Assembly (NCBI RefSeq): GCF_024298765.1 | Contig: NZ_CP101210.1 | DNA: 64,000 nt | Strand: one strand, 5' to 3' | Source of the DNA: Escherichia coli | GTDB taxonomy: Bacteria; Pseudomonadota; Gammaproteobacteria; Enterobacterales; Enterobacteriaceae | Shown here: positions 1 to 64,000 of the stretch, piece by piece | How positions within the stretch are numbered: the stretch's first letter is position 1 | Layout of the letters: each line of letters begins with the position of its first letter | Program-made: the position numbers and the translations under genes | The notes under the pieces: generated by a model | Databases searched by the model: none | What the model was told of the DNA's origin: nothing | The model's input: only the letters and a program-made list of their open reading frames with translations

Positions 1-88
1 AGTTTTGGTACAACAAGTCTAGCCAGTTTACTAAAGTTCAACCTATGCCTCAGCTTAGTAATTCCACAAGGCTCATTGACGAAATAAT

Positions 89-1534
89 ATGTCAAATAGG
101 TGTGCTTCTATGAATGAGCCAGCTAATCGTACAGTAAATAATTTGAGAAAGAGCGGAGACCTGCAAGGGGCTTGGGAGTTTGGTTTTCAAGCGTTGCAGG
201 CAGCTCCCCAAGATACTTACTTGAAAGGTGCTTTATTTTGGGTGTGTTATGAGTTTCTTAAGCACCAGCTTGAAAATCTAAATAAGCGAGCGAGTTCTTC
301 AAACAACTATCGTCCTACTGATTTTGAATTTGAGCAAATAGAGAACTTGCTGCAAACCATAGTAAATTTAGATATTGCTACTGGCGGCCTAGAGTACAAA
401 ATGCTGCTGGTTCAGTTTAAGAAGAGTTTGGAATGGTTTCCAACCTTGATTCACCTTGTGCTTCGACATCAAACTGTACTATTTGATGATGAGGCTAAAA
501 CACCTTTTCAAGCTGAAAAAGGTGAAGTGCCAAGTTTGATGCTCTCAACAGCACGCCAAGTGGCGAGTGCATGGCTTAGAGCACGAGAGTATTGGCATCT
601 AGATCTTAACCAAGTGATGGCATTTATTAACCAAACACGCGAGCAAGCCTCTGACACTAAACATATGATGTGGCTTGATTACGACCAAGCGAAGTGCCTT
701 GTTGTTGCGGGCCAATACGATCAGGCTCGCGAACTCATTCTACCCATTTTAAGAAAGAAGCAAAAAGAGTCTTGGGCTTGGGGAGCGTTGGCTGCTACTT
801 ATTCAAAACAAGATCAGCGTTTAGCAATGAAGTTTTTTGCTAGGGGAATAGTATCCGCACATGACGTTACTTTTAGTTTACGTTTATTACAGGGAATTAT
901 TCCTTTATTACTTGCAAATCAACAGCAAGCTGAAGCCTCAATGTGCCTAAAAACGGCTATTGCGGCTTATCAAGCCCATGGGTGGAAGCTAAAGCAAGAG
1001 CTAGAACAGCTATCTATGCAGGCTTGGTATGATTCTGGTGTCGATGAGAAGCAACTGAGTCCTTTTTTAAACTCTATTTCTCACGACGCTTTAAATTACT
1101 TGCATGGGCCGATGGAGAAGGTTGTTGCTATCGTAGAGAATATCCATAAATCCGGTAAAGGCTTTCAAGTATTCGTAAATAAGTCGACATCACTATCAGT
1201 TCGCATGGGGGTTCATAAAGGTAAGCAGAAACCTCAGGCTGGTGACTATGTCGAGCTATCCGTAGCGAGTGTTGATGGAAACAAAGAAGTAGTAGCTTCC
1301 TCATCGTCCAAGCAAGTAGATATGGCTGATGTTTCGTATGTAGAGGGTACGCTTCGAATAGCACCCAAAGGCTTCGGATTTGTCGAGGATACTTTTGTTC
1401 CTCCCTTTGTTATAGGTAATTTAAAAAATGAAACAAAAGTCAGAGCACTCCGTATCATGAGTTGGGACAAATCTAAAGCTCGCCACAACTGGAAAGCGAT
1501 TAAGTTAACGGAACTAAATTTTAATGAAGACTAA
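89..1534 (+). CDS. hypothetical protein, 481 aa, with C-terminal cold-shock/OB-fold-like segment
   Basis: Long ORF with RBS-compatible context. C-terminal segment contains a KGFGFV motif resembling the cold-shock domain KGFGFI signature, preceded by a second beta-rich segment. No enzymatic motif recognised. Confidence 0.5.
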   Translation: MSNRCASMNEPANRTVNNLRKSGDLQGAWEFGFQALQAAPQDTYLKGALFWVCYEFLKHQLENLNKRASSSNNYRPTDFEFEQIENLLQTIVNLDIATGGLEYKMLLVQFKKSLEWFPTLIHLVLRHQTVLFDDEAKTPFQAEKGEVPSLMLSTARQVASAWLRAREYWHLDLNQVMAFINQTREQASDTKHMMWLDYDQAKCLVVAGQYDQARELILPILRKKQKESWAWGALAATYSKQDQRLAMKFFARGIVSAHDVTFSLRLLQGIIPLLLANQQQAEASMCLKTAIAAYQAHGWKLKQELEQLSMQAWYDSGVDEKQLSPFLNSISHDALNYLHGPMEKVVAIVENIHKSGKGFQVFVNKSTSLSVRMGVHKGKQKPQAGDYVELSVASVDGNKEVVASSSSKQVDMADVSYVEGTLRIAPKGFGFVEDTFVPPFVIGNLKNETKVRALRIMSWDKSKARHNWKAIKLTELNFNED

Positions 1535-1591
1535 GTCACTTTCCGGCGAAATCGAGTTAGGACAGGCTCAAGAATTAGCCGAGGTCGAATA

Positions 1592-1688
1592 ATGGCAACC
1601 CGAGTAGAAATGATTATCGAAACGCTCAAGGCGAACCCCGACAAGAAGTTTACTGCTCGGGACTTAGCCAAAGAATTTGTGCTTCGAT
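1592..1688 (+). pseudogene. 5' fragment of an ORF (MATRVEMIIETLKANPDKKFTARDLAKEFV...) truncated by the IS903 insertion
   Basis: ATG at 1592 preceded by GAGG, 58 bp after the stop of the 481-aa ORF. Reading frame runs directly into the IS903 left inverted repeat at 1689. No continuation recognisable after the IS. Confidence 0.4.
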
Positions 1689-2745
1689 GGCTTTGTTGAA
1701 TAAATCGAACTTTTGCTGAGTTGAAGGATCAGATCACGCATCTTCCCGACAACGCAGACCGTTCCGTGGCAAAGCAAAAGTTCAAAATCACCAACTGGCC
1801 CACCTACAATAAAGCCCTCATCAACCGTGGCTCCATAACTTTCTGGCTGGATGATGAAGCTATTCAGGCCTGGTATGAGTCAGCAACACCTTCTTCACGA
1901 GGCAGACCTCAGCGCTATTCTGACCTTGCCATCACGACTGTGCTGGTCATTAAACGCGTATTCAGGCTGACCCTGCGCGCTGCGCAGGGCTTTATTGATT
2001 CCATTTTTTCTCTGATGAACGTTCCGCTACGCTGCCCGGATTACAGCTGTGTCAGCAGGCGGGCAAAGTCGGTTAATGTCAGTTTCAAAACGCCCACCCG
2101 GGGTGAAATCGCACATCTGGTGATTGATTCCACCGGGCTGAAGGTCTTCGGTGAAGGCGAGTGGAAAGTCAAAAAGCATGGCCAGGAACGCCGCCGTATC
2201 TGGCGTAAGCTGCATCTCGCCGTTGACAGTAAAACACATGAAATCATCTGTGCAGACCTGTCGCTGAACAACGTTACGGACTCAGAGGCCTTCCCCGGGT
2301 TAATCCGGCAAACCCACCGGAAAATCAGGTCAGCCGCCGCCGATGGCGCTTACGATACCCGGCTATGTCACGATGAACTGCGGCGTAAGAAAATCAGCGC
2401 GCTTATCCCTCCCCGAAAAGGTGCGGGTTACTGGCCCGGTGAATATGCAGACCGTAACCGTGCAGTGGCTAATCAGCGAATGACCGGGAGTAATGCGCGG
2501 TGGAAATGGACAACAGATTACAACCGTCGCTCGATAGCGGAAACGGCGATGTACCGGGTAAAACAGCTGTTCGGGGGGGCACTGACGCTGCGTGACTACG
2601 ATGGTCAGGTTGCGGAGGCTATGGCCCTGGTACGAGCGCTGAACAAAATGACGAAAGCAGGTATACCTGAAAGCGTGCGTATTGCCTGAAAACACAACCC
2701 GCTACGGGGGAGACTTACCCGAAATCTGATTTATTCAACAAAGCC
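1689..2745 (+). mobile_element. IS903 (IS5 family), complete 1057-bp element
   Basis: Terminal inverted repeats GGCTTTGTTGAATAAATC at 1689 and its reverse complement ending at 2745. Internal transposase ORF. No 9-bp target duplication in flanks (TGCTTCGAT vs GTTGCCAAA), suggesting an adjacent deletion. Confidence 0.9.
1721..2689 (+). CDS. IS903 transposase
   Basis: Translation (MKDQITHLPDNADRSVAKQKFKITNWPTYNKALINRGS...) is the IS903/IS5-family DDE transposase as recalled. Confidence 0.9.
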   Translation: MKDQITHLPDNADRSVAKQKFKITNWPTYNKALINRGSITFWLDDEAIQAWYESATPSSRGRPQRYSDLAITTVLVIKRVFRLTLRAAQGFIDSIFSLMNVPLRCPDYSCVSRRAKSVNVSFKTPTRGEIAHLVIDSTGLKVFGEGEWKVKKHGQERRRIWRKLHLAVDSKTHEIICADLSLNNVTDSEAFPGLIRQTHRKIRSAAADGAYDTRLCHDELRRKKISALIPPRKGAGYWPGEYADRNRAVANQRMTGSNARWKWTTDYNRRSIAETAMYRVKQLFGGALTLRDYDGQVAEAMALVRALNKMTKAGIPESVRIA

Positions 2746-3282
2746 GTTGCCAAACCTGAAATAACACTTAGCTGTGATGATTCGCTATTACCTACCGATG
2801 GCTTCGGAAAACATAAATTAAAAATGCCCAGAGGAGTACTATTATCGTTAGCATTACCCGAACGCCGTATTAACGGTTATTTATTGGTAAGAGCTACGTT
2901 CCATGGCAAGAGTTCATCAACAGGTTGGAAGGCCATTCCGGCAAAACTCTCAGTATATGGCGCAGATACCATTCAGACAGCAGGTCCCGCTCAGCCCGTA
3001 CAGTAGAGCGCCGTTCACTACCGTAATCGCTACCGAAGAACACATTGATTGCCCCTCAATAATCCTGCTGTTAACATCAAAATTGTTGGTCGGGCTCGAT
3101 TTATTTAATTGTGTAAACAGGGTCTCTCAGAGAAAGGCCCTTATGCATCACCTGACGTTAAAAGTCACTACACCCAAGATGACGTTCAAAGTGTCATAGT
3201 CCCCTGCGCTGAGGACAAAGCCACACGTTAACGACAAATCCACGCGATAACTTACGATAGTTCGGACATAAGCCCCCATAAT

Positions 3283-3846
3283 TCAGTTATGTCGTGGTCG
3301 GCCGCGGTTACTTTTTTCGGGAAGCCTGCTACGGCCCAGAATAATACCGTGTTCTTTCTGATCTTGTTTAGCCAGATAGCTAAGGGCGTAACGTAAGTCG
3401 TCTACCGCAGACTTATCACTATAGTGAATCACGTGATCGATACGCACCGGGTATTTATCTTTAGCCCGGCACAGGTGAAAATAACCCTCCCCTTCCGTGA
3501 TCCGCCTCCAGATATCCCCCAGTTGCCTGGATATCTGATAAGAGTTCTTGTGACGTTGCCCATCCAGATAGCCGATAAAATGAATATGAAGCCCTTTGTC
3601 TGGTGTATATTCCATAACCCAGTAATATCCTGCCAACATCGTCTGGGTTTCGCTAAGTAAACGGTATATTTCCATACACATACTGTGCTTACAGGAATGC
3701 CCGAAACTGGGCGTGTCTTTCCTGTAGGCAAAATCAATTCTGAAAGGTAACAGTTTAGAAAAACGTTGAAACAATCCCTCCATGTGTTCATTCACATCTT
3801 TCAGAATCGCGAAATTCATTTCGTAATTGGGATTGGCATTATACAT
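3283..3846 (-). CDS. YagK/YfjJ-family (inovirus Gp2-like) prophage protein
   Basis: 187-aa ORF whose sequence resembles the YagK/YfjJ family found in CP4-type cryptic prophages. Sits in the same order as in CP4-57 (alpA, yfjI, yfjJ). Confidence 0.5.
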   Translation of the reverse strand: MYNANPNYEMNFAILKDVNEHMEGLFQRFSKLLPFRIDFAYRKDTPSFGHSCKHSMCMEIYRLLSETQTMLAGYYWVMEYTPDKGLHIHFIGYLDGQRHKNSYQISRQLGDIWRRITEGEGYFHLCRAKDKYPVRIDHVIHYSDKSAVDDLRYALSYLAKQDQKEHGIILGRSRLPEKSNRGRPRHN

Positions 3847-4735
3847 TTTATAGTCCTTACTTTATAAAATTCACAGGAAGAGGGAATTACGTAAATACTG
3901 AGAGTACATAAACGCCGTACCACGGCATTAATAAACGAGGTAACCAGCAGTACAGACAACCTGATAAAACTGTTTTGTATTACCGCATCGCTGTAACAAG
4001 GTAATACTTCAGAATTCAGTGAGGCTCTCTTAAACAGAGGACCAGTAATAATTACAATGGCAAAAACACACCTCAATATAATTGAATTTAAGAAAGCACC
4101 ATTCAATCACTTACAGGAAGTAATCTGATCTTCACAAAAGTCAGCTATCGAATAGCCACAGGCAACACCGCTATTGATACCCCACACACCATAAGAAGAT
4201 TATTCCATACAGAAAAAATTATATTTACCCATACTTATAAACTGTAACGGAGCTATGACGTACGAACTAAAGACACTACACTCTAATAGAGTTCTGGTAC
4301 CTAACCAGTGTTAAATACGAACCAGACATACATTCTATGGATTAATTTTCTCAATATTACGCTATGAGTGTAGTAACATAATTTACACCACATACACCAC
4401 CACACTGTAGTTAGTATATGGGGAGACATTACGATAAAAAGAGATAAGTTATACCACAGATACCACCACACAATACCATAACTCCCATTAATAATACTAA
4501 TTAACCTAAATTATTTATTGAATACGAAAACAATGAAGGTCCCACCTCACCTCAGACTAAAGCCGACAATATCCTGAGCAACACTCTATCCAATAGTAAA
4601 TAGTGGTTACACCAGTTATATTTACTGACTGACCTGTACCAGAGTTTTCTAATACAACAACGCTGACATGGTAAAGGCATTAGTCTCCTCCGCAAGTAGC
4701 AGAGGAGACTATATGTTACTCAACGATTAAGTCGT

Positions 4736-6187
4736 TCAGAGGTCAAAGTTAGGTGCGACACACAACGTTTTTCCCTCAATAACCGGTACAACTCTGTTTT
4801 GTTCATACAGTAAATCCAGTAACCAGTTGATTTTATCCTTTTTCCGGAAACGGTTCGGACCACGCTGTAAAATATCATTTTTTTTCATACAGGGGATCCC
4901 CTTCTCAATGCAATAGCTTTTTATCCAGTTGAAAAGTTCAAGCTCCTCTGGAATGAGTCGCACAGGTACGGTCAGGGCAGGGTTGTCAAAAGTTAACGGA
5001 TTAGACAACCGCACATACTCATTACCGTACCATATTGCTAATTCTCTCGCCATTTCTGCAGTGTAAGGGGAAATGTCCCCCTCTTCACCGCTCGAATGGT
5101 GAATAAGTCCTGCCAGTCTTGCCATATACTCTGCATTTTTAGCAGCATATTCCCGGCAATGTCTTAAAGGCCCCAATCCCCCCAGCTTCGATTCCACATC
5201 GTTGTAATAATCCGTCCAGATTCTGGCAGCCTGAGGAGAAAAGTGAAGGCAACGTCGTTCACCACTCATCGCCAGATTTTCATCAATAAGCTCATTGATC
5301 CTCTGTTCAAACAAATCCTGATACTGTGATGAATAATTATCTCCGGTTATTATCCTTGTCCCCTGCGTTGATGTTGGTTGACACATCAAAAACCTTGCAT
5401 GATGTCCTGACGTTTTCACAAGTTCTTTTTTTCGCGTACAAAAACCTTTCTGGTAAACATCAGGCTGAATCATCACCGATACCGTCAGTCTTGGATCCTT
5501 CAAAATAATTCCGGGAGATGATTTCCTGTCGATGAAAAGAGAACCACCATCCCACAAAGAGTTAAGTATTCCAAGTTTACTCATTGCCCGGCCATCAAAA
5601 ATTATTCCTCCTTCACTGGATACAAGAGCAAAAGAGCGATTGCTGTCGGAATAATATTTTAACATTCCCTCTATCGTTGTCTCATTGAAAATTGTCCGGC
5701 GTATCTGCGGCGGAACAGGACATTTATTCAGATGTCTTTTAAGCTCTGACTCTGTTGCCTTACAATCTTTACCGGCGCGAATTTCTTTATGCAATTTTGA
5801 CTCCAGTGCTTTTTGCTTTTGCTCCCATATTTCCTTTTCTGTACTGTAATTCTCAACCAGTTTCGCGTATTCTTCCGCCAGGGCTTCATCCCTGAGATAA
5901 AATGCTTTCATAAACACTTTATCCACGGTCGTTTTCCTTTCACCGGAATCAGCCAGAATCAGAGAGTAAAGATTAACAGGCCCACGTAAATTTCCAGGTC
6001 TGCACACGTCAATCTGATTCTGACAGGCACTTGAGAACGCTGTTAATGCGGATGTCGCCACCATAGCCAAAGGTGCCTGTGTATTTTTTTGAGTTTCAAT
6101 TATTGCATTTCTCACCAGCGGTGGTAGTGCATATACCGGATAAGGATTTTCTGGTGCAAGTAAGCACATAAAAGCCTCTCTTTTCAT
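4736..6187 (-). CDS. YfjI-like prophage protein
   Basis: 483-aa ORF immediately downstream of an AlpA-family gene in the canonical CP4-57-like order. Family assignment is by position and size recall only. Confidence 0.45.
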   Translation of the reverse strand: MKREAFMCLLAPENPYPVYALPPLVRNAIIETQKNTQAPLAMVATSALTAFSSACQNQIDVCRPGNLRGPVNLYSLILADSGERKTTVDKVFMKAFYLRDEALAEEYAKLVENYSTEKEIWEQKQKALESKLHKEIRAGKDCKATESELKRHLNKCPVPPQIRRTIFNETTIEGMLKYYSDSNRSFALVSSEGGIIFDGRAMSKLGILNSLWDGGSLFIDRKSSPGIILKDPRLTVSVMIQPDVYQKGFCTRKKELVKTSGHHARFLMCQPTSTQGTRIITGDNYSSQYQDLFEQRINELIDENLAMSGERRCLHFSPQAARIWTDYYNDVESKLGGLGPLRHCREYAAKNAEYMARLAGLIHHSSGEEGDISPYTAEMARELAIWYGNEYVRLSNPLTFDNPALTVPVRLIPEELELFNWIKSYCIEKGIPCMKKNDILQRGPNRFRKKDKINWLLDLLYEQNRVVPVIEGKTLCVAPNFDL

Positions 6188-6417
6188 TAATGGGTTAGTA
6201 AAGCAGCAGCAACTCCCGCTATAATAGCGAAATAGCTGCTGTTCAGACCTAATGTTCTGAGAAATACAGAATATCTGTAGATCTGATGTTTAATAAACCG
6301 ATAAGGTTAATTCAGTTCATACTGTGTTATTTACCACGAAATATCATTCATGTTTCTCATTCTTAACACCTCCTAAAATTATTTCACTAACACCTTCCCC
6401 CCGGTCTTTTTCCTTTC

Positions 6418-6645
6418 TCAGGAATCAGCCAGAACCATAGTGTAAATATTAACAGGCCCACGTAAATTTCCAGGTCTGCACACGTCAATCTGATTCTGAC
6501 AGGCAATTGACATCGCTGTTAATAATGATGTGGTAGTCATAGCCAGAGATGCTTTTTCATTGTGTTGAGTTTCAATTATTGCATTTCCAGTCATTGATGG
6601 TTGCGCATATACTGGATACGGAGTATCCGGTTTGATGTAAGACAT
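6418..6645 (-). pseudogene. truncated duplicate of the 5' end of the YfjI-like gene
   Basis: 75-aa ORF whose sequence (PYPVYA...NAIIETQ...ACQNQIDVCRPGNLRGPVN...LADS) parallels residues 14-82 of the 483-aa ORF. DNA 6400-6650 is about 80 percent identical to 5935-6190. Confidence 0.6.
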
Positions 6646-6750
6646 AAATATTTCCTTTTTTCGTAATAACTTTCGGTTATAGCAGCTATTTCCGCTACAA
6701 TAGCAACAATAGCTGCTATACAGACTGGATATACTGAAAATACAGACAGT

Positions 6751-6999
6751 TCATCTGGTCTGTATCCAGCAAAGAAGGTCACTTAACAACCATCCGCAAG
6801 ATTTCTTTCCGATAGACTTACGTGGTGGAAATTTTCCCTCCCGTTCAAGTTTCCACGCTTGTGTACGAGAAATTGACGTGATCTCATATCGTTCCTTTTC
6901 ACGTACCAGTCTGTCGCATTCAATCCCATAAGCTTTCAAAATGACCAGACGCTGTTCATCTGTTAATGGAAGCCACATACTACCCTCCTGATATATCAA
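6751..6999 (-). CDS. alpA: AlpA-family phage transcriptional regulator
   Basis: Small ORF with AlpA-like HTH segment (ITSISRTQAWKLEREGKFPPRKSIGKKSCGWLLSDLLCWIQTR). True start probably the internal Met (MWLPL). Confidence 0.6.
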   Translation of the reverse strand: MIYQEGSMWLPLTDEQRLVILKAYGIECDRLVREKERYEITSISRTQAWKLEREGKFPPRKSIGKKSCGWLLSDLLCWIQTR

Positions 7000-7669
7000 T
7001 ACTTTTTATTTCCGGCATGAGCATGAAATGACTAAGTTTCCCGGATAAACAATGAGTGAAAGTCACTATCATTCATCCAGTCAACGCCTTGCAAATAAAA
7101 TGTAATACTATGATTTTTATAGGTCAAAATACTAAATTACAATGTTAAAATGGCTTTTAACAGAAAAAATAAAGACATATGGAACCAAATAAAAACAAGC
7201 CACGACCAATAAAAACAAAAGATTAATATTAAAAATCCATTATGACGATTTTTGTTGACTAAAATTAGGTTGGGATATATAAATAAATCCATGTAAAATT
7301 CAAACAAGGCATAGAGGAGCCGCAGGAAGGTGAAATATTTCCATCTAATTTGTGATAATCATCACAAAAATAAGCTACAACAAGCGGAGGAAAAGACAAT
7401 CTGTTGCTGAACAGACAGAAGCAGGCTACGAATGATCGGAAAATGAAGCAAATACGCTTATACAGAAGACGCAGAGGTAACTGACGGAGACAATCACAAT
7501 CAGGAGAAAATTATCGTAAATAATGTATAAAATCTCAGGATATAAACAAATGTACACAAGCTATCCACGTAATCAGCGGCTGGCTCAGGATTGACGTTTC
7601 ATTTCAGTGGACAACATCGATTCTGTCTGACAGCGGACCAATATGTAGCAAGCAGAAACTTCTGACATC

Positions 7670-9307
7670 ATGGTAACTCGGACAATGCAACAAAAGTATC
7701 AGTATGATCGTGTTTTATCCGGCGAACTCCACCCATTCCCTGGCATATACGAGGCGGTTTCCGAACAAATCCTTTTGCTCATTTTTAAAGCACGTCAACT
7801 ATATCAGGATCCAGAATATCGCCCCTGGTTTGAAGAACAGCACAGAGTACTCTCTGCATTACGTGCCAATACAGAGCTCCTGAGAATCTTTAGAGAACAA
7901 AGAAGCGCTGAAGAACCAAAGCTTACTATTGAAGAGTCTACCTCCCCCCAACCCACTCCTTCTGCTCTTACAGATGCGCTTAATGTGATGTGCCATTTAT
8001 ACAATGGTTTTGATGAAGGAAATATCAGTCTGAAAACCTGGGGGGCGATGCAAGAGGTACAGACAACATCAACCTTTATCAGCCCAGGACCGAGAACCTG
8101 GAAAACACCTGAACTGGCAAAGTTTGTAGGAGATGATTTATTTAATATTCTGACTGAATGTAAGGCCTGGAGTTCACCAATTCCAGCAGAAACCCGACAG
8201 GGGTATTGCCATCAGGATCTGTCTGTTGCACACTCCTGCACCTCAGAGTTACTGGCACACCTGAATCAATATCATGAAATTGATGAATCAGCAATACTTG
8301 CCAGAGTTATTGGTATAACAGTTAACGGATTCTACAAGAAAAATAATACAGACCTTCCAGAATGGCTATCCCCCTTTAAAGAGGAACATAAAATATTCAA
8401 AGATTGTCCGGAGCAAAATACCGGGGATGTAATCAGACGGAAAGAACAACTGTTGAAAACAGGACGTACAGAATTCGTGAATAATTTGTGTCGGGTCGCC
8501 AACTGGTATGAAATTGAGTCAATATACGATGAATACGTCCGTCTTTATGCCAATGAAATCATTGACTGGTTCAACAAAACCATGAAGTATTTTAAACCAA
8601 CAGATTTTATCCGATATACATGGAAATTCGCAACAGTTACTCCGGATAAAGATACAGAAACCGGGCATACAACTGCATGGGAAAAGGATTATTGCCAGAT
8701 AACCATACAACGTGATGAACTTCTGAGGTTGATTCACACTAATACCCTTCAGGATGCTGTAATTTATCTTTGTCATTGTCTGCAGGAGAAATACAAGAAA
8801 TCATCCCAGAATGAGACAGAGTTTCCAGGAATAAAACCTCCGGCATCAGAGAGTGAAATTAATATAACAGATAATTTTGAATTTCATTCTCTTCTGGAGC
8901 TAAGTAAAGATAATGAGAAGCGGCTGGAAACATTTCAAAAATGGTATGAAAAAAATAAAGTTTTGTTAGAAAGTCATAAACAAAAACGAACAGAGAAGAT
9001 TGACGTTGCCGTACGACTTGTAGGGCTGAAAGCCTATGATCTGCATGAAGGGATTCCGGATAGTCCAAAACGAAAAGTTAAAGATGGCATAAATGAAGAC
9101 ATCAAAGCCGATACCAGTTTACGCCTGTCAAAGACAAATATAAGTGATACGTCGCTAAACCGTTATCGCCGCACTGTTAAGGAGATTATCAATAACGAAA
9201 TCGACGCATTCCTGTTGGAACAGAAGAAAAAAAATAAAAGATTTCCCTACAGTGAAGATAGAGATGTGATTCGCCCTTTATGGGGAAAATGCCTGACCGG
9301 GCAGTAG
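7670..9307 (+). CDS. hypothetical protein, 545 aa, AT-rich, no recognisable motif
   Basis: Long uninterrupted ORF in AT-rich DNA preceded by about 650 bp of AT-rich non-coding sequence. No Walker, HTH or catalytic motif recognised. Confidence 0.5.
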   Translation: MVTRTMQQKYQYDRVLSGELHPFPGIYEAVSEQILLLIFKARQLYQDPEYRPWFEEQHRVLSALRANTELLRIFREQRSAEEPKLTIEESTSPQPTPSALTDALNVMCHLYNGFDEGNISLKTWGAMQEVQTTSTFISPGPRTWKTPELAKFVGDDLFNILTECKAWSSPIPAETRQGYCHQDLSVAHSCTSELLAHLNQYHEIDESAILARVIGITVNGFYKKNNTDLPEWLSPFKEEHKIFKDCPEQNTGDVIRRKEQLLKTGRTEFVNNLCRVANWYEIESIYDEYVRLYANEIIDWFNKTMKYFKPTDFIRYTWKFATVTPDKDTETGHTTAWEKDYCQITIQRDELLRLIHTNTLQDAVIYLCHCLQEKYKKSSQNETEFPGIKPPASESEINITDNFEFHSLLELSKDNEKRLETFQKWYEKNKVLLESHKQKRTEKIDVAVRLVGLKAYDLHEGIPDSPKRKVKDGINEDIKADTSLRLSKTNISDTSLNRYRRTVKEIINNEIDAFLLEQKKKNKRFPYSEDRDVIRPLWGKCLTGQ

Positions 9308-9393
9308 ATCACAGATGGGATAACATCCCGGTTATCCCCTGTTTGTTCTGCTTCAGGTTGCCGGAGCTCCAGGAACACGAGGCAATCGGCAAA

Positions 9394-9990
9394 TTATGCG
9401 GCTTTTCCATTAACAGATTCGGCCACAAGAACAACACCGTGTTTGTTTCGATCAGGATGTTCACTCCAGATTTCTGATTCAGGAATACTTTCCCCATCAT
9501 AGCAGATCCGATCACCATCAAACGAATAATACCGTGCGGAATCTGTATCTAAGATAAACACCTTAAAATTCGTTGAACGACGCGCTATATGCTGCCAGAG
9601 GGCTTTACCTCCTTCATATTGCTCGTTATCACTTAATAGTATAACGCCTGCTTTTGTGGCTATTGTTTCATAAACAAACGTAGCAAGGCTAACATCACGT
9701 ACAGCGCCATCGACAACAATCCCTTCAATCTGAGCAACGTCCTGTTCTTCCCAGAATTTCCGGACAAACACCCCTTCAAGCTGTGAACGACGCTGAAGCT
9801 CCAGAGTGGCAACAACCTTATGGCGAATATCACCATCAATAACAGAAGGTGCAGCTTCGATTACCGCAGCGAACGGAGTCTTTGGATCCCAGATGATCTG
9901 GTAAAGCACACCCTGAATAGTTACTCCATCCAGTATCGAAAAACGACGAGCTACAGTAGCAGGGGAGTAAGACATTGGAATGACAGCCAT
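9394..9990 (-). CDS. hypothetical protein, 198 aa
   Basis: ORF convergent with the 545-aa gene, located between it and thrW where an island integrase would be expected. No family recognised. Confidence 0.45.
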   Translation of the reverse strand: MAVIPMSYSPATVARRFSILDGVTIQGVLYQIIWDPKTPFAAVIEAAPSVIDGDIRHKVVATLELQRRSQLEGVFVRKFWEEQDVAQIEGIVVDGAVRDVSLATFVYETIATKAGVILLSDNEQYEGGKALWQHIARRSTNFKVFILDTDSARYYSFDGDRICYDGESIPESEIWSEHPDRNKHGVVLVAESVNGKAA

Positions 9991-10300
9991 TTTATGGCCT
10001 AAAATTTGAAAACATCAGTATCAATACTGACCTCATCAGTCTGAGCATATATTGATAAAGTTTTTATGTTTACACTCAATAAATACCTTGCCAAACAACT
10101 AATAGCGATGTCTACATTGCCATTCGACATGCTTACAATTTTTGTCAACAAGAAAGTGAATTTATATCAACGGTAAGAAGTAAACACGAGGACACCAAAA
10201 CCAAATGTACACACTTTTGTGCTTTGTGTCCCCTGTGTGTACCCAAATGACAAACTGCAAGAAAATCTAGGCACACACTTATCTAACTTATTGATTTAAA

Positions 10301-10376
10301 TGGTGCCGATAATAGGAGTCGAACCTACGACCTTCGCATTACGAATGCGCTGCTCTACCAACTGAGCTATATCGGC
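10301..10376 (-). tRNA. thrW: tRNA-Thr (anticodon CGT)
   Basis: Reverse complement reads GCCGATATAGCTCAGTTGGTAGAGCAGCGCATTCGTAATGCG...TTCGACTCCTATTATCGGCACCA: cloverleaf with CGT anticodon and encoded CCA. Position next to proA matches thrW. Confidence 0.95.
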
Positions 10377-10490
10377 CCTGAAAGGACATGTTCACGAACG
10401 TGAATCACGGTGGACAAGGTTAAAACTAACCGGGCGATGCGTCAATGGCCTTGTGAATCAAATGGCTACTTTTGCATCACCCGGTTTTAT

Positions 10491-11744
10491 TTACGCACGA
10501 ATGGTGTAATCACCAATGCCGATCCACTTATAAGTGGTCAGTGCTTCCAGCCCCATTGGGCCGCGCGCGTGGAGTTTTTGTGTGCTTACCGCAACTTCCG
10601 CCCCCAGTCCAAACTGGCCGCCGTCGGTAAAACGCGTAGAGGCGTTAACGTAAACAGCGGAGGAATCCACTTCGTTAACAAAACGCTGGGCGTTGCGCAT
10701 ATCGCGGGTCAGGATCGCATCGGAGTGTTGCGTGCCGTGTTCACGAATATGGGCGATGGCATCGTCAAGATCGCTAACGATTTTGACGTTCAAATCTAAT
10801 GACAGAAACTCATCGTCATACTCTTCGGCTTTAACCGCCACCACCTTCGCGGGGCCTGTCTGCAACTGCGCCAGTGCACCTGCATCAGCGTGTAACGTCA
10901 CGCCACTTTCCGCCATTTGTTTGCTTAATGCGGGCAGGAAACTATCGGCGATGTTTTTATTCACCAGCAACGTTTCAACCGTATTACATGTGCTCGGTCG
11001 CTGAGTTTTCGCGTTGACGATCACTTTCAGGGCTTCAGCGATCTCTGCACTTTCATCAACGTAAATATGGCATACGCCTATACCACCTGTGATCACCGGG
11101 ATCGTCGACTGTTCGCGGCACAGTTTATGCAGGCCAGCGCCACCGCGCGGGATCAGCATGTCGATGTATTTATCCATACGCAGCATTTCACTGACCAGCG
11201 CGCGGTCAGGATTATCAATCGCCTGCACGGCACCCGCCGGTAAGCTGCAGGATTTCAGGGCGTCCTGAATCACCGCTACCGTTGCAGCGTTAGTGCGACA
11301 GGTTTCTTTGCCGCCGCGCAGGATCACCGCGTTACCGGTTTTCAGGCACAGGGAAGCAACATCAACCGTCACGTTCGGGCGCGCTTCATAAATCACGCCA
11401 ATCACCCCCAGCGGCACGCGACGGCGCTCCAGACGCAGGCCGCTGTCCAGTACGCCGCCATCGATTACCTGCCCCACCGGATCGGCGAGATTGCACACCT
11501 GGCGCACATCGTCGGCAATGCCTTTCAGCCGTGCGGGCGTCAGTGCCAGACGGTCAAGCATCGCTTCGCTAAGGCCATTGGCACGCGCGTCTGCAACATC
11601 CTGCGCGTTAGCGTTGAGGATACTTTCGCTTTGTGCTTCCAGTTCATCGGCGATTTTTTCCAGCACACGATTTTTTTCGCGGCTGGAGAGTTGCGCTAAT
11701 TTATACGAGGCTTGCTTCGCGGCAATGCCCATTTGTTCCAGCAT
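10491..11744 (-). CDS. proA: gamma-glutamyl phosphate reductase
   Basis: 417-aa translation matches ProA. Synteny with proB. Confidence 0.95.
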
Positions 11745-11755
11745 CGGCCAGCTCC

Positions 11756-12859
11756 TTAACGGGTAATCATGTCATCACGGTGAACGGCAACCGGGCCGTA
11801 TTCATATCCCAGTATTGCATCAATTTCTTGCGAGTGGTGTCCGGCAATACGGCGTAATGCATCGCTGTTGTAACGACTGACGCCGTGGGCGATATCGCGA
11901 CCTTCGAGGTTGCAAATACGGATGACTTCACCACGCGAGAAATTGCCAGTCACGCTTTTAATGCCTTTCGGCAACAGGGAGCTGCCGCGTTCCAGAATGG
12001 CGGCAGTTGCCCCTTCATCTACCGTGATTTCACCCGCAGGCGGCGCACCGAAAATCCAGCGTTTACGGTTTTCAAGCGGAGTCGCCTGGGCATGGAACAG
12101 CGTACCGACGGAAATGCCTTCCATCACATCACCAATAACGCCCGGCTTGCTGCCCGCGGCAATAATGGTGTCGATACCCGCACGGCAAGCCACGTCAGCG
12201 GCCTGCAATTTGGTGCTCATACCGCCAGTTCCGAGGCCTGAAACGCTATCACCGGCAATCGCGCGCAGTGCGTCATCAATGCCGTACACATCTTTAATCA
12301 GTTCTGCCTGCGGATTGCTGCGCGGGTCAGCGGTATACAAACCTTTTTGATCGGTCAGCAGCAACAGTTTATCGGCACCCGCCAGAATCGCCGCCAGCGC
12401 AGAAAGGTTATCGTTATCACCGACCTTAATCTCTGCAGTAGCGACAGCATCGTTCTCATTAATTACCGGAACGATATTGTTATCGAGCAACGCACGCAGG
12501 GTATCGCGGGCGTTCAGGAAGCGTTCACGATCTTCCATATCAGCACGGGTCAGCAACATCTGCCCGACATGAATGCCGTAAATTGAAAACAGCTGTTCCC
12601 ACAGTTGAATCAGTCGACTCTGCCCTACCGCCGCCAGCAGCTGTTTTGAAGCGATAGTCGCCGGCAATTCCGGGTACCCCAGGTGCTCACGTCCGGCGGC
12701 AATCGCACCCGACGTCACAATAACAATCCGATGCCCGGCGGCATGTAACTGCGCGCACTGGCGAACAAGTTCAACGATATGGGCACGGTTCAGGCGGCGC
12801 GATCCGCCTGTTAGCACACTGGTGCCGAGTTTTACCACCAGCGTCTGGCTGTCACTCAT
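11756..12859 (-). CDS. proB: glutamate 5-kinase
   Basis: Translation from [16 protein letters not shown] matches ProB. The track ORF extends 13 codons upstream of the likely start. Confidence 0.95.
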
Positions 12860-13048
12860 GATTCTCTGCCATTCAATTTTAGGAAAAAATGATATCAAAC
12901 GAACGTTTTAGCAGGACTGTCGTCGGTTGCCAACCATCTGCGAGCAAAGCATGGCGTTTTGTTGCGCGGGATCAGCAAGCGTAGCGGCAGTTGTTTACGC
13001 TTTTATTACAGATTTAATAAATTACCACATTTTAAGAATATTATTAAT

Positions 13049-13067
13049 CTGTAATATATCTTTAACA
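13049..13067 (+). promoter_or_regulatory. putative Pho box upstream of phoE
   Basis: CTGTAATATATCTTTAACA about 80 bp upstream of the phoE start resembles the PhoB-box direct repeat (CTGTCATA-type). Confidence 0.45.
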
Positions 13068-13147
13068 ATCTCAGGTTAAAAACTTTCCTGTTTTCAACGG
13101 GACTCTCCCGCTGAATATTCGCGCGTTAATTAAAATCAGGAATGAAA

Positions 13148-14203
13148 ATGAAAAAGAGCACTCTGGCATTAGTGGTGATGGGCATTGTGGCATCTGTATC
13201 CGTACAGGCCGCAGAAATATATAACAAAGACGGTAATAAACTGGATGTCTATGGCAAAGTTAAAGCCATGCATTATATGAGTGATAATGACAGTAAAGAT
13301 GGCGACCAGAGTTATATCCGTTTTGGTTTTAAAGGCGAAACACAAATTAACGATCAACTGACTGGTTATGGTCGTTGGGAAGCTGAGTTTGCCGGTAATA
13401 AAGCGGAGAGTGATACTGCACAGCAAAAAACGCGTCTCGCTTTTGCCGGGTTGAAATATAAAGATTTGGGTTCTTTCGATTATGGTCGTAACCTGGGCGC
13501 GTTGTATGACGTGGAAGCCTGGACCGATATGTTCCCGGAATTTGGTGGCGACTCCTCGGCGCAGACCGACAACTTTATGACCAAACGCGCCAGCGGTCTG
13601 GCGACGTATCGGAACACCGACTTCTTCGGCGTTATCGATGGCCTGAACTTAACCCTGCAATATCAAGGGAAAAACGAAAACCGCGACGTTAAAAAGCAAA
13701 ACGGCGATGGCTTCGGCACGTCATTGACATATGACTTTGGTGGCAGCGATTTCGCCATCAGTGGAGCCTATACCAACTCTGATCGTACCAACGAGCAGAA
13801 CCTGCAAAGCCGTGGCACAGGCAAGCGTGCAGAAGCATGGGCAACAGGTCTGAAATACGATGCCAATAATATTTATCTGGCAACTTTCTATTCTGAAACA
13901 CGTAAAATGACGCCAATCTCTGGCGGCTTTGCCAATAAGACGCAGAACTTTGAAGCGGTCGCTCAATACCAGTTTGACTTTGGTCTGCGTCCATCGCTGG
14001 GTTATGTCTTATCGAAAGGGAAAGATATTGAGGGCATCGGTGATGAAGATCTGGTCAATTATGTCGATGTTGGTGCTACGTATTATTTCAACAAAAATAT
14101 GTCAGCGTTTGTTGATTATAAAATCAACCAACTGGATAGCGATAACAAATTGAATATTAATAATGATGATATTGTCGCGGTTGGCATGACCTATCAGTTT
14201 TAA
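13148..14203 (+). CDS. phoE: outer membrane phosphoporin PhoE
   Basis: Translation ([21 protein letters not shown] signal peptide, porin body ending MTYQF) matches PhoE. Confidence 0.95.
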
Positions 14204-14211
14204 TGGATATT

Positions 14212-14232
14212 GCCGGATGTGATGCATCCGGC
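14212..14232 (+). terminator. hairpin downstream of phoE
   Basis: Inverted repeat GCCGGATG-TGATG-CATCCGGC 8 bp after the phoE stop. T-tract is weak. Confidence 0.4.
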
Positions 14233-14241
14233 ACATTTCAT

Positions 14242-14700
<459 letters not shown>

Positions 14701-15945
14701 TTAACACAACCGTTTTTCGATCCAGTCTGTGATTTCCTGAAGGCCTTTGTCAAAATTCCGATACACCGGGTTAAATGGGATCTCTAATAATTTACCGTCA
14801 GCAGATGACGACGTGATTAAGCGTGAGTCCTCTTCCGGGCTGAACGGATCGTTCTTCCAGTAGCCTGATAACATTGGCGTTGGGCAGCGACGTCCCAGCA
14901 ATCCTTGCACTTTTAATGAATAGCGATTCAACTCCACTCGCAACGCTTCATCGGAAGCATCATGCATCCCTAAACGACTGGCCAGAACGTCAAGATACAT
15001 TTCCGGCACCTGTTGCTGGCACTTAAAATCACTCAACAGGGTATGAACTACCGGACCAAGACAGGCAACCACTTTCAGACGCGGCGATTCAAGGTATGCC
15101 AGACGCACGGCAACGTTAGCGCCGAAACGGAAACCAAAGGCCGCGACGCGAGTGTGATCCACCCACGGTACGTTAGGCAGCGCCTTTAAAACGTGCTGAT
15201 GCAACAGGCTGGAGTCCTGGGTGAGCTTCCATTTTGAAGAAAAGCCCACCGACGGCATATCAATAGTCAGCATAGCAATGCCGCGCGGCGCAAAATAACG
15301 TTCATACAGGCTGTAATAGTCCGTCTGCATCGCATCCAGACCACCACACATTAATACTGTCGGGAACGGGCCATCGCCTTTCGGCATATGCAAAAAGCCG
15401 GTGATGGGCGCACCGCCGGGTACGGTAAACTCCATCTGCCGCATCGTGCCCGGCAGACGCTGAGCGGCCTCTTCATAGGCGCGGTTTGACAAAGCCTGCG
15501 CTTGCTCGGCCAGGTCATCTCCTTTCAGATGAGGATAGGCAGCAATGTTGTACAACGTAGCCGCATGCAGCCAGTGTCGACCGCTGAGTTGCGGATCTTC
15601 TTCCGCACAGGCTTTTTGTTGCCACACCATCGCCTGGGTAGCCCACTCATAAATCCAGTTGCCGCCGCGGTAGCCAATCACCGTATCGTATAAATCATCG
15701 TCGGTACGTTCGGCATCGCTCATCACAATACGCGCCTGGACGTCGAGGATTTCACGGGGGTCAATGCCGCGCCAGATCCACATCAGACGGTTAATCATGC
15801 GATACCAGTGAGGGATGGTTTTACCATCAAGGGCCGACTGCACAGGCGGTTGTGCGCCGTGACTAAAGCGGCGGACTAGCGTCGAGGTTTCAGGATGTTT
15901 AAAGCGGGGTTTGAACAGGGTTTCGCTCAGGTTTGCCTGTGTCAT
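14701..15945 (-). CDS. frsA: fermentation/respiration switch esterase FrsA
   Basis: 414-aa translation matches FrsA (alpha/beta hydrolase). Confidence 0.9.
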
Positions 15946-16036
15946 GGATGCAGCCTCCAGAATACTTACTGGAAACTATTGTAACCCGCCTGAAGTTAAA
16001 AAGAACAACGCCCGGCAGTGCCAGGCGTTGAAAAGA

Positions 16037-16495
16037 TTAGCGACCGGAGATTGGCGGGACGAATACGACGCCCATATCCCACGGCTGTTCGATCCAGGTA
16101 TTTTGCGGGATATCAACAACATAATCATCAACCAGCGGACGACCAGCCGGTTTTGCGAAGATGGTGACAAAGTGCGCTTTTGGATACATTTCACGAATCG
16201 CAACCGCAGTACCACCGGTATCTACCAGGTCATCAATAACGATGAAGCCTTCGCCATCGCCTTCTGCGCGTTTCAGCACTTTAAGCTCGCGCTGGTTGTC
16301 GTGATCGTAGCTGGAAATACAAACGGTATCGACATGACGAATACCCAGTTCACGCGCCAGTAACGCACCCGGTACCAGACCGCCACGGCTTACGGCAATA
16401 ATGCCTTTCCATTGTTCAGAAGGCATCAGTCGGCTTGCGAGTTTACGTGCATGGATCTGCAACATGTCCCAGGTGACGATGTATTTTTCGCTCAT
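16037..16495 (-). CDS. gpt: xanthine-guanine phosphoribosyltransferase
   Basis: 152-aa translation matches Gpt, including the PRPP-binding motif [11 protein letters not shown]. Confidence 0.95.
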
Positions 16496-16755
16496 GTGAA
16501 GTGTCCCAGCCTGTTTATCTACGGCTTAAAAAGTGTTCGAGGGGAAAATAGGTTGCGCGAGATTATAGAGATCTGGCGCACTAAAAACCAGTATTTCACA
16601 TGAGTCCGCGTCTTTTTACGCACTGCCTCTCCCTGACGCGGGATAAAGTGGTATTCTCAAACATATCTCGCAAGCCTGTCTTGTGTTGACAACATTTTCT
16701 GCTAACCCTGTGACCTGCAATACTGTTTTGCGGGTGATCGACAAGGAGACTTAAC

Positions 16756-18213
16756 GTGTCTGAACTGTCTCAATTATCTCCACAGCCGCTGTGGGATATT
16801 TTTGCCAAAATCTGTTCTATTCCTCACCCGTCCTATCATGAAGAGCAACTCGCTGAATACATTGTTGGTTGGGCAAAAGAGAAAGGTTTCCATGTCGAAC
16901 GCGATCAGGTAGGTAATATCCTGATTCGTAAACCTGCTACCGCAGGTATGGAAAATCGTAAACCGGTCGTCTTGCAGGCCCACCTCGATATGGTGCCGCA
17001 AAAAAACAACGACACCGTGCATGACTTCACTAAAGATCCTATCCAGCCTTATATTGATGGCGAATGGGTTAAAGCACGCGGCACCACGCTGGGTGCGGAT
17101 AACGGCATTGGTATGGCCTCTGCACTGGCGGTTCTGGCTGACGAAAACGTGGTTCACGGCCCGCTGGAAGTGCTGCTGACCATGACCGAAGAAGCCGGTA
17201 TGGACGGTGCTTTTGGCTTACAGAGCAACTGGTTGCAGGCTGATATTCTGATTAACACCGACTCCGAAGAAGAAGGTGAAATCTACATGGGTTGTGCGGG
17301 AGGTATCGACTTCACCTCCAACCTGCATTTAGATCGTGAAGCGGTTCCAGCTGGTTTTGAAACCTTCAAGTTAACCTTAAAAGGTCTGAAAGGCGGTCAC
17401 TCCGGCGGTGAAATCCACGTTGGCCTGGGTAATGCCAACAAACTGCTGGTGCGCTTCCTGGCGGGTCATGCAGAAGAACTGGACCTGCGCCTTATTGATT
17501 TCAACGGCGGCACACTGCGTAACGCCATCCCGCGTGAAGCCTTTGCGACCATTGCTGTCGCAGCTGATAAAGTCGACGCCCTGAAATCTCTGGTGGATAC
17601 CTATCAGGAGATCCTGAAAAACGAACTGGCAGAAAAAGAGAAGAATCTGGCATTGCTGCTGGACTCCGTAGCGAACGACAAAGCTGCATTAACGGCGACA
17701 TCTCGCGATACCTTTATTCGTCTGCTGAACGCAACCCCGAACGGTGTGATCCGCAACTCCGACGTGGCAAAAGGTGTGGTCGAAACCTCCCTGAACGTCG
17801 GTGTGGTGACCATGACCGACAATAACGTAGAAATTCACTGCCTGATCCGTTCTCTGATCGACAGCGGTAAAGACTACGTAGTGAGCATGCTGGATTCACT
17901 GGGTAAACTGGCAGGTGCGAAAACAGAAGCAAAAGGCGCATATCCTGGCTGGCAGCCGGACGCTAACTCTCCGGTAATGCATCTGGTACGTGAAACCTAT
18001 CAGCGTCTGTTCAACAAGACGCCGAACATCCAGATTATCCACGCGGGCCTGGAATGTGGTCTGTTCAAAAAACCGTATCCGGAAATGGACATGGTGTCTA
18101 TCGGGCCAACCATCACCGGTCCACACTCTCCGGATGAGCAAGTTCATATCGAAAGCGTTGGCCATTACTGGACACTGCTGACTGAACTGCTGAAAGAAAT
18201 TCCGGCGAAGTAA
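16756..18213 (+). CDS. pepD: cytosol non-specific dipeptidase PepD
   Basis: 485-aa translation matches PepD. GTG start. Confidence 0.95.
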   Translation: MSELSQLSPQPLWDIFAKICSIPHPSYHEEQLAEYIVGWAKEKGFHVERDQVGNILIRKPATAGMENRKPVVLQAHLDMVPQKNNDTVHDFTKDPIQPYIDGEWVKARGTTLGADNGIGMASALAVLADENVVHGPLEVLLTMTEEAGMDGAFGLQSNWLQADILINTDSEEEGEIYMGCAGGIDFTSNLHLDREAVPAGFETFKLTLKGLKGGHSGGEIHVGLGNANKLLVRFLAGHAEELDLRLIDFNGGTLRNAIPREAFATIAVAADKVDALKSLVDTYQEILKNELAEKEKNLALLLDSVANDKAALTATSRDTFIRLLNATPNGVIRNSDVAKGVVETSLNVGVVTMTDNNVEIHCLIRSLIDSGKDYVVSMLDSLGKLAGAKTEAKGAYPGWQPDANSPVMHLVRETYQRLFNKTPNIQIIHAGLECGLFKKPYPEMDMVSIGPTITGPHSPDEQVHIESVGHYWTLLTELLKEIPAK

Positions 18214-18224
18214 TTATTTGATTT

Positions 18225-18262
18225 GCTGCCGGATGGCGTTTAATCGCCTTCCGGCAGTTTCA
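18225..18262. terminator. bidirectional hairpin between convergent pepD and prfH
   Basis: Inverted repeat GCCGGATGGCG...CGCCTTCCGGC between the two stop codons. Confidence 0.4.
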
Positions 18263-18269
18263 TCCTTCA

Positions 18270-18884
18270 TTACCCTTCGATAAAGGCCATCCCTGTAAAC
18301 GTTCGTCGCGGGTTGCCACGTTCAATCTGGTGATGGAACATTCGCCGCTGCGATTTCAGCGCCGCGCTATTTTCCTGTTGCTGTTGTTCCAGCTTCCAGG
18401 CAATCAGTAATCGCGCCAGCCGTTTGTTAGCATGCTGACTGCGCTCTGACTGAACCTTCACGCTAATACCGGATGCCAGATGCGTGGCGCGTACCGCCGA
18501 GTCGGTTTTATTGACATGTTGACCGCCCGGCCCCGACGAACGCAGCGTCTCATAACGGATTGCATCCGATTGTTCCTGCTCATCAGCGGTAAAACGCCCA
18601 ATGCCCAGAAACCAGTTTTTGCGCCCATGATGAGGCCGATACGGACTCGGACAAATCCACTGAATAGTGCCGCACCAGCTTTCGCTTAGAGCCCATGCGT
18701 TATCGCCATCCAGAGAAATCAGCGCCGAACGCAGTGTGTCAGAGTAGCGACCCGTTTCTGTTTCCAGCACCGTTACCGCGACGTCCTGTCGGGTAGCTTC
18801 TTTAATCAGCCTGTCCAGTGCTTTTCTCACTGCGAGACAACATTCTTCCGGCCCCTGAGCAGAGGAGAGTTGTAGCAAGATCAT
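18270..18884 (-). CDS. prfH: peptide chain release factor homolog PrfH (full length)
   Basis: Translation from [23 protein letters not shown] matches PrfH. ORF is uninterrupted and overlaps the upstream rtcB-like gene by 4 bp. Confidence 0.85.
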
Positions 18885-20032
18885 CCTTTTTTCCCTCCAC
18901 TGTTTTTGAGCGTCAGCACCGGGCGCAGTCGCGCGACAGGAATAATTAACCCAGCCAGCACCAGACATTGCACCACGCTTTCAGCCGATTTATAGGCTTG
19001 TGGCGCTTCTTCAAAGATGAGTTGTTTATCGCGACAAATTACCCGACTGCCAAGTTCAGTCCGCGAGAGTTGCGTCGCCGTGTATTTCGCTGCCAGACGC
19101 CCTTTACACTCGGTGCGCCCCCATTTACGCCCCGCCCCATGCGCCAGCGAGTGGAGCGTTTTTTCGTTCGCAACAGGTTTAACCAGCCAGGAGTAATCGC
19201 CGCGTGAACCGGGAATAATCACCAGACCGTTGTCATCCGGCGTGGCGCCTTTACGATGCAACCAGCCCTGTTGATCGCCGATTTGGCACGCGCTAACAAA
19301 GTTATGCGCCACATCCAGAACCGGACTTCCGGTGGCCTTAACTTGTTGCATTATGCGCAAAGCGATCAGCTGGCGATTAATACGCGCAAACGCCAGCGCA
19401 TCGTCATGTTCCGCAATATACCGTAGCGCGTCGTCACTGCCTTCAGGCAAACCATGATGCGAAAACGAGGCAATATGCCGCTGTAAAATAGACTGCCCCA
19501 ATCCCCTCGAGCCGCTATGAACCAGCAGTTGCAGATGCTGCGCATCCAGACCAGCCAGTGCAAACAGTTCCGCGTCGATAATTTGATCAATCTGTTGCAG
19601 TTCTACGAAGTGGTTACCGCCACCGATGGAGCCAAGCGAGTTGCGCCACGGATGCTGTGCAAATGCTGACGGCAGGTTTTCCTCCAGCCAGCTTTCTTCA
19701 GCAACGTCATCCAGATCTGATAATCGCTTTTCAAACTTATCGGCGTTGTATTTGCGAGCGAGAATATCTGTTTGCCATAGCGCCATGCCGCAGCCGATAT
19801 CATTGCCGACCAGTGCCGGGTAAAAACGACCAACAGAGAAGAACGCTGCGCCAATCGGGTAGCCGCGTCCGGGATGTAAATCTGGCATCCCCACAACGCG
19901 CTGCATGTTGGGTAAATTTGCCGTGGTGTGTAATTGTTGGATCGCTAAACTCTCGATCCACAGGTCATCAGATGCGATGGTAAATACCGCATCGGATAAG
20001 GGACGAATATATTTGCCCATGTACCATTCCAT
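18881..20032 (-). CDS. RtcB-family RNA ligase paired with prfH (K-12 ykfJ equivalent, intact here)
   Basis: 383-aa ORF with RtcB-like sequence (GNHFVELQ metal-binding region and conserved His residues). Translationally coupled to prfH. Confidence 0.8.
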
Positions 20033-20209
20033 TTATGAATAAAAATCAGGAAATGGCAGACGAATCCAGGGCAAGAAAAAAGAATTAATCCTGGAAAGGT
20101 CTGCAAAGAGTCATTGATAAAGGATTTGTCATGATTTACCTCCTTGCAGTTTGTGGAATAAGAAAACGCGCACATACTAGACGGGCGTTATTTTCATTGC
20201 AAGCTGGAT

Positions 20210-20662
20210 TTAATGTTGCGGTTTATATCGCATATAAAAATTAGTAAACCACGTTCCCCGGCATTCAACGCGCTGCTGCTTAACTGTCTGAAAACCATAA
20301 CGTTCAAAAAAGGGTTTTGCGGTTATGCTGGCGTCCACCGTAAGTTCGGATTCAGACTTAATCAATGGTTTTAACAAAGCGCTGGCAACTCCGCGTCGGG
20401 TGTATTCCGGTTCAACAAATAACATATCGATATAATGTCCAATGCGGGTAATAAAACCAACCGGTTGTGCATTAATAACTGCAACCCGCACTTGTGATTT
20501 CGCGAGTTTCTCCTTCCAGCGAGATTCGTCAATCTGCGCCCAGGCGGCAATTTGCTGTGGAGAATAGTGCTGACTCGCCGTCATCGTAACAGCTCGAAGG
20601 AAAATAGCGCATAGTTGCTGAAAATCACCAGGCTGATAGTTTCTTATTTGTATGTTATTCAT
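20210..20662 (-). CDS. yafP: GNAT acetyltransferase YafP
   Basis: 150-aa translation matches YafP. Overlaps the dinB stop by 4 bp. Confidence 0.85.
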
Positions 20663-21714
20663 AATCCCAGCACCAGTTGTCTTTCCATTTGAGGGTCAAG
20701 CAACGTCACATGCAGCCCCACCAGTCGCACACCGCGCCCGCCGCGACGTTCATCCCAGGTTTTACGCGCGGTGGCGATTAGATCAGCTTTATTCAGCCGC
20801 GGCCAGACGTGCTCCTGAGTAGTTTGCTGAAAATCGTCGAACTTTAATTTCACCCCCTGGCGAGCAATCAGTAAATCAGGTTTTACCTTTGCCAGACGGC
20901 GTTCAAGTTCAGGATACAGCCGCTCAATAATCGCTTCACATTCAGACCAGTGATGAATATCTTCCGCCATCGTGCGTTCCACGCCGACGGATTTTCGCAA
21001 CCGTTCACTGTTAACGTCGCGCTCGTCAATCCCCTGACTACGCTCCCACAAAATGCGGCCAAATTTGCCAAAGCGTTTAAGCAGAATCACCAGATCACAC
21101 TTTTGCACATCACCGCAGGTCCGCAGCCCCATCGCTTCCAGTTTTGCCGCCGAGACTTTGCCGACGCCGGGAATTTTTGCCAGCGGTAAGGTTTGCAGAA
21201 ATGCCGGAACTTCTGCCGGCGTAATCACAAACTGACCGTTGGGTTTATTCATGTCGGAAGCAATTTTGGCGAGAAACTTGACCGGCGCAACGCCCGCAGA
21301 CGCCGTCAGTTGCAGCTCGTTGAAGATCGTCTGGCGGATTTCCTGGGCGATGAGGGTCGCAGAACCGTGGCAATGGACGCTATCGGTGACATCGAGATAG
21401 GCTTCATCCAGTGATAACGGTTCAATGCGCGAGGTATAGCGCGAGAAAATTTCGCGGATATGATTTGAGGCTTCTTTGTAGGCGTCAAAGCGCCCTGGAA
21501 GCAAGGTGAGATGCGGGCATAATTTGAGCGCCATCCCTGTCGGCATAGCGCTACGTACGCCAAATTTACGCGCGGGATAATTGGCGGTGCTGATCACCCC
21601 CCGTCGTTCGCGGCTGCCGCCAATAGCAATAGGGATATCGCGCAGGGCGGGATTATCGCGCATCTCCACCGCTGCGAAAAAGCAGTCCATATCCACATGA
21701 ATGATTTTACGCAT
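20659..21714 (-). CDS. dinB: DNA polymerase IV
   Basis: 351-aa translation ([33 protein letters not shown]...) matches DinB. Confidence 0.95.
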
Positions 21715-21729
21715 TGCTCACCTCTCAAC

Positions 21730-21745
21730 ACTGGTAAAGTATACA
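21730..21745 (-). promoter_or_regulatory. LexA (SOS) box of dinB
   Basis: Reverse complement reads CTGTATACTTTACCAG, fitting CTGT-N8-ACAG-type SOS box consensus, 16 bp upstream of the dinB start. Confidence 0.75.
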
Positions 21746-21784
21746 GTAATTTCAGGGGTTGAGAAATGCGTAAAGATTCAGCAT

Positions 21785-22565
21785 TTAACGCGCTCGCTGC
21801 GAAAGCACCTGCTGCTTATCCAGCTTTTGCACCAGCGGCTGCACCACTTTATCCCCATGCTGACCAAAGTATTGATACAGCGTATCGGACGCACTTTTGG
21901 TCAGCACCATAATCTCAATGCGCCGGTTGCCCGCGCTTTGCGGATTTTTGGCATCCAGCAACATCTGGTCCGCCATTGCGCTTACCTGCATCACTTTATC
22001 TTCCGGCATTCCGGCCTCTTCCAGCACCCGACGAGCCGAAAGCGCGCGATCGCCCGAAAGGTTCCAGTTGTTGTAGATATTGTTTTTGTAGGCCATCGCA
22101 TCGGTATGCCCGGTAATAATAATTTTGTTATCGAGAGAGTCGAACACCGGCGCAAGCTCCACCAGCAGCGTTTTAAAGAACGGCATAATCTTCGCGCTGC
22201 CGCGTTCAAACATATTGCGGTTCTGGTCGTCTTTAATCAGCACGCGTAATCCCTGGGGAACAATCTCCATCTCCAGATTCGCTTCCATATGCGCATCACG
22301 GGCGATGGTATTGATACTGGTTGCCAGCTCGCCAAGCTCGGTGGCGGATTTCTTCTTCAGCAGCGCCGTTTTCTCGTTGACGTCGCGCGCTTTTTTCTCC
22401 GTCTCTTCCGGCACCGCCACGGTGGCAGGTTTTGGCGGATGAGACGGGCTGATTTTATTTAACGGCGACAGCCCGCCACCATTGAAAATCGACTGCCCGT
22501 GCAGCGCGGCGATAATGCTTTCACGCTCGGATTTACTGACGCTGTTGACAATCAACTTTATCGTC
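21785..22565 (-). pseudogene. lafU: lafU' (MotB-like Flag-2 motor protein), N-terminally truncated
   Basis: OmpA/MotB C-terminal domain present (IIITGHTDAMAY...NWNLSGDRALSARRVLEEAGM...NRRIEIMVL) but no N-terminal transmembrane segment. Abuts the lfhA fragment. Confidence 0.7.
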
Positions 22566-22568
22566 GTC

Positions 22569-45724: not shown

Positions 45725-46849
45725 TCATGCCAGTGGACTCATTACCCTCTGTTTGAGTAGTTCAAATCCGGCTCGACCATACATCTGGCGTTTCAACATC
45801 TTCAGGCGATTTACATGACCTTCGACAACACCATTACTCCAGCGACTGCTGATTGCCTCACATATAGCCGCAGCATCAGCTTCCATCCCCGCAGCCACGC
45901 ACCGAAGTTCTGCTGAGCCGCTTTCGTGGACTCGAGTGAACAAGCTGCTTAGCTGTGATTTATTTTGGGTTTTCAGAATACGGTAGAACTCGAGTACCAG
46001 TTGCTGCGCTATTTTCAGCTCCGGTTCTTTTTCACACATCAGACTAATAAATCGGGAAGCATAATTTTCTTCACCCCTGATTATTAACCAGTGGCTTACC
46101 CGGGACACTGAAGGAAGTCTGAAGGAAGTCTGACGGCAGTAGTAACCGGTGGGATCCAGCCTTTACGCGATTTGGCAACAGCATCCCTGACGATGGTTTC
46201 ACTGCCTGTACCCCCCTGGCCACCATTTCCCGCCATATCCTGCTGGCGTTATAATTACCACTTTCTCGTTGCTCTTTTAACCACTCCCTCCATGGGTCCA
46301 GAAGCCCTCGCTTTGGAGGCCGGGTTGACATTTCAGGGAATGTTCCTGAACGCCCCCTGCGACTGACTGTCACACGCGACAGGCCTGTAATACGGGATAT
46401 TTCCCTGAAACTACATCCCTTGTTATGCAGGGCCATAACCTCTGTCCAAAGCTGATGCCGTTTTTTGCGGGTTTGCTGTTTAAGGCGTTCCGGACGACGG
46501 AGCGATACTGCAGGCACAGATGGTTTTGCCCGGGTTATTCCTTTGGTGACAACTAACTGGTAACAAGACGTATCAGAGTCATATGTCTGTACATCATTCG
46601 TTCAGGCGCATCGCCAATATTGTTTAGCAGAAGCCATCGTTCAGCTACCTGTCTGGCCTGAGGTGCACCTTCACGTGCTGCTGTCGCATTGATTCCGCAG
46701 CGATCACGCGAGACAACCTGTATTTCCGGATATTTTCTGAACCAGGTCGCCAGCGTATGCTGATCGCGACCGTGCAACAGGACGAGGGGACGGTGAGTAT
46801 CAAGATTGACTATTAACATACCGCAGCAGTGGCCCCGATGCCACGCCAC
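45725..46849 (-). pseudogene. ISL3-family transposase, broken into three frames
   Basis: ORFs 46553-46849, 46071-46517 and 45725-46108 together resemble an ISL3-family transposase, including the C-terminal WSNGVVEGHVNRLKMLKRQMYGRAGFELLKQRV signature. Confidence 0.65.
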
Positions 46850-47611
46850 TCATCAATACCGACATGGGGCGAGCCTGACAGTTTCGTCTCCAGGGTATTA
46901 TAAGCCTGCGAAGAAGAGTATCTGCACTGCAACGGAGACCCACTGTCGTTGCTGCCCGTTTTCCAGCCTCACCTCCGGCTATTAATCCCATCTGACGCTG
47001 TAAATTTTGTAACGACTGTGAAGACTGCTGGTGTGAACTGGCTAAGGGAGCAAGCGACCCGGCAAAAATTTTACGTGAACAAGCCGGGTTACGGCAGTAC
47101 CAGTGGCGGACGGAAAATACAAGCCATAGCGTCTGGCCTGTGCAGGGTAGATGCTGTATCCGGCGCCGGGGACAACTATGAACAGAATCGCTACGCTTAA
47201 AGCATTCAGGACATTGCGCTGTTTTGCGTTTTCCGCGGAGATGGAGGGTTATACCGTCAGATCTAATAATTTGTCGACTGCATTACCATCCGCAAGGTAA
47301 CTGTAGAAGTGTCTTAAGAGAGTGCATTGCGTTGCCCATAACTGAAAACAGCTTAGATCCTTGTTCACCAGAAAGTTTCATCCATTTTCTTCCACCCAGG
47401 TTGCGGAAGAGCTACTTTTCATCCGTCGTTGACAAATAATGATGAGATAGTCACAGAGCAGCGTTTGGGAAGCGCACAATCACAATATTGTACGGTTGCA
47501 TTATCGCGGTAGAGTATACCTAGACTGGCCCCCTGAATCTCCAGACAACCAGTATCACTTATTTAAGTGATAGTCTTAATACTAGTTTTTAGACTAGTCA
47601 TTGGAGAGCAG

Positions 47612-47977
47612 ATGATTGATGTCTTAGGACCGGAGAAACGCAGACGGCGTACCACACAGGAAAAGATCGCAATTGTTCAGCAGAGCTTTGAACCGGGGAT
47701 GACGGTCTCCCTCGTTGCCCGGCAACATGGTGTAGCAGCCAGCCAGTTATTTCTCTGGCGTAAGCAATACCAGGAAGGAAGTCTTACTGCTGTCGCCGCC
47801 GGAGAACAGGTTGTTCCTGCCTCTGAACTTGCTGCCGCCATGAAGCAGATTAAAGAACTCCAGCGCCTGCTCGGCAAGAAAACGATGGAAAATGAACTCC
47901 TCAAAGAAGCCGTTGAATATGGACGGGCAAAAAAGTGGATAGCGCACGCGCCCTTATTGCCCGGGGATGGGGAGTAA
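47612..47977 (+). CDS. insC: IS2 OrfA (InsC)
   Basis: Translation from [26 protein letters not shown] matches IS2 InsC. Confidence 0.9.
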
Positions 47978-48840
47978 GCTTAGTCAGCCGTTGTCTCCGG
48001 GTGTCGCGTGCGCAGTTGCACGTCATTCTCAGACGAACCGATGACTGGATGGATGGCCGCCGCAGTCGTCACACTGATGATACGGATGTGCTTCTCCGTA
48101 TACACCATGTTATCGGAGAGCTGCCCACGTATGGTTATCGTCGGGTATGGGCGCTGCTTCGCAGACAAGCAGAACTTGATGGTATGCCTGCGATCAATGC
48201 CAAACGTGTTTACCGGATCATGCGCCAGAATGCGCTGTTGCTTGAGCGAAAACCTGCTGTACCGCCATCGAAACGGGCACATACAGGCAGAGTGGCCGTG
48301 AAAGAAAGCAATCAGCGATGGTGCTCTGACGGGTTCGAGTTCTGCTGTGATAACGGAGAGAGACTGCGTGTCACGTTCGCGCTGGACTGCTGTGATCGTG
48401 AGGCACTGCACTGGGCGGTCACTACCGGCGGCTTCAACAGTGAAACAGTACAGGACGTCATGCTGGGAGCGGTGGAACGCCGCTTCGGCAACGATCTTCC
48501 GTCGTCTCCAGTGGAGTGGCTGACGGATAATGGTTCATGCTACCGGGCTAATGAAACACGCCAGTTCGCCCGGATGTTGGGACTTGAACCGAAGAACACG
48601 GCGGTGCGGAGTCCGGAGAGTAACGGAATCGCAGAGAGCTTCGTGAAAACGATAAAGCGTGACTACATCAGTATCATGCCCAAACCAGACGGGTTAACGG
48701 CAGCAAAGAACCTTGCAGAGGCGTTCGAGCATTATAACGAATGGCATCCGCATAGTGCGCTGGGTTATCGCTCGCCACGGGAATATCTGCGGCAGCGGGC
48801 TTGTAATGGGTTAAGTGATAACAGATGTCTGGAAATATAG
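47935..48840 (+). CDS. insD: IS2 OrfB (InsD) transposase
   Basis: 301-aa translation matches IS2 InsD (DDE integrase fold). Overlaps insC in the -1 frame. Confidence 0.9.
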
Positions 48841-49174
48841 GGGCAAATCCACTTCTATAAATAATACTAATTAACCTTTATTATTTTTTAATGGTACATG
48901 AACTGTTTTTAGCTGTAACGATAAACAAATCGCCCAAAACGAAAAATACTGGTTATCATTGCTCAGAAAACTCGTACGAGTGGCAGCTTCCCCCCTGAGC
49001 AATGCTTCATTTTCGGTGGTTCTGTGTGATAGAGTTATGCTGACTACAGTGGCAGTAACACTACTTTCCACCACACGAGGATAAAACCAGTCAAAAAATC
49101 AATTATATGAATTAAAAGTATTTTTTATGAAATGTTATGCATATCAACCAGTATGATTAACAGAAAATTTCATC

Positions 49175-49966
49175 ATGACAACACGTATAACTTTCAATAT
49201 GACCAGTGATGAGACGCTGCGAATTGTGGATGAGTACTGTCATACCCACAAACTTTCGCGCTCTAAGGTAATCGACGCATTACTCAGCGCCACAGCACCT
49301 GTCCTTAACGATATTAACTGTTATTATCAACTTGCAGGCAAACTGCAGTCACGCTTATTAAATGGAGTGTATCAACGGGATCTTCCTCACAAACGCAATG
49401 TCGTCAGTGCAGAGAAGTATTGTCTGGAGATCTGGGAAAACAAACTTTTCACCAAAAGAATCCTGGAGTTTGACAGTTCAAATGGTGTTCTGTACGCGCT
49501 GAAACATAAAAGACACTATCGCCGGGATAAGATGATTGGACGGGTTGAAAGCCGGCGTATCAAAGACATTTGCGAATACCAGATGCAACTGTCCGGGGAG
49601 AAGGCAAAATATGCCTGTTTTATTTATATTGAAAGAACAATATACAATCACGATAATCCATCCGGTGGGACACCTGTAAAAGCGGCTGTTGGTAATGCAG
49701 TCATCCTGCTGGCAAAAGACGTGATATATGACGAGTACTTTTTTGATCTGCGGCAGTCATTTTTCGTGAGCGTTAAAGATCTGATGGCCTCTGGCGCAAA
49801 AGGTATTCCGGAGACACAGAAATATCCGGACGTTTATTGCTGGATCCCGCTTTTCTTCATAAATTCCGGCGTGGTCATTACCCCGGTCTATAAAATTGAT
49901 CCCCGGAAACCCGTAACGGTAAAAAAACCGGATCAGATCACTGTTGTTTGTAATTACAGAGAATAA
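49175..49966 (+). CDS. hypothetical protein, 263 aa
   Basis: Uninterrupted ORF upstream of an AlpA-family gene. No family recognised. Confidence 0.45.
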   Translation: MTTRITFNMTSDETLRIVDEYCHTHKLSRSKVIDALLSATAPVLNDINCYYQLAGKLQSRLLNGVYQRDLPHKRNVVSAEKYCLEIWENKLFTKRILEFDSSNGVLYALKHKRHYRRDKMIGRVESRRIKDICEYQMQLSGEKAKYACFIYIERTIYNHDNPSGGTPVKAAVGNAVILLAKDVIYDEYFFDLRQSFFVSVKDLMASGAKGIPETQKYPDVYCWIPLFFINSGVVITPVYKIDPRKPVTVKKPDQITVVCNYRE

Positions 49967-50349
49967 TCTCAGTCTTCTCCGCTCACCGCAACAGTGTTTA
50001 CCTCGCTTTATCTTCCGTTCAGTAAATACAAACCTCCGCTCTGGCAGGTACAGGGCGTGGTTTATCTCCGGTACTCCCCTGCACAGTAATAATCATCACT
50101 GAAAATACTGATCCCGTCACGGCAAAACGCCATCCCATATTCCGGCAACACAAAATCATCTTCCGTTTATACCGGCTTCACTGACAAAACAGACAACCTG
50201 TATTGCCTGTACACAACAGTTTCTCTCCTGGCAGGAATATTCCCCTACTGATTTTTTACGTTTCTCCCCGGTTGTTATGCCGGTGAAGGTGGTGCGTTGT
50301 TTTCATCATCAACGCCGGCTGAGATTAACAACATCCGGAGGAGATTTTT

Positions 50350-50556
50350 ATGACCACCCCAGTTTCGCTGATGGATGACCAGATGGTCGATATGACGTTT
50401 ATCACTCAGCTGACCGGCCTGACCGATAAGTGGTTTTACAAGCTCATCAAGGATGGGGCCTTTCCGGCACCCATCAAACTCGGCCGCAGCTCCCGCTGGC
50501 TGAAAAGTGAAGTGGAAGCCTGGCTGCAGGCGCGTATTGCACAGTCCCGTCCGTAA
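50350..50556 (+). CDS. alpA: AlpA-family phage transcriptional regulator
   Basis: 68-aa ORF with AlpA-type HTH signature (FITQLTGLTDKWFYKLIKDGAFPAPIKLGRSSRWLKSEVEAWL). Confidence 0.8.
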   Translation: MTTPVSLMDDQMVDMTFITQLTGLTDKWFYKLIKDGAFPAPIKLGRSSRWLKSEVEAWLQARIAQSRP

Positions 50557-50634
50557 TTTTTAACCACTGGCCCTTCGCCCACAGCAGACGCAATCTCCGG
50601 CCTGCCGGCGGCACTCTGCTGCCTGTTATCCCCC

Positions 50635-51252
50635 GTGAGGAATATGAAAATGAAACCACAGTATCAGACCCGTTACGAGCTGCTCCACGAAAGCTACCAG
50701 AAATGGCTGACCGGCTTCACCCGGCACGCCGTATCCTGGGGCGTGTGTCATCCGAATATCCACTACTTCCAGAATCTGACGCCCGGGTGGGTGTCATTCA
50801 ATGGTGAAAAACCGAAGATTGCCATCGTACCCCGGAGTCTGCACCGGCTGATTTATGGCTCTGACAAACGGGCCACGCCGCCCCTGGATGATGATCTGGT
50901 GGTGAACTTATGCACCAGCGAACATCTGCTGGTTCATCATCCGATGCTGGAAGGGATTCTGCTGTCTGAATGTGAACGTCTGAGGCAGCGTTCTCTGGCA
51001 AATAAACTGATCAGCCTCTTCCGTCAGTTTGGTGGCACGGAGTTGCGCCTCAAACTGGTCTGGCTTTGCTGGCTTGATTTAATGACCGGAAACAGCCTTG
51101 ACGACTGGACGGAGAACCTGAAACGGAAATCAGAAAAAGAGCTGGGGGAATGGATCATCGACCGTCAGAAGCAGAACGCAGCACTGACGGATCTGATGGA
51201 TCAGTACGTGCTCCTGGCATACCGCACAACGGTTGACGGTAACCGTAACTGA
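50635..51252 (+). CDS. hypothetical protein, 205 aa, downstream of alpA
   Basis: ORF immediately after alpA, same strand. No family recognised. Confidence 0.45.
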   Translation: MRNMKMKPQYQTRYELLHESYQKWLTGFTRHAVSWGVCHPNIHYFQNLTPGWVSFNGEKPKIAIVPRSLHRLIYGSDKRATPPLDDDLVVNLCTSEHLLVHHPMLEGILLSECERLRQRSLANKLISLFRQFGGTELRLKLVWLCWLDLMTGNSLDDWTENLKRKSEKELGEWIIDRQKQNAALTDLMDQYVLLAYRTTVDGNRN

Positions 51253-53632
51253 TGCCGGTTGTTTCCGGAAGGTGCGGCAAAATACGGAAATGATGATACC
51301 CCCGGCCCTGCATGCTCACCTGCAGAGCGTGTTCGTCGTCATCATACTGAGCCATGACGGATGTCTTAAGGGCATCCTGTCATTGCTGAGCTGGCATGCT
51401 GCGGTACATGCCTCACCCTGGTGACAATAAGTACATGGCGACAGCACTCCCTGCACCGCAAAAGAGATGTACACGGCCGGATGTTATGGCTGAATGTTTC
51501 TTCGTCAGATATTCAGGAACAGTTGTAGTAACGAATTTTACCGATCTCTGTACACGGCCGGACGCCGTCAGTGTATACGGGCGGACGTTCCATGCTGCAT
51601 GACTACATCCGGCCCGGATGTCAATGAGTCCGTCAGGAACGCTTCGCTTCGAAACCCGGCCTGGATACCAGCGCCGGCACGCCGGGAAGAAGTTGATATG
51701 GTGGTTGCCGGACAACAGCGCTCCTGGATTGACTGCTGCATCACTCAACCACGCTGAATATCAAAGGAGAGCGTTACCGATTAAAAGAGAAACGGAAAGC
51801 TGTGGTGATGACCCAAAACAACACGACAATCAGTGAGGATGGAATGGTGAAAATCAGACTGCATCAGTGTAGAAAATATACTGGCTGGCATGAAAATGGC
51901 CCGGCTCGTGGCGTTGACATATTCTCTCCTGAGCATCCTGAATGACTGCAGTTGCTGTGGAAAAGTAAGCAGTCTCCACCCACGGCACCACTTAACAGAC
52001 ATTCAGTAACTCACCCCAGACTTTCTATAACGCTTATCGGTGCACTGAAAACAGGAGAGTGCGCTTAAAACCGCAGACCGCATTGCGGGTGTTACTGCAT
52101 GACAGCCTGGCGGTATTGTGAAATGTCGGCAGGAACCGATGTCTGCGCAGGGGGAACTTCCGTGATCGGGATAAGTGCAGAAGAAATCAGATCACGACGT
52201 AAACCTGCAGTGCCTGACGCTGCAAGTGGCATTAACCATGGGACGTTGCCGATCCCGGATTGCGGAAACAGGAGCACTATTTTCTGCCGCGGGGAGTACA
52301 TCTGGCAGTAAATCCGGCTCGCTCATCTGACCGTCTCTCTCCCGGAAAAGACCAGAAATGAGATCGTCACCTCAACAGCAGGGAAGATGTCTTGACAGAC
52401 TGGTTATATTGCATACGATTTATGAAGAAAAAGACAGCAAATATGGAGGCTATAGCGGAGAACACCCTACGAAATTCCTGTGAAAAACGATTGAAAAAAC
52501 GATCAGATTCGATTCGTTTTTATATGCTTTTTGGGCACGTGGCGATGACGAACTGTTGCATGTGCAGAGGAGAATGCACCCGGAAGCACCAGAATCATCC
52601 AGAAAGGCAGAACGATTACGCATCAAACCAGGAGACAGCAATATCAGGATAACATACTGATTTAAAATGAATTTACAGCAATACGTGAAAACATTTTTTA
52701 CTTAAAGGAGACAGATGCGCTGAAGACAGTGCAGGTATTTTTATATAAAAATGAGAAGGTTACGGGATGTCTATCCAGCACACTATGACCGGAGAATATC
52801 AGTCAGGCTTAAAAAGACAATAAATACAGTGAGTTAAATACACAGAGAAAACGAAAACGTAGTATCAGAGGGTACATCTTACAACAGAGACTGAATTTCC
52901 GGTTTTTCATAACCGGCACATTCCGGAAAGAGCAGGCTAACCGGAGGCTTTCTGACACCAGTCCCTGGCAGTTTAATCTGTACATCATGTACGGATGTTT
53001 TGTTCGCATTTTTAAAATCGGCAAAAATGCGAGAAGAGCAGCTATATTATGGATGAACTGAAAAGTGCCCGGGAGCAACAAAAAAGGCGTGATGAACGTG
53101 CTGATGGTTCCGTTCCGCTGAAACTGTCCGGAAAAATCCACAAACAGCCTGAAAGTATTGCCCGAAGTCGTGGTGCCCCCCAAAAAAACTGTTGAATGAA
53201 ATGATTGAGCTGGCGTACCAGGATTTTGTGGCAAATGAGCAGCACAAGACTCGGAGTTAAAGACTGCAGGGCCCCGGTTACCAATTCTGCAGCATACACA
53301 ACGAATGTATCCGGCTCTTACCTGTGAGGGGCACGAAAATTATACATTGAGCATGAGTGGATAATCCCGGGTGAGAGTCTCCCGTTTTACACTATTCACT
53401 AAAGGTGAGGCATATCATTCAGTCTCTCTGAATTCTTCATTTCAGTAACTTCAGCTACCTTCGTTTCATCTCCCCCACGAACCGGGGCCGCAGCTTGTTG
53501 TATCAATACCAAATTGTTGGTCATTACTGTCCTGTATCACTGGGCTGGCAAGTGAACTGAAATCCGCACCTTAATATTCTGACTGGCTGCGTACATTCAT
53601 GGCATGAAGCGGCCGGAACGGCTGAGCTGAAG

Positions 53633-53656
53633 GTCCGTTGTGAGCGAACAGCGGAC
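53633..53656. repeat. hairpin repeat family, copy A (GTCCGTTG-TGAGCGAA-CAGCGGAC)
   Basis: Imperfect palindrome sharing flanking homology (GCTGAGCTGAAGGTCCG) with copy B2. Confidence 0.6.
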
Positions 53657-53784
53657 ATTCACTACACATGGTTCAAACATGAACCGGAGCTTTATTGTCT
53701 AGCTGTCAGTGTACTGCGATTTACCCGCTCGGTTGTCCAGAAAATCGGTCTGAAATCCAGTCATTAAAGGGCCTTAGCCTGACA

Positions 53785-54147
53785 TTAAGCAACTTGGTAG
53801 GCGGATAGATAATAGAAATAGGAATGCGCAGGTCTGTCATGTTGCCTAGAACGGTGACAAGCTGTCCGGTGCGAAATCATTCCGGCAGCGACAGGCTCAT
53901 GTGTCAGCCCGACGCCCAGACCGTCAACGAGCATGTGGATCTGCGAGGCGTTATCGTTCGCAGCGATGTTAAAACGAACAATCTGCTCATCTTCTAGAAG
54001 CACAAGTGCTTTAATGACATTAAGGCGGTCTATATGTTGCATTACAGACTTCCTATTGATCTTTACCTGAGGCTGAAGCAACCACGTTAATCCGACTATT
54101 TTTCGATTGCACCATCCACTATCACCATCGATCTTCCCTGAGCACAA
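53785..54147 (-). pseudogene. possible C-terminal fragment of a LysR-type regulator
   Basis: Segment ...VIKALVLLEDEQIVRFNIAANDNASQIHMLVDGLGVGLTHEPVAAGMI... resembles the C-terminal substrate-binding part of LysR regulators. No HTH N-terminus present. Overlaps the 3' end of the ABC ATPase gene. Confidence 0.25.
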
Positions 54148-54863
54148 CGTTCAACTCTCCCGCGTACGCCGTATACCTGCGCAAGGCTCTCTGCATGGAT
54201 CACCGTTTGCGGGTCGCCGCTGTCGATAAGTTTCCCCTCTTTCAGCATGATGACCTGGGCGGCATGCCGCAGTGCGATATTGATATCGTGTAAGACGACC
54301 AGCGTAACCATATTGCGTCTTCGCGTTTCGCGCGATACAACATCCATCACATGGAACTGATAATTGAGATCCAGCGCGCTCAGTGGTTCATCCAGCAATA
54401 ATAATGCGGGGCGGCGAATAAGCGACTGTGCAAGCCCCACCAGCTGCTTCTGACCGCCGGACAGGCTATCGAGGTAGTTCATTGCCAGATGTGCGATGCC
54501 TAGCTCTTCGAGCAGCGCTATAGCCTGCGCCTGATTTTGCCCGGCGCCGGAGGCGCGCTGGGCGACAACCACCGACTCCAGCACCTGTAAATGCACGCCC
54601 TGCGGCAGGGACTGCGGCAGGAACACAACTTTTTCAGCCCGACGAGCAAACGGCAGCGATAAGAGATTCTCTTCATTCAGCCAGGCTTCGCCACTGGCGC
54701 GATTTAGCCCGGCCAGGGCGCGCAGTAGCGTTGATTTACCGCAGCCATTAGGCCCCAGCAGTACAGTGACTTCGCCGCGCGGCAGCGTAGAAATCGACAG
54801 ATGCTCAATAATCCGCCGTTTGCCGTAACCGGCGCACAGCGCATTAATCGTAAGCCCGCTCAT
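54096..54863 (-). CDS. ABC transporter ATP-binding protein (iron-chelate type, FecE/FhuC-like)
   Basis: Walker A GPNGCGKSTLL, ABC signature LSGGQKQ, Walker B LLLDEP. Last gene of a four-gene uptake operon. Confidence 0.85.
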   Translation of the reverse strand: MSGLTINALCAGYGKRRIIEHLSISTLPRGEVTVLLGPNGCGKSTLLRALAGLNRASGEAWLNEENLLSLPFARRAEKVVFLPQSLPQGVHLQVLESVVVAQRASGAGQNQAQAIALLEELGIAHLAMNYLDSLSGGQKQLVGLAQSLIRRPALLLLDEPLSALDLNYQFHVMDVVSRETRRRNMVTLVVLHDINIALRHAAQVIMLKEGKLIDSGDPQTVIHAESLAQVYGVRGRVERCAQGRSMVIVDGAIEK

Positions 54864-55918
54864 GACATACTCCCTCGATGACGCATTACAATGCTCAGAA
54901 AGAACGGAACGCCTACCAGCGAGGTAACAATTCCTACCGGTAAAATGACACCGGGAATGATGTTCTTCGACGCTACCGAGGCCAGCGATAGCACCAGCCC
55001 ACCGATAAGGATGCTTCCGGGCAAATAAAAGCGATGATCTTCTCCCAGCAACAGGCGGGAAATATGCGGTGCAACCAGGCCAATAAAGCCAATTGGCCCC
55101 ACAAACGCAACCGAAAGGGCCGCCAGCAGGCTGATGCGCAGCAGGGAACCCAGGCGCAAACGGCGAACATCAATGCCAAAACTCATCGCCCGCTCTTCGC
55201 CGAGGCGTAGCGCGGTAAGCTGCCAGGCACGACGCAGCGACCAGGGTAAAACAATCGCCATCGCCGCCGCCAGCACCGCCAGTTTCTCCCATGATGCGCG
55301 AGCCAGGCTGCCCATCGTCCAGAACACCAGGCCCTGCAAAGTATCTTCATCGGCGACAAACTGCATAATGGACACCAGCGCATTGAAGGTAAACACCAGC
55401 GCAATCCCAAACAGCACAACGCCCGACGTCGGCACGCGCGTCCAGCGGGTCAGACTATCGAGCAGCAGGGCGGACAGGAGCGCAAAAAGAAAAGCGTTTG
55501 CCGGTATAAACCCGCTTTCGGGAACGCCGGGAATACCGATGCCCAGAACAATCGCCAGCGCTGCGCCAAAGGCCGCCGCCGACGAAACGCCAAGCGTAAA
55601 CGGGCTGGCGAGGGAGTTATTCAGAATAGTTTGCATCTCTGCCCCGGCCAAACCCAGCGCCATTCCTACCAGGAGCGCCATCAGCGCATAGGGCAAACGG
55701 ATGTCCCAAACGATAACCCGCATGCCGTTAGTCGCCCCGGACGGATGCATCAAAGTCTTTATCAGCGAATGTAAAGGGAGCCCTGAGGGGCCGAGGGTGA
55801 AATCGAGCAGCAGCGAAGCAATGATAGCGATAAAAATAACCGCCAGTATTACCAGACGCTGGCGAAAAAGCTGGCGATAGCGGTTCTCGACCGACAGCGT
55901 ACTTTCCAATACAGTCAT
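54860..55918 (-). CDS. ABC transporter permease (FecCD family)
   Basis: 352-aa highly hydrophobic ORF with FecCD/BtuC-like organisation. Overlaps neighbours by 4 bp. Confidence 0.8.
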   Translation of the reverse strand: MTVLESTLSVENRYRQLFRQRLVILAVIFIAIIASLLLDFTLGPSGLPLHSLIKTLMHPSGATNGMRVIVWDIRLPYALMALLVGMALGLAGAEMQTILNNSLASPFTLGVSSAAAFGAALAIVLGIGIPGVPESGFIPANAFLFALLSALLLDSLTRWTRVPTSGVVLFGIALVFTFNALVSIMQFVADEDTLQGLVFWTMGSLARASWEKLAVLAAAMAIVLPWSLRRAWQLTALRLGEERAMSFGIDVRRLRLGSLLRISLLAALSVAFVGPIGFIGLVAPHISRLLLGEDHRFYLPGSILIGGLVLSLASVASKNIIPGVILPVGIVTSLVGVPFFLSIVMRHRGSMS

Positions 55919-55936
55919 GGTTTTTCACAGCCTCCG

Positions 55937-56929
55937 TTAGCGCGGCGGATTGAGCACATCGCTCATCTGCGCATCGCTTAACGTCAGGCCAAAGAACTGC
56001 CGATAAAACTCACGCGTCTCTTTGCGTATATCCACATCAGCAAATCGCGCAGGATAAAGCGTTTTCGCCAGCCACAAAAATTGCAGCGCCTCTTCGCTGG
56101 TTTCACGGCACCACCAGAACATTCCTTTCGGATTAACGTAAACGCGATGATGAATGACCGCGTCCACGCTTGCCCACTGCGGAGAACTCAGAATGGCATC
56201 CGCGTCGCGCTTGTTCATCGCGATGATAACCGCCGGATTGGCAGTGACAATTTTCTCCAGCGCGACTTCACCCGAACGATTTTGTTGATGCTCGCCAAAC
56301 CAATTTTCAGCGATATTTTTGCCGCCGGCCAGGTCAATCCAGTCCTGGTTTAGCGAGGGTCTACCGGTGGTGGTCAGCGGATTGCCCATACTGTGATAGA
56401 GCGACACGCGCTGTGACGCAGGAAGATCTTTCAGGCGCCCGGTGACCAGGGCCACGTTGCGATCGAAGTAGCGTTGATAGGCGAGCGCTTTTTGCTGCGC
56501 ATCGGGCCCCAGCACCGCTGCCGTTTGCTGTACGCGCTGCGTTAACGCCCGCAGTGAATTCGCCTCAAACGCCAGCACCTGCACCCCAGCCTGTTTCAGC
56601 AACGCCTGTTGAGGCACTACCATATTCTGCGGTACAAAAAGCATATCGACCCCCAGCGCGATAATCTGTTCGGGATTGATTTCATGCCCGCTGTTTACGC
56701 TAACTGCTGCGACTTTCTCTATGCGCGGCAGGCTCTGGCGAAACAGGGGGATCCTTTTTGCAATCATCGAGGTTCCGACAATGTTATCGCCGTACCCCAG
56801 CATGGCAATAATGGTATTTTGCGCCGGCCACGGTGACGCGATACGCACCTCCTTGTGCGTATTTTCTGCGTGCAGGCTGGCCGCCAGCAGCAGCGCCAGC
56901 AGCGGAAATAAACGGGAGAGTTTCATCAT
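55937..56929 (-). CDS. periplasmic substrate-binding protein (iron-siderophore/cobalamin type)
   Basis: 330-aa ORF with signal peptide (MMKLSRLFPLLALLLAASLHA). Placed between receptor and permease genes. Confidence 0.75.
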   Translation of the reverse strand: MMKLSRLFPLLALLLAASLHAENTHKEVRIASPWPAQNTIIAMLGYGDNIVGTSMIAKRIPLFRQSLPRIEKVAAVSVNSGHEINPEQIIALGVDMLFVPQNMVVPQQALLKQAGVQVLAFEANSLRALTQRVQQTAAVLGPDAQQKALAYQRYFDRNVALVTGRLKDLPASQRVSLYHSMGNPLTTTGRPSLNQDWIDLAGGKNIAENWFGEHQQNRSGEVALEKIVTANPAVIIAMNKRDADAILSSPQWASVDAVIHHRVYVNPKGMFWWCRETSEEALQFLWLAKTLYPARFADVDIRKETREFYRQFFGLTLSDAQMSDVLNPPR

Positions 56930-56936
56930 TTATCCA

Positions 56937-64000: not shown

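Follow-up and report, generated by a model that had tools for sequence, protein, structure and literature searches.

The first 1,688 nt of the window (the whole 64,000-nt stretch of Escherichia coli DNA analysed here, contig NZ_CP101210.1) are the right end of a ~4.5 kb Shewanella-type block that was acquired by enterobacterial plasmids and lies here in the thrW island. In the reading that we hold to be highly probable as a whole, this end of the block comprises the tail of a helicase gene, a TPR-OB gene, a relic of hsdS and an hrgA cut by IS903B, and the helicase and TPR-OB genes form a TOTE/PDC-M16 pair that formerly resided in a restriction-modification (R-M) operon. The locus is an ordinary, IS-scrambled relic of known families. 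Its features are as follows.

3..113, + strand: last 36 codons and stop of the partner gene (PDC-M16A); the remainder lies beyond the left window edge.
110..1534, + strand: 474-aa protein with a TPR solenoid and two S1/CSD-like OB folds (TOTE "TPR-OB"; PADLOC PDC-M16B), from Pfam, PADLOC, AF2, Foldseek, alignment and RefSeq.
1112..1306, + strand: first OB (S1/CSD-like) barrel, residues 335-399, with KSGKGF; a five-stranded beta-barrel in the AF2 model.
1331..1513, + strand: second OB (S1/CSD-like) barrel, residues 408-468; PF22707 (E 3.6e-18) and a five-stranded beta-barrel in the AF2 model.
1530..1592, + strand: relic of a type I hsdS 3' end, ~60 nt, whose own frame reads TKSLSGEIELGQAQELAEVE and then a stop.
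1592..1688, + strand: hrgA' pseudogene fragment, 32 codons and one further nt from the start of HrgA / COG2958, from identity to Shewanella chilikensis HrgA.
1689..2745, + strand: IS903B (IS5 family), 1057 bp, transposase ORF 1721-2689, from its ends, its flanks and the RefSeq annotation.

The ORF reading of the window confirms the ORF at 89..1534 (+) of the preliminary description, with a revised length. The 481-aa version begins at an in-frame upstream ATG at 89; the best start is ATG 110, giving 474 aa, which is preferred because an M(N/S/T)E... start matches ATG 110 in 25 of 25 aligned homologues and the RefSeq start is the same. ATG 110 overlaps the TGA of the upstream gene (ATGA, 110-113). 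The possibility that the ORF might itself be a fragment can be dismissed: we judge the gene to be complete, since its 159 homologues are mostly about 440–490 aa long and the conserved core extends to ...WKAIKL.

The 474-aa protein matches Pfam DUF7017 (PF22860; E 3.5e-40) and PF22707 S1CSD-TOTE-2, described as "S1/CSD-like domain 2 of the TOTE conflict systems". Its AF2 model (pLDDT 91.9) has helical repeats at residues 1–332 (pLDDT >90), and the top Foldseek matches of the model are TPR proteins. The first OB barrel shows a weak, sub-threshold match to PF22708 S1CSD-TOTE-1 (E 0.015). Inside the second lies the nearly invariant, RNP1-like KGFGFV motif (nt 1367-1384), in which K420 and G421 are nearly invariant in the alignment and F422, G423 and F424 invariant. 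The same motif had earlier been read as a cold-shock-like segment that suggested nucleic-acid binding, and that reading holds up, with binding by the OB/CSD-type domains as a prediction. Two other identities were rejected. A CspA-family cold-shock protein is free-standing and ~70 aa long; here the motif sits in a 474-aa multidomain protein for which Pfam gives the TOTE-specific S1/CSD family and not CSD. The M48 metallopeptidase annotation in some RefSeq records has as its sole match a 12.5-bit similarity of the TPR region to BepA (cut-off 570), and Pfam found no peptidase domain in the protein.

Judged from gene order in relatives, the conserved partner of the TPR-OB gene is the upstream gene, coding for a helicase-TBP protein, and not the downstream ORF. 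The two genes adjoin, with frames touching or overlapping, in nearly all related loci examined, the exceptions being loci broken by an IS or a contig end. This adjacency is seen in E. coli, Klebsiella and Salmonella plasmids, and also in Psychromonas, Vibrio, Aeromonas, Shewanella, Pelagibaculum, Kineobactrum and Alcanivorax. The translation of the part present in the window (FWYNKSSQ...IGVLL and stop, 3..113) is identical to the C-terminus of a 979-aa protein in a related locus (L001), and these 36 codons alone match Pfam PF22721 TBP-TOTE (30.4 bits, cut-off 27). In relatives, the 979-aa partner is made up of DUF4145, an SF1B RecD2-like (RecD2/PIF1-like) helicase and two TBP-TOTE copies (E 1.7e-41); the helicase domain itself, with Walker A GYAGTGKT in near-identical loci, falls outside the window. 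Neither the helicase-TBP nor the TPR-OB protein has a nuclease or toxin domain. The pair can be functional in this genome only if that helicase gene is; it is intact in one near-identical genome, strain 2020CK-00188, and truncated by IS1 in the other, strain 13P460A. The preliminary description had proposed a two-gene module in an island, possibly a defence or toxin system, composed of the 481-aa gene and the ORF below it. That a mobile island here carries half of a predicted two-gene defence module stands, with the upstream helicase-TBP gene replacing the downstream ORF as partner; this corrects a mis-pairing of TPR-OB with hrgA that might otherwise spread.

By its domain content, the helicase-TBP and TPR-OB pair is a TOTE-type / PADLOC PDC-M16 candidate anti-invader module, already catalogued. 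TOTE stands for TPR, OB, TBP and Effector, as set out in PMC12458937, citing Aravind, Iyer & Burroughs 2022. All four components are matched here, by the TPR solenoid, the two S1/CSD OB folds, the two TBP-like domains and a fused effector-type enzyme; the TOTE families in Pfam are PF22860 DUF7017, PF22707/PF22708 S1CSD-TOTE and PF22721 TBP-TOTE. The effector in this pair is an SF1B helicase with an N-terminal DUF4145, whereas RNase H domains are described as frequent in TOTE (PMC12458937). The two proteins match PADLOC PDC-M16A and PDC-M16B almost end to end (1349 and 833 bits, respectively; E 1.7e-251 for PDC-M16B). Adjacent A and B genes are present in PDC-M16 as they are here. Relatives of the pair lie inside type I R-M operons; the copy in this window is separated from any R-M genes. 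PDC systems were defined by such embedding, and seven validated systems have been reported (Payne et al., bioRxiv 10.1101/2024.01.29.577857). PDC-M16 has candidate status: the name is absent from the main text of that report, and the names PDC-M16, DUF7017 and TBP-TOTE had no occurrence in the literature searched. As the same literature search gave no experimental test of TOTE or PDC-M16, the defence role and mechanism of the pair are predictions. In the mechanism we propose, the two OB folds would attach to an invader's single-stranded nucleic acid, and the TPR solenoid would serve as the docking site for another protein, be it the helicase or one from a phage. The TBP-like domains of the helicase are predicted to bind nucleic acid as well, and the helicase may act as an ATP-driven effector that dismantles replication or transcription intermediates of the invader. 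TALON, a very rare system largely confined to Chloroflexota, consists of a YprA helicase, a NERD nuclease, TPR-CSD and TBP (PMC12458937). The TPR-CSD and TBP components are common to both, and a Vibrio hibernica variant of our pair (L021) carries a NERD domain on the helicase-TBP protein; the YprA helicase of TALON is absent here.

The origin of the block is best seen in Shewanella chilikensis L018, which is 98.8% identical to window positions 1-1688 and has, beyond these, an entire hrgA (309 aa) and the beginning of hsdR. Homology between this Shewanella locus and the enterobacterial copies begins just 24 bp upstream of the helicase ATG. The block is present on about 90 enterobacterial replicons without R-M genes (E. 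coli, Klebsiella, Enterobacter and Salmonella), and can now be traced to a Shewanella-type type I R-M operon. On many Enterobacteriaceae plasmids it adjoins stbA. RecD2/PIF1-like helicases, the type found in the pair, also serve replication and repair, and one might read the pair as a plasmid housekeeping function, that is, a helicase for replication or stability and its accessory protein, having nothing to do with defence. We regard this as extremely improbable. stbA is not part of the conserved unit, because the Shewanella homology begins only 24 bp before the helicase ATG; relatives of the pair are chromosomal, inside R-M operons or between unrelated genes; and the domain set is that of TOTE conflict systems.

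Downstream of the TPR-OB gene, the preliminary description had noted a spacer with a good ribosome-binding site. The sequence is there, but it is the 3' tail of hsdS, and its TAA overlaps the hrgA ATG (TAATG). From nt 1531, the DNA of the relic is ~87% identical to the stretch where hsdS meets hrgA in plasmids of Proteus and Vibrio, and the relic is also supported by tblastn of HsdS tails and by frame translations. Its 5' boundary (about 1530/1531) coincides with the TPR-OB stop codon. A tblastn search for hsdM, hsdS and hsdR over the first 12 kb of the window finds just this 60-nt tail. The pair is shown to have once had hsdS on one side and hrgA-hsdR on the other, inside a type I R-M operon.

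Two sites that might have spoken to these boundaries were considered and set aside. In plasmid NZ_CP081699.1, an IS5 abuts CTAA (1531-1534), as if the 1530/1531 joint were an IS5 scar. CTAA is the usual target of IS5, and this copy most likely derives from window-type sequence; for both reasons, it is uninformative about the origin of the joint. The copy in Salmonella pATCC43845 does not provide a native 3' flank for the pair, as the end of an IS, which we take to be IS911-like, abuts the stop codon there.

The downstream ORF was correctly described as cut after 32 codons by IS903, and its start at 1592 lies 57 nt past the TPR-OB stop. The search for an intact homologue, which the preliminary description had called for, succeeded: all 32 residues are identical to those of the intact 309-aa HrgA that stands beside the pair in S. 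chilikensis (L018 11483-12412), and the DNA is collinear. Intact HrgA is absent from the window, where 32 of 309 codons are left; these span under half of the N-terminal winged helix and do not reach the nuclease domain. The family name HrgA / COG2958 comes from NCBI and UniRef; HrgA proteins are so annotated in Vibrio, Shewanella and Proteus, and the 32 codons are identical to these and distantly related to Helicobacter HrgA. The name goes back to hrgA of Helicobacter pylori, where the gene replaces a restriction endonuclease. As to the domain content of the intact gene, also sought in the earlier note, we predict a winged helix (wHTH) followed by a PD-(D/E)xK nuclease with core residues P161-D162 and E195-V196-K197, a first domain reading of HrgA / COG2958.

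Could the TPR-OB gene and hrgA nonetheless make up a toxin or defence module of two genes, inactivated by IS903? They are adjacent and co-oriented in the intact S. chilikensis locus, and HrgA, as a predicted wHTH and PD-(D/E)xK nuclease, could supply the effector missing from the pair. Their wider distribution makes this very unlikely. Co-conservation, the comparison on which the earlier proposal had staked itself, is not what is seen, as hrgA occurs without the pair and the pair mostly without hrgA. Type I R-M operons of Proteus, Vibrio and Shewanella plasmids have hrgA with no helicase-TPR pair, marine versions are placed between hsdS and hsdR, and COG2958 has >4000 homologues. In most other genomes, hrgA is absent 3' of the pair, and the next gene varies (fdhD, a reverse transcriptase, an ankyrin protein, hsdR or a RhuM-Fic protein), but the helicase-TBP gene is a near-constant neighbour. 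An hsdS relic, moreover, stands between the TPR-OB gene and hrgA. Among the records listed for E. coli genomes and for PLSDB plasmids, no intact hrgA adjoins the pair, and all enterobacterial copies end at residue 33; the single intact case, in S. chilikensis, turned up only in a scan of genome contigs. We conclude that hrgA belongs to the host R-M operon and not to the helicase-TPR pair.

Several marine bacteria besides S. chilikensis carry the pair inside type I R-M operons, as seen in Pelagibaculum (hsdM-hsdS-Hel-TPR-...-hsdR), Vibrio hibernica and Shewanella sp. 1CM18E. In addition, the N-terminus of the helicase (DUF4145, residues 1–256) resembles that of a family of type I HsdR proteins (NCBIfam PRK11448; E 5e-28, a score well under the cut-off of the model). 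PrrC-type genes are likewise cargo in the slot between hsdS and hsdR, and Payne et al. (bioRxiv 10.1101/2024.01.29.577857) cite PrrC as a system found almost only inside R-M operons. These features could suggest that the pair guards or backs up the type I R-M system (with HrgA), like PrrC with EcoprrI, and that it is crippled or deregulated in Enterobacteriaceae after the loss of hrgA, hsdR, hsdM and hsdS. Such a dependence is unlikely, given that no R-M genes lie near the pair in Aeromonas, Psychromonas and V. breoganii, where it occurs by itself, and that it has spread over the roughly 90 enterobacterial replicons mentioned above. PrrC-type genes have no sequence relationship to the pair, and regulation of the pair by Hsd is without support. 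Embedded cassettes are also treated as autonomous by Payne et al. (bioRxiv 10.1101/2024.01.29.577857). A TOTE/PDC-M16 module with a past in an R-M operon is the reading we retain.

The element that ends the block is the known IS903B, with its typical inverted ends (GGCTTTGTTGAATAAATC...) and transposase. It joins the Shewanella-type block on the left to the E. coli thrW island on the right (tRNA-Thr at 10301-10376, then proA). Its 9-bp flanks differ (TGCTTCGAT left, GTTGCCAAA right), so that the absence of a target duplication reported earlier is upheld. A simple IS903B insertion would show the 9-bp duplication; this one does not, since the DNA on its two sides stems from different replicons. 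The same hrgA'|IS903B junction is found in 44 plasmid records and 41 E. coli genomes, and a single ancestral junction appears to lie behind them all. In the records checked, the left junction is constant, and the right flank is different in each of three contexts compared. On this pattern, a role of IS903B as a recombination hub accounts for the missing duplication better than the simple adjacent deletion that the preliminary description had drawn from it. A composite transposon in S. chilikensis was also considered and rejected, the two flanking IS903-family elements there being dissimilar to each other.

One further suggestion, which we offer tentatively and consider rather doubtful, is that the 60-nt "spacer" marks a cassette boundary and that the hsdS tail acts as an attachment-like site for defence cargo. 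If so, embedded cassettes would enter, leave and reshuffle within type I R-M operons by hsdS-tail recombination. The expected pattern would be of the Campbell type, in which a circle bearing a single tail inserts at a second tail, so that the tail ends up in two copies.

As a separate observation, copies of a conserved hsdS 3' tail (...LLPKLLSGEIEL...) bracket the helicase-TPR pair in this clade, and the pair carries a decayed hsdS tail along even at loci without R-M genes. The bracketing of the cassette by hsdS-tail repeats is a modestly new observation, and the repeats provide a concrete, checkable clue to the movement of R-M-embedded cassettes.

The reading frame at 89-1534 is open without interruption and complete, as the preliminary description had it, but its 481 aa become 474, because ATG 110 is the start methionine in 25/25 aligned homologues (alignment A1) and also the RefSeq start. 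This TPR-OB gene (110-1534, plus strand) overlaps the stop of the upstream gene (ATGA, 110-113). That the ORF might itself be a fragment, as had been considered beforehand, is contradicted by 159 homologues of mostly about 440-490 aa; in the alignment the conserved core of the family extends to "...WKAIKL", with variable C-termini beyond, and the predicted protein is by this comparison full length. Pfam reports DUF7017 (E 3.5e-40) and S1CSD-TOTE-2, and PADLOC reports PDC-M16B (E 1.7e-251) over almost the whole length. The cold-shock-like KGFGFV segment noted earlier (nt 1367-1384) is nearly invariant among homologues and lies inside the match to PF22707, "S1/CSD-like domain 2 of the TOTE conflict systems" (E 3.6e-18); the predicted nucleic-acid binding is likewise upheld as likely, given OB/CSD-type domains. 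In an AlphaFold model built with 25 homologues as input (pLDDT 91.9), residues 1-332 form a helical-repeat solenoid, for which Foldseek finds TPR proteins as the best PDB matches to the model, and two five-stranded beta-barrels follow (335-399 and 408-468), the first matching S1CSD-TOTE-1 weakly. Some RefSeq records (E. coli H10, H11 and H16) name the protein an "M48 family metallopeptidase"; it shows no detectable peptidase domain, and resemblance of its TPRs to BepA seems to have given rise to the name.

In the E. coli, Klebsiella and Salmonella records compared, which match window 1-1688 at at least 99%, the product of the gene ending at nt 113 is 979 aa long. The 36 codons of this gene that fall inside the window match the protein's C-terminus exactly and by themselves exceed the Pfam TBP-TOTE threshold (30.4 bits vs 27).

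Features of the 979-aa helicase-TBP protein
N-terminus: DUF4145
Helicase: SF1B, RecD2/PIF1-like (AAA_30, E 1.2e-25; UvrD_C_2; Walker A GYAGTGKT)
C-terminus: two "TBP-TOTE" domains (E 1.7e-41)
PADLOC: PDC-M16A (1349 bits)

A helicase-TBP gene lies immediately 5' of the TPR-OB gene, with frames touching or overlapping, in Psychromonas, Vibrio breoganii and Aeromonas veronii, and the same adjacency is seen in several Shewanella, Pelagibaculum, Kineobactrum, Alcanivorax and others. In Aeromonas the two genes stand alone between formate-dehydrogenase accessory genes, and the pair is therefore a self-contained unit. Judged by gene order, the true partner of the TPR-OB gene is this upstream gene. The two-gene defence-type module proposed earlier thus stands as a module with predicted nucleic-acid binding, but with its partner upstream and not in the ORF cut by IS903; the original observation is confirmed and its interpretation partly supported. 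Within the TPR-OB family the effector gene is exchangeable. In Vibrio hibernica (locus L021), where the TPR-OB gene is 70% identical, the partner (7249-9990) differs, being a 913-aa protein with a NERD nuclease, a helicase and a single TBP-TOTE domain; a RhuM-Fic protein (11472-12473) is encoded between that TPR-OB gene and hsdR.

TOTE stands for TPR, OB, TBP and Effector, according to the part of PMC12458937 that cites Aravind, Iyer & Burroughs 2022, and all four parts are present in the pair. Every component of the site already belongs to a described family: TOTE/PDC-M16, HrgA/COG2958, an hsdS relic and IS903B. The literature searched contained no experimental test of PDC-M16 or TOTE. The TPR-OB side would contribute two OB folds with an RNP1-like KGFGF motif and a protein-docking solenoid, and the partner an ATP-driven 5'-3'-type helicase with TBP-like domains predicted to bind nucleic acid, a domain set that points to a system sensing and acting on nucleic acid. 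As both proteins lack any nuclease or toxin domain, the effector role would fall to the helicase, which might, for instance, take apart replication or transcription intermediates of an invader.

Downstream, ATG 1592 opens an ORF 57 nt past the TPR-OB stop, of which 32 codons remain before a 1057-bp element interrupts it. Window 1531-1688 shows 83-87% DNA identity to Proteus, Vibrio and Shewanella plasmids at the junction "restriction endonuclease subunit S | HrgA protein"; in the Proteus pZF2-cfr operon the order is hsdM-hsdS-hrgA-hsdR, with an overlap between the stop of hsdS and the start of hrgA. By this match the ORF at 1592 is hrgA. What had been described as a spacer with an RBS has the 57-nt spacing, but its sequence, being collinear with the plasmid hsdS-hrgA junctions, is the last 20 hsdS codons in another frame (TKSLSGEIELGQAQELAEVE and stop, ending TAATG). 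The intact homologue that had been called for was found in a scan of genome contigs: a contig of Shewanella chilikensis JC5 shares 98.8% identity with window 1-1688 and runs on into a 309-aa hrgA beside the TPR-OB gene, its first 32 residues matching the window ORF exactly, and then into 19 hsdR codons and another IS903-family element. Among the plasmid records listed, the enterobacterial hrgA copies all end at residue 33. HrgA (COG2958) has >4000 homologues; searches of Pfam, NCBIfam and PDB gave no sequence match to the intact protein. P161-D162 and E195-V196-K197 are invariant in the family alignment, and a low-confidence model (pLDDT 53) combines a winged helix at the N-terminus with an alpha/beta core; with moderate confidence, HrgA is predicted to be a winged helix plus a PD-(D/E)xK nuclease. 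The surviving 32 codons encode nothing of the nuclease domain. A smaller relic, 99% identical, is present in NZ_CP081699.1 (4815-6140): an hsdS tail and 21 hrgA codons between IS5, which adjoins CTAA (= window 1531-1534), and IS1, whose cut falls at window position 1653; the two flanks of the IS5 mismatch (TTAG vs CTAA).

The supposed co-conservation of the TPR-OB gene with the cut ORF fails on both sides. In three plasmid lineages hrgA lies between hsdS and hsdR without the pair, and the gene 3' of the TPR-OB gene varies by locus (fdhD, reverse transcriptase, ankyrin protein, RhuM-Fic protein, hsdR, hrgA); on gene content, the two are not partners. Their link is indirect, the pair being cargo carried inside a type I R-M operon.

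Gene orders of R-M-embedded pairs
Pelagibaculum: hsdM-hsdS-Hel-TPR-Ank-...-hsdR
V. hibernica: hsdM-hsdS-Hel'-TPR-RhuM/Fic-hsdR
Shewanella sp. 1CM18E: Hel-TPR-hsdR
Gammaproteobacteria MAG: hsdR 5' relic immediately after the TPR gene

The PDC candidates of PADLOC were found via "guilt by embedding" in BREX, DISARM and type I R-M systems (Payne et al., bioRxiv 10.1101/2024.01.29.577857), and the pair is likewise embedded in type I R-M. A PrrC-like dependence of the pair on its host R-M operon is possible but disfavoured, since the pair frequently occurs by itself and has become widespread without the R-M genes. An ankyrin-repeat protein (401-408 aa) and a ~193-aa ORF without Pfam match adjoin the pair in three unrelated genomes (L017 9477-11283; L019 11473-13277; L024 5325-7108), downstream in two of the three and upstream in one; they are probably another embedded cassette.

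Copies of a conserved hsdS 3' tail (LLPKLLSGEIEL...), some decayed, lie just 5' of the helicase ATG and just 3' of the TPR stop, even at loci without R-M genes.

Positions of hsdS-tail copies
Window: 1530-1592
L018 (S. chilikensis): 6253-6273, 7003-7023, 11430-11480
L021 (V. hibernica): 7031-7057, 11406-11432
L019: 6976-7035, about 11424-11480
L012: 6015-6071

The three tails in S. chilikensis are the end of an hsdS relic, a fusion at the C-terminus of a 260-aa ORF, and a copy after the TPR gene. In V. hibernica an intact hsdS tail lies upstream and another copy directly follows the TPR gene, with a common core of ~30 nt, AAATTGCTTTC(G/C)GGCGAAAT(T/C)GAGTTAG; in Shewanella sp. Isolate11, where R-M genes are absent, decayed tails flank the pair on either side. 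Across the whole 17-19-kb locus of Aeromonas, Psychromonas and V. breoganii, the best or nearly best HsdS-tail match falls in the 90 nt before the helicase ATG (empirical fractions 0.0016, 0.0037 and 0.023; S. chilikensis, 0.0057; Isolate11, 0.0015). The more distant family members examined lack the tails. This pattern fits an ancestor directly after hsdS, and R-M-embedded cassettes may move by recombination at the hsdS tail. The 260-aa ORF of S. chilikensis (L018 6277-7059), between the hsdS relic and the helicase gene, has no significant Pfam match, and at its C-terminus (...HSLSGEIEVSSF...) it appears to be fused in frame with an hsdS tail.

The cut after 32 codons without target duplication is borne out: RefSeq annotates IS903B at 1689-2745 (1057 bp), and its 9-bp flanks differ (left TGCTTCGAT, right GTTGCCAAA). 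The junction of hrgA (codon 32) with IS903B recurs unchanged in 44 plasmid records and 41 E. coli genomes, pointing to one ancestral insertion. Besides the window, loci L001 (which encodes the 979-aa protein), L003 and L033 bear on the flanks of the element. The right flank is unlike in the three contexts compared, and other E. coli strains carry IS903B and the thrW island without the TOTE block. The missing duplication, earlier taken to imply an adjacent deletion, is therefore better explained by IS903B joining the DNA of two replicons, most likely via recombination between IS copies. A simple adjacent deletion need not be invoked, though events of this kind are seen at this site too (strain NT1N31 lacks ~480 bp beside IS903B). 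The right flank in the window is the end of the E. coli thrW island.

Features of the thrW island, 2746-10376
About 2877-3043: transposase pseudogene remnant (annotated in near-identical strain 13P460A)
3283-3846, minus: inovirus Gp2-type protein
4736-6187, minus: YfjI/DUF3987 protein
7670-9307, plus: hypothetical ORF
9394-9990, minus: hypothetical ORF
10301-10376: tRNA-Thr (thrW, CGT), followed by proA, then proB

The same DNA block is found in about 90 public replicons, and the window arrangement over 12 kb is common to only two complete genomes, 2020CK-00188 (helicase gene intact) and 13P460A (helicase gene cut by IS1). Shewanella homology starts 24 bp before the helicase ATG; farther upstream, the enterobacterial copies carry stbA and an IS1. 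In six IncHI2-type and other plasmid records the match ends at the TPR stop; in the sole one inspected, Salmonella pATCC43845 (9230-9430), an IS end begins exactly at the stop codon of the TPR gene and provides a TGA in its place, the protein ending ...NEY. This sequence, TGAAGTGGTCAACAAAAACTGGCCACC, we take to be IS911-like, and the IS is itself cut by IS26. A distant TPR-OB homologue (22.6% identity over 93% of length, E 5e-16) is encoded at 13492-14886 of MT835724.1, an unannotated human-gut "Bacteriophage sp." contig.

What the first reader, a model, noticed from the sequence alone, without database searches (positions are those of the whole stretch)
3847..4735. About 890 bp of AT-rich, strand-biased non-coding DNA between YagK-like and YfjI-like genes
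No ORF longer than about 30 codons is present. The plus strand is A/C-rich with recurrent CACCACA and ACACCA motifs, and a perfect hairpin GTCTCCTC-N11-GAGGAGAC lies at 4683-4710 just past the YfjI-like stop. This is long for an intergenic region and could hold an ncRNA, a degraded gene, or a silenced regulatory region.
Basis: seen in the sequence. Interest (0 to 1): 0.3.

Follow-up and report, generated by a model that had tools for sequence, protein, structure and literature searches.

The report
Conserved DNA box upstream of yagK
The long AT-rich gap between two genes of a cryptic E. coli island drifts like neutral spacer, except for a 43-bp box that stays almost unchanged upstream of the same Rep-like gene in five or more bacterial genera. 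That box is the best candidate for the island's replication origin or control site.

Summary
Window 3847-4735 is an 889-bp, 36% G+C, strand-skewed gap between a yagK-like gene and a yfjI-like (DUF3987) gene, both on the minus strand. A strong hairpin lies 26 nt past the yfjI stop.

Versions of 785-1012 bp occur in about 1570 of 5426 complete E. coli genomes and are never annotated. I found no Rfam match, no protein-family remnant and no unusual folding outside the hairpin. Most of the gap diverges at the rate of the neighbouring genes' third codon positions. The CACCACA motifs come from one 28-nt duplication in the most indel-prone part.

One piece stands out. A 43-bp box (4477-4519, minus strand, core AGGTTAATTAGTATTAT) is the only distal upstream sequence shared with diverged yagK-family genes in E. 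coli, Citrobacter, Erwinia, Yersinia and Limnobaculum. It is always co-oriented with the gene. Mean identity is 77% for the box, 27% for its flanks and 60% for the gene.

YagK-like proteins carry HUH and YxxK motifs, a Rep-like predicted fold and an RGRPR tail that resembles an AT-hook. My best reading is that the box is the site where this Rep-like protein acts, as origin and/or operator. A plain promoter-operator is the main rival. Function is untested.

The parts
3847..4735 (.). The whole non-coding interval between yagK-like and yfjI-like. It is composite: a yagK-linked part (3847 to about 4530) and a yfjI-linked part (about 4530 to 4735).
   Evidence: ORF list. Found in 1570 of 5426 E. 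coli genomes and never annotated. 33 distinct variants of 785-1012 bp. In locus L010 the part up to about 4530 stays next to yagK without yfjI.
4477..4519 (-). Conserved 'yagK box'. The minus strand reads CAATAAATAATTTAGGTTAATTAGTATTATTAATGGGAGTTAT. The invariant core is GGTTAnTTAnTnTTAT.
   Evidence: It is the only distal segment alignable with upstream regions of diverged yagK genes. Present 147-266 nt upstream of the ATG in Erwinia, Citrobacter, Yersinia (two species) and a metagenome contig, 953 nt upstream in Limnobaculum, and 595-1176 nt upstream in E. coli types. The nhmmer profile finds one hit per module, E = 2.9e-9 here. Identity is .77 for the box.27 for its flanks and .60 for the CDS.
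4378..4471 (.). Imperfect 28-nt direct duplication (4378-4405 and 4444-4471) that carries the CACCACA/ACCACA motifs. It lies just yagK-ward of the box.
   Evidence: the repeat finder family D1. This is the most variable and most often deleted part (majority frequency .67-.70, gaps 25-29%). Pairwise identity is .855 at 4327-4406. No tandem periodicity.
3847..4326 (-). yagK-proximal stretch (possibly an untranslated leader) that travels with yagK. Overall it evolves at about the synonymous rate.
   Evidence: Pairwise identity is .914, against .90 for yagK third codon positions. No folding signal. No protein-family remnant.
3847..3900 (-). Translation-initiation region of yagK-like. SD AAGGA lies at 3858-3854, a CTTCCT anti-SD remnant at 3880-3875, and an ATTTACG motif at about 3892-3886. 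About 55 nt are homologous to the diverged L016-type modules.
   Evidence: BLAST homology extends about 55 nt upstream of the ATG. Related families have an SD-sequestering hairpin with compensatory changes. In the window type it is weak (dG -4, z +0.7).
3980..4006 (.). Inverted repeat ATTACC-N-GGTAAT, about 135-160 nt upstream of the yagK ATG. The outer 6 bp are kept in all 33 variants, and the repeat is a near-perfect 12-14-bp palindrome in some.
   Evidence: Alignment A1 and variant table. Function not tested.
4681..4711 (-). Stem-loop at the 3' end of the yfjI-like gene. On the minus-strand RNA it forms 13 pairs including one G.U, with a 5-nt loop. No U-tract follows it.
   Evidence: the repeat finder pair I7. 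z = -4 to -5.4. dG = -23.9 kcal/mol on the minus-strand RNA, with at least 10 bp kept in all variants. The terminator scan did not call it.
3283..3846 (-). yagK-like gene (187 aa), predicted HUH Rep-like protein with a C-terminal RGRPR tail.
4736..6187 (-). yfjI-like gene (483 aa, DUF3987).
   Evidence: Pfam DUF3987, E = 1.5e-85. RefSeq 'YfjI family protein'. DUF3987 is one of two Pfam families used to define the PICMI satellite primase, whose deletion lowers satellite copy number (PMC10803314).
6751..6978 (-). alpA-like regulator gene at the head of the module.
   Evidence: Pfam Phage_AlpA, E = 1.3e-13. Annotation.

Best explanation
The interval is the non-coding spacer inside the alpA - yfjI(DUF3987) - spacer - yagK(HUH) module of a tRNA-integrated CP4/P4-like, satellite-like island.

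Most of it is fast-evolving AT-rich DNA. That includes a yfjI 3' trailer with an RNA stem-loop, an indel-prone repeat patch, and a 480-bp stretch that travels with yagK.

The one element under clear selection is the 43-bp box at 4477-4519. I propose that the neighbouring YagK-type Rep-like protein acts on this box. In this model the C-terminal RGRPR tail (resembling an AT-hook) docks on the AATTAA/TTAATTA tracts. The HUH/Tyr active site then nicks within or next to the invariant core. The box would thus serve as the double-strand origin for rolling-circle-type replication of the excised island. It probably overlaps the yagK promoter, so the same binding could also autoregulate the gene.

Shown here: the conservation, orientation and specificity of the box; the HUH and Tyr motifs and the Rep-like predicted fold of YagK; and the linkage of the box to yagK rather than to yfjI.

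Inferred only: binding, nicking and origin function.
For: 1. Phylogenetic footprint. Across 8 families (28 pairs) the box is 77% identical, the 35 nt on either side are 27% (random level), and the yagK CDS is 60%.

2. Linkage and orientation. The box is always upstream of and co-oriented with a yagK-family gene, whatever lies on the other side: yfjI, a divergent RHH-like gene, a 607-627 aa gene, or other unrelated genes.

3. Specificity. The box HMM finds one hit per module. It finds none in about 73 kb of other E. coli DNA, and only one further site in the 64-kb window, at 48849-48888, itself an IS-truncated remnant of a second yagK-type module. It finds none upstream of K-12 yagK or yfjJ.

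5. RGRPR is nearly invariant in box-bearing families. It is absent from K-12 YagK and YfjJ, which lack the box.

6. A conserved core next to element-specific repeats is, from memory, the layout of dso regions in pT181- and pMV158-type plasmids. The L016-type modules have about eight 13-nt tandem repeats right after the box (autocorrelation .5 at lags 13, 26 and 39).

7. In the window type the box lies 3' of the DUF3987 gene, where, as I recall, SaPI/PICI origins lie relative to pri-rep. The PICMI primase, defined by DUF3987 or DUF5906 hits, supports replication of that satellite, and its concatemer pattern was read as rolling-circle-like (PMC10803314).
Against: No stable or conserved hairpin or cruciform surrounds the box, although nick sites of many HUH Reps sit in hairpin loops.

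The window type has no regular iteron array. Its repeats are the least conserved part.

No shared k-mer is significantly enriched downstream of the box across genera.

The box matches no plasmid or phage origin in the collections searched. All matches outside E. coli were at noise level.

The fixed position of about 150 nt upstream of the ATG in compact modules fits a promoter or operator equally well. Where the upstream gene is divergent, a promoter must lie somewhere in that region.

Many of these islands are IS-ridden remnants, including this one, so current function in this strain is doubtful.
Confidence: 0.4

Rival explanations
1. The box is simply the promoter-operator of the yagK operon, controlled by a conserved regulator such as AlpA or by H-NS/Hha. 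The 600 nt between it and yagK would then be a long untranslated leader. No replication role.
For: Fixed orientation, and a position of 147-266 nt upstream of the ATG in compact modules.

TATTAT (5 of 6 matches to the -10 consensus) is kept in 13 of 15 families. TTAATT-N17/18-TAnnnT is present in most E. coli types.

In Erwinia, Yersinia and others the upstream gene is divergent. The promoter must therefore lie in that 350-620-nt region, where the box is the only conserved distal element.

yagK is followed by alpA in those genera. An hha gene sits between box and yagK in one E. coli type.

A DUF3296 (YagK/YfjJ-family) gene of EAEC 042 responds to Aar/H-NS (PMC5570504). I did not verify that it is this locus.
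Against: The consensus scan calls no minus-strand promoter here.

PWM scores at the box are low (1-6 bits, ranks 4-266, never the best).

With TATTAT as -10, the -35 hexamer matches 0-4 of 6.

Seventeen nearly invariant contiguous bases across proteins only 43-58% identical is more than a sigma-70 promoter needs.
Confidence: 0.3
2. The interval is a theta-type, iteron-plus-AT-rich origin served by the upstream YfjI (DUF3987 primase/helicase-like) protein, as in P4 ori or SaPI/PICI ori located 3' of pri-rep.
For: In the window type it lies immediately 3' of the DUF3987 gene. It is AT-rich and has direct repeats. The PICMI primase, defined by DUF3987 or DUF5906 hits, is needed for efficient satellite replication (PMC10803314).
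Against: The box travels with yagK, not with yfjI. L010 keeps it without yfjI. Erwinia and Yersinia modules have no DUF3987 gene within 3 kb.

K-12 yfjI is followed by only 152 bp with no box.

The repeats are variable or deleted and not periodic.
Confidence: 0.1
3. The interval has no function. It is neutral AT-rich filler and IS/indel debris, and the box is kept only as a hitch-hiking or recombination-junction sequence.
For: The bulk diverges at the synonymous rate of its neighbours (.914 vs .90, and .964 vs .97). It has many indels. IS elements insert next to the box.
Against: Neutral drift cannot keep 35 nt at 77% identity while both flanks fall to 27% and the gene to 60%. Nor can it keep the box co-oriented with yagK in five genera.
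Confidence: 0.08
4. The interval encodes a non-coding RNA, either a small RNA or a structured leader.
For: Strand-skewed composition. A strong hairpin at 4681-4711 pairs better on the minus-strand RNA. Related families have a conserved SD-sequestering leader hairpin.
Against: No Rfam match. Folding z-scores are within +/-2 everywhere except at the yfjI 3' hairpin. The box has no conserved structure. The leader hairpin is degenerate in this variant.
Confidence: 0.06
5. The interval is a decayed protein-coding gene, for example an hha-like gene, which occupies the equivalent place in a related module.
For: Its length is that of a small gene or two. Related L015/L080 modules have hha between box and yagK. 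Stop-to-stop frames reach up to 86 codons.
Against: Six-frame translations hit nothing in Pfam (which includes the Hha family) or PHROGs at E up to 1. No DNA similarity to the hha-containing region outside the box. ORF lengths are not conserved.
Confidence: 0.05

Closest known systems
Double-strand origins of rolling-circle replicons (pT181, pMV158 and pC194 plasmid families; the Ff phage intergenic region upstream of gene II)
   Same: A non-coding region sits just upstream of an HUH-type initiator gene. A short core is more conserved than the initiator itself and lies next to element-specific repeats. The region is AT-rich. The comparison with named plasmids and Ff rests on my own knowledge.
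   Different: No hairpin holds the core. There is no sequence match to any plasmid or phage origin searched. The element is chromosomal and integrase-borne. Nicking is not shown.
Origins of phage satellites: SaPI/PICI ori 3' of pri-rep, P4 ori/crr, PICMI
   Same: It sits in an int-alpA-primase-type backbone next to a DUF3987 gene. DUF3987 is one of two Pfam families used to define the PICMI primase, which supports replication, and PICMIs also have large non-coding regions (PMC10803314). Islands with AlpA plus Rep-like HUH genes have been proposed to be satellite-like (10.1101/2025.09.15.676423). A Pseudomonas island family with an 'inovirus Gp2-like' core gene is transduced by a jumbo phage (10.1101/2024.08.29.610337).
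   Different: The conserved box follows yagK, not the DUF3987 gene. The window type has no regular iterons. No packaging or capsid genes were examined here.
Sigma-70 promoter with an operator in the -35/spacer region
   Same: Upstream, co-oriented, about 150 nt from the ATG in compact modules. It has a conserved TATTAT and a partial dyad, AATTAA-GG-TTAATT.
   Different: Weak or absent -35 and low PWM scores. No transcription-start data.
Intrinsic terminators (for the 4681-4711 hairpin only)
   Same: A G+C-rich 13-bp stem-loop lies 26 nt after a stop codon and is stable on the transcribed strand.
   Different: No U-tract follows it, and the scan did not call it. It is more likely a 3'-end stabiliser or a weak terminator.

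Membership tests
Rolling-circle double-strand origin (dso) served by an HUH initiator | An adjacent gene encodes an HUH endonuclease with a catalytic Tyr | tested here: met
Rolling-circle double-strand origin (dso) served by an HUH initiator | A short core is conserved among related replicons and flanked by divergent specificity repeats | tested here: met
   Box .77, flanks .27, CDS .60. 13-nt tandem repeats follow the box in the L016 type. The window type has different, irregular repeats.
Rolling-circle double-strand origin (dso) served by an HUH initiator | The nick site is presented in the loop of a conserved hairpin or cruciform | tested here: not met
   DNA folding of the box +/-30-50 nt in 17 families gives -1 to -7 kcal/mol and inconsistent structures.
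Rolling-circle double-strand origin (dso) served by an HUH initiator | Site-specific nicking and origin activity | not testable with these tools
   Needs purified protein and replication assays.
Sigma-70 promoter/operator | -35 and -10 hexamers with a 16-18 bp spacer | tested here: inconclusive
   No minus-strand call in the consensus scan. Weak PWM scores at the box. TATTAT is conserved but the -35 is poor.
Sigma-70 promoter/operator | A mapped transcription start | not testable with these tools
   No transcriptome data were available for this locus.
Iteron-type theta origin (P4 ori/crr, SaPI/PICI ori) | A regular array of iterons next to an AT-rich stretch | tested here: not met
   No periodicity in the window type (best autocorrelation .35). 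The repeats are a single 28-nt duplication in the most variable part.
Iteron-type theta origin (P4 ori/crr, SaPI/PICI ori) | Linkage to the primase/helicase gene | tested here: not met
   The box stays with yagK when yfjI is absent. K-12 yfjI has no box downstream.
Known RNA family (Rfam 15) | Covariance-model match at or near the gathering score | tested here: not met
   Only two chance-level snoRNA hits (E = 1.4 and 9), both outside the interval proper.
Pseudogene / degraded gene | Residual similarity of some reading frame to a protein family | tested here: not met
   No Pfam or PHROG hit at E up to 1 in six frames.
Intrinsic terminator (hairpin 4681-4711) | G+C-rich stem followed by a U-tract | tested here: not met
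   The stem is present. The tail AAUGCCUUUACC is not U-rich and was not called.
H-NS/Hha-silenced AT-rich island DNA | AT-rich relative to the genome, and bound by H-NS | not testable with these tools
   AT-richness is met. Binding is not testable. A DUF3296-family gene in EAEC 042 is Aar/H-NS-responsive (PMC5570504), but its identity with this locus was not verified.

The most novel reading that the evidence does not exclude
The 43-bp box is the nick/recognition site of a so-far undescribed family of rolling-circle origins. Under this reading, YagK-type HUH proteins with a C-terminal AT-hook use it to replicate CP4-like, tRNA-integrated pathogenicity, defence and satellite islands across Enterobacterales after excision. 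This would define the replicon of a very common but functionally opaque class of islands.

The identical 18-mer also occurs in the intergenic region of gokushovirus-like circular genomes whose Rep belongs to the same Pfam family. That could then reflect shared ancestry of origin and initiator.
Probability: 0.3. Interest if true: 0.65.

Novelty: new variant of a known kind. Interest (0 to 1): 0.45.

Why it matters
YagK/YfjJ-family genes and the alpA-yfjI-yagK backbone sit in a large share of E. coli genomes. The module matched in 2961 of 5426 complete genomes. They also occur in pathogenicity and defence islands of many enterobacteria, yet their role is unknown.

Recent work proposes that such islands are phage-satellite-like elements that replicate on their own. 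No cis-acting site has been pointed out for them.

A short, strongly conserved, gene-linked DNA box gives a concrete and cheap experimental handle through binding, nicking, origin and promoter assays. These could show how the islands replicate or switch on. The box could also serve as a sequence marker for finding and orienting such modules in genomes.

Tried and rejected
Rfam search at a permissive threshold: nothing.

Six-frame Pfam and PHROG scans: nothing.

Consensus promoter/terminator scan: only chance-level plus-strand hits.

My own sigma-70 PWM, and a test of the -35 position assuming TATTAT as -10: inconclusive.

Sliding-window fold z-scores on both strands: only the yfjI hairpin stands out.

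DNA folding around the box in 17 families: no shared hairpin.

Lag autocorrelation for iterons: strong in the L016 type only.

k-mer enrichment downstream of the box: TATCAC and others do not exceed the null.

GGTAAT and AGGTAA enrichment: none. ATTAC is enriched (z = 5.4), but only against a mononucleotide null and mainly in the long E. coli regions, so I did not rely on it.

BLAST of the interval and of the box against phages and plasmids: only E. coli records, the rest AT-rich noise.

Genome-contig scan with the YagK protein: only Escherichia, too narrow to help.

Full-text search for the box sequence in papers: none.

Papers on yfjI, yfjJ and yagK: nothing on this interval.

An attempt to find the O157 Sakai copy for transcriptome look-ups used wrong coordinates and was dropped.

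A resemblance of TA(G/A)TATTAT to the CRESS/geminivirus nonanucleotide TA(G/A)TATTAC, and of K-12 yfjJ upstream CTTGATA to pC194/phiX174 nick sites, is recalled from memory. I treat both as leads only.

Full report
WHAT IS THERE. Window 3847-4735 is an 889-bp gap between two minus-strand ORFs. These are 3283..3846 (187 aa) and 4736..6187 (483 aa). The larger gene is a DUF3987/YfjI-family gene (Pfam E = 1.5e-85). The smaller is annotated in RefSeq as 'inovirus-type Gp2 protein' or 'YagK/YfjJ domain-containing protein'. An AlpA-family gene lies further upstream at 6751-6978. The gap has 33-39% G+C against 44-48% in the flanks and is strand-skewed, with A .38, C .22, G .15, T .26 on the plus strand.

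GTCTCCTC lies at 4683-4690 and GAGGAGAC at 4702-4709, and the arms extend to 13 nt. 'No ORF above 30 codons' is true for ATG starts only. Mechanical TTG/GTG ORFs of 96, 56 and 47 aa exist on the minus strand, but they are neither conserved nor similar to any protein family. ACCACA occurs four times in 84 nt. All four copies stem from one imperfect 28-nt duplication, and the window-wide count is at chance.

WHERE IT OCCURS. The interval with its two genes (window 3283-6187) is 100% identical to E. coli 13P460A, where it sits in an IS-riddled island next to tRNA-Thr. Window 1-13735 is 99.3% identical to that genome, and the far end of the window is not collinear with it.

Similar intervals occur in 1570 of 5426 complete E. 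coli genomes and carry no annotation in any record listed. The three-part module matches in 2961 genomes. There is no match in phage records, and the only plasmid-collection matches are E. coli records. The closest YagK relatives in a species-representative genome set are all Escherichia. In E. coli K-12 CP4-57, yfjI and yfjJ are only 152 bp apart, so the long spacer belongs to a distinct module type.

From E. coli genomes and 58 metagenome contigs I collected 54 copies, giving 33 distinct sequences of 785-1012 bp. The metagenome contigs were fished with a 21-mer from 3953-3973, which biases conservation at that spot.

HOW IT EVOLVES. The interval is a mosaic.
- The yagK-side 480 bp (3847-4326) has a mean pairwise identity of .914. 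yagK third codon positions score .90.
- The yfjI-side 260 bp (4477-4735) scores .964. Third positions at the yfjI 3' end score .97.
- The middle (4327-4476) holds the CACCACA duplication. It is the least conserved part, with pairwise identity .855 at 4327-4406, and is missing in a quarter of the variants.

Indels of 1, 8, 18 and 60-100 nt are common. In one genome (L010) the sequence up to about 4530 stays beside yagK while yfjI is replaced by another gene. So within E. coli the bulk of the interval behaves as nearly neutral DNA that hitch-hikes with whichever gene it adjoins. Rfam finds nothing. Folding z-scores stay within +/-2 on both strands except over the hairpin, where they reach -4 to -5.4.

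THE EXCEPTION: A CONSERVED BOX. I compared the interval with the upstream regions of a second E. coli yagK type whose gene is 68% identical at the DNA level. Only two pieces aligned. One is the gene plus about 55 nt before its ATG. The other is a 50-nt block at window 4470-4519 (82-84% identity, E about 1e-7). Everything else was unalignable.

The same block turned up upstream of YagK homologues of 37-58% protein identity:

| Organism | Distance of the GGTTAATTA anchor from the ATG |
|---|---|
| Erwinia | 150 nt |
| Citrobacter | 266 nt |
| Yersinia enterocolitica | 150 nt |
| Y. intermedia | 159 nt |
| Soil metagenome contig | 184 nt |
| Limnobaculum | 953 nt |

More degenerate forms occur in Citrobacter braakii and Rouxiella, and perhaps in Klebsiella and Aeromonas. 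The box always has the orientation of the gene. The neighbour on the other side varies and the neighbours are mostly unrelated.

The consensus is AATTAAGGTTAATTA(G/A)TATTAT..(A/G)G(A/G)AGT, and GGTTAnTTAnTnTTAT is invariant in 15 families. Over 28 family pairs the 35-nt box is 77% identical, the 35 nt on either side 27%, and the coding sequence 60%. A profile of the box finds exactly one significant hit per module. It finds none upstream of K-12 yagK or yfjJ and none in about 73 kb of unrelated E. coli DNA. The 64-kb window holds a single extra copy at 48849-48888, which belongs to an IS-truncated module of the second type. This is a clear phylogenetic footprint and the main result.

The structural evidence is therefore consistent with an HUH Rep-like enzyme, and the sequence motifs carry most of the weight. 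K-12 YagK and YfjJ lack both the RGRPR tail and the box. Klebsiella, a second E. coli type and Aeromonas homologues keep a GRPR tail and have at best degenerate box-like sequences.

MECHANISM. An active-looking HUH enzyme needs a DNA site, and the box is the only conserved non-coding sequence that travels with the gene. As I recall it, the pattern resembles the double-strand origins of pT181- and pMV158-type plasmids: a core more conserved than the protein, next to element-specific repeats. In the second E. coli type those repeats are a regular array of about eight 13-nt units. In the window they are an irregular duplication.

The module context fits a replication function.
- DUF3987 is one of two Pfam families used to define the PICMI satellite primase. 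Deleting that primase gene lowers satellite copy number (PMC10803314).
- AlpA-plus-Rep-like islands have been proposed to be satellite-like replicating elements (10.1101/2025.09.15.676423).
- A Pseudomonas island family with a Gp2-like core gene is transduced by a jumbo phage (10.1101/2024.08.29.610337).

I therefore favour the reading that the box is the recognition/nick region of a rolling-circle-type origin, probably overlapping the yagK promoter (confidence 0.4).

The main rival is that it is only a promoter-operator (0.3). The fixed upstream position, the conserved TATTAT and the need for a promoter in that region argue for this. The poor -35, the low promoter scores and the unusually long invariant run argue for something more specific.

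Against the origin reading, no conserved hairpin presents the site. The box resembles no origin in the plasmid and phage collections. The window's repeats are not conserved. Origin function served by YfjI is unlikely because the box follows yagK, not yfjI.

THE HAIRPIN. On the minus-strand RNA, the yfjI transcript, the stem forms 13 pairs including a G.U, with dG = -23.9 kcal/mol. On the plus strand the same position is a C.A mismatch. All variants keep at least 10 pairs. No U-tract follows and the terminator scan does not call it. It is best read as a 3'-end stem-loop of the yfjI mRNA, either a stabiliser or a weak terminator, and it belongs to the yfjI-linked part of the interval.

SIDE OBSERVATIONS. 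In nine yagK families the Shine-Dalgarno sequence is paired with an upstream complement. The sequences differ but stay complementary: CUUCCU/AGGAAG, AUCCU/AGGAU, GUUCCUC/GAGGAAC, CCAUGAA/UUCAUGG. The z-scores reach -3.8 in the clearest families, but two (Y. enterocolitica, Salmonella) are weak. In the window's variant this hairpin has decayed.

The identical 18-mer of the box also occurs in the intergenic region of about 4.1-kb circular gokushovirus-like contigs. Their Rep (VP4) is a solid member of Pfam REP_ORF2-G2P (E = 1.8e-22), the family that YagK proteins hit weakly. Three other IMG/VR hits look like chance in AT-rich phages, so this remains a lead only.

VERDICT. The interval as a whole is ordinary, near-neutral island spacer. 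It is not an ncRNA gene and not a recognisable pseudogene. Inside it lies a previously undescribed, strongly conserved 43-bp element tied to a Rep-like HUH gene family across Enterobacterales. Its function, origin and/or operator, is inferred and not shown.

Noticed in passing
window 48849-48888 (-), with an IS end at about 48852 and a gene start at about 49175 (+): A second copy of the box (exact 18-mer at 48860-48877). It belongs to the other E. coli module type. An IS3-family element has replaced the yagK side right at the edge of the box. About 290 nt away, a divergent gene begins MTTRITFNMTSDETLRIVDEY, which looks like a ribbon-helix-helix N-terminus.
   Followed up: partly
window 3847-3900; loci L016, L084, L085, L087, L088, L090-L093 just upstream of the yagK ATG: In nine yagK families the Shine-Dalgarno sequence is sequestered in a hairpin whose two arms change together between genera (z reaches -3.8 in the clearest families; two are weak). 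An AAAAATTAC(G/A) motif precedes it at about 45-50 nt before the ATG. In the window's variant the hairpin is degenerate (dG -4).
   Followed up: partly
window 3283-3300 (C-terminus of the yagK-like protein): A nearly invariant C-terminal RGRPR, resembling an AT-hook, in the box-bearing YagK families. K-12 YagK and YfjJ lack both the tail and the box.
   Followed up: partly
L016:5400-5530 (-), also L080 and L081 at about 3545-3660 (+): An array of about eight tandem 13-nt TGTAA-type repeats starts a few bases after the box in the second E. coli module type (autocorrelation .5 at lags 13, 26 and 39). It looks like iterons and is absent from the window's type.
   Followed up: partly
L015:4794-5006, L079:4173-4385, L080:4294-4443: In the second module type an hha (Hha/YmoA family) gene sits between the box and yagK. 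Two zinc-ribbon genes and further YagK/YfjJ paralogues follow yagK.
   Followed up: no
L100, L101 (17-34 and 4127-4144), L104: The 18-mer AAGGTTAATTAATATTAT occurs in the intergenic region of about 4.1-kb circular gokushovirus-like contigs. There it lies on the strand opposite to the genes. Their VP4 Rep is a firm member of Pfam REP_ORF2-G2P, the family that YagK proteins hit weakly. Three other IMG/VR hits look like chance.
   Followed up: partly
window 89-1534 (+); L004, L007, L010 and L011 just downstream of yagK: TOTE conflict-system genes accompany the module. In the window a TPR/DUF7017/S1CSD-TOTE-2 protein is separated from yagK by IS903B. In other genomes a TOTE archaeo-eukaryotic-primase gene follows yagK directly on the same strand.
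   Followed up: no
window 5898-6270 vs 6374-6746: A 380-nt internal repeat (78% identity). A partial duplicate of the yfjI 5' end lies between alpA and yfjI and is annotated in RefSeq as an incomplete DUF3987 pseudogene.
   Followed up: no
window 48852; L082:2765-3500; L078:4341-5038: IS elements (IS3-family, IS66, IS1) have inserted at or near the box, or between the box and yagK, in several genomes. The AT-rich region is an insertion hot spot.
   Followed up: no
window 3980-4006 and 3913-3925: An inverted repeat ATTACC-N-GGTAAT is kept in all 33 variants and is a near-perfect palindrome in some. A small GCCGT-ACC-ACGGC hairpin has one-sided changes that would be G.U pairs only on the plus-strand RNA.
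   Followed up: partly
L003:4470-4500 and L017:3120-3145 (K-12 yfjJ and yagK upstream regions): The two K-12 paralogues share a different upstream motif: GATAGGTAATATATAGG / GGATAGGTATTATATAATGG. In yfjJ, CTTGATA precedes it. From memory, CTTGATA is the pC194/phiX174-type nick sequence. I did not analyse this further.
   Followed up: no

What the first reader, a model, noticed from the sequence alone, without database searches (positions are those of the whole stretch)
5935..6740. Local segmental duplication of the 5' end and upstream region of the YfjI-like gene
Roughly 330 bp including the first 80 codons of the 483-aa gene and its upstream leader are duplicated in tandem at about 80 percent identity, producing a 75-aa fragment ORF. 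The divergence implies an old duplication. It may provide an alternative promoter or an antisense regulatory element between alpA and the main gene.
Basis: seen in the sequence. Interest (0 to 1): 0.3.

Follow-up and report, generated by a model that had tools for sequence, protein, structure and literature searches.

The report
Decaying duplicate of yfjI gene start
Between the regulator gene alpA and the helicase-like gene yfjI of an E. coli genomic island lies an ancient, decaying tandem copy of the alpA end, the leader and the yfjI start; it is an ordinary gene relic, and only a short palindromic DNA site in it looks preserved.

Summary
Window 5898-6270 and 6374-6746 are direct repeats, 78% identical over 383 aligned columns, with a period of 476 bp.

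The 103 bp between them are not foreign. They are a nearly erased copy of the last 95 nt of alpA (44% identity in the expected register; 0 of 2000 shuffles reach this). The event was therefore a true tandem duplication of about 472-476 bp, from alpA codon ~44 to yfjI codon ~91.

- **Age and spread.** The structure occurs in about 1337 of 5426 complete E. coli genomes, in three island lineages and at two insertion sites. Unconstrained parts have drifted to 42-55% identity.
- **Coding fragment.** It is a pseudogene. Of 60 carrier loci, 48 have a stop at codon 15. Other lineages carry independent indels. dN/dS between lineages is about 0.7-1.2. The 75-aa ORF is confined to the window's own lineage.
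- **Identical block.** The 58-nt identical block reflects gene conversion.
- **Single-copy relatives.** These are secondary deletions by recombination between the copies.
- **Conserved element.** A four-hexamer palindrome (GCTATT-type) lies upstream of yfjI in all alpA-yfjI modules examined, including K-12 CP4-57 and Yersinia. Both copies here retain it.

No promoter, terminator or known RNA family was found. Interest is low.

The parts
4736..6169 (-). Intact yfjI (DUF3987 helicase-family protein, 477 aa from the PGAP start; the mechanical ORF runs on to the ATG at 6187)
   Evidence: Pfam DUF3987 E = 1.5e-85. RefSeq annotates it 'YfjI family protein'. A PriCT-DUF3987 protein was shown to be a 5'-3' helicase (PMC11724360).
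5898..6373 (-). Downstream repeat unit (c1), 476 nt: yfjI codons 1-91, the leader, and the alpA-3' relic
6374..6845 (-). Upstream repeat unit (c2), 472 nt: the yfjI 5' fragment, leader', and the live 3' third of alpA
6374..6645 (-). yfjI 5' pseudogene fragment. The 75-aa ORF is 6418-6645; an in-frame TGA replaces the GGT of codon 76; homology continues to 6374.
   Evidence: Pfam DUF3987 E = 9e-9. PGAP calls it a pseudogene, 'missing C-terminus'. Orthologous copies are broken at codon 15 and by indels. dN/dS is 0.7-1.2.
6279..6373 (-). Relic of the last ~95 nt of alpA (the apparent 'spacer'). It contains AGGAGG (6369-6374) and a 9-codon mini-ORF, MRNMNDISW (6331-6360).
   Evidence: 42 of 95 positions match alpA 6751-6845 in the register set by the flanking alignment; shuffles give 25 +/- 4, and 0 of 2000 reach the observed value. 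Offset 472 is the best of 400 offsets. The mini-ORF block has 4 of 44 variable columns against 26% in the fragment (p about 0.02, chosen post hoc).
6204..6241 (.). Palindrome H2 (yfjI-proximal): CAGCAGCTATTTCGCTATTATAGCGGGAGTTGCTGCTG on the gene strand. It is a cluster of GCTATT / ATAGC hexamers.
   Evidence: The same element lies 45-55 nt upstream of yfjI in K-12 CP4-57, Yersinia, Citrobacter and IMG/VR loci.
6678..6720 (.). Palindrome H2' (alpA-proximal copy): ATAGCAGCTATTGTTGCTATTGTAGCGGAAATAGCTGCTAT on the gene strand.
   Evidence: Inverted repeat I2, pattern match and fold z = -4.5. It is 75-86% identical to H2, while its flanks are 42-55% identical.
6740..6765 (-). Small hairpin around the alpA stop codon (ATACAGAC-N10-GTCTGTAT, followed by TTTT). 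Its degenerate copy lies in c1 at about 6246-6290.
   Evidence: It was not scored as a terminator.
5971..6030 (-). 58-nt block identical to 6447-6506 (encodes ACQNQIDVCRPGNLRGPVN); a gene-conversion tract.
   Evidence: dS is 0.04 for codons 46-90 against 0.49 for codons 1-45. Three genome-specific states shared by both copies cluster in this block. The block is not identical between copies in other lineages.
6751..6978 (-). Intact alpA-family HTH gene (75 aa from the PGAP start).
   Evidence: Pfam Phage_AlpA E = 1.7e-13; RefSeq annotation.

Best explanation
This is the relic of one ancient tandem duplication of a ~472-476-bp unit that ran from the middle of alpA (codon ~44), through the alpA-yfjI leader, to codon ~91 of yfjI.

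The duplication left this order on the gene strand: intact alpA, leader', a yfjI 5' fragment, an alpA 3' relic, the leader, then intact yfjI.

The two partial genes have no function and are decaying:
- the alpA relic is almost erased;
- the yfjI fragment carries different stops and indels in different lineages;
- it is occasionally patched by short gene conversion from the live gene, which explains the 58-nt identical block in this window.

Recombination between the two copies sometimes deletes one unit and restores a single-copy locus.

The 75-aa ORF is an accident of the window's lineage. The only part likely to act is the four-hexamer palindrome upstream of yfjI, which is kept in both copies. 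It is most likely a protein-binding DNA site (an operator or origin-like site of the island's yfjI-yfjJ module). The duplication's one plausible effect is to give yfjI two such sites 476 bp apart and a leader of ~580 nt instead of ~95 nt.

Shown: the duplication, its extent, its age and spread, the decay, the conversion and the deletion derivative. Inferred: that the palindrome binds a protein and that both copies matter.
For: **Repeat and its extent**
- define the repeat.
- The alpA relic matches at 42/95 (shuffles 25 +/- 4; 0 of 2000 reach it), and the register is the best of 400 offsets.

**Spread**
- The same junctions occur in 1337 of 5426 complete E. coli genomes.
- They occur in three lineages, at thrW and at the serX-side site.
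- All 54 metagenome loci that hold the relic also have the fragment in front of it.

**Decay**
- 48 of 60 loci have a stop at codon 15.
- Independent indels: a 10-nt deletion in one lineage; a 1-nt insertion and a 12-nt deletion in another.
- Within the window's lineage, residues that are invariant in real YfjI vary.
- dN/dS between lineages is 0.73-1.24 for the fragment, against 0.41-0.49 for the live 5' end.
- 26% of fragment columns are variable, against 10% in the live copy (p = 6e-6).

**Conversion**
- dS is 0.04 against 0.49 in the two halves, and genome-specific states shared by both copies cluster in the block.

**Deletion derivative**
- In L002 and L068 the ribosome-binding-site region is the c1 ortholog and the alpA side is the c2 ortholog, with the switch inside the palindrome.

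**Palindrome**
- It is present once per alpA-yfjI module where YfjI is only 40-44% identical and AlpA is of a different subtype.
- The hexamers are constant and the spacers vary.
- H2 and H2' are 75-86% identical with flanks at 42-55%.
- It matches only twice in the 64-kb window, where 0 matches are expected.
Against: - Conservation of H2', H2 and the relic among the three lineages is only marginally better than in the pseudogene (14%, 13% and 16% variable columns against 26%; p = 0.07-0.12). The scan for conserved 40-nt windows is not significant after permutation. Selection on the second palindrome therefore rests mainly on the deep c1-c2 comparison.
- The alpA relic is far more diverged (44% identity) than the rest of the unit. 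Explaining this needs near-saturation, possibly plus later replacement of the alpA allele. Module swapping at this junction is seen, but replacement is not shown for this case.
- No transcript, binding or expression data were available.
Confidence: 0.8

Rival explanations
1. Junction of two diverged islands. The upstream copy is the remnant of a different yfjI lineage, left when two related elements (for example, integrated in tandem) recombined illegitimately and the DNA between them was lost. On this view the 22% divergence predates the event.
For: Islands of this family are mosaics with breakpoints exactly at this junction. The serX-type island has an unrelated alpA and left arm, with the breakpoint at the H1'/H2' border. 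L002 has 86% alpA but 95-97% yfjI.
Against: - The segment after the fragment is an alpA 3' relic in the register expected for a head-to-tail duplication.
- No full-length yfjI in 5426 E. coli genomes is closer to copy 2 than copy 1 is; the best is about 79%.
- dN/dS between the reconstructed ancestral copies is 0.79, not the roughly 0.4 seen between live lineages.
Confidence: 0.1
2. Co-opted regulatory leader. The duplicated leader acts in cis through two operator or promoter copies, or through the strong Shine-Dalgarno sequence plus 9-codon mini-ORF in the relic (attenuation-like control), or through an antisense transcript. This would tune yfjI-yfjJ expression after alpA.
For: - Both palindromes are retained, with fixed copy-specific differences, while their flanks are nearly randomised.
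- The SD plus mini-ORF block is the most conserved 40-nt window between lineages (2 variable columns; 4/44 against 26%, p about 0.02).
- Both leaders fold better than shuffles (z = -3.4 and -4.5).
Against: - No promoter-like or terminator-like site lies in either leader and no Rfam family matches.
- The conserved-window scan is not significant after permutation (P(min <= 2) = 0.064).
- The mini-ORF segment was picked post hoc and is derived from alpA coding sequence.
- Single-copy deletion derivatives exist in nature and keep intact genes.
- The mini-ORF is absent from other alpA-yfjI modules.
Confidence: 0.15
3. Functional small protein. The 75-aa N-terminal YfjI fragment is made and modulates the full-length helicase, for example as a dominant-negative partner.
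For: The ORF is intact in the window's lineage (12 of 60 loci), has an ATG in the same place as yfjI behind an AAGGAAA-type ribosome-binding site, and ends just before the GERKT P-loop-like motif.
Against: - The ORF is broken at codon 15 in 80% of the carrier loci sampled.
- dN/dS is about 1.
- Within the intact lineage, changes hit residues that are invariant in YfjI (DVC[R/N/S][P/L/S]G).
- PGAP calls it a pseudogene.
Confidence: 0.03

Closest known systems
alpA-yfjI-yfjJ module of the E. coli K-12 cryptic prophage CP4-57 (and related tRNA-linked islands such as SpLE1 / OI-43/48 of O157:H7)
   Same: The gene order is the same: AlpA-family HTH, DUF3987/YfjI, YfjJ-type ('inovirus-type Gp2') protein. 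The same four-hexamer palindrome lies about 50 nt upstream of yfjI.
   Different: CP4-57 has a single leader of 128 nt and no yfjI fragment. Its YfjI is only 42% identical and its AlpA is of a different subtype (31% over 29 aa). The window's thrW island has no integrase next to the tRNA.
Ordinary partial tandem gene duplication leaving a truncated pseudogene
   Same: It has direct head-to-tail units, one truncated copy of each gene at the junction, neutral decay, gene conversion from the live copy, and loss by recombination between the repeats.
   Different: It has persisted unusually long and spread widely for an unselected repeat: about 25% of complete E. coli genomes, in three lineages. One short non-coding site is kept in both copies.
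AlpA-dependent antitermination in Pseudomonas aeruginosa (alpBCDE; PMC7969949, PMC9371919)
   Same: An AlpA-family protein is encoded just upstream of the genes it might control, with a structured leader in between.
   Different: - The Pseudomonas AlpA binding element GGGACGN5GGTA is absent from 5,800-7,700.
- No intrinsic terminator lies in either leader.
- The conserved site here is a hexamer palindrome shared by modules with very different AlpA proteins.
Iteron-type replication sites of satellite phage P4 (ori and crr). This comparison is from my own knowledge and was not tested.
   Same: There are clusters of short repeats near a helicase-type replication gene of a P4-like integrative element. 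Here two clusters lie 476 bp apart.
   Different: The repeat sequence is different, the helicase family is different (DUF3987, not P4 alpha), and there is no evidence that this island replicates or that the palindrome is an origin.

Membership tests
Tandem (head-to-tail) segmental duplication | Two direct copies of the same segment with significant similarity | tested here: met
   78% identity over 383 columns, period 476.
Tandem (head-to-tail) segmental duplication | Units abut without foreign DNA, so the sequence after the end of unit 2 is homologous to the start of unit 2 | tested here: met
   The apparent spacer matches the alpA 3' end at 42/95 in the expected register (0 of 2000 shuffles reach this), and that register is the best of 400 offsets. 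Unanchored local alignment had missed it.
Tandem (head-to-tail) segmental duplication | The copies are each other's closest relatives | tested here: met
   No yfjI in 5426 E. coli genomes is more than about 79% identical to copy 2. Other species were sampled only sparsely.
Pseudogene / gene relic | Truncated relative to full-length homologues | tested here: met
   91 of 477 codons are present. The fragment covers Pfam DUF3987 profile positions 2-45 of 364.
Pseudogene / gene relic | Disabling mutations that differ between orthologous copies | tested here: met
   A stop at codon 15 in 48 of 60 loci; a 10-nt deletion, a 1-nt insertion and a 12-nt deletion in other lineages; a TGA at codon 76 in this window.
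Pseudogene / gene relic | Neutral substitution pattern (dN/dS near 1, faster than the live copy) | tested here: met
   dN/dS is 0.73-1.24 against 0.41-0.49. Variable columns are 26% against 10%, p = 6e-6. The counts are small.
Conserved small ORF / functional N-terminal fragment | Reading frame kept intact across carriers | tested here: not met
   It is intact only in the window-type lineage, 12 of 60 loci.
AlpA (P. aeruginosa type) antitermination unit | AlpA binding element GGGACGN5GGTA within a promoter | tested here: not met
   No match with up to 2 mismatches between 5,800 and 7,700.
AlpA (P. aeruginosa type) antitermination unit | Intrinsic terminator in the leader | tested here: not met
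   No terminator-like site lies in either leader. The one site found, 6962-6946, is inside alpA. The hairpins lack a U-run.
Known RNA family (sRNA, riboswitch, leader) | Match to an Rfam covariance model | tested here: not met
   Nothing reaches a gathering score. The only hits are chance microRNA-precursor models at E >= 0.13 on the palindrome. Esr41 of SpLE1 maps elsewhere, between z1181 and z1182 (PMC8565820).
Protein-binding repeat cluster (operator or iteron) | Several copies of one short motif in fixed arrangement, with motif sequence conserved and spacers variable across distant relatives | tested here: met
   GCTATT-N3-GCTATT-N0-1-(A)ATAGC-N3-AATAGC appears in 13 elements from modules whose YfjI is 40-95% identical.
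Protein-binding repeat cluster (operator or iteron) | Demonstrated binding by a protein and an effect on expression or replication | not testable with these tools
   This needs EMSA, ChIP or footprinting and reporter or replication assays.

The most novel reading that the evidence does not exclude
The duplication was kept because it gives the island two copies of the family-wide four-hexamer palindrome, 476 bp apart. Together these would form a paired control or origin-like region for the yfjI (helicase)-yfjJ (Rep-like) module, for example through looping between operators or a P4-style ori/crr pair. The conserved SD plus mini-ORF in the alpA relic would add a translational layer.
Probability: 0.12. 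Interest if true: 0.45.

Novelty: new member of a known kind. Interest (0 to 1): 0.15.

Why it matters
The main value is for annotation.

- **ORF status.** The 75-aa 'DUF3987 domain-containing protein' ORFs that RefSeq carries in many E. coli genomes, including O157:H7, are pieces of one decaying relic and should not be treated as genes.
- **Evolutionary example.** The locus shows the full life cycle of a partial tandem duplication inside a mobile island: decay, short-tract gene conversion, deletion back to single copy, and module swapping at the same junction.
- **Lead worth following.** The conserved hexamer palindrome upstream of yfjI occurs in alpA-yfjI modules from K-12 CP4-57 to Yersinia. 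It is a concrete, testable candidate for the control or replication site of these very common but functionally obscure islands.

Tried and rejected
1. **Spacer as foreign DNA.** Unanchored local alignments of 6271-6373 against alpA, the HTH gene of the serX-type island, and downstream yfjI were not significant. This was superseded by the anchored test, which shows an alpA relic.
2. **Spacer homologous to the K-12 alpA-yfjI intergenic mini-ORF.** The resemblance (GGTGTTA...CATGAAT) is not significant; 147 of 1000 shuffles reach it.
3. **Search for the spacer in another context.** One metagenome scan gave 54 loci, all from the same three lineages and all with the fragment upstream.
4. **Genome-contig scan with YfjI.** It returned only two distant loci, Yersinia rohdei and Citrobacter, because the peptide patterns were too specific. 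These were useful only for the palindrome.
5. **The search for homologous proteins with the fragment.** It returned only short ORFs and was not informative about a donor lineage.
6. **Coding potential across the palindrome.** The hydrophobic AIVA-type peptides it encodes have no conserved frame and no start codon.
7. **RNA hairpin or terminator reading of H1 and H2.** There is no U-run, stem sequences are conserved rather than covarying, and strand preference is inconsistent.
8. **P. aeruginosa AlpA binding element.** Absent.
9. **Esr41 sRNA of SpLE1.** It lies at a different location.
10. **A third palindrome-like site in the yfjI-yfjJ gap (about 4140-4180).** It is not conserved in other lineages or modules.
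11. **NCBIfam.** It gave no hits for any of the six proteins.
Full report
**Context**

The window is E. coli chromosome, 100% identical over the query to strain 13P460A. The finding lies in a genomic island inserted next to tRNA-Thr(CGU) thrW (10301-10376) and proA.

The island genes on the minus strand are:
- a 198-aa hypothetical (9394-9990);
- an AlpA-family HTH gene (6751-6978; Pfam Phage_AlpA E = 1.7e-13);
- a 75-aa ORF (6418-6645);
- yfjI (4736-6169; Pfam DUF3987 E = 1.5e-85);
- after an 890-bp gap, a YfjJ-type gene that RefSeq names 'inovirus-type Gp2 protein' (3283-3846).

A 545-aa hypothetical (7670-9307) lies on the plus strand. A PriCT-DUF3987 protein has been shown to be a 5'-3' helicase (PMC11724360). 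PGAP already flags the 75-aa ORF as a pseudogene, 'missing C-terminus'.

Yes.
- The repeat finder gives 5898-6191 vs 6374-6667 at 78% identity with spacing 476, plus a 33-nt continuation.
- A gapped local alignment gives 5898-6270 vs 6374-6746, with 298 of 383 columns identical.
- The fragment's ATG (6645) lies exactly 476 nt from the ATG at 6169, which PGAP uses for yfjI.
- The repeat therefore holds ~91 codons plus ~100 nt of leader.
- The fragment's frame ends at a TGA that replaces the GGT of codon 76, just before the GERKT motif. Homology continues for another ~15 codons.

**What lies between the copies**

The 103 nt at 6271-6373 did not align with anything in unanchored tests. The alignment of the adjoining leader implies a register of 476 minus a 4-nt indel.

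In that register:
- Offset 472 gives 45 of 103 matches, the highest of 400 offsets (null 28 +/- 4).
- The last 95 nt of alpA match the segment at 42 of 95, against 25 +/- 4 for shuffles; 0 of 2000 shuffles reach the observed value.
- Values are similar for the spacers of other lineages and for other alpA alleles.

The 'spacer' is therefore an almost erased copy of the alpA 3' end. The event was a genuine head-to-tail duplication of about 472-476 bp, from alpA codon ~44 to yfjI codon ~91. The units are 5898-6373 and 6374-6845.

**Age and spread**

- The relic segment is found in 1337 of 5426 complete E. coli genomes at 87-100% identity, always unannotated or under the fragment call.
- Representatives fall into three lineages with identical junctions:
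  - the window type at thrW;
  - a second thrW type (MRE162, MB30, PK5074);
  - a type beside ycdU/dgcT in O157:H7, ATCC 25922 and PSUO2. This third type has an unrelated HTH gene and left arm, and the breakpoint sits just upstream of the alpA-proximal palindrome.
- All 54 gut-metagenome contigs that hold the relic belong to these same three types and have the fragment in front of it.

Within one genome, identity between the two units varies by segment:

| Segment | Identity between units |
|---|---|
| alpA relic | 44% |
| Ribosome-binding-site region | 42-55% |
| Codons 1-45 | 67-70% |
| Palindrome | 75-86% |

Unconstrained parts are thus near saturation. The duplication is several times older than the split of the three lineages, whose fragments differ by 14-20%.

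**The coding fragment is a pseudogene**

- From the fragment's ATG, 48 of 60 carrier loci reach a stop at codon 15. Only the window type (12 loci) keeps 75 codons. These differ from one another at residues that are invariant in real YfjI (DVC[R/N/S][P/L/S]G).
- The other lineages also carry a 10-nt deletion, or a 1-nt insertion plus a 12-nt deletion.
- dN/dS between lineages is 0.73-1.24 for the fragment, against 0.41-0.49 for the live 5' end in the two comparisons with enough changes.
- The fragment has 26% variable columns against 10% in the live copy (p = 6e-6).
- The short 'DUF3987 domain-containing protein' or 'hypothetical protein' genes that RefSeq carries here (38, 49 and 65 aa) are pieces of this relic.

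**The 58-nt identical block**

- Between the reconstructed ancestral copies, dS is 0.49 for codons 1-45 but 0.04 for codons 46-90.
- The only three sites where both copies of one genome share a state not seen in other genomes cluster in this block.
- In the other lineages the block is not identical between copies.
- This is the signature of short gene-conversion tracts from the live gene, not of a nucleotide-level functional element.

**Single-copy relatives are secondary**

Strain 2014C-4423 (L002) and an IMG/VR contig (L068) have alpA directly followed by one leader and yfjI.
- Their ribosome-binding-site region is nearly identical to copy 1.
- Their alpA-side leader is nearly identical to copy 2.
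- The switch lies inside the palindrome.

Because these two segments differ by about 50% between the copies, the single-copy loci must descend from a duplicated ancestor by a 476-bp deletion through recombination between the repeats.

**What, if anything, is functional**

Negative results:
- Neither leader has a promoter-like site on the gene strand, and the count for the region equals the shuffle expectation.
- No terminator-like site lies in either leader.
- Rfam gives nothing at gathering scores, and only chance microRNA-precursor hits on the palindrome.
- The P. aeruginosa AlpA binding element is absent (PMC7969949).
- The SpLE1 sRNA Esr41 lies elsewhere.

The palindrome:
- Each leader holds a compound palindrome (6204-6241 and 6678-6720) built from GCTATT / AATAGC hexamers.
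- The same arrangement, GCTATT-N3-GCTATT-N0-1-(A)ATAGC-N3-AATAGC, lies 45-55 nt upstream of the yfjI start in K-12 CP4-57, Yersinia rohdei, a Citrobacter and six further IMG/VR loci.
- In those loci YfjI is only 40-44% identical, and AlpA belongs to two subtypes that share only 31% identity over 29 residues.
- Hexamer sequence is constant while the spacers vary. This fits a protein-binding DNA site rather than an RNA hairpin.
- In the 64-kb window the pattern occurs only at these two places, where 0 matches are expected.
- The two copies keep fixed copy-specific differences in all lineages, so recent conversion does not explain their similarity.

I infer that both have been under constraint. 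However, among the three lineages the excess conservation is only marginal (p = 0.07-0.12; permutation scan not significant).

The binding protein is unknown. Because the site is shared by modules with very different AlpA proteins, YfjI or YfjJ are at least as likely as AlpA. This is inference.

**The mini-ORF**

The alpA relic contains AGGAGG followed after 8 nt by ATG and nine codons (MRNMNDISW). This is the most conserved 40-nt stretch between lineages. The test is post hoc (p about 0.02), the sequence derives from alpA coding DNA, and other alpA-yfjI modules lack it. I treat it as a curiosity.

**Verdict**

- 'Old duplication' is right.
- The 75-aa ORF is a lineage-specific accident.
- The promoter/antisense idea has no support, although a cis effect of the second palindrome copy cannot be excluded.
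- This is an ordinary, already half-annotated gene relic. Interest is low.
- The family-wide palindrome upstream of yfjI is the one lead worth an experiment.

Noticed in passing
window 6204-6241 and 6678-6720; L011 3909-3945; L004 about 3930-3965; L069-L076 about 50 nt upstream of the DUF3987 gene: A four-hexamer palindrome (GCTATT-N3-GCTATT-(A)ATAGC-N3-AATAGC) is a constant feature of alpA-yfjI intergenic regions from E. coli K-12 CP4-57 to Yersinia and Citrobacter. It persists despite 40% YfjI identity and two different AlpA subtypes. It is a candidate operator or origin-like site; I did not find it described in the papers searched.
   Followed up: yes
window 6331-6374 (minus strand): A strong Shine-Dalgarno sequence (AGGAGG) plus a 9-codon mini-ORF (MRNMNDISW) lies inside the alpA relic. 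It is conserved in all three lineages, with only a synonymous change and TAA/TGA stop variation. The evidence for constraint is marginal and post hoc.
   Followed up: partly
window 6722-6766 vs L003/L006/L007 (serX-type islands); L002: The alpA | yfjI junction is a recurrent recombination breakpoint between island modules. The O157:H7 / ATCC 25922 type has an unrelated HTH gene, IS1 and integrase arm joined just upstream of the palindrome. L002 combines an 86%-identical alpA with a 95-97%-identical yfjI.
   Followed up: partly
window 9990-10301: The thrW island has no integrase between tRNA-Thr and the 198-aa gene. The related island in strain 2014C-4423 (L002) has a tyrosine recombinase at that position. 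The window's island is therefore probably immobilised.
   Followed up: no
window 3847-4735 (yfjI-yfjJ gap), especially 4378-4405 and 4444-4471: This is an 890-bp AT-rich non-coding gap (GC 35-39%). It holds two 28-nt direct repeats rich in ACCAC (GTGTGGTGG on the gene strand), 66 nt apart. The gap is poorly conserved between lineages (78-89%, only partly alignable). It is possibly an iteron or origin-like region of the module.
   Followed up: no
window 4681-4711: A 13-bp inverted repeat (TAGTCTCCTCCGC / GCAGAGGAGACTA, 92% complementary, 5-nt loop) lies about 25 nt downstream of the yfjI stop. It is a likely transcript-end hairpin.
   Followed up: no
window 4140-4180 (minus strand): An H2-like group of hexamers (AATAGCGG-N12-GCTATTCGATAGC) lies in the yfjI-yfjJ gap. 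It is not found in the other lineages or in K-12 or Yersinia, so it is probably chance.
   Followed up: yes
window 24254-24430 and 27185-27262: There are three Rfam naRNA4 (CssrE) matches above the gathering score on the minus strand. These are REP-type repeat elements unrelated to the finding.
   Followed up: no
window 89-2689: The island cargo next to the module differs between strains. Here it is a TPR protein (89-1534), an upstream ATP-dependent helicase (per the RefSeq annotation of the identical strain) and IS903B (1721-2689). In O157:H7 and 2014C-4423 the same position holds a gene that PGAP names 'TOTE conflict system archaeo-eukaryotic primase domain-containing protein'. This suggests a defence-cargo hotspot.
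   Followed up: no

What the first reader, a model, noticed from the sequence alone, without database searches (positions are those of the whole stretch)
7670..9990. Two unknown cargo genes occupy the integrase-proximal position next to thrW
In tRNA-associated islands the integrase normally abuts the tRNA 3' end. Here the 3' side of thrW has no integrase. Instead there is a convergent pair of unknown genes (545 aa and 198 aa) in AT-rich DNA, followed by the AlpA / YfjI-like / YagK-like backbone. The pair could be an effector or defence cargo that replaced or accompanies a lost integrase. Neither protein has a motif I can recognise.
Basis: inference. Interest (0 to 1): 0.5.

Follow-up and report, generated by a model that had tools for sequence, protein, structure and literature searches.

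The report
Two orphan cargo genes beside thrW
Next to the thrW tRNA gene of this E. coli lies the integrase-less end of a CP4-57-type genomic island, which carries an acetyltransferase-fold gene shared with P1-like phage-plasmids and a 545-residue orphan gene found in phage, plasmid and island cargo slots; neither function is known, and a published phage-defence test of the larger gene was negative.

Summary
A 545-aa ORF (7670-9307, +) and a 198-aa ORF (9394-9990, -) converge in AT-rich DNA between thrW and an AlpA/YfjI/Gp2 backbone, and no integrase is present.

In 432 of 5,426 complete E. coli genomes the same block reads int-198-545-alpA-yfjI at a non-tRNA site beside nfeF, so the genes accompany an integrase and do not replace one. 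The thrW copy (278 genomes) is an integrase-less derivative.

The two genes do not look like an obligate pair.
- **545-aa protein:** it belongs to a closed family of 37 clusters in Gammaproteobacteria. It is all-alpha, with no sequence or fold relative. Distant members sit in a P2-like prophage S-V slot, an IncF plasmid, an ICE and a Vibrio island, usually beside a small acidic protein and never beside the GNAT.

DefensePredictor (Science 2026) flagged the 545-aa gene as a novel defence gene. It gave no protection against 24 phages. The finding is of moderate interest and the function is unresolved.

The parts
7670..9307 (+). 545-aa orphan protein (63.8 kDa, pI 6.1, soluble, all-alpha). It is transcribed divergently from alpA.
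   Evidence: ORF. RefSeq WP_039025855.1, hypothetical. No Pfam, PADLOC, PHROG, NCBIfam or PDB hit. Family of 37 clusters only. AF2 model pLDDT 78, pTM 0.81. No fold relative. dN/dS 0.27-0.63.
9394..9990 (-). 198-aa GNAT-fold (acyl-CoA N-acyltransferase-like) protein. It is the full-length relative of the P1 pmgF-locus gene. In intact islands it lies directly downstream of int, on the same strand.
9317..9338 (.). 8-bp-stem hairpin (GGGATAAC...GTTATCCC) in the 86-bp gap between the convergent genes; a possible shared terminator.
   Evidence: Pattern scan only; sequence.
7000..7669 (.). 670-bp, 34.6% GC intergenic region between the divergent alpA and 545 genes. It holds no conserved ORF, and its central part (7059-7583) is not alignable with other alleles.
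   Evidence: No Rfam match. The number of promoter-like sites is no higher than in shuffled sequence.
9991..10300 (.). 310-bp, 33.9% GC spacer between the 198 gene and thrW. It is specific to the integrase-less thrW configuration.
   Evidence: At least 98% identical in 278 genomes and never annotated. No similarity to the int-198 interval of int-bearing copies. No integrase remnant.
10301..10317 (.). Island boundary and att core: the last 17 nt of thrW (TGGTGCCGATAATAGGA).
   Evidence: Homology with strain 200164 runs through these 17 nt. There, a degenerate copy (TGGTGC-GATAATAGGA) is followed by a different island. It is the only copy in the window.
10301..10376 (-). thrW, tRNA-Thr(CGT).
   Evidence: ARAGORN; Rfam tRNA, 71.8 bits.
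6751..6999 (-). AlpA-family HTH regulator, first gene of the backbone operon.
   Evidence: PF05930, E 1.7e-13.
6418..6645 (-). 75-aa duplicate of the YfjI N-terminus (DUF3987 pseudogene fragment).
   Evidence: RefSeq pseudogene annotation.
4736..6187 (-). YfjI-family DUF3987 protein.
   Evidence: PF13148, E 1.5e-85.
3283..3846 (-). Inovirus-type Gp2 / YagK-YfjJ family protein.
   Evidence: RefSeq annotation of the identical gene. No Pfam hit at E<=1e-3.

Best explanation
The segment 7000-10317 is the integrase-proximal arm of a CP4-57-type integrative island (int - X - alpA - yfjI - yfjJ/gp2). At thrW the island exists only in an integrase-less, immobilised form.

Shown:
- In intact copies the order is att - int> - 198> - <545 - alpA> - yfjI> - gp2>.
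- The thrW copy keeps everything except int, and has an unrelated 310-bp spacer in its place.

Inferred: the two genes are separate single-gene accessory modules and not one system.
1. The 198-aa protein is an acyl-CoA-dependent N-acyltransferase of the GNAT fold. It modifies an unknown protein or small molecule. In intact islands it is probably expressed with int. P1-like phage-plasmids carry the same gene in their rlfA-rlfB-pmgF variable region.
2. The 545-aa protein is a soluble, multi-domain, all-helical protein that travels as self-contained cargo between mobile elements. I take it to be, most likely (about 0.4), a stand-alone conflict protein of the phage-exclusion or defence type. On that reading its alleles diversify and are swapped by recombination, and it works without the GNAT.
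For: Architecture:
- int-198-545-alpA is seen beside nfeF in O121:H19, CP8-3, four IMG/VR contigs, E. albertii and a Salmonella contig.
- 432 genomes carry int+198 contiguously, and 278 carry the int-less thrW spacer.
- K-12 CP4-57 has the same plan, with yfjH as the opposite-strand gene between intA and alpA.

Independence of the two genes:
- All 9 distant-clade (33-43% identity) 545-family loci checked for the 198-aa protein lack it; five more distant-clade loci were not checked for it.
- Those loci lie in a Klebsiella P2-like prophage between gpS and gpV, a Vibrio int-alpA island, a prophage accessory region, an ICE, near mnmE and on an IncF plasmid.
- The 198 family occurs alone in P1-like phage-plasmids, after a different integrase next to an Ntox44 gene, and at rsmI, glyQ and ECF-sigma chromosomal loci.

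GNAT assignment.

Mosaicism: across E. coli loci int is 98-100% identical, the 198 protein 92-100% and the 545 protein 57-100%. In three of five comparisons dS of the 545 gene is 2.9- to 39-fold that of the 198 gene in the same locus.

Conflict reading:
- The gene occupies cargo slots of several kinds of element.
- The P2 S-V (orf30) site is a known replaceable site (PMC6823313).
- The P1 rlfA-rlfB-pmgF region is one of eight variable regions and pmgF is non-essential (PMC9603915, PMC10695390).
- DefensePredictor gave the 545 gene a log-odds of 5.06.
Against: - In the sampled islands carrying this integrase, the slot holds the same two families. That looks like a fixed part of the island and not a free-turnover hotspot, so a joint or island-internal role is not excluded.
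- The only experiment was negative. The F11 allele (99% identical) on pCV1 in MG1655 protected against none of 24 phages.
- No catalytic or effector domain was found in the 545-aa protein.
- How the thrW form arose (deletion or recombination between islands) is not resolved.
Confidence: 0.55

Rival explanations
1. The 545-aa protein is the island's own immunity or regulatory protein, analogous to SaPI Stl. It would repress the divergent alpA-yfjI-gp2 operon and sense a helper phage, with allele-specific operators in the variable intergenic region.
For: - It is the only opposite-strand gene and is divergent from alpA across 670 bp of AT-rich DNA.
- Its alleles are 57-100% identical while the flanks are 92-100% identical, and the central intergenic DNA is not alignable between alleles.
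- It is present in every island copy sampled.
Against: - Homologues sit where there is no alpA operon to regulate: the P2 late region, an IS-rich part of an IncF plasmid, an ICE tra region and the mnmE locus.
- In the Vibrio island a different 385-aa protein lies next to alpA and the 540-aa gene is one slot away (the HTH-like C-terminus of that protein is my reading of the sequence).
- No operator-like repeat array is present.
- No DNA-binding Pfam domain is found.
Confidence: 0.15
2. The two genes form one two-component system in E. coli. The GNAT would modify or restrain the 545-aa protein (or its trigger), taking the place that the acidic ~140-aa partner holds in other lineages.
For: - The two genes are strictly adjacent in every E. 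coli-type locus examined, over 57-100% divergence of the 545 gene.
- The E. coli clade lacks the acidic partner that accompanies most distant-clade members.
- The 545 gene tested alone was inactive.
Against: - The genes are convergent and do not form an operon.
- Their evolutionary histories differ (dS).
- The 198 gene tracks int, not the 545 gene: int+198 are contiguous in 432 genomes, and a 198-family gene follows an unrelated integrase with an Ntox44 neighbour.
- The 198 family occurs alone in phage-plasmids and at chromosomal loci.
Confidence: 0.12
3. The 545-aa protein is the toxin of a toxin-antitoxin or addiction module that stabilises mobile elements, with the acidic small protein as antitoxin.
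For: A small acidic protein (pI 4.05) is encoded divergently next to the 540-aa gene in 9 of 12 distant-clade loci checked, across unrelated elements.
Against: - E. coli-clade genes are intact and under purifying selection without that partner.
- The partner is divergent and not co-transcribed.
- The gene was clonable alone on a plasmid in MG1655.
- There is no match to any known toxin family.
Confidence: 0.07
4. The 198-aa protein is a phage morphogenetic protein, as the P1 name PmgF suggests, and the island uses it to exploit a P1-like helper.
For: - Its N-terminal 66 residues are 44.6% identical to P1 PmgF.
- Full-length homologues lie at the end of the P1-like tail and baseplate gene block.
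Against: - pmgF is non-essential in P1 by CRISPRi (PMC10695390).
- It lies in a variable region that is often deleted or replaced (PMC6906374, PMC9603915).
- The fold is enzymatic, a GNAT.
- Relatives are ordinary chromosomal genes in Buttiauxella, Cedecea and Erwinia.
Confidence: 0.04

Closest known systems
E. coli K-12 cryptic prophage CP4-57 (ssrA | intA - yfjH - alpA - yfjI - yfjJ - abpBA)
   Same: It has the same backbone order and orientation, with an opposite-strand gene of unknown function between int and alpA and defence cargo distal to yfjJ.
   Different: YfjH (318 aa) is not homologous to the 545-aa protein. CP4-57 has no GNAT gene after int and keeps its integrase. The window's island sits at thrW and has no integrase.
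P1 PmgF and variable region 5 (rlfA-rlfB-pmgF) of P1-like phage-plasmids
   Same: RCS47, SJ46 and more than 120 P1-like plasmids carry an 87%-identical 198-aa gene exactly at the pmgF position. P1 PmgF matches residues 4-66.
   Different: P1 PmgF is only 98 aa and looks like a truncated allele lacking the GNAT core. The island copy lies next to an integrase, not a tail operon.
GNAT acetyltransferases (ESCO1, HAT1, NatD; toxins AtaT/TacT)
   Same: The predicted fold matches, and the beta4-alpha3 RxxGxA pyrophosphate-binding motif is present.
   Different: Sequence similarity is below Pfam thresholds. The N-terminal arm and an insertion at about residues 150-185 with invariant Y164 and W175 are family-specific. 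There is no adjacent DUF1778 antitoxin, so it is not a GNAT-RHH toxin-antitoxin module.
[quoted passage not shown] 2022, PMC9122126) and the P2 orf30 slot between S and V (PMC6823313)
   Same: 545-family genes occupy a small replaceable slot between conserved genes of mobile elements, including the S-V slot of a Klebsiella P2-like prophage.
   Different: The published defence hotspots are gpA-gpQ in P2 and psu-int in P4, not S-V. In the sampled E. coli islands the int-alpA slot holds the same two families instead of turning over. No psu, sid or delta genes are annotated here.
DefensePredictor candidate 'GBPR' (WP_000258743.1; PMC13092281, Table S6)
   Same: It is the same gene, the F11-type allele, 99% identical.
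   Different: It was predicted to be a novel defence gene (log-odds 5.06) but scored defensive = FALSE against 24 phages, cloned alone with its native upstream region.

Membership tests
CP4-57-type (P4-integrase/AlpA/YfjI/YfjJ) integrative island | Tyrosine integrase next to the attachment site | tested here: not met
   There is no integrase between thrW and the pair, or within 20 kb, in this configuration. It is present in sister copies beside nfeF.
CP4-57-type (P4-integrase/AlpA/YfjI/YfjJ) integrative island | alpA - DUF3987 (yfjI) - yfjJ/yagK gene order on one strand | tested here: met
   PF05930 E 1.7e-13; PF13148 E 1.5e-85; Gp2/YagK by RefSeq annotation. The order is the same as in K-12 CP4-57.
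CP4-57-type (P4-integrase/AlpA/YfjI/YfjJ) integrative island | Boundary at the 3' end of a tRNA or tmRNA gene, with an att repeat | tested here: met
   Homology ends within the last 17 nt of thrW. A degenerate repeat separates tandem islands in strain 200164. The distal repeat was not found in the window.
GNAT (GCN5-related N-acetyltransferase) superfamily | GNAT alpha/beta fold | tested here: met
   [not shown]
GNAT (GCN5-related N-acetyltransferase) superfamily | Motif A, Q/R-x-x-G-x-G/A, after strand beta4 | tested here: met
   R98-D-V-S-L-A103, with G at position 101 in most homologues. It aligns to RGKGLA of an arylalkylamine N-acetyltransferase.
GNAT (GCN5-related N-acetyltransferase) superfamily | Significant match to a curated GNAT sequence model | tested here: not met
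   This protein has no Pfam or NCBIfam hit. Of 65 family members, 4 hit Acetyltransf_1 weakly (best E 6e-4).
GNAT (GCN5-related N-acetyltransferase) superfamily | Acyl-CoA binding and transferase activity | not testable with these tools
   Needs biochemistry.
GNAT-RHH type II toxin-antitoxin (TacT/AtaT with a DUF1778 antitoxin) | Adjacent co-transcribed DUF1778/RHH antitoxin gene | tested here: not met
   The neighbours are the 545 gene (convergent) and the spacer or int.
P1 PmgF family (phrog_7522 / phrog_7349) | Sequence homology and the same locus in P1-like genomes | tested here: met
   phrog_7522 E 4e-125 over its full length. 87% identical genes lie between bplB and repL in RCS47. P1 PmgF matches residues 4-66 at 44.6% identity.
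Known or candidate anti-phage defence systems (PADLOC-DB 2.0) | Match to a defence-protein HMM | tested here: not met
   No hit for either protein, for five other 545-family members, or for the acidic partner. The one exception is a single E 0.007 noise hit to HEC-01B for P0034.
Known or candidate anti-phage defence systems (PADLOC-DB 2.0) | Experimental protection against phage | not testable with these tools
   Published test of the 545 gene alone: defensive = FALSE against 24 phages in MG1655 (PMC13092281, Table S6). The pair and the 198 gene alone have not been tested.
HEPN RNases (considered for the 545-aa protein) | Rx4-6H motif | tested here: met
   R176-Q-G-Y-C-H181, with R176, G178, Y179 and H181 invariant in 36 sequences. 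A short motif alone is weak evidence.
HEPN RNases (considered for the 545-aa protein) | HEPN four-helix fold, or a match to a HEPN family model | tested here: not met
   [not shown]
P4-like satellite | psu, sid, delta and alpha-primase genes | tested here: not met
   None is annotated in the island in two complete genomes.

The most novel reading that the evidence does not exclude
The 545-aa family is a new kind of stand-alone conflict protein, for phage exclusion or competition between mobile elements. It would have a fold not represented in the PDB, and would be partnered in most lineages by a small, highly acidic protein that could be a DNA mimic or a regulator. It spreads between P2-like prophages, plasmids, ICEs and int-alpA islands. 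In E. coli islands its alleles would be exchanged like immunity specificities. The negative 24-phage test would then reflect a missing trigger, poor expression or a missing partner.
Probability: 0.2. Interest if true: 0.6.

Novelty: new member of a known kind. Interest (0 to 1): 0.35.

Why it matters
- **Island biology:** the 'missing integrase' at thrW is a decayed copy of a widespread island and not a new way of building islands. It also defines the intact form, int-GNAT-545-alpA, present in about 8% of complete E. coli genomes.
- **The 198-aa gene:** the gene at the P1 pmgF locus, long labelled 'putative morphogenetic', gets a fold assignment as a GNAT acyltransferase. That makes it testable as an enzyme.
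- **The 545-aa gene:** this is a compact orphan family that moves among at least six kinds of mobile-element slot, and a defence predictor has already singled it out. The comparative context given here (acidic partner, allele mosaicism, constant GNAT neighbour in E. coli) suggests which constructs to try after the published negative test.

Tried and rejected
- **Sequence searches for the 545-aa protein found nothing.** These covered Pfam, PADLOC, PHROGs, NCBIfam, PDB sequences with a single query and with a profile, and tblastn against 50,697 phage records. A profile search did not enlarge the family beyond 37 clusters.
- **YfjH.** The CP4-57 gene in the same position is not homologous.
- **Acidic partner in E. 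coli.** A remnant was looked for in the E. coli loci and none was found.
- **Spacer and intergenic DNA.** There is no integrase remnant in the 310-bp spacer. There are no operator-like repeats and no known RNA family in the intergenic DNA. Promoter-like sites are no more frequent than in shuffled sequence.
- **Literature searches.** Searching papers by RefSeq accession found nothing in main texts. The DefensePredictor supplement was the only hit.
Full report
**Observation.** The window is E. coli chromosome (frsA-crl-phoE-proBA-thrW). tRNA-Thr(CGT) thrW lies at 10301-10376 on the minus strand, so foreign DNA lies to its left. Their GC content is 40.5% and 44.9%. The flanking non-coding stretches are 34-35% GC, and the core genes to the right are 52%. 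To the left come AlpA (PF05930), a 75-aa DUF3987 fragment, YfjI (DUF3987, E 1.5e-85) and an inovirus-type Gp2/YagK protein. RefSeq annotates both ORFs as hypothetical proteins in identical loci.

No integrase is annotated within 20 kb on the island side in strains 13P460A and F11. The 310-bp spacer next to thrW has no integrase remnant.

**What the segment is.** Related E. coli loci show the intact arrangement. In O121:H19 16-9255 and in CP8-3 the order is integrase(-) | 198-aa(-) | 545-like(+) | alpA(-) | backbone, beside nfeF. The same order appears in four IMG/VR contigs, in E. albertii and in a Salmonella contig. No tRNA gene is present at those sites.

Counts in 5,426 complete E. coli genomes:
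- 698 carry the 198-aa gene.
- 432 of these carry int and the 198-aa gene contiguously.
- 278 carry the thrW-type 310-bp spacer, which is at least 98% identical and never annotated.

Homology between the window and the int-bearing copies stops exactly at the start codon of the 198-aa gene. On the other side, homology with strain 200164 runs through the last 17 nt of thrW. There, a degenerate copy of those 17 nt is followed by a different island. The island therefore ends at the thrW att core, and the thrW form is an integrase-less derivative. K-12 CP4-57 has the same plan, intA - yfjH(opposite strand) - alpA - yfjI - yfjJ, but YfjH is unrelated to the 545-aa protein. So the pair does not replace an integrase. 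In intact copies it sits between int and alpA.

**The 198-aa protein.**
- *Sequence relatives.* It matches phrog_7522 over its full length (E 4e-125). It is 87% identical to a gene of the P1-like phage-plasmids RCS47 and SJ46 that sits exactly where P1 has pmgF, between bplB and the rlf/repL region. About 124 plasmid records carry that allele. P1 PmgF (98 aa) matches only residues 4-66 and looks like a truncated allele.
- *Literature.* pmgF is non-essential in P1 (PMC10695390). rlfA-rlfB-pmgF is one of eight variable regions of P1-like elements and is often deleted or replaced (PMC9603915, PMC6906374).
- *Family size.* An exhaustive profile search finds 352 representatives at E<=0.001.
- *Contexts.* The family occurs alone after an unrelated integrase next to an Ntox44 gene. 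It also occurs at conserved chromosomal loci: next to rsmI/lpoA in Buttiauxella and Cedecea, next to glyQ in Erwinia, and next to an ECF sigma/anti-sigma pair.

I conclude that it is a stand-alone GNAT-fold acyltransferase of unknown substrate. It is not a morphogenetic protein. It has no DUF1778 neighbour, so it is not a GNAT toxin.

**The 545-aa protein.**
- *No known relatives.* No library recognises it. Its family is closed at 37 clusters of about 540-aa proteins from E. coli, Serratia, Dickeya, Klebsiella, Pectobacterium, Proteus, Aeromonas and Vibrio, even with a profile query.

Comparative context is the most informative evidence. Members 57-100% identical to the query always lie alpA<- ->545 <-198 (<-int). 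Members at 33-43% identity never have the GNAT in the nine loci checked for it. In 9 of 12 of those loci checked for it they are preceded by a divergent, very acidic protein of about 140 aa (pI 4.05). Those distant members lie in:
- a Klebsiella P2-like prophage between gpS and gpV, the orf30 site known to be replaceable (PMC6823313);
- a Vibrio int-...-alpA-RepA island beside guaA;
- a prophage accessory region with umuC, SRAP and a colicin;
- a Proteus ICE between traC and traU;
- a site next to mnmE;
- an IS-rich stretch of a Citrobacter IncF plasmid near AbiE.

Only the 540-aa gene is constant across these loci, which points to a self-contained cargo gene.

**Evolution within E. coli.** Across loci, int is 98-100% identical, the 198-aa protein 92-100%, AlpA 78-100%, and the 545-aa protein only 57-100%. 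dN/dS for the 545 gene is 0.27-0.63, so selection is purifying but weaker than on its neighbours. In three of five comparisons its dS is 2.9- to 39-fold that of the adjacent 198 gene, so old alleles have been recombined into a young frame. The central part of the alpA-545 intergenic DNA is not alignable between some alleles.

**Published experiment.** DefensePredictor (PMC13092281) lists WP_000258743.1, the F11 allele (99% identical), as transcription unit 'GBPR'. Its log-odds is 5.06, it has no HHblits homology to defence proteins, and its category is 'predicted novel defense gene'. It was cloned alone on pCV1 (no vector promoter) in MG1655 and scored defensive = FALSE against 24 phages. The authors note that negatives may reflect the phage panel, expression or system boundaries. 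The 198-aa gene's accessions were not found in the held, partly truncated, supplements.

**Interpretation.** The best-supported account (0.55) is that this is the integrase-proximal arm of a CP4-57-type island that has lost or never received its integrase at thrW, and that it carries two independent accessory genes. For the 545-aa protein I favour a stand-alone conflict or exclusion role (about 0.4), based on its distribution across cargo slots, its acidic partner, its allele mosaicism and the machine-learning prediction. The negative test and the absence of any effector domain weigh against this.

The main rivals are:
- an island regulator or immunity protein divergent from alpA (0.15); this fits the position and allele pattern, but not the P2, plasmid and ICE contexts;
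- a genuine GNAT+545 two-component system in E. coli (0.12); this fits the strict adjacency, but not the convergent orientation, the differing histories or the linkage of the 198 gene to int.

Toxin-antitoxin and morphogenetic readings are unlikely.

**Verdict.** The island type is known. The 198-aa gene is a new, divergent member of the GNAT fold, shared with P1-like elements. The 545-aa gene is an uncharacterised orphan family that has already been flagged, and tested without success, as a defence candidate. Interest is moderate (0.35).

Noticed in passing
window 89-1534 (+): A 481-aa protein with DUF7017 and the S1/CSD-like domain 2 of TOTE conflict systems. In the identical RefSeq locus an ATP-dependent DNA helicase precedes it, and IS1 and IS903B bracket the pair. 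This looks like distal island cargo from a TOTE conflict system. Sister islands instead carry a TOTE archaeo-eukaryotic primase protein after Gp2.
   Followed up: partly
window 6418-6645 (-): A 75-aa ORF duplicates the N-terminus of YfjI (a DUF3987 pseudogene fragment) between alpA and the full-length yfjI. It is present in several but not all alleles of the island.
   Followed up: no
L003 4995-5291 (phage P1 pmgF); L002 6001-6597 (RCS47): P1 PmgF (98 aa) aligns only to the N-terminal third of the ~200-aa GNAT-fold family. It appears to be a truncated allele of the full-length gene carried by RCS47, SJ46 and many P1-like plasmids.
   Followed up: partly
L007 7225-7662 (-); L010 7245-7658 (-); L048 5200-5649 (-): A conserved, extremely acidic protein of about 140 aa (46 of 145 residues are D or E; pI 4.05), with no match in Pfam, PHROGs or PADLOC, is encoded divergently beside the 540-aa gene. 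It is seen in Klebsiella and other prophages, a Vibrio island and probably a Citrobacter IncF plasmid. It could be a partner, a regulator or a DNA mimic.
   Followed up: partly
window 1721-2689 (+) and about 2900-3200: An IS903B transposase and a transposase remnant separate the Gp2 gene from the distal cargo. IS1 and IS5 copies lie further out in the complete genome. The island is heavily rearranged by IS elements.
   Followed up: no
L046 (E. coli EC93 'plasmid' pCP127): A 127-kb plasmid record carries the whole chromosomal stretch pepD-gpt-frsA-crl-phoE-proBA-thrW plus this island, with ISEc39 inserted between the 545 and 198 genes. This looks like an F-prime-like capture of the region.
   Followed up: no
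[not shown]
   Followed up: no

Follow-up and report, generated by a model that had tools for sequence, protein, structure and literature searches.

The window (the whole stretch of 64,000 nucleotides of Escherichia coli DNA that was analysed) comes from a chromosome that closely resembles that of Nissle 1917: the two differ at a single position (1 mismatch) over 14 kb, and between positions 18200 and 20210 their DNA is 100% identical. This region carries the rtcB2 and prfH genes, together with the following features:

18226..18257, no strand assigned: hairpin between prfH and the convergently oriented pepD (RNA fold of -30.9 kcal/mol; z = -5.9 versus shuffles)
18270..18884, minus strand: prfH, peptide chain release factor H (TIGR03072; identity to PDB 7SA4 chain 8; UniRef PRFH_ECOS1)
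18787..19822, no strand assigned: interval bounded by two 9-bp near-repeats, with 1027 bp lost in K-12 (blastn versus K-12; K-12 pseudogene annotation)
18881..18884, minus strand: ATGA stop/start overlap of rtcB2 and prfH (read directly off the sequence)
18881..20020, minus strand: rtcB2, PrfH-coupled RtcB-family RNA ligase (NF007153, TIGR03073 and Pfam RtcB; UniRef RTCB2_ECOS1)
20015..20159, minus strand: structured leader RNA (match of the covariance model R1; helices P1, P2, P2' and P3)
20085..20145, minus strand: leader sORF, counterpart of P. aeruginosa PA5471.1 (Shine-Dalgarno (SD) sequence AAGGAGGT at 20145-20138, ATG at 20132, 15 codons (MTNPLSMTLCRPFQD), TAA at 20087-20085)
20174..20202, minus strand: candidate sigma-70 operon promoter (TTGCAA at 20202-20197, 17-bp spacer, TAGTAT at 20179-20174, then the GC-rich GTGCGCG)

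The prfH (204 aa) and rtcB2 (379 aa) ORFs are both uninterrupted. An alignment-based search for internal stops, and for the frameshifts or missing catalytic residues that the first-pass annotation held to be incompatible with its reading, found none in either gene. The rtcB2 stop codon (TGA, 18883-18881) overlaps the prfH start codon (ATG, 18884-18882), and this ATGA arrangement is predicted to couple the translation of the two genes, as had been claimed along with their full length; a GGAGGG motif lies 10-15 nt 5' of the prfH ATG. The same 4-nt overlap occurs in the Salmonella, Kosakonia, Cronobacter, Limnobaculum and P. aeruginosa loci, and prfH directly follows, and is coupled to, an RtcB2-type gene in 12 other genera. 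The pair had been placed at 18270-20032; the prfH end stands, and the rtcB2 5' end had to be moved to 20020. The ATG at 20032 (MEWYMGK...) is in frame 12 nt upstream of that start, but it is not conserved, being ACG in O26 and missing in Citrobacter. The start at 20020 agrees with the RefSeq annotation of Nissle 1917 (379 aa), with the NCBIfam NF007153 alignment, which begins at residue 5 of the 383-aa ORF, and with the published catalytic numbering (H294), which is compatible only with the 379-aa protein. Similarly, the 232-aa ORF that begins at 18968 extends prfH in the upstream direction; the start of prfH was set at 18884 because the match covers positions 1-200/200 of TIGR03072 and the protein is identical end to end to PDB 7SA4 chain 8. 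Downstream of prfH, the stable hairpin at 18226..18257 is, judging from its predicted fold, probably a bidirectional terminator.

The comparison with a characterised RtcB2-PrfH pair, which the first-pass annotation had called for, left little doubt on the identity of the two proteins. PrfH is identical at 204/204 positions to the E. coli ATCC 25922 protein seen by cryo-EM in PDB 7SA4 (chain 8), and its exact sequence is UniRef PRFH_ECOS1. It scores 328.2 bits against the equivalog model TIGR03072 (curated cutoff 166.65 bits), with residues 2-201 aligned to the whole profile, whereas the RF1 and RF2 models fall far under their own cutoffs. Its only Pfam match is the RF-1 domain (residues 106-194), which contains the GGQ peptidyl-hydrolase motif (Gln122 codon at 18519-18521), and release-factor domain 1 is absent. 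The exact RtcB2 sequence is UniRef RTCB2_ECOS1; it matches Pfam RtcB and scores 641.1 bits against NF007153 (cutoff 407) and 617.6 bits against TIGR03073 (cutoff 271.8). Its residues D47, H49, D74, C77, N136, H137, H168, H239 and H294 align with D65, H67, D95, C98, N202, H203, H234, H329 and H404 of the P. horikoshii enzyme, which we take to be the metal ligands and the histidine nucleophile; the His294 nucleophile is encoded at 19139-19141. Mutation of either His294 or Gln122 abolishes function (PMC9304027).

The gene pair and its function are thus those of an already published system, and the earlier proposal that the strain probably retains a functional module for ribosome repair or rescue is supported by the identity of its proteins with the characterised ones. 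In ATCC 25922, biochemical, structural and genetic evidence showed that RtcB2-PrfH rescues and repairs ribosomes damaged by colicin E3 or CdiA (PMC9304027, PMC9223846). PrfH, whose cryo-EM structure is known, releases peptides on damaged 70S ribosomes, is inactive on intact ones and operates in rescue in vivo, while RtcB2 repairs 30S subunits, not cleaved tRNAs (PMC9304027). In addition, knock-outs sensitise ATCC 25922 to colicin E3 (PMC9223846), and PrfH accelerates the repair of translating ribosomes (PMC13166195). By sequence identity, these literature results are expected to hold here, both peptide release exclusively from ribosomes cleaved in the decoding centre (PrfH identical to that of this strain) and ligation of colicin-E3-type cleaved 16S rRNA in the 30S subunit (a protein with the same UniRef100 sequence as RtcB2). 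In the mechanism established for these proteins, a ribotoxin such as colicin E3 or CdiA-CT(ECL) cuts 16S rRNA between A1493 and G1494, and the 70S ribosome stalls; PrfH, a release-factor homologue devoid of domain 1, enters the empty A site, reads the cleaved decoding centre instead of a stop codon and hydrolyses the peptidyl-tRNA with its GGQ motif; ribosome splitting then becomes possible, and RtcB2, with GTP, Mn2+ and a His294-GMP intermediate, ligates the 5'-OH end to the 2',3'-cyclic-phosphate end within the 30S subunit. All these steps, from toxin cut to ligation, come from the literature on the identical proteins, and the regulatory step discussed below is our own proposal.

In K-12 both ykfJ (b0235) and prfH (b0236) are annotated as pseudogenes, and the K-12 module is non-functional owing to truncation (PMC9223846). 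The statement of the first-pass annotation that K-12 carries degraded copies, i.e. a truncated prfH and a fragmentary ykfJ, proved correct: blastn of the window versus K-12 and inspection of the junction sequences showed that K-12 lacks 1027 bp between the near-repeats TGTCGGGTA (18787-18795) and TGCCGGGTA (19814-19822), a deletion that takes away four-fifths of rtcB2, on its 3' side, along with the 5' end of prfH. The K-12 locus has otherwise the same flanks (dinB operon and pepD), about 97-99% DNA identity over the shared sequence, and the same promoter, sORF and leader; it differs by an ERIC-like insertion of 129 bp, which sits in the loop of P3 a short way 5' of the rtcB2 start, and by the presence of yafN-yafO between dinB and yafP. 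Among 5426 complete E. coli genomes, 2709 have at least 80% coverage of the module, most of the others having about 49% or about 41%.

It might be argued that the intact genes are a silent or decaying remnant on its way to the K-12 state, since much of the module is missing from about half of the complete E. coli genomes and IS1 insertions occur in it (H16), findings which we take to mean that the module is dispensable. Nevertheless, dN/dS between intact alleles is 0.06-0.16 with dS of 0.13-0.21, and low ratios at dS up to 0.2 indicate purifying selection; furthermore, the proteins are identical to those that protect ATCC 25922 at native expression, and the promoter and leader are conserved as well, so that we regard the remnant explanation as highly improbable. 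Still less credible is the proposal that neither protein has a role in ribosome repair, the RtcB-like one serving, as RtcB1 does, in general tRNA/RNA repair and PrfH working as an ordinary release factor or one of stop-codon type. The Pfam families of the two proteins, RtcB and RF-1, are indeed broad, and the nearest solved RtcB structures are tRNA-splicing ligases, but the best models are the PrfH-coupled TIGR03073 and NF007153, plus TIGR03072, and in PMC9304027 cleaved tRNAs were not repaired by RtcB2 and intact ribosomes were not acted on by PrfH. Together, these data confirm that ribotoxins acting on the decoding centre, among them colicin E3 and CdiA-CT(ECL), should be resisted by the Nissle-like strain, in contrast to K-12, B and O157:H7, which is relevant to gut competition and to the choice of laboratory hosts.

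The gene pair by itself adds little to what was known; the region upstream of it adds more. Within the 189 nt 5' of rtcB2 lie a conserved promoter, an sORF of 15 codons, a perfect Shine-Dalgarno sequence and a helix with covariation, and at least 13 genera have this set in front of rtcB2. We propose the TTGCAA/TAGTAT pair as the candidate sigma-70 promoter of rtcB2-prfH: both hexamers and their spacing are conserved, with a variable spacer sequence, across the Klebsiella, Citrobacter, Pseudomonas and metagenome loci. A consensus promoter scan missed this candidate at 20174..20202. A sigma-54 promoter, as for rtcBA, was considered and rejected, the sole upstream TGG...TGC pair being mis-spaced when read from the sequence (GG-N8-GC versus GG-N10-GC). 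The layout of the sORF, i.e. AAGGAGGT, 5 nt, the ATG and 15 codons, keeps the same spacing in 13 genera, and an sORF is present at 67/76 metagenome rtcB2 loci versus 9% of shuffles (59/76 versus 0.7% when a strong SD is demanded). No family of Rfam 15 matched the leader, and the literature searched, Morita et al. 2009 aside, held neither an annotation or discussion of the E. coli leader nor a report on the sORF peptide or on rtcB2 with a leader peptide.

The leader RNA is predicted to form four helices. P1 (20149-20140 with 20110-20101) sequesters the SD of the sORF; P2 pairs GCAGAC (20104-20099) with GUCUGC (20061-20056); P2' pairs CCAGG (20094-20090) with CCUGG (20070-20066); and P3 (20058-20049 with 20030-20022) covers the rtcB2 ribosome-binding region. 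In a scan of the 64-kb window, R1 gave 141 bits at the leader, its sole match above noise, a score which speaks for uniqueness within the window only as the R1 alignment included the window sequence; a reverse-strand echo overlapping the leader reached 12 bits (E=0.64). In 50 distinct leaders P2 is 98.7% paired, with compensatory changes in three of its six pairs (Proteus naturally pairs GCGGAC with GUCCGC), and P1, whose 3' strand contains CTCTTT in E. coli, is complementary in 92% of cells, these pair counts being taken from the model-based alignment A6, whose fitting to R1 biases them towards structure. The covariation score of P2 was reached by 0/500 shuffles and its count of pairs changed on both sides by 3/500, and RNAalifold on a plain MAFFT alignment recovered the same P2 and P2'; the MAFFT alignment A3 shifted the Proteus 3' strand by two columns. 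P1 showed no covariation when examined for it, this helix being complementary but invariant. P2 and P3 share just 1-3 nucleotides in enterobacteria and are not cleanly exclusive. When a ribosome footprint was placed on the sORF start, folding switched from P1 to P2, and the mean accessibility of the rtcB2 start region in equilibrium folding with footprints rose slightly, from 0.33 to 0.38, with higher values in 27/37 leaders. Other structures were discarded: P2 as an intrinsic terminator (the U-tract begins 8-12 nt past the stem), a pairing of GUCUGCCAU with the rtcB2 start AUGGGCA (lost where the start is ATGGAC), and, as a general feature, a pairing of AUUCCA in the 5' UTR with UGGAAU (E. 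coli-specific and absent in Klebsiella). As a side observation, a comparison of the leader with 16S rRNA helices 44/45, made with the idea of an autoregulatory binding site that mimics them, gave short matches by eye only.

The leader has a counterpart in P. aeruginosa, where PA5471.1 has been described as a ribosome-stall sensor for armZ/prfH (Morita 2006/2009, as related in PMC3516279, PMC12057347 and PMC13041342). R1, which was built without P. aeruginosa, matched the armZ leader over the stretch between the SD and the ATG of armZ (25.6 bits, E = 1e-6), and the sORF counterpart so recovered is MIQFSTLCRLRLA, with the Q3 and F4 residues described in PMC13041342. The published genetics also fit these helices: the P. 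aeruginosa constitutive deletion of nt 16-22 maps to ACCCTTT, i.e. to the 3' strand of P1, and spares the P2 strand, and an amber codon at sORF position 3 induces. For E. coli, K-12 ykfJ was reported to be inducible by 4-azaleucine (Morita 2006, as cited in PMC3516279), which is the sole evidence on induction by ribosome arrest in this species. From this homology, we propose that expression of rtcB2-prfH is probably set by the upstream leader. In the free RNA, P1 would hide the SD of the sORF and P3 would cover the rtcB2 ribosome-binding region; early arrest of a ribosome on the sORF would keep the 5' strand of P1 occupied, allowing P2 to form and the expression of rtcB2-prfH to rise.

Other explanations of the upstream region were weighed against this proposal. 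Read-through from the SOS-controlled dinB-yafP operon may be the only source of transcription, but the intergenic region contains a conserved -35/-10 pair. The conserved C-terminal LC(R/G)xxQ of enterobacterial sORFs would be expected if a functional micropeptide, instead of an RNA switch, were responsible for the conservation; yet the frame in which the conserved nucleotides CTTTGCAG are translated differs between leaders (44 give LCR, 6 give FAG), the distant 3' strand has changes that compensate for the Arg-to-Gly changes in Proteus/Providencia, and the N-terminal half of the sORF is unconserved, all of which makes a micropeptide very unlikely. A further possibility accepts the leader as a stall sensor and has it end transcription prematurely, the mode of action proposed for P. 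aeruginosa, instead of masking the rtcB2 ribosome-binding region. Segments 3:4 form a terminator in the P. aeruginosa model, the 5' strand of P3 is followed by a U-rich tract in all lineages, and the approximately 158 extra nt inside the P. aeruginosa P2 could hold terminators. In E. coli, however, no hairpin directly adjoins the U-tract, a terminator scan of the minus strand (20021-20209) detected no hairpin-plus-U-tract, and the U-rich tract forms the P3 loop, the 3' strand of this helix lying just upstream of the rtcB2 ATG; moreover, a 2025 review states that the termination model still needs confirmation. We therefore regard termination as rather unlikely here and favour masking of the rtcB2 ribosome-binding region.

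With the leader regulation taken as inferred and the mechanism as published, we are highly confident that positions 18226-20202 (minus strand) form a complete RtcB2-PrfH rescue-and-repair operon comprising promoter, sORF leader, rtcB2, prfH and terminator hairpin. Going one step further is more speculative. Colicin-E3-cleaved ribosomes were reported to accumulate on start codons, and a cleaved ribosome parked on the sORF start may free the P2 strand and thereby switch on its own repair operon. The sORF and its covarying RNA would then function as a sensor of ribosome arrest, in E. coli and throughout the Proteobacteria, with the toxin-damaged ribosome as natural inducer, and the way in which antibiotics induce MexXY via ArmZ in P. 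aeruginosa would be a lineage-specific co-option of an older repair-operon sensor; we put this forward tentatively, as a proposal that is quite possible and on balance somewhat doubtful. In the papers searched, Morita et al. 2009 aside, we found neither a link between the E. coli RtcB2-PrfH and Pseudomonas ArmZ systems nor a description of the regulation of rtcB2-prfH in E. coli. The leader ties this operon to a genetically studied Pseudomonas stall sensor and yields defined helices for asking whether ribosome damage induces ribosome repair.

The closest known system is RtcB2-PrfH of E. coli ATCC 25922, which has the same protein sequences (PrfH by direct alignment, RtcB2 by UniRef100 name), the same gene order and ATGA overlap, and the same chromosomal site between yafP and pepD, no difference being detectable at the protein level. 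The RtcB1-RtcA operon, an RNA repair system under RtcR/sigma-54 control, shares the enzyme superfamily and the ligation chemistry, but it has another partner gene, and RtcB1 and RtcB2 are 28% identical with mutually exclusive substrates, tRNA versus 30S (PMC9304027). PrfH proteins of the Capnocytophaga gingivalis type (PMC12829566; PDB 9MOR) belong to the same family and have the GGQ domain; they are far more divergent in sequence (E-value 2e-40) and also rescue non-stop ribosomes that are intact, the E. coli type acting specifically on damaged ribosomes.

As for the leader, translational attenuation of the ermC/cat type likewise uses a short leader ORF lying over one strand of alternative helices, and early arrest of a ribosome on the leader is proposed in both cases to re-pair the RNA and raise downstream expression; the sequences are unrelated, the SD of the sORF itself sits in the switch here (P1), and the P2 and P3 strands barely overlap. 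The P. aeruginosa PA5471.1 - armZ (PA5471) - PA5470 (prfH) operon is of the same type as that of E. coli, with an RtcB of the PRK09588 cluster followed by prfH and a 4-nt overlap. Its leader follows the same plan, with the SD GCAAAGGAGG, a 13-15-codon sORF containing CTTTGCAGG, a distal complementary GUCUGCC, and GGAUUGG right before the ATG. The differences lie in the extra length of P2, in the intrinsic terminator (segments 3:4) of the P. aeruginosa model, of which the E. coli leader shows no equivalent, and in ArmZ, which acquired an anti-repressor role toward MexZ. Stall sensing was shown experimentally in P. aeruginosa, according to the accounts of Morita 2006/2009 in the three papers cited above, and it is by analogy with that system that we infer it for E. 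coli.

The rtcB2-prfH gene pair sits between pepD and yafP, as established from the ORF listing and by direct reading, in the following arrangement:

16756-18213, plus strand: pepD, from the ORF listing and direct reading.
18270-18884, minus strand: prfH, 204 amino acids, N-terminus MILLQLSS, uninterrupted.
18881-20020, minus strand: rtcB2, 379 amino acids, N-terminus MGKYIRPL, uninterrupted.
20210-20662, minus strand: yafP, the upstream neighbour of rtcB2.

The first-pass annotation had described two full-length ORFs overlapping by 4 bp, and both the ORF listing and the direct reading bear this out, the ATGA at 18881-18884 being common to the rtcB2 TGA and the prfH ATG. Its 5' end for the rtcB-like ORF, position 20032 (MEWYMGKY, 383 amino acids), is corrected to 20020 on the basis of four results: RefSeq annotates a 379-aa rtcB2 product for the identical sequence of Nissle 1917; the NCBIfam NF007153 alignment begins at residue 5 of the 383-aa ORF; the published mutant H294N fits the residue mapping solely in the 379-aa numbering; and one O26 strain has ACG in place of the ATG at 20032, which Citrobacter and Intestinirhabdus lack. 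A 232-aa ORF from 18968 was also rejected as the prfH start, being merely an upstream extension within rtcB2. Between the convergent pepD and prfH, a very stable hairpin at 18226-18257 (-30.9 kcal/mol, z = -5.9), with no clear U-tract on its prfH side, is probably a terminator common to both genes.

The family assignment of the two proteins is clear-cut, with matches to the Pfam families RF-1 (PrfH) and RtcB (RtcB2). PrfH scored 328 bits against NCBIfam release_prfH (cutoff 167), and RtcB2 scored 641 bits (NF007153, cutoff 407) and 618 bits (TIGR03073) against the models of PrfH-coupled RtcB. Neither gene contains an internal stop or a frameshift. PrfH carries its GGQ motif (Gln122 codon at 18519-18521), and alignment showed that RtcB2 D47, H49, D74, C77, N136, H137, H168, H239 and H294, corresponding to Pyrococcus horikoshii RtcB D65, H67, D95, C98, N202, H203, H234, H329 and H404, are all conserved; thus, neither a frameshift nor a lost catalytic residue was found in either gene. 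We take these RtcB residues to be the two-metal site and the guanylylated histidine. Measured against MINF_1A and O26 RM8426, two intact but diverged alleles (dS 0.13-0.21), the window has dN/dS values of 0.06-0.09 for prfH and 0.11-0.16 for rtcB2, low values which, as estimated from these alleles, indicate purifying selection.

In a search of solved structures, chain 8 of 7SA4 ('Peptide chain release factor H') matched PrfH without a difference over 204/204 residues; 7SA4 is a cryo-EM structure in which PrfH from E. coli ATCC 25922 is bound to a damaged 70S ribosome (PMC9304027). An exact-sequence look-up found both proteins in more than 1000 contigs, under the source names RTCB2_ECOS1 ('RNA-splicing ligase RtcB2') and PRFH_ECOS1; because the PrfH of the same organism code is the ATCC 25922 protein, we infer that RtcB2 is likewise identical to the characterised enzyme. 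Peptide release by PrfH requires a 70S ribosome with a cleaved decoding centre, the factor recognising the cleaved 3'-terminal nucleotide together with rRNA/S12 and not the mRNA, and RtcB2 repairs damaged 30S subunits and does not repair colicin E5- or colicin D-cleaved tRNAs (PMC9304027). The pair reverses the damage in vivo, and mutation of H294 or Q122 abolishes activity (inactive mutants H294N and Q122E; PMC9304027). Loss of either rtcB2 or prfH makes ATCC 25922 more sensitive to colicin E3, and the K-12 derivative BW25113 is sensitive because of its truncated operon (PMC9223846). RtcB2 alone can ligate cleaved 30S and vacant 70S, PrfH speeds up the repair of translating ribosomes, and E3-cleaved ribosomes pile up at start codons (PMC13166195). 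Hence, the proposed role in ribosome repair or rescue is already published for proteins of identical sequence (PMC9304027, PMC9223846, PMC13166195): the module is known biology, and the earlier observation and its interpretation were right apart from the rtcB2 start.

Two groups of database proteins deserve mention. Proteins of 141-176 amino acids named 'metal-dependent hydrolase' share a 90%-identity cluster with PrfH; they are probably other prfH deletion variants with a misleading name. Two others (P0032, 522 aa; P0068, 583 aa) possess both the RtcB and RF-1 Pfam domains, and are apparent RtcB2-PrfH fusions that could be real, across the ATGA junction, or artefacts of gene calling or assembly.

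The degraded K-12 copies claimed by the first-pass annotation were also recovered, in that both K-12 genes are annotated pseudogenes and the alignment revealed a deletion of 1027 bp between TGTCGGGTA (18787-18795) and TGCCGGGTA (19814-19822), the junction keeping a single repeat copy. This deletion takes the prfH start and the first ~30 codons, and leaves only the first ~70 codons of rtcB2; it agrees with the ~1000-nt deletion reported for K-12 and O157:H7 (Baranov et al. 2006). A 2-kb query matched 5415 of 5426 complete E. coli genomes, 2709 of the 5426 having at least 80% of it covered; the remaining genomes mostly show the K-12-type 49% coverage pattern or a 41% variant, and IS1 interrupts rtcB2 in at least one genome. 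Over the rtcB2-prfH region, the window and Nissle 1917 are 100% identical, with one mismatch between them in 14 kb.

The dinB-(yafP)-rtcB2-prfH-pepD synteny is maintained throughout Enterobacteriaceae. In the window, dinB (20659-21714) overlaps yafP (20210-20662) by 4 bp, and the yafN-yafO toxin-antitoxin pair, which lies between them in K-12, is missing; yafP is also missing in Salmonella, Kosakonia, Cronobacter and Entomohabitans. At 21785-24254, what is left of a lateral flagellar (Flag-2) cluster comprises lafU and an flhA/lfhA-like ORF labelled N-terminally truncated by RefSeq in Nissle 1917.

The 189-nt yafP-rtcB2 intergenic region is more conserved than coding sequence: a 117-nt stretch of this leader is invariant among four E. 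coli alleles, the genes of which differ by 4-5%. It contains the following elements:

20202-20174, minus strand: candidate promoter TTGCAA-N17-TAGTAT, conserved.
20145-20138, minus strand: perfect Shine-Dalgarno (SD) sequence AAGGAGGT.
ATG at 20132, TAA at 20087-20085, minus strand: leader short ORF (sORF) MTNPLSMTLCRPFQD, 15 codons.
Directly 5' of the rtcB2 ATG, minus strand: GUCUGCCAUUUCC, then a U-rich stretch, then GGAAUGGUA.

The K-12 sORF maps to NC_000913.3 253,239-253,286 and is unannotated, the MG1655 annotation having no feature over the leader; an Rfam search of the leader gave no match. The interval 20167-20179 holds the candidate -10 box and, after it, a GC-rich stretch, GTGCGCG, with TCGCCACC in Pseudomonas and low-GC lineages. 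This stretch resembles the discriminator of rRNA P1 promoters, which hints at a possible growth-rate or stringent control.

Applied to sequences from 13 genera aligned with plain MAFFT, RNAalifold predicted two nested helices, P2, in which GCAGAC (inside the sORF) pairs with GUCUGC, and P2', in which CCAGG pairs with CCUGG; both sides are changed in 6 of their 11 pairs.

Strands of helix P2 (5' strand / 3' strand) in different lineages.
E. coli: GCAGAC / GUCUGC
Limnobaculum, Leminorella: GCAGGC / GCCUGC
Entomohabitans: GCAGAU / AUCUGC
Providencia: GCGGGC / GCCCGC
Proteus: GCGGAC / GUCCGC

The covariance model R1, built from this alignment, has one strong match in the window (20015-20159, 141 bits), a score that shows uniqueness in the 64 kb only, because the window sequence is part of the alignment; a reverse-strand match (12 bits, E=0.64) overlaps the same positions. 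R1 matches adjoin rtcB2 in ~60 loci. Among 50 distinct leaders, P2 is paired in 98.7% of cells with compensatory changes in 3 of 6 pairs, and the whole structure is 90% paired, a value that falls to 19-50% once the partners are shifted by 1-3 columns. The observed covariation score was reached by 0/500 shuffles and the number of pairs changed on both sides by 3/500. This 50-leader alignment was fitted to R1, which favours the structure, and the independent MAFFT/RNAalifold result serves as the check on that bias. P3 is formed by UGCCAUUUCC and GGAAUGGUA and lies over the stretch immediately 5' of the rtcB2 ATG; at one of its positions the compensation is clear, with U-A in E. coli and A-U in Klebsiella. 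P1, which would pair CUGCAAGGAG (the sORF SD) with CUCUUUGCAG, has complementary strands in 92% of cells, with no covariation seen; the data allow for this helix. The conserved CTTTGCAG translates as Leu-Cys-Arg in 44 leaders and, in another frame, as Phe-Ala-Gly in 6, and where the peptide changes from Arg to Gly, the distal strand carries compensating changes. From this two-frame reading and these compensating changes, selective constraint acts on the leader RNA, not on the peptide.

Several insertions were observed in this region. K-12 has a 129-bp insertion between window positions 20036 and 20039 (K-12 locus L001, 3311-3439), O26 carries a 56-bp short form at this site, and Escherichia sp. 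MOD1 and K. spallanzanii also have insertions there. The K-12 insertion contains near-matches to the ERIC1R and ERIC2 primer sequences. All these insertions fall in the P3 loop, where a palindromic element would leave the P3 helix intact. In Intestinirhabdus alba (L016), the leader is split by an insertion of ~190 nt that separates the sORF from the distal strand, and prfH is broken into ORFs of 144 and 61 residues; the module seems to have decayed independently here.

Collecting rtcB2 loci from reference genomes, contigs encoding named homologues and metagenomes, we found the same leader plan in Escherichia, Salmonella, Klebsiella, Citrobacter, Phytobacter, Kosakonia, Entomohabitans, Cronobacter, Limnobaculum, Leminorella, Providencia, Proteus and Pseudomonas, including genera with the operon in another neighbourhood. 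Enough upstream sequence was available at 76 metagenome loci; 67 of these carry a sORF of 13-21 codons behind an SD (9% of shuffled sequences) and 59 carry one behind a strong SD (0.7% of shuffled sequences). In several of the nine others (the L061-type group and L060), the distal strand lies at the edge of the examined window, so that the sORF may lie further upstream; the L061-type loci have the distal strand and no sORF within the 260 nt examined. Judged by these sequence comparisons, rtcB2-prfH operons generally possess this leader.

A second leader type occurs in more distant rtcB2 operons (56-59% identity; L066, L072, L086, L088, L101, L068, L078, L081, L098, L104), with a sORF of 19-21 codons and a different core (…F/L-x-G-L… or …SLWAGS…). 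It is built on the same logic: the SD is complementary to the mid-sORF, a distal strand is complementary to the sORF, and CCAAUCC pairs with a GGAUUGG that precedes the ATG. Its P2 and P3 strands overlap by ~3 nt. Ten further loci (L077, L079, L082-L085, L092, L094, L096, L097) have the sORF MTQTITCSIKLCSPVV, an 8-bp P2 (GCAGCCCG/CGGGCUGC), and GCCGTCTGAA between the leader helix and rtcB2. We take GCCGTCTGAA to be the Neisseria DNA uptake sequence.

In ViennaRNA predictions, the free RNA folds into P1, P2' and P3, and blocking 31 nt around the sORF start, as an arrested ribosome would do, allows the full P2 to form; such a P1-to-P2 switch is well supported. The mean predicted accessibility of the rtcB2 start region shows only a small rise, from 0.33 to 0.38 (higher in 27/37 leaders; from 0.26 to 0.40 in E. 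coli). We propose that P2 may raise rtcB2 expression by weakening P3, the extended form of which shares 1-3 nt with P2, or alternatively by anti-termination, the mechanism proposed for Pseudomonas; the E. coli leader yielded no hairpin of terminator type accompanied by a U-tract. The natural inducer could be E3-damaged ribosomes parked on the sORF start, as can be inferred from PMC13166195. According to a review, 4-azaleucine can induce K-12 ykfJ.

P. aeruginosa has a similar operon, consisting of armZ (PA5471), whose product is an RtcB of cluster PRK09588, and the prfH gene PA5470. According to the MexXY literature, it is controlled by the 13-residue leader peptide PA5471.1, on which ribosome stalling, caused by ribosome-targeting antibiotics, an amber codon at position 3 or suhB/cca/fmt/folD mutations, induces armZ. 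The armZ leader reads GCAAAGGAGG-N7-ATG ATT CAG TTC TCT ACC CTT TGC AGG CTG CGC CTG GCC TAA, encoding MIQFSTLCRLRLA with Q3 and F4 as described (PMC13041342), and the distal GGUCUGCC and GGAUUGG precede the armZ ATG. R1, trained without P. aeruginosa, matches this leader from SD to start (E = 1e-6); unlike the E. coli leader, the armZ leader has 158 nt inserted within P2. The constitutive deletion described in the literature (nt 16-22) takes out ACCCTTT, which is the P1 3' strand, and spares the P2 strand; being constitutive with P2 intact, it fits a model in which P2 formation would switch the operon on. On this comparative evidence, we regard the E. coli leader as homologous to the PA5471.1 stall sensor. 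ArmZ, PA5471 and Pseudomonas are not mentioned in PMC9304027 or PMC9223846, and a 2025 MexXY review describes the leader mechanism as apparently unique to MexXY. The enterobacterial leaders may already be mentioned elsewhere, for instance in Morita et al. 2009. What this analysis adds is the covariation support for the central helix P2 in many lineages, and the proposed link between the E. coli operon and the stall-sensing leader of Pseudomonas.
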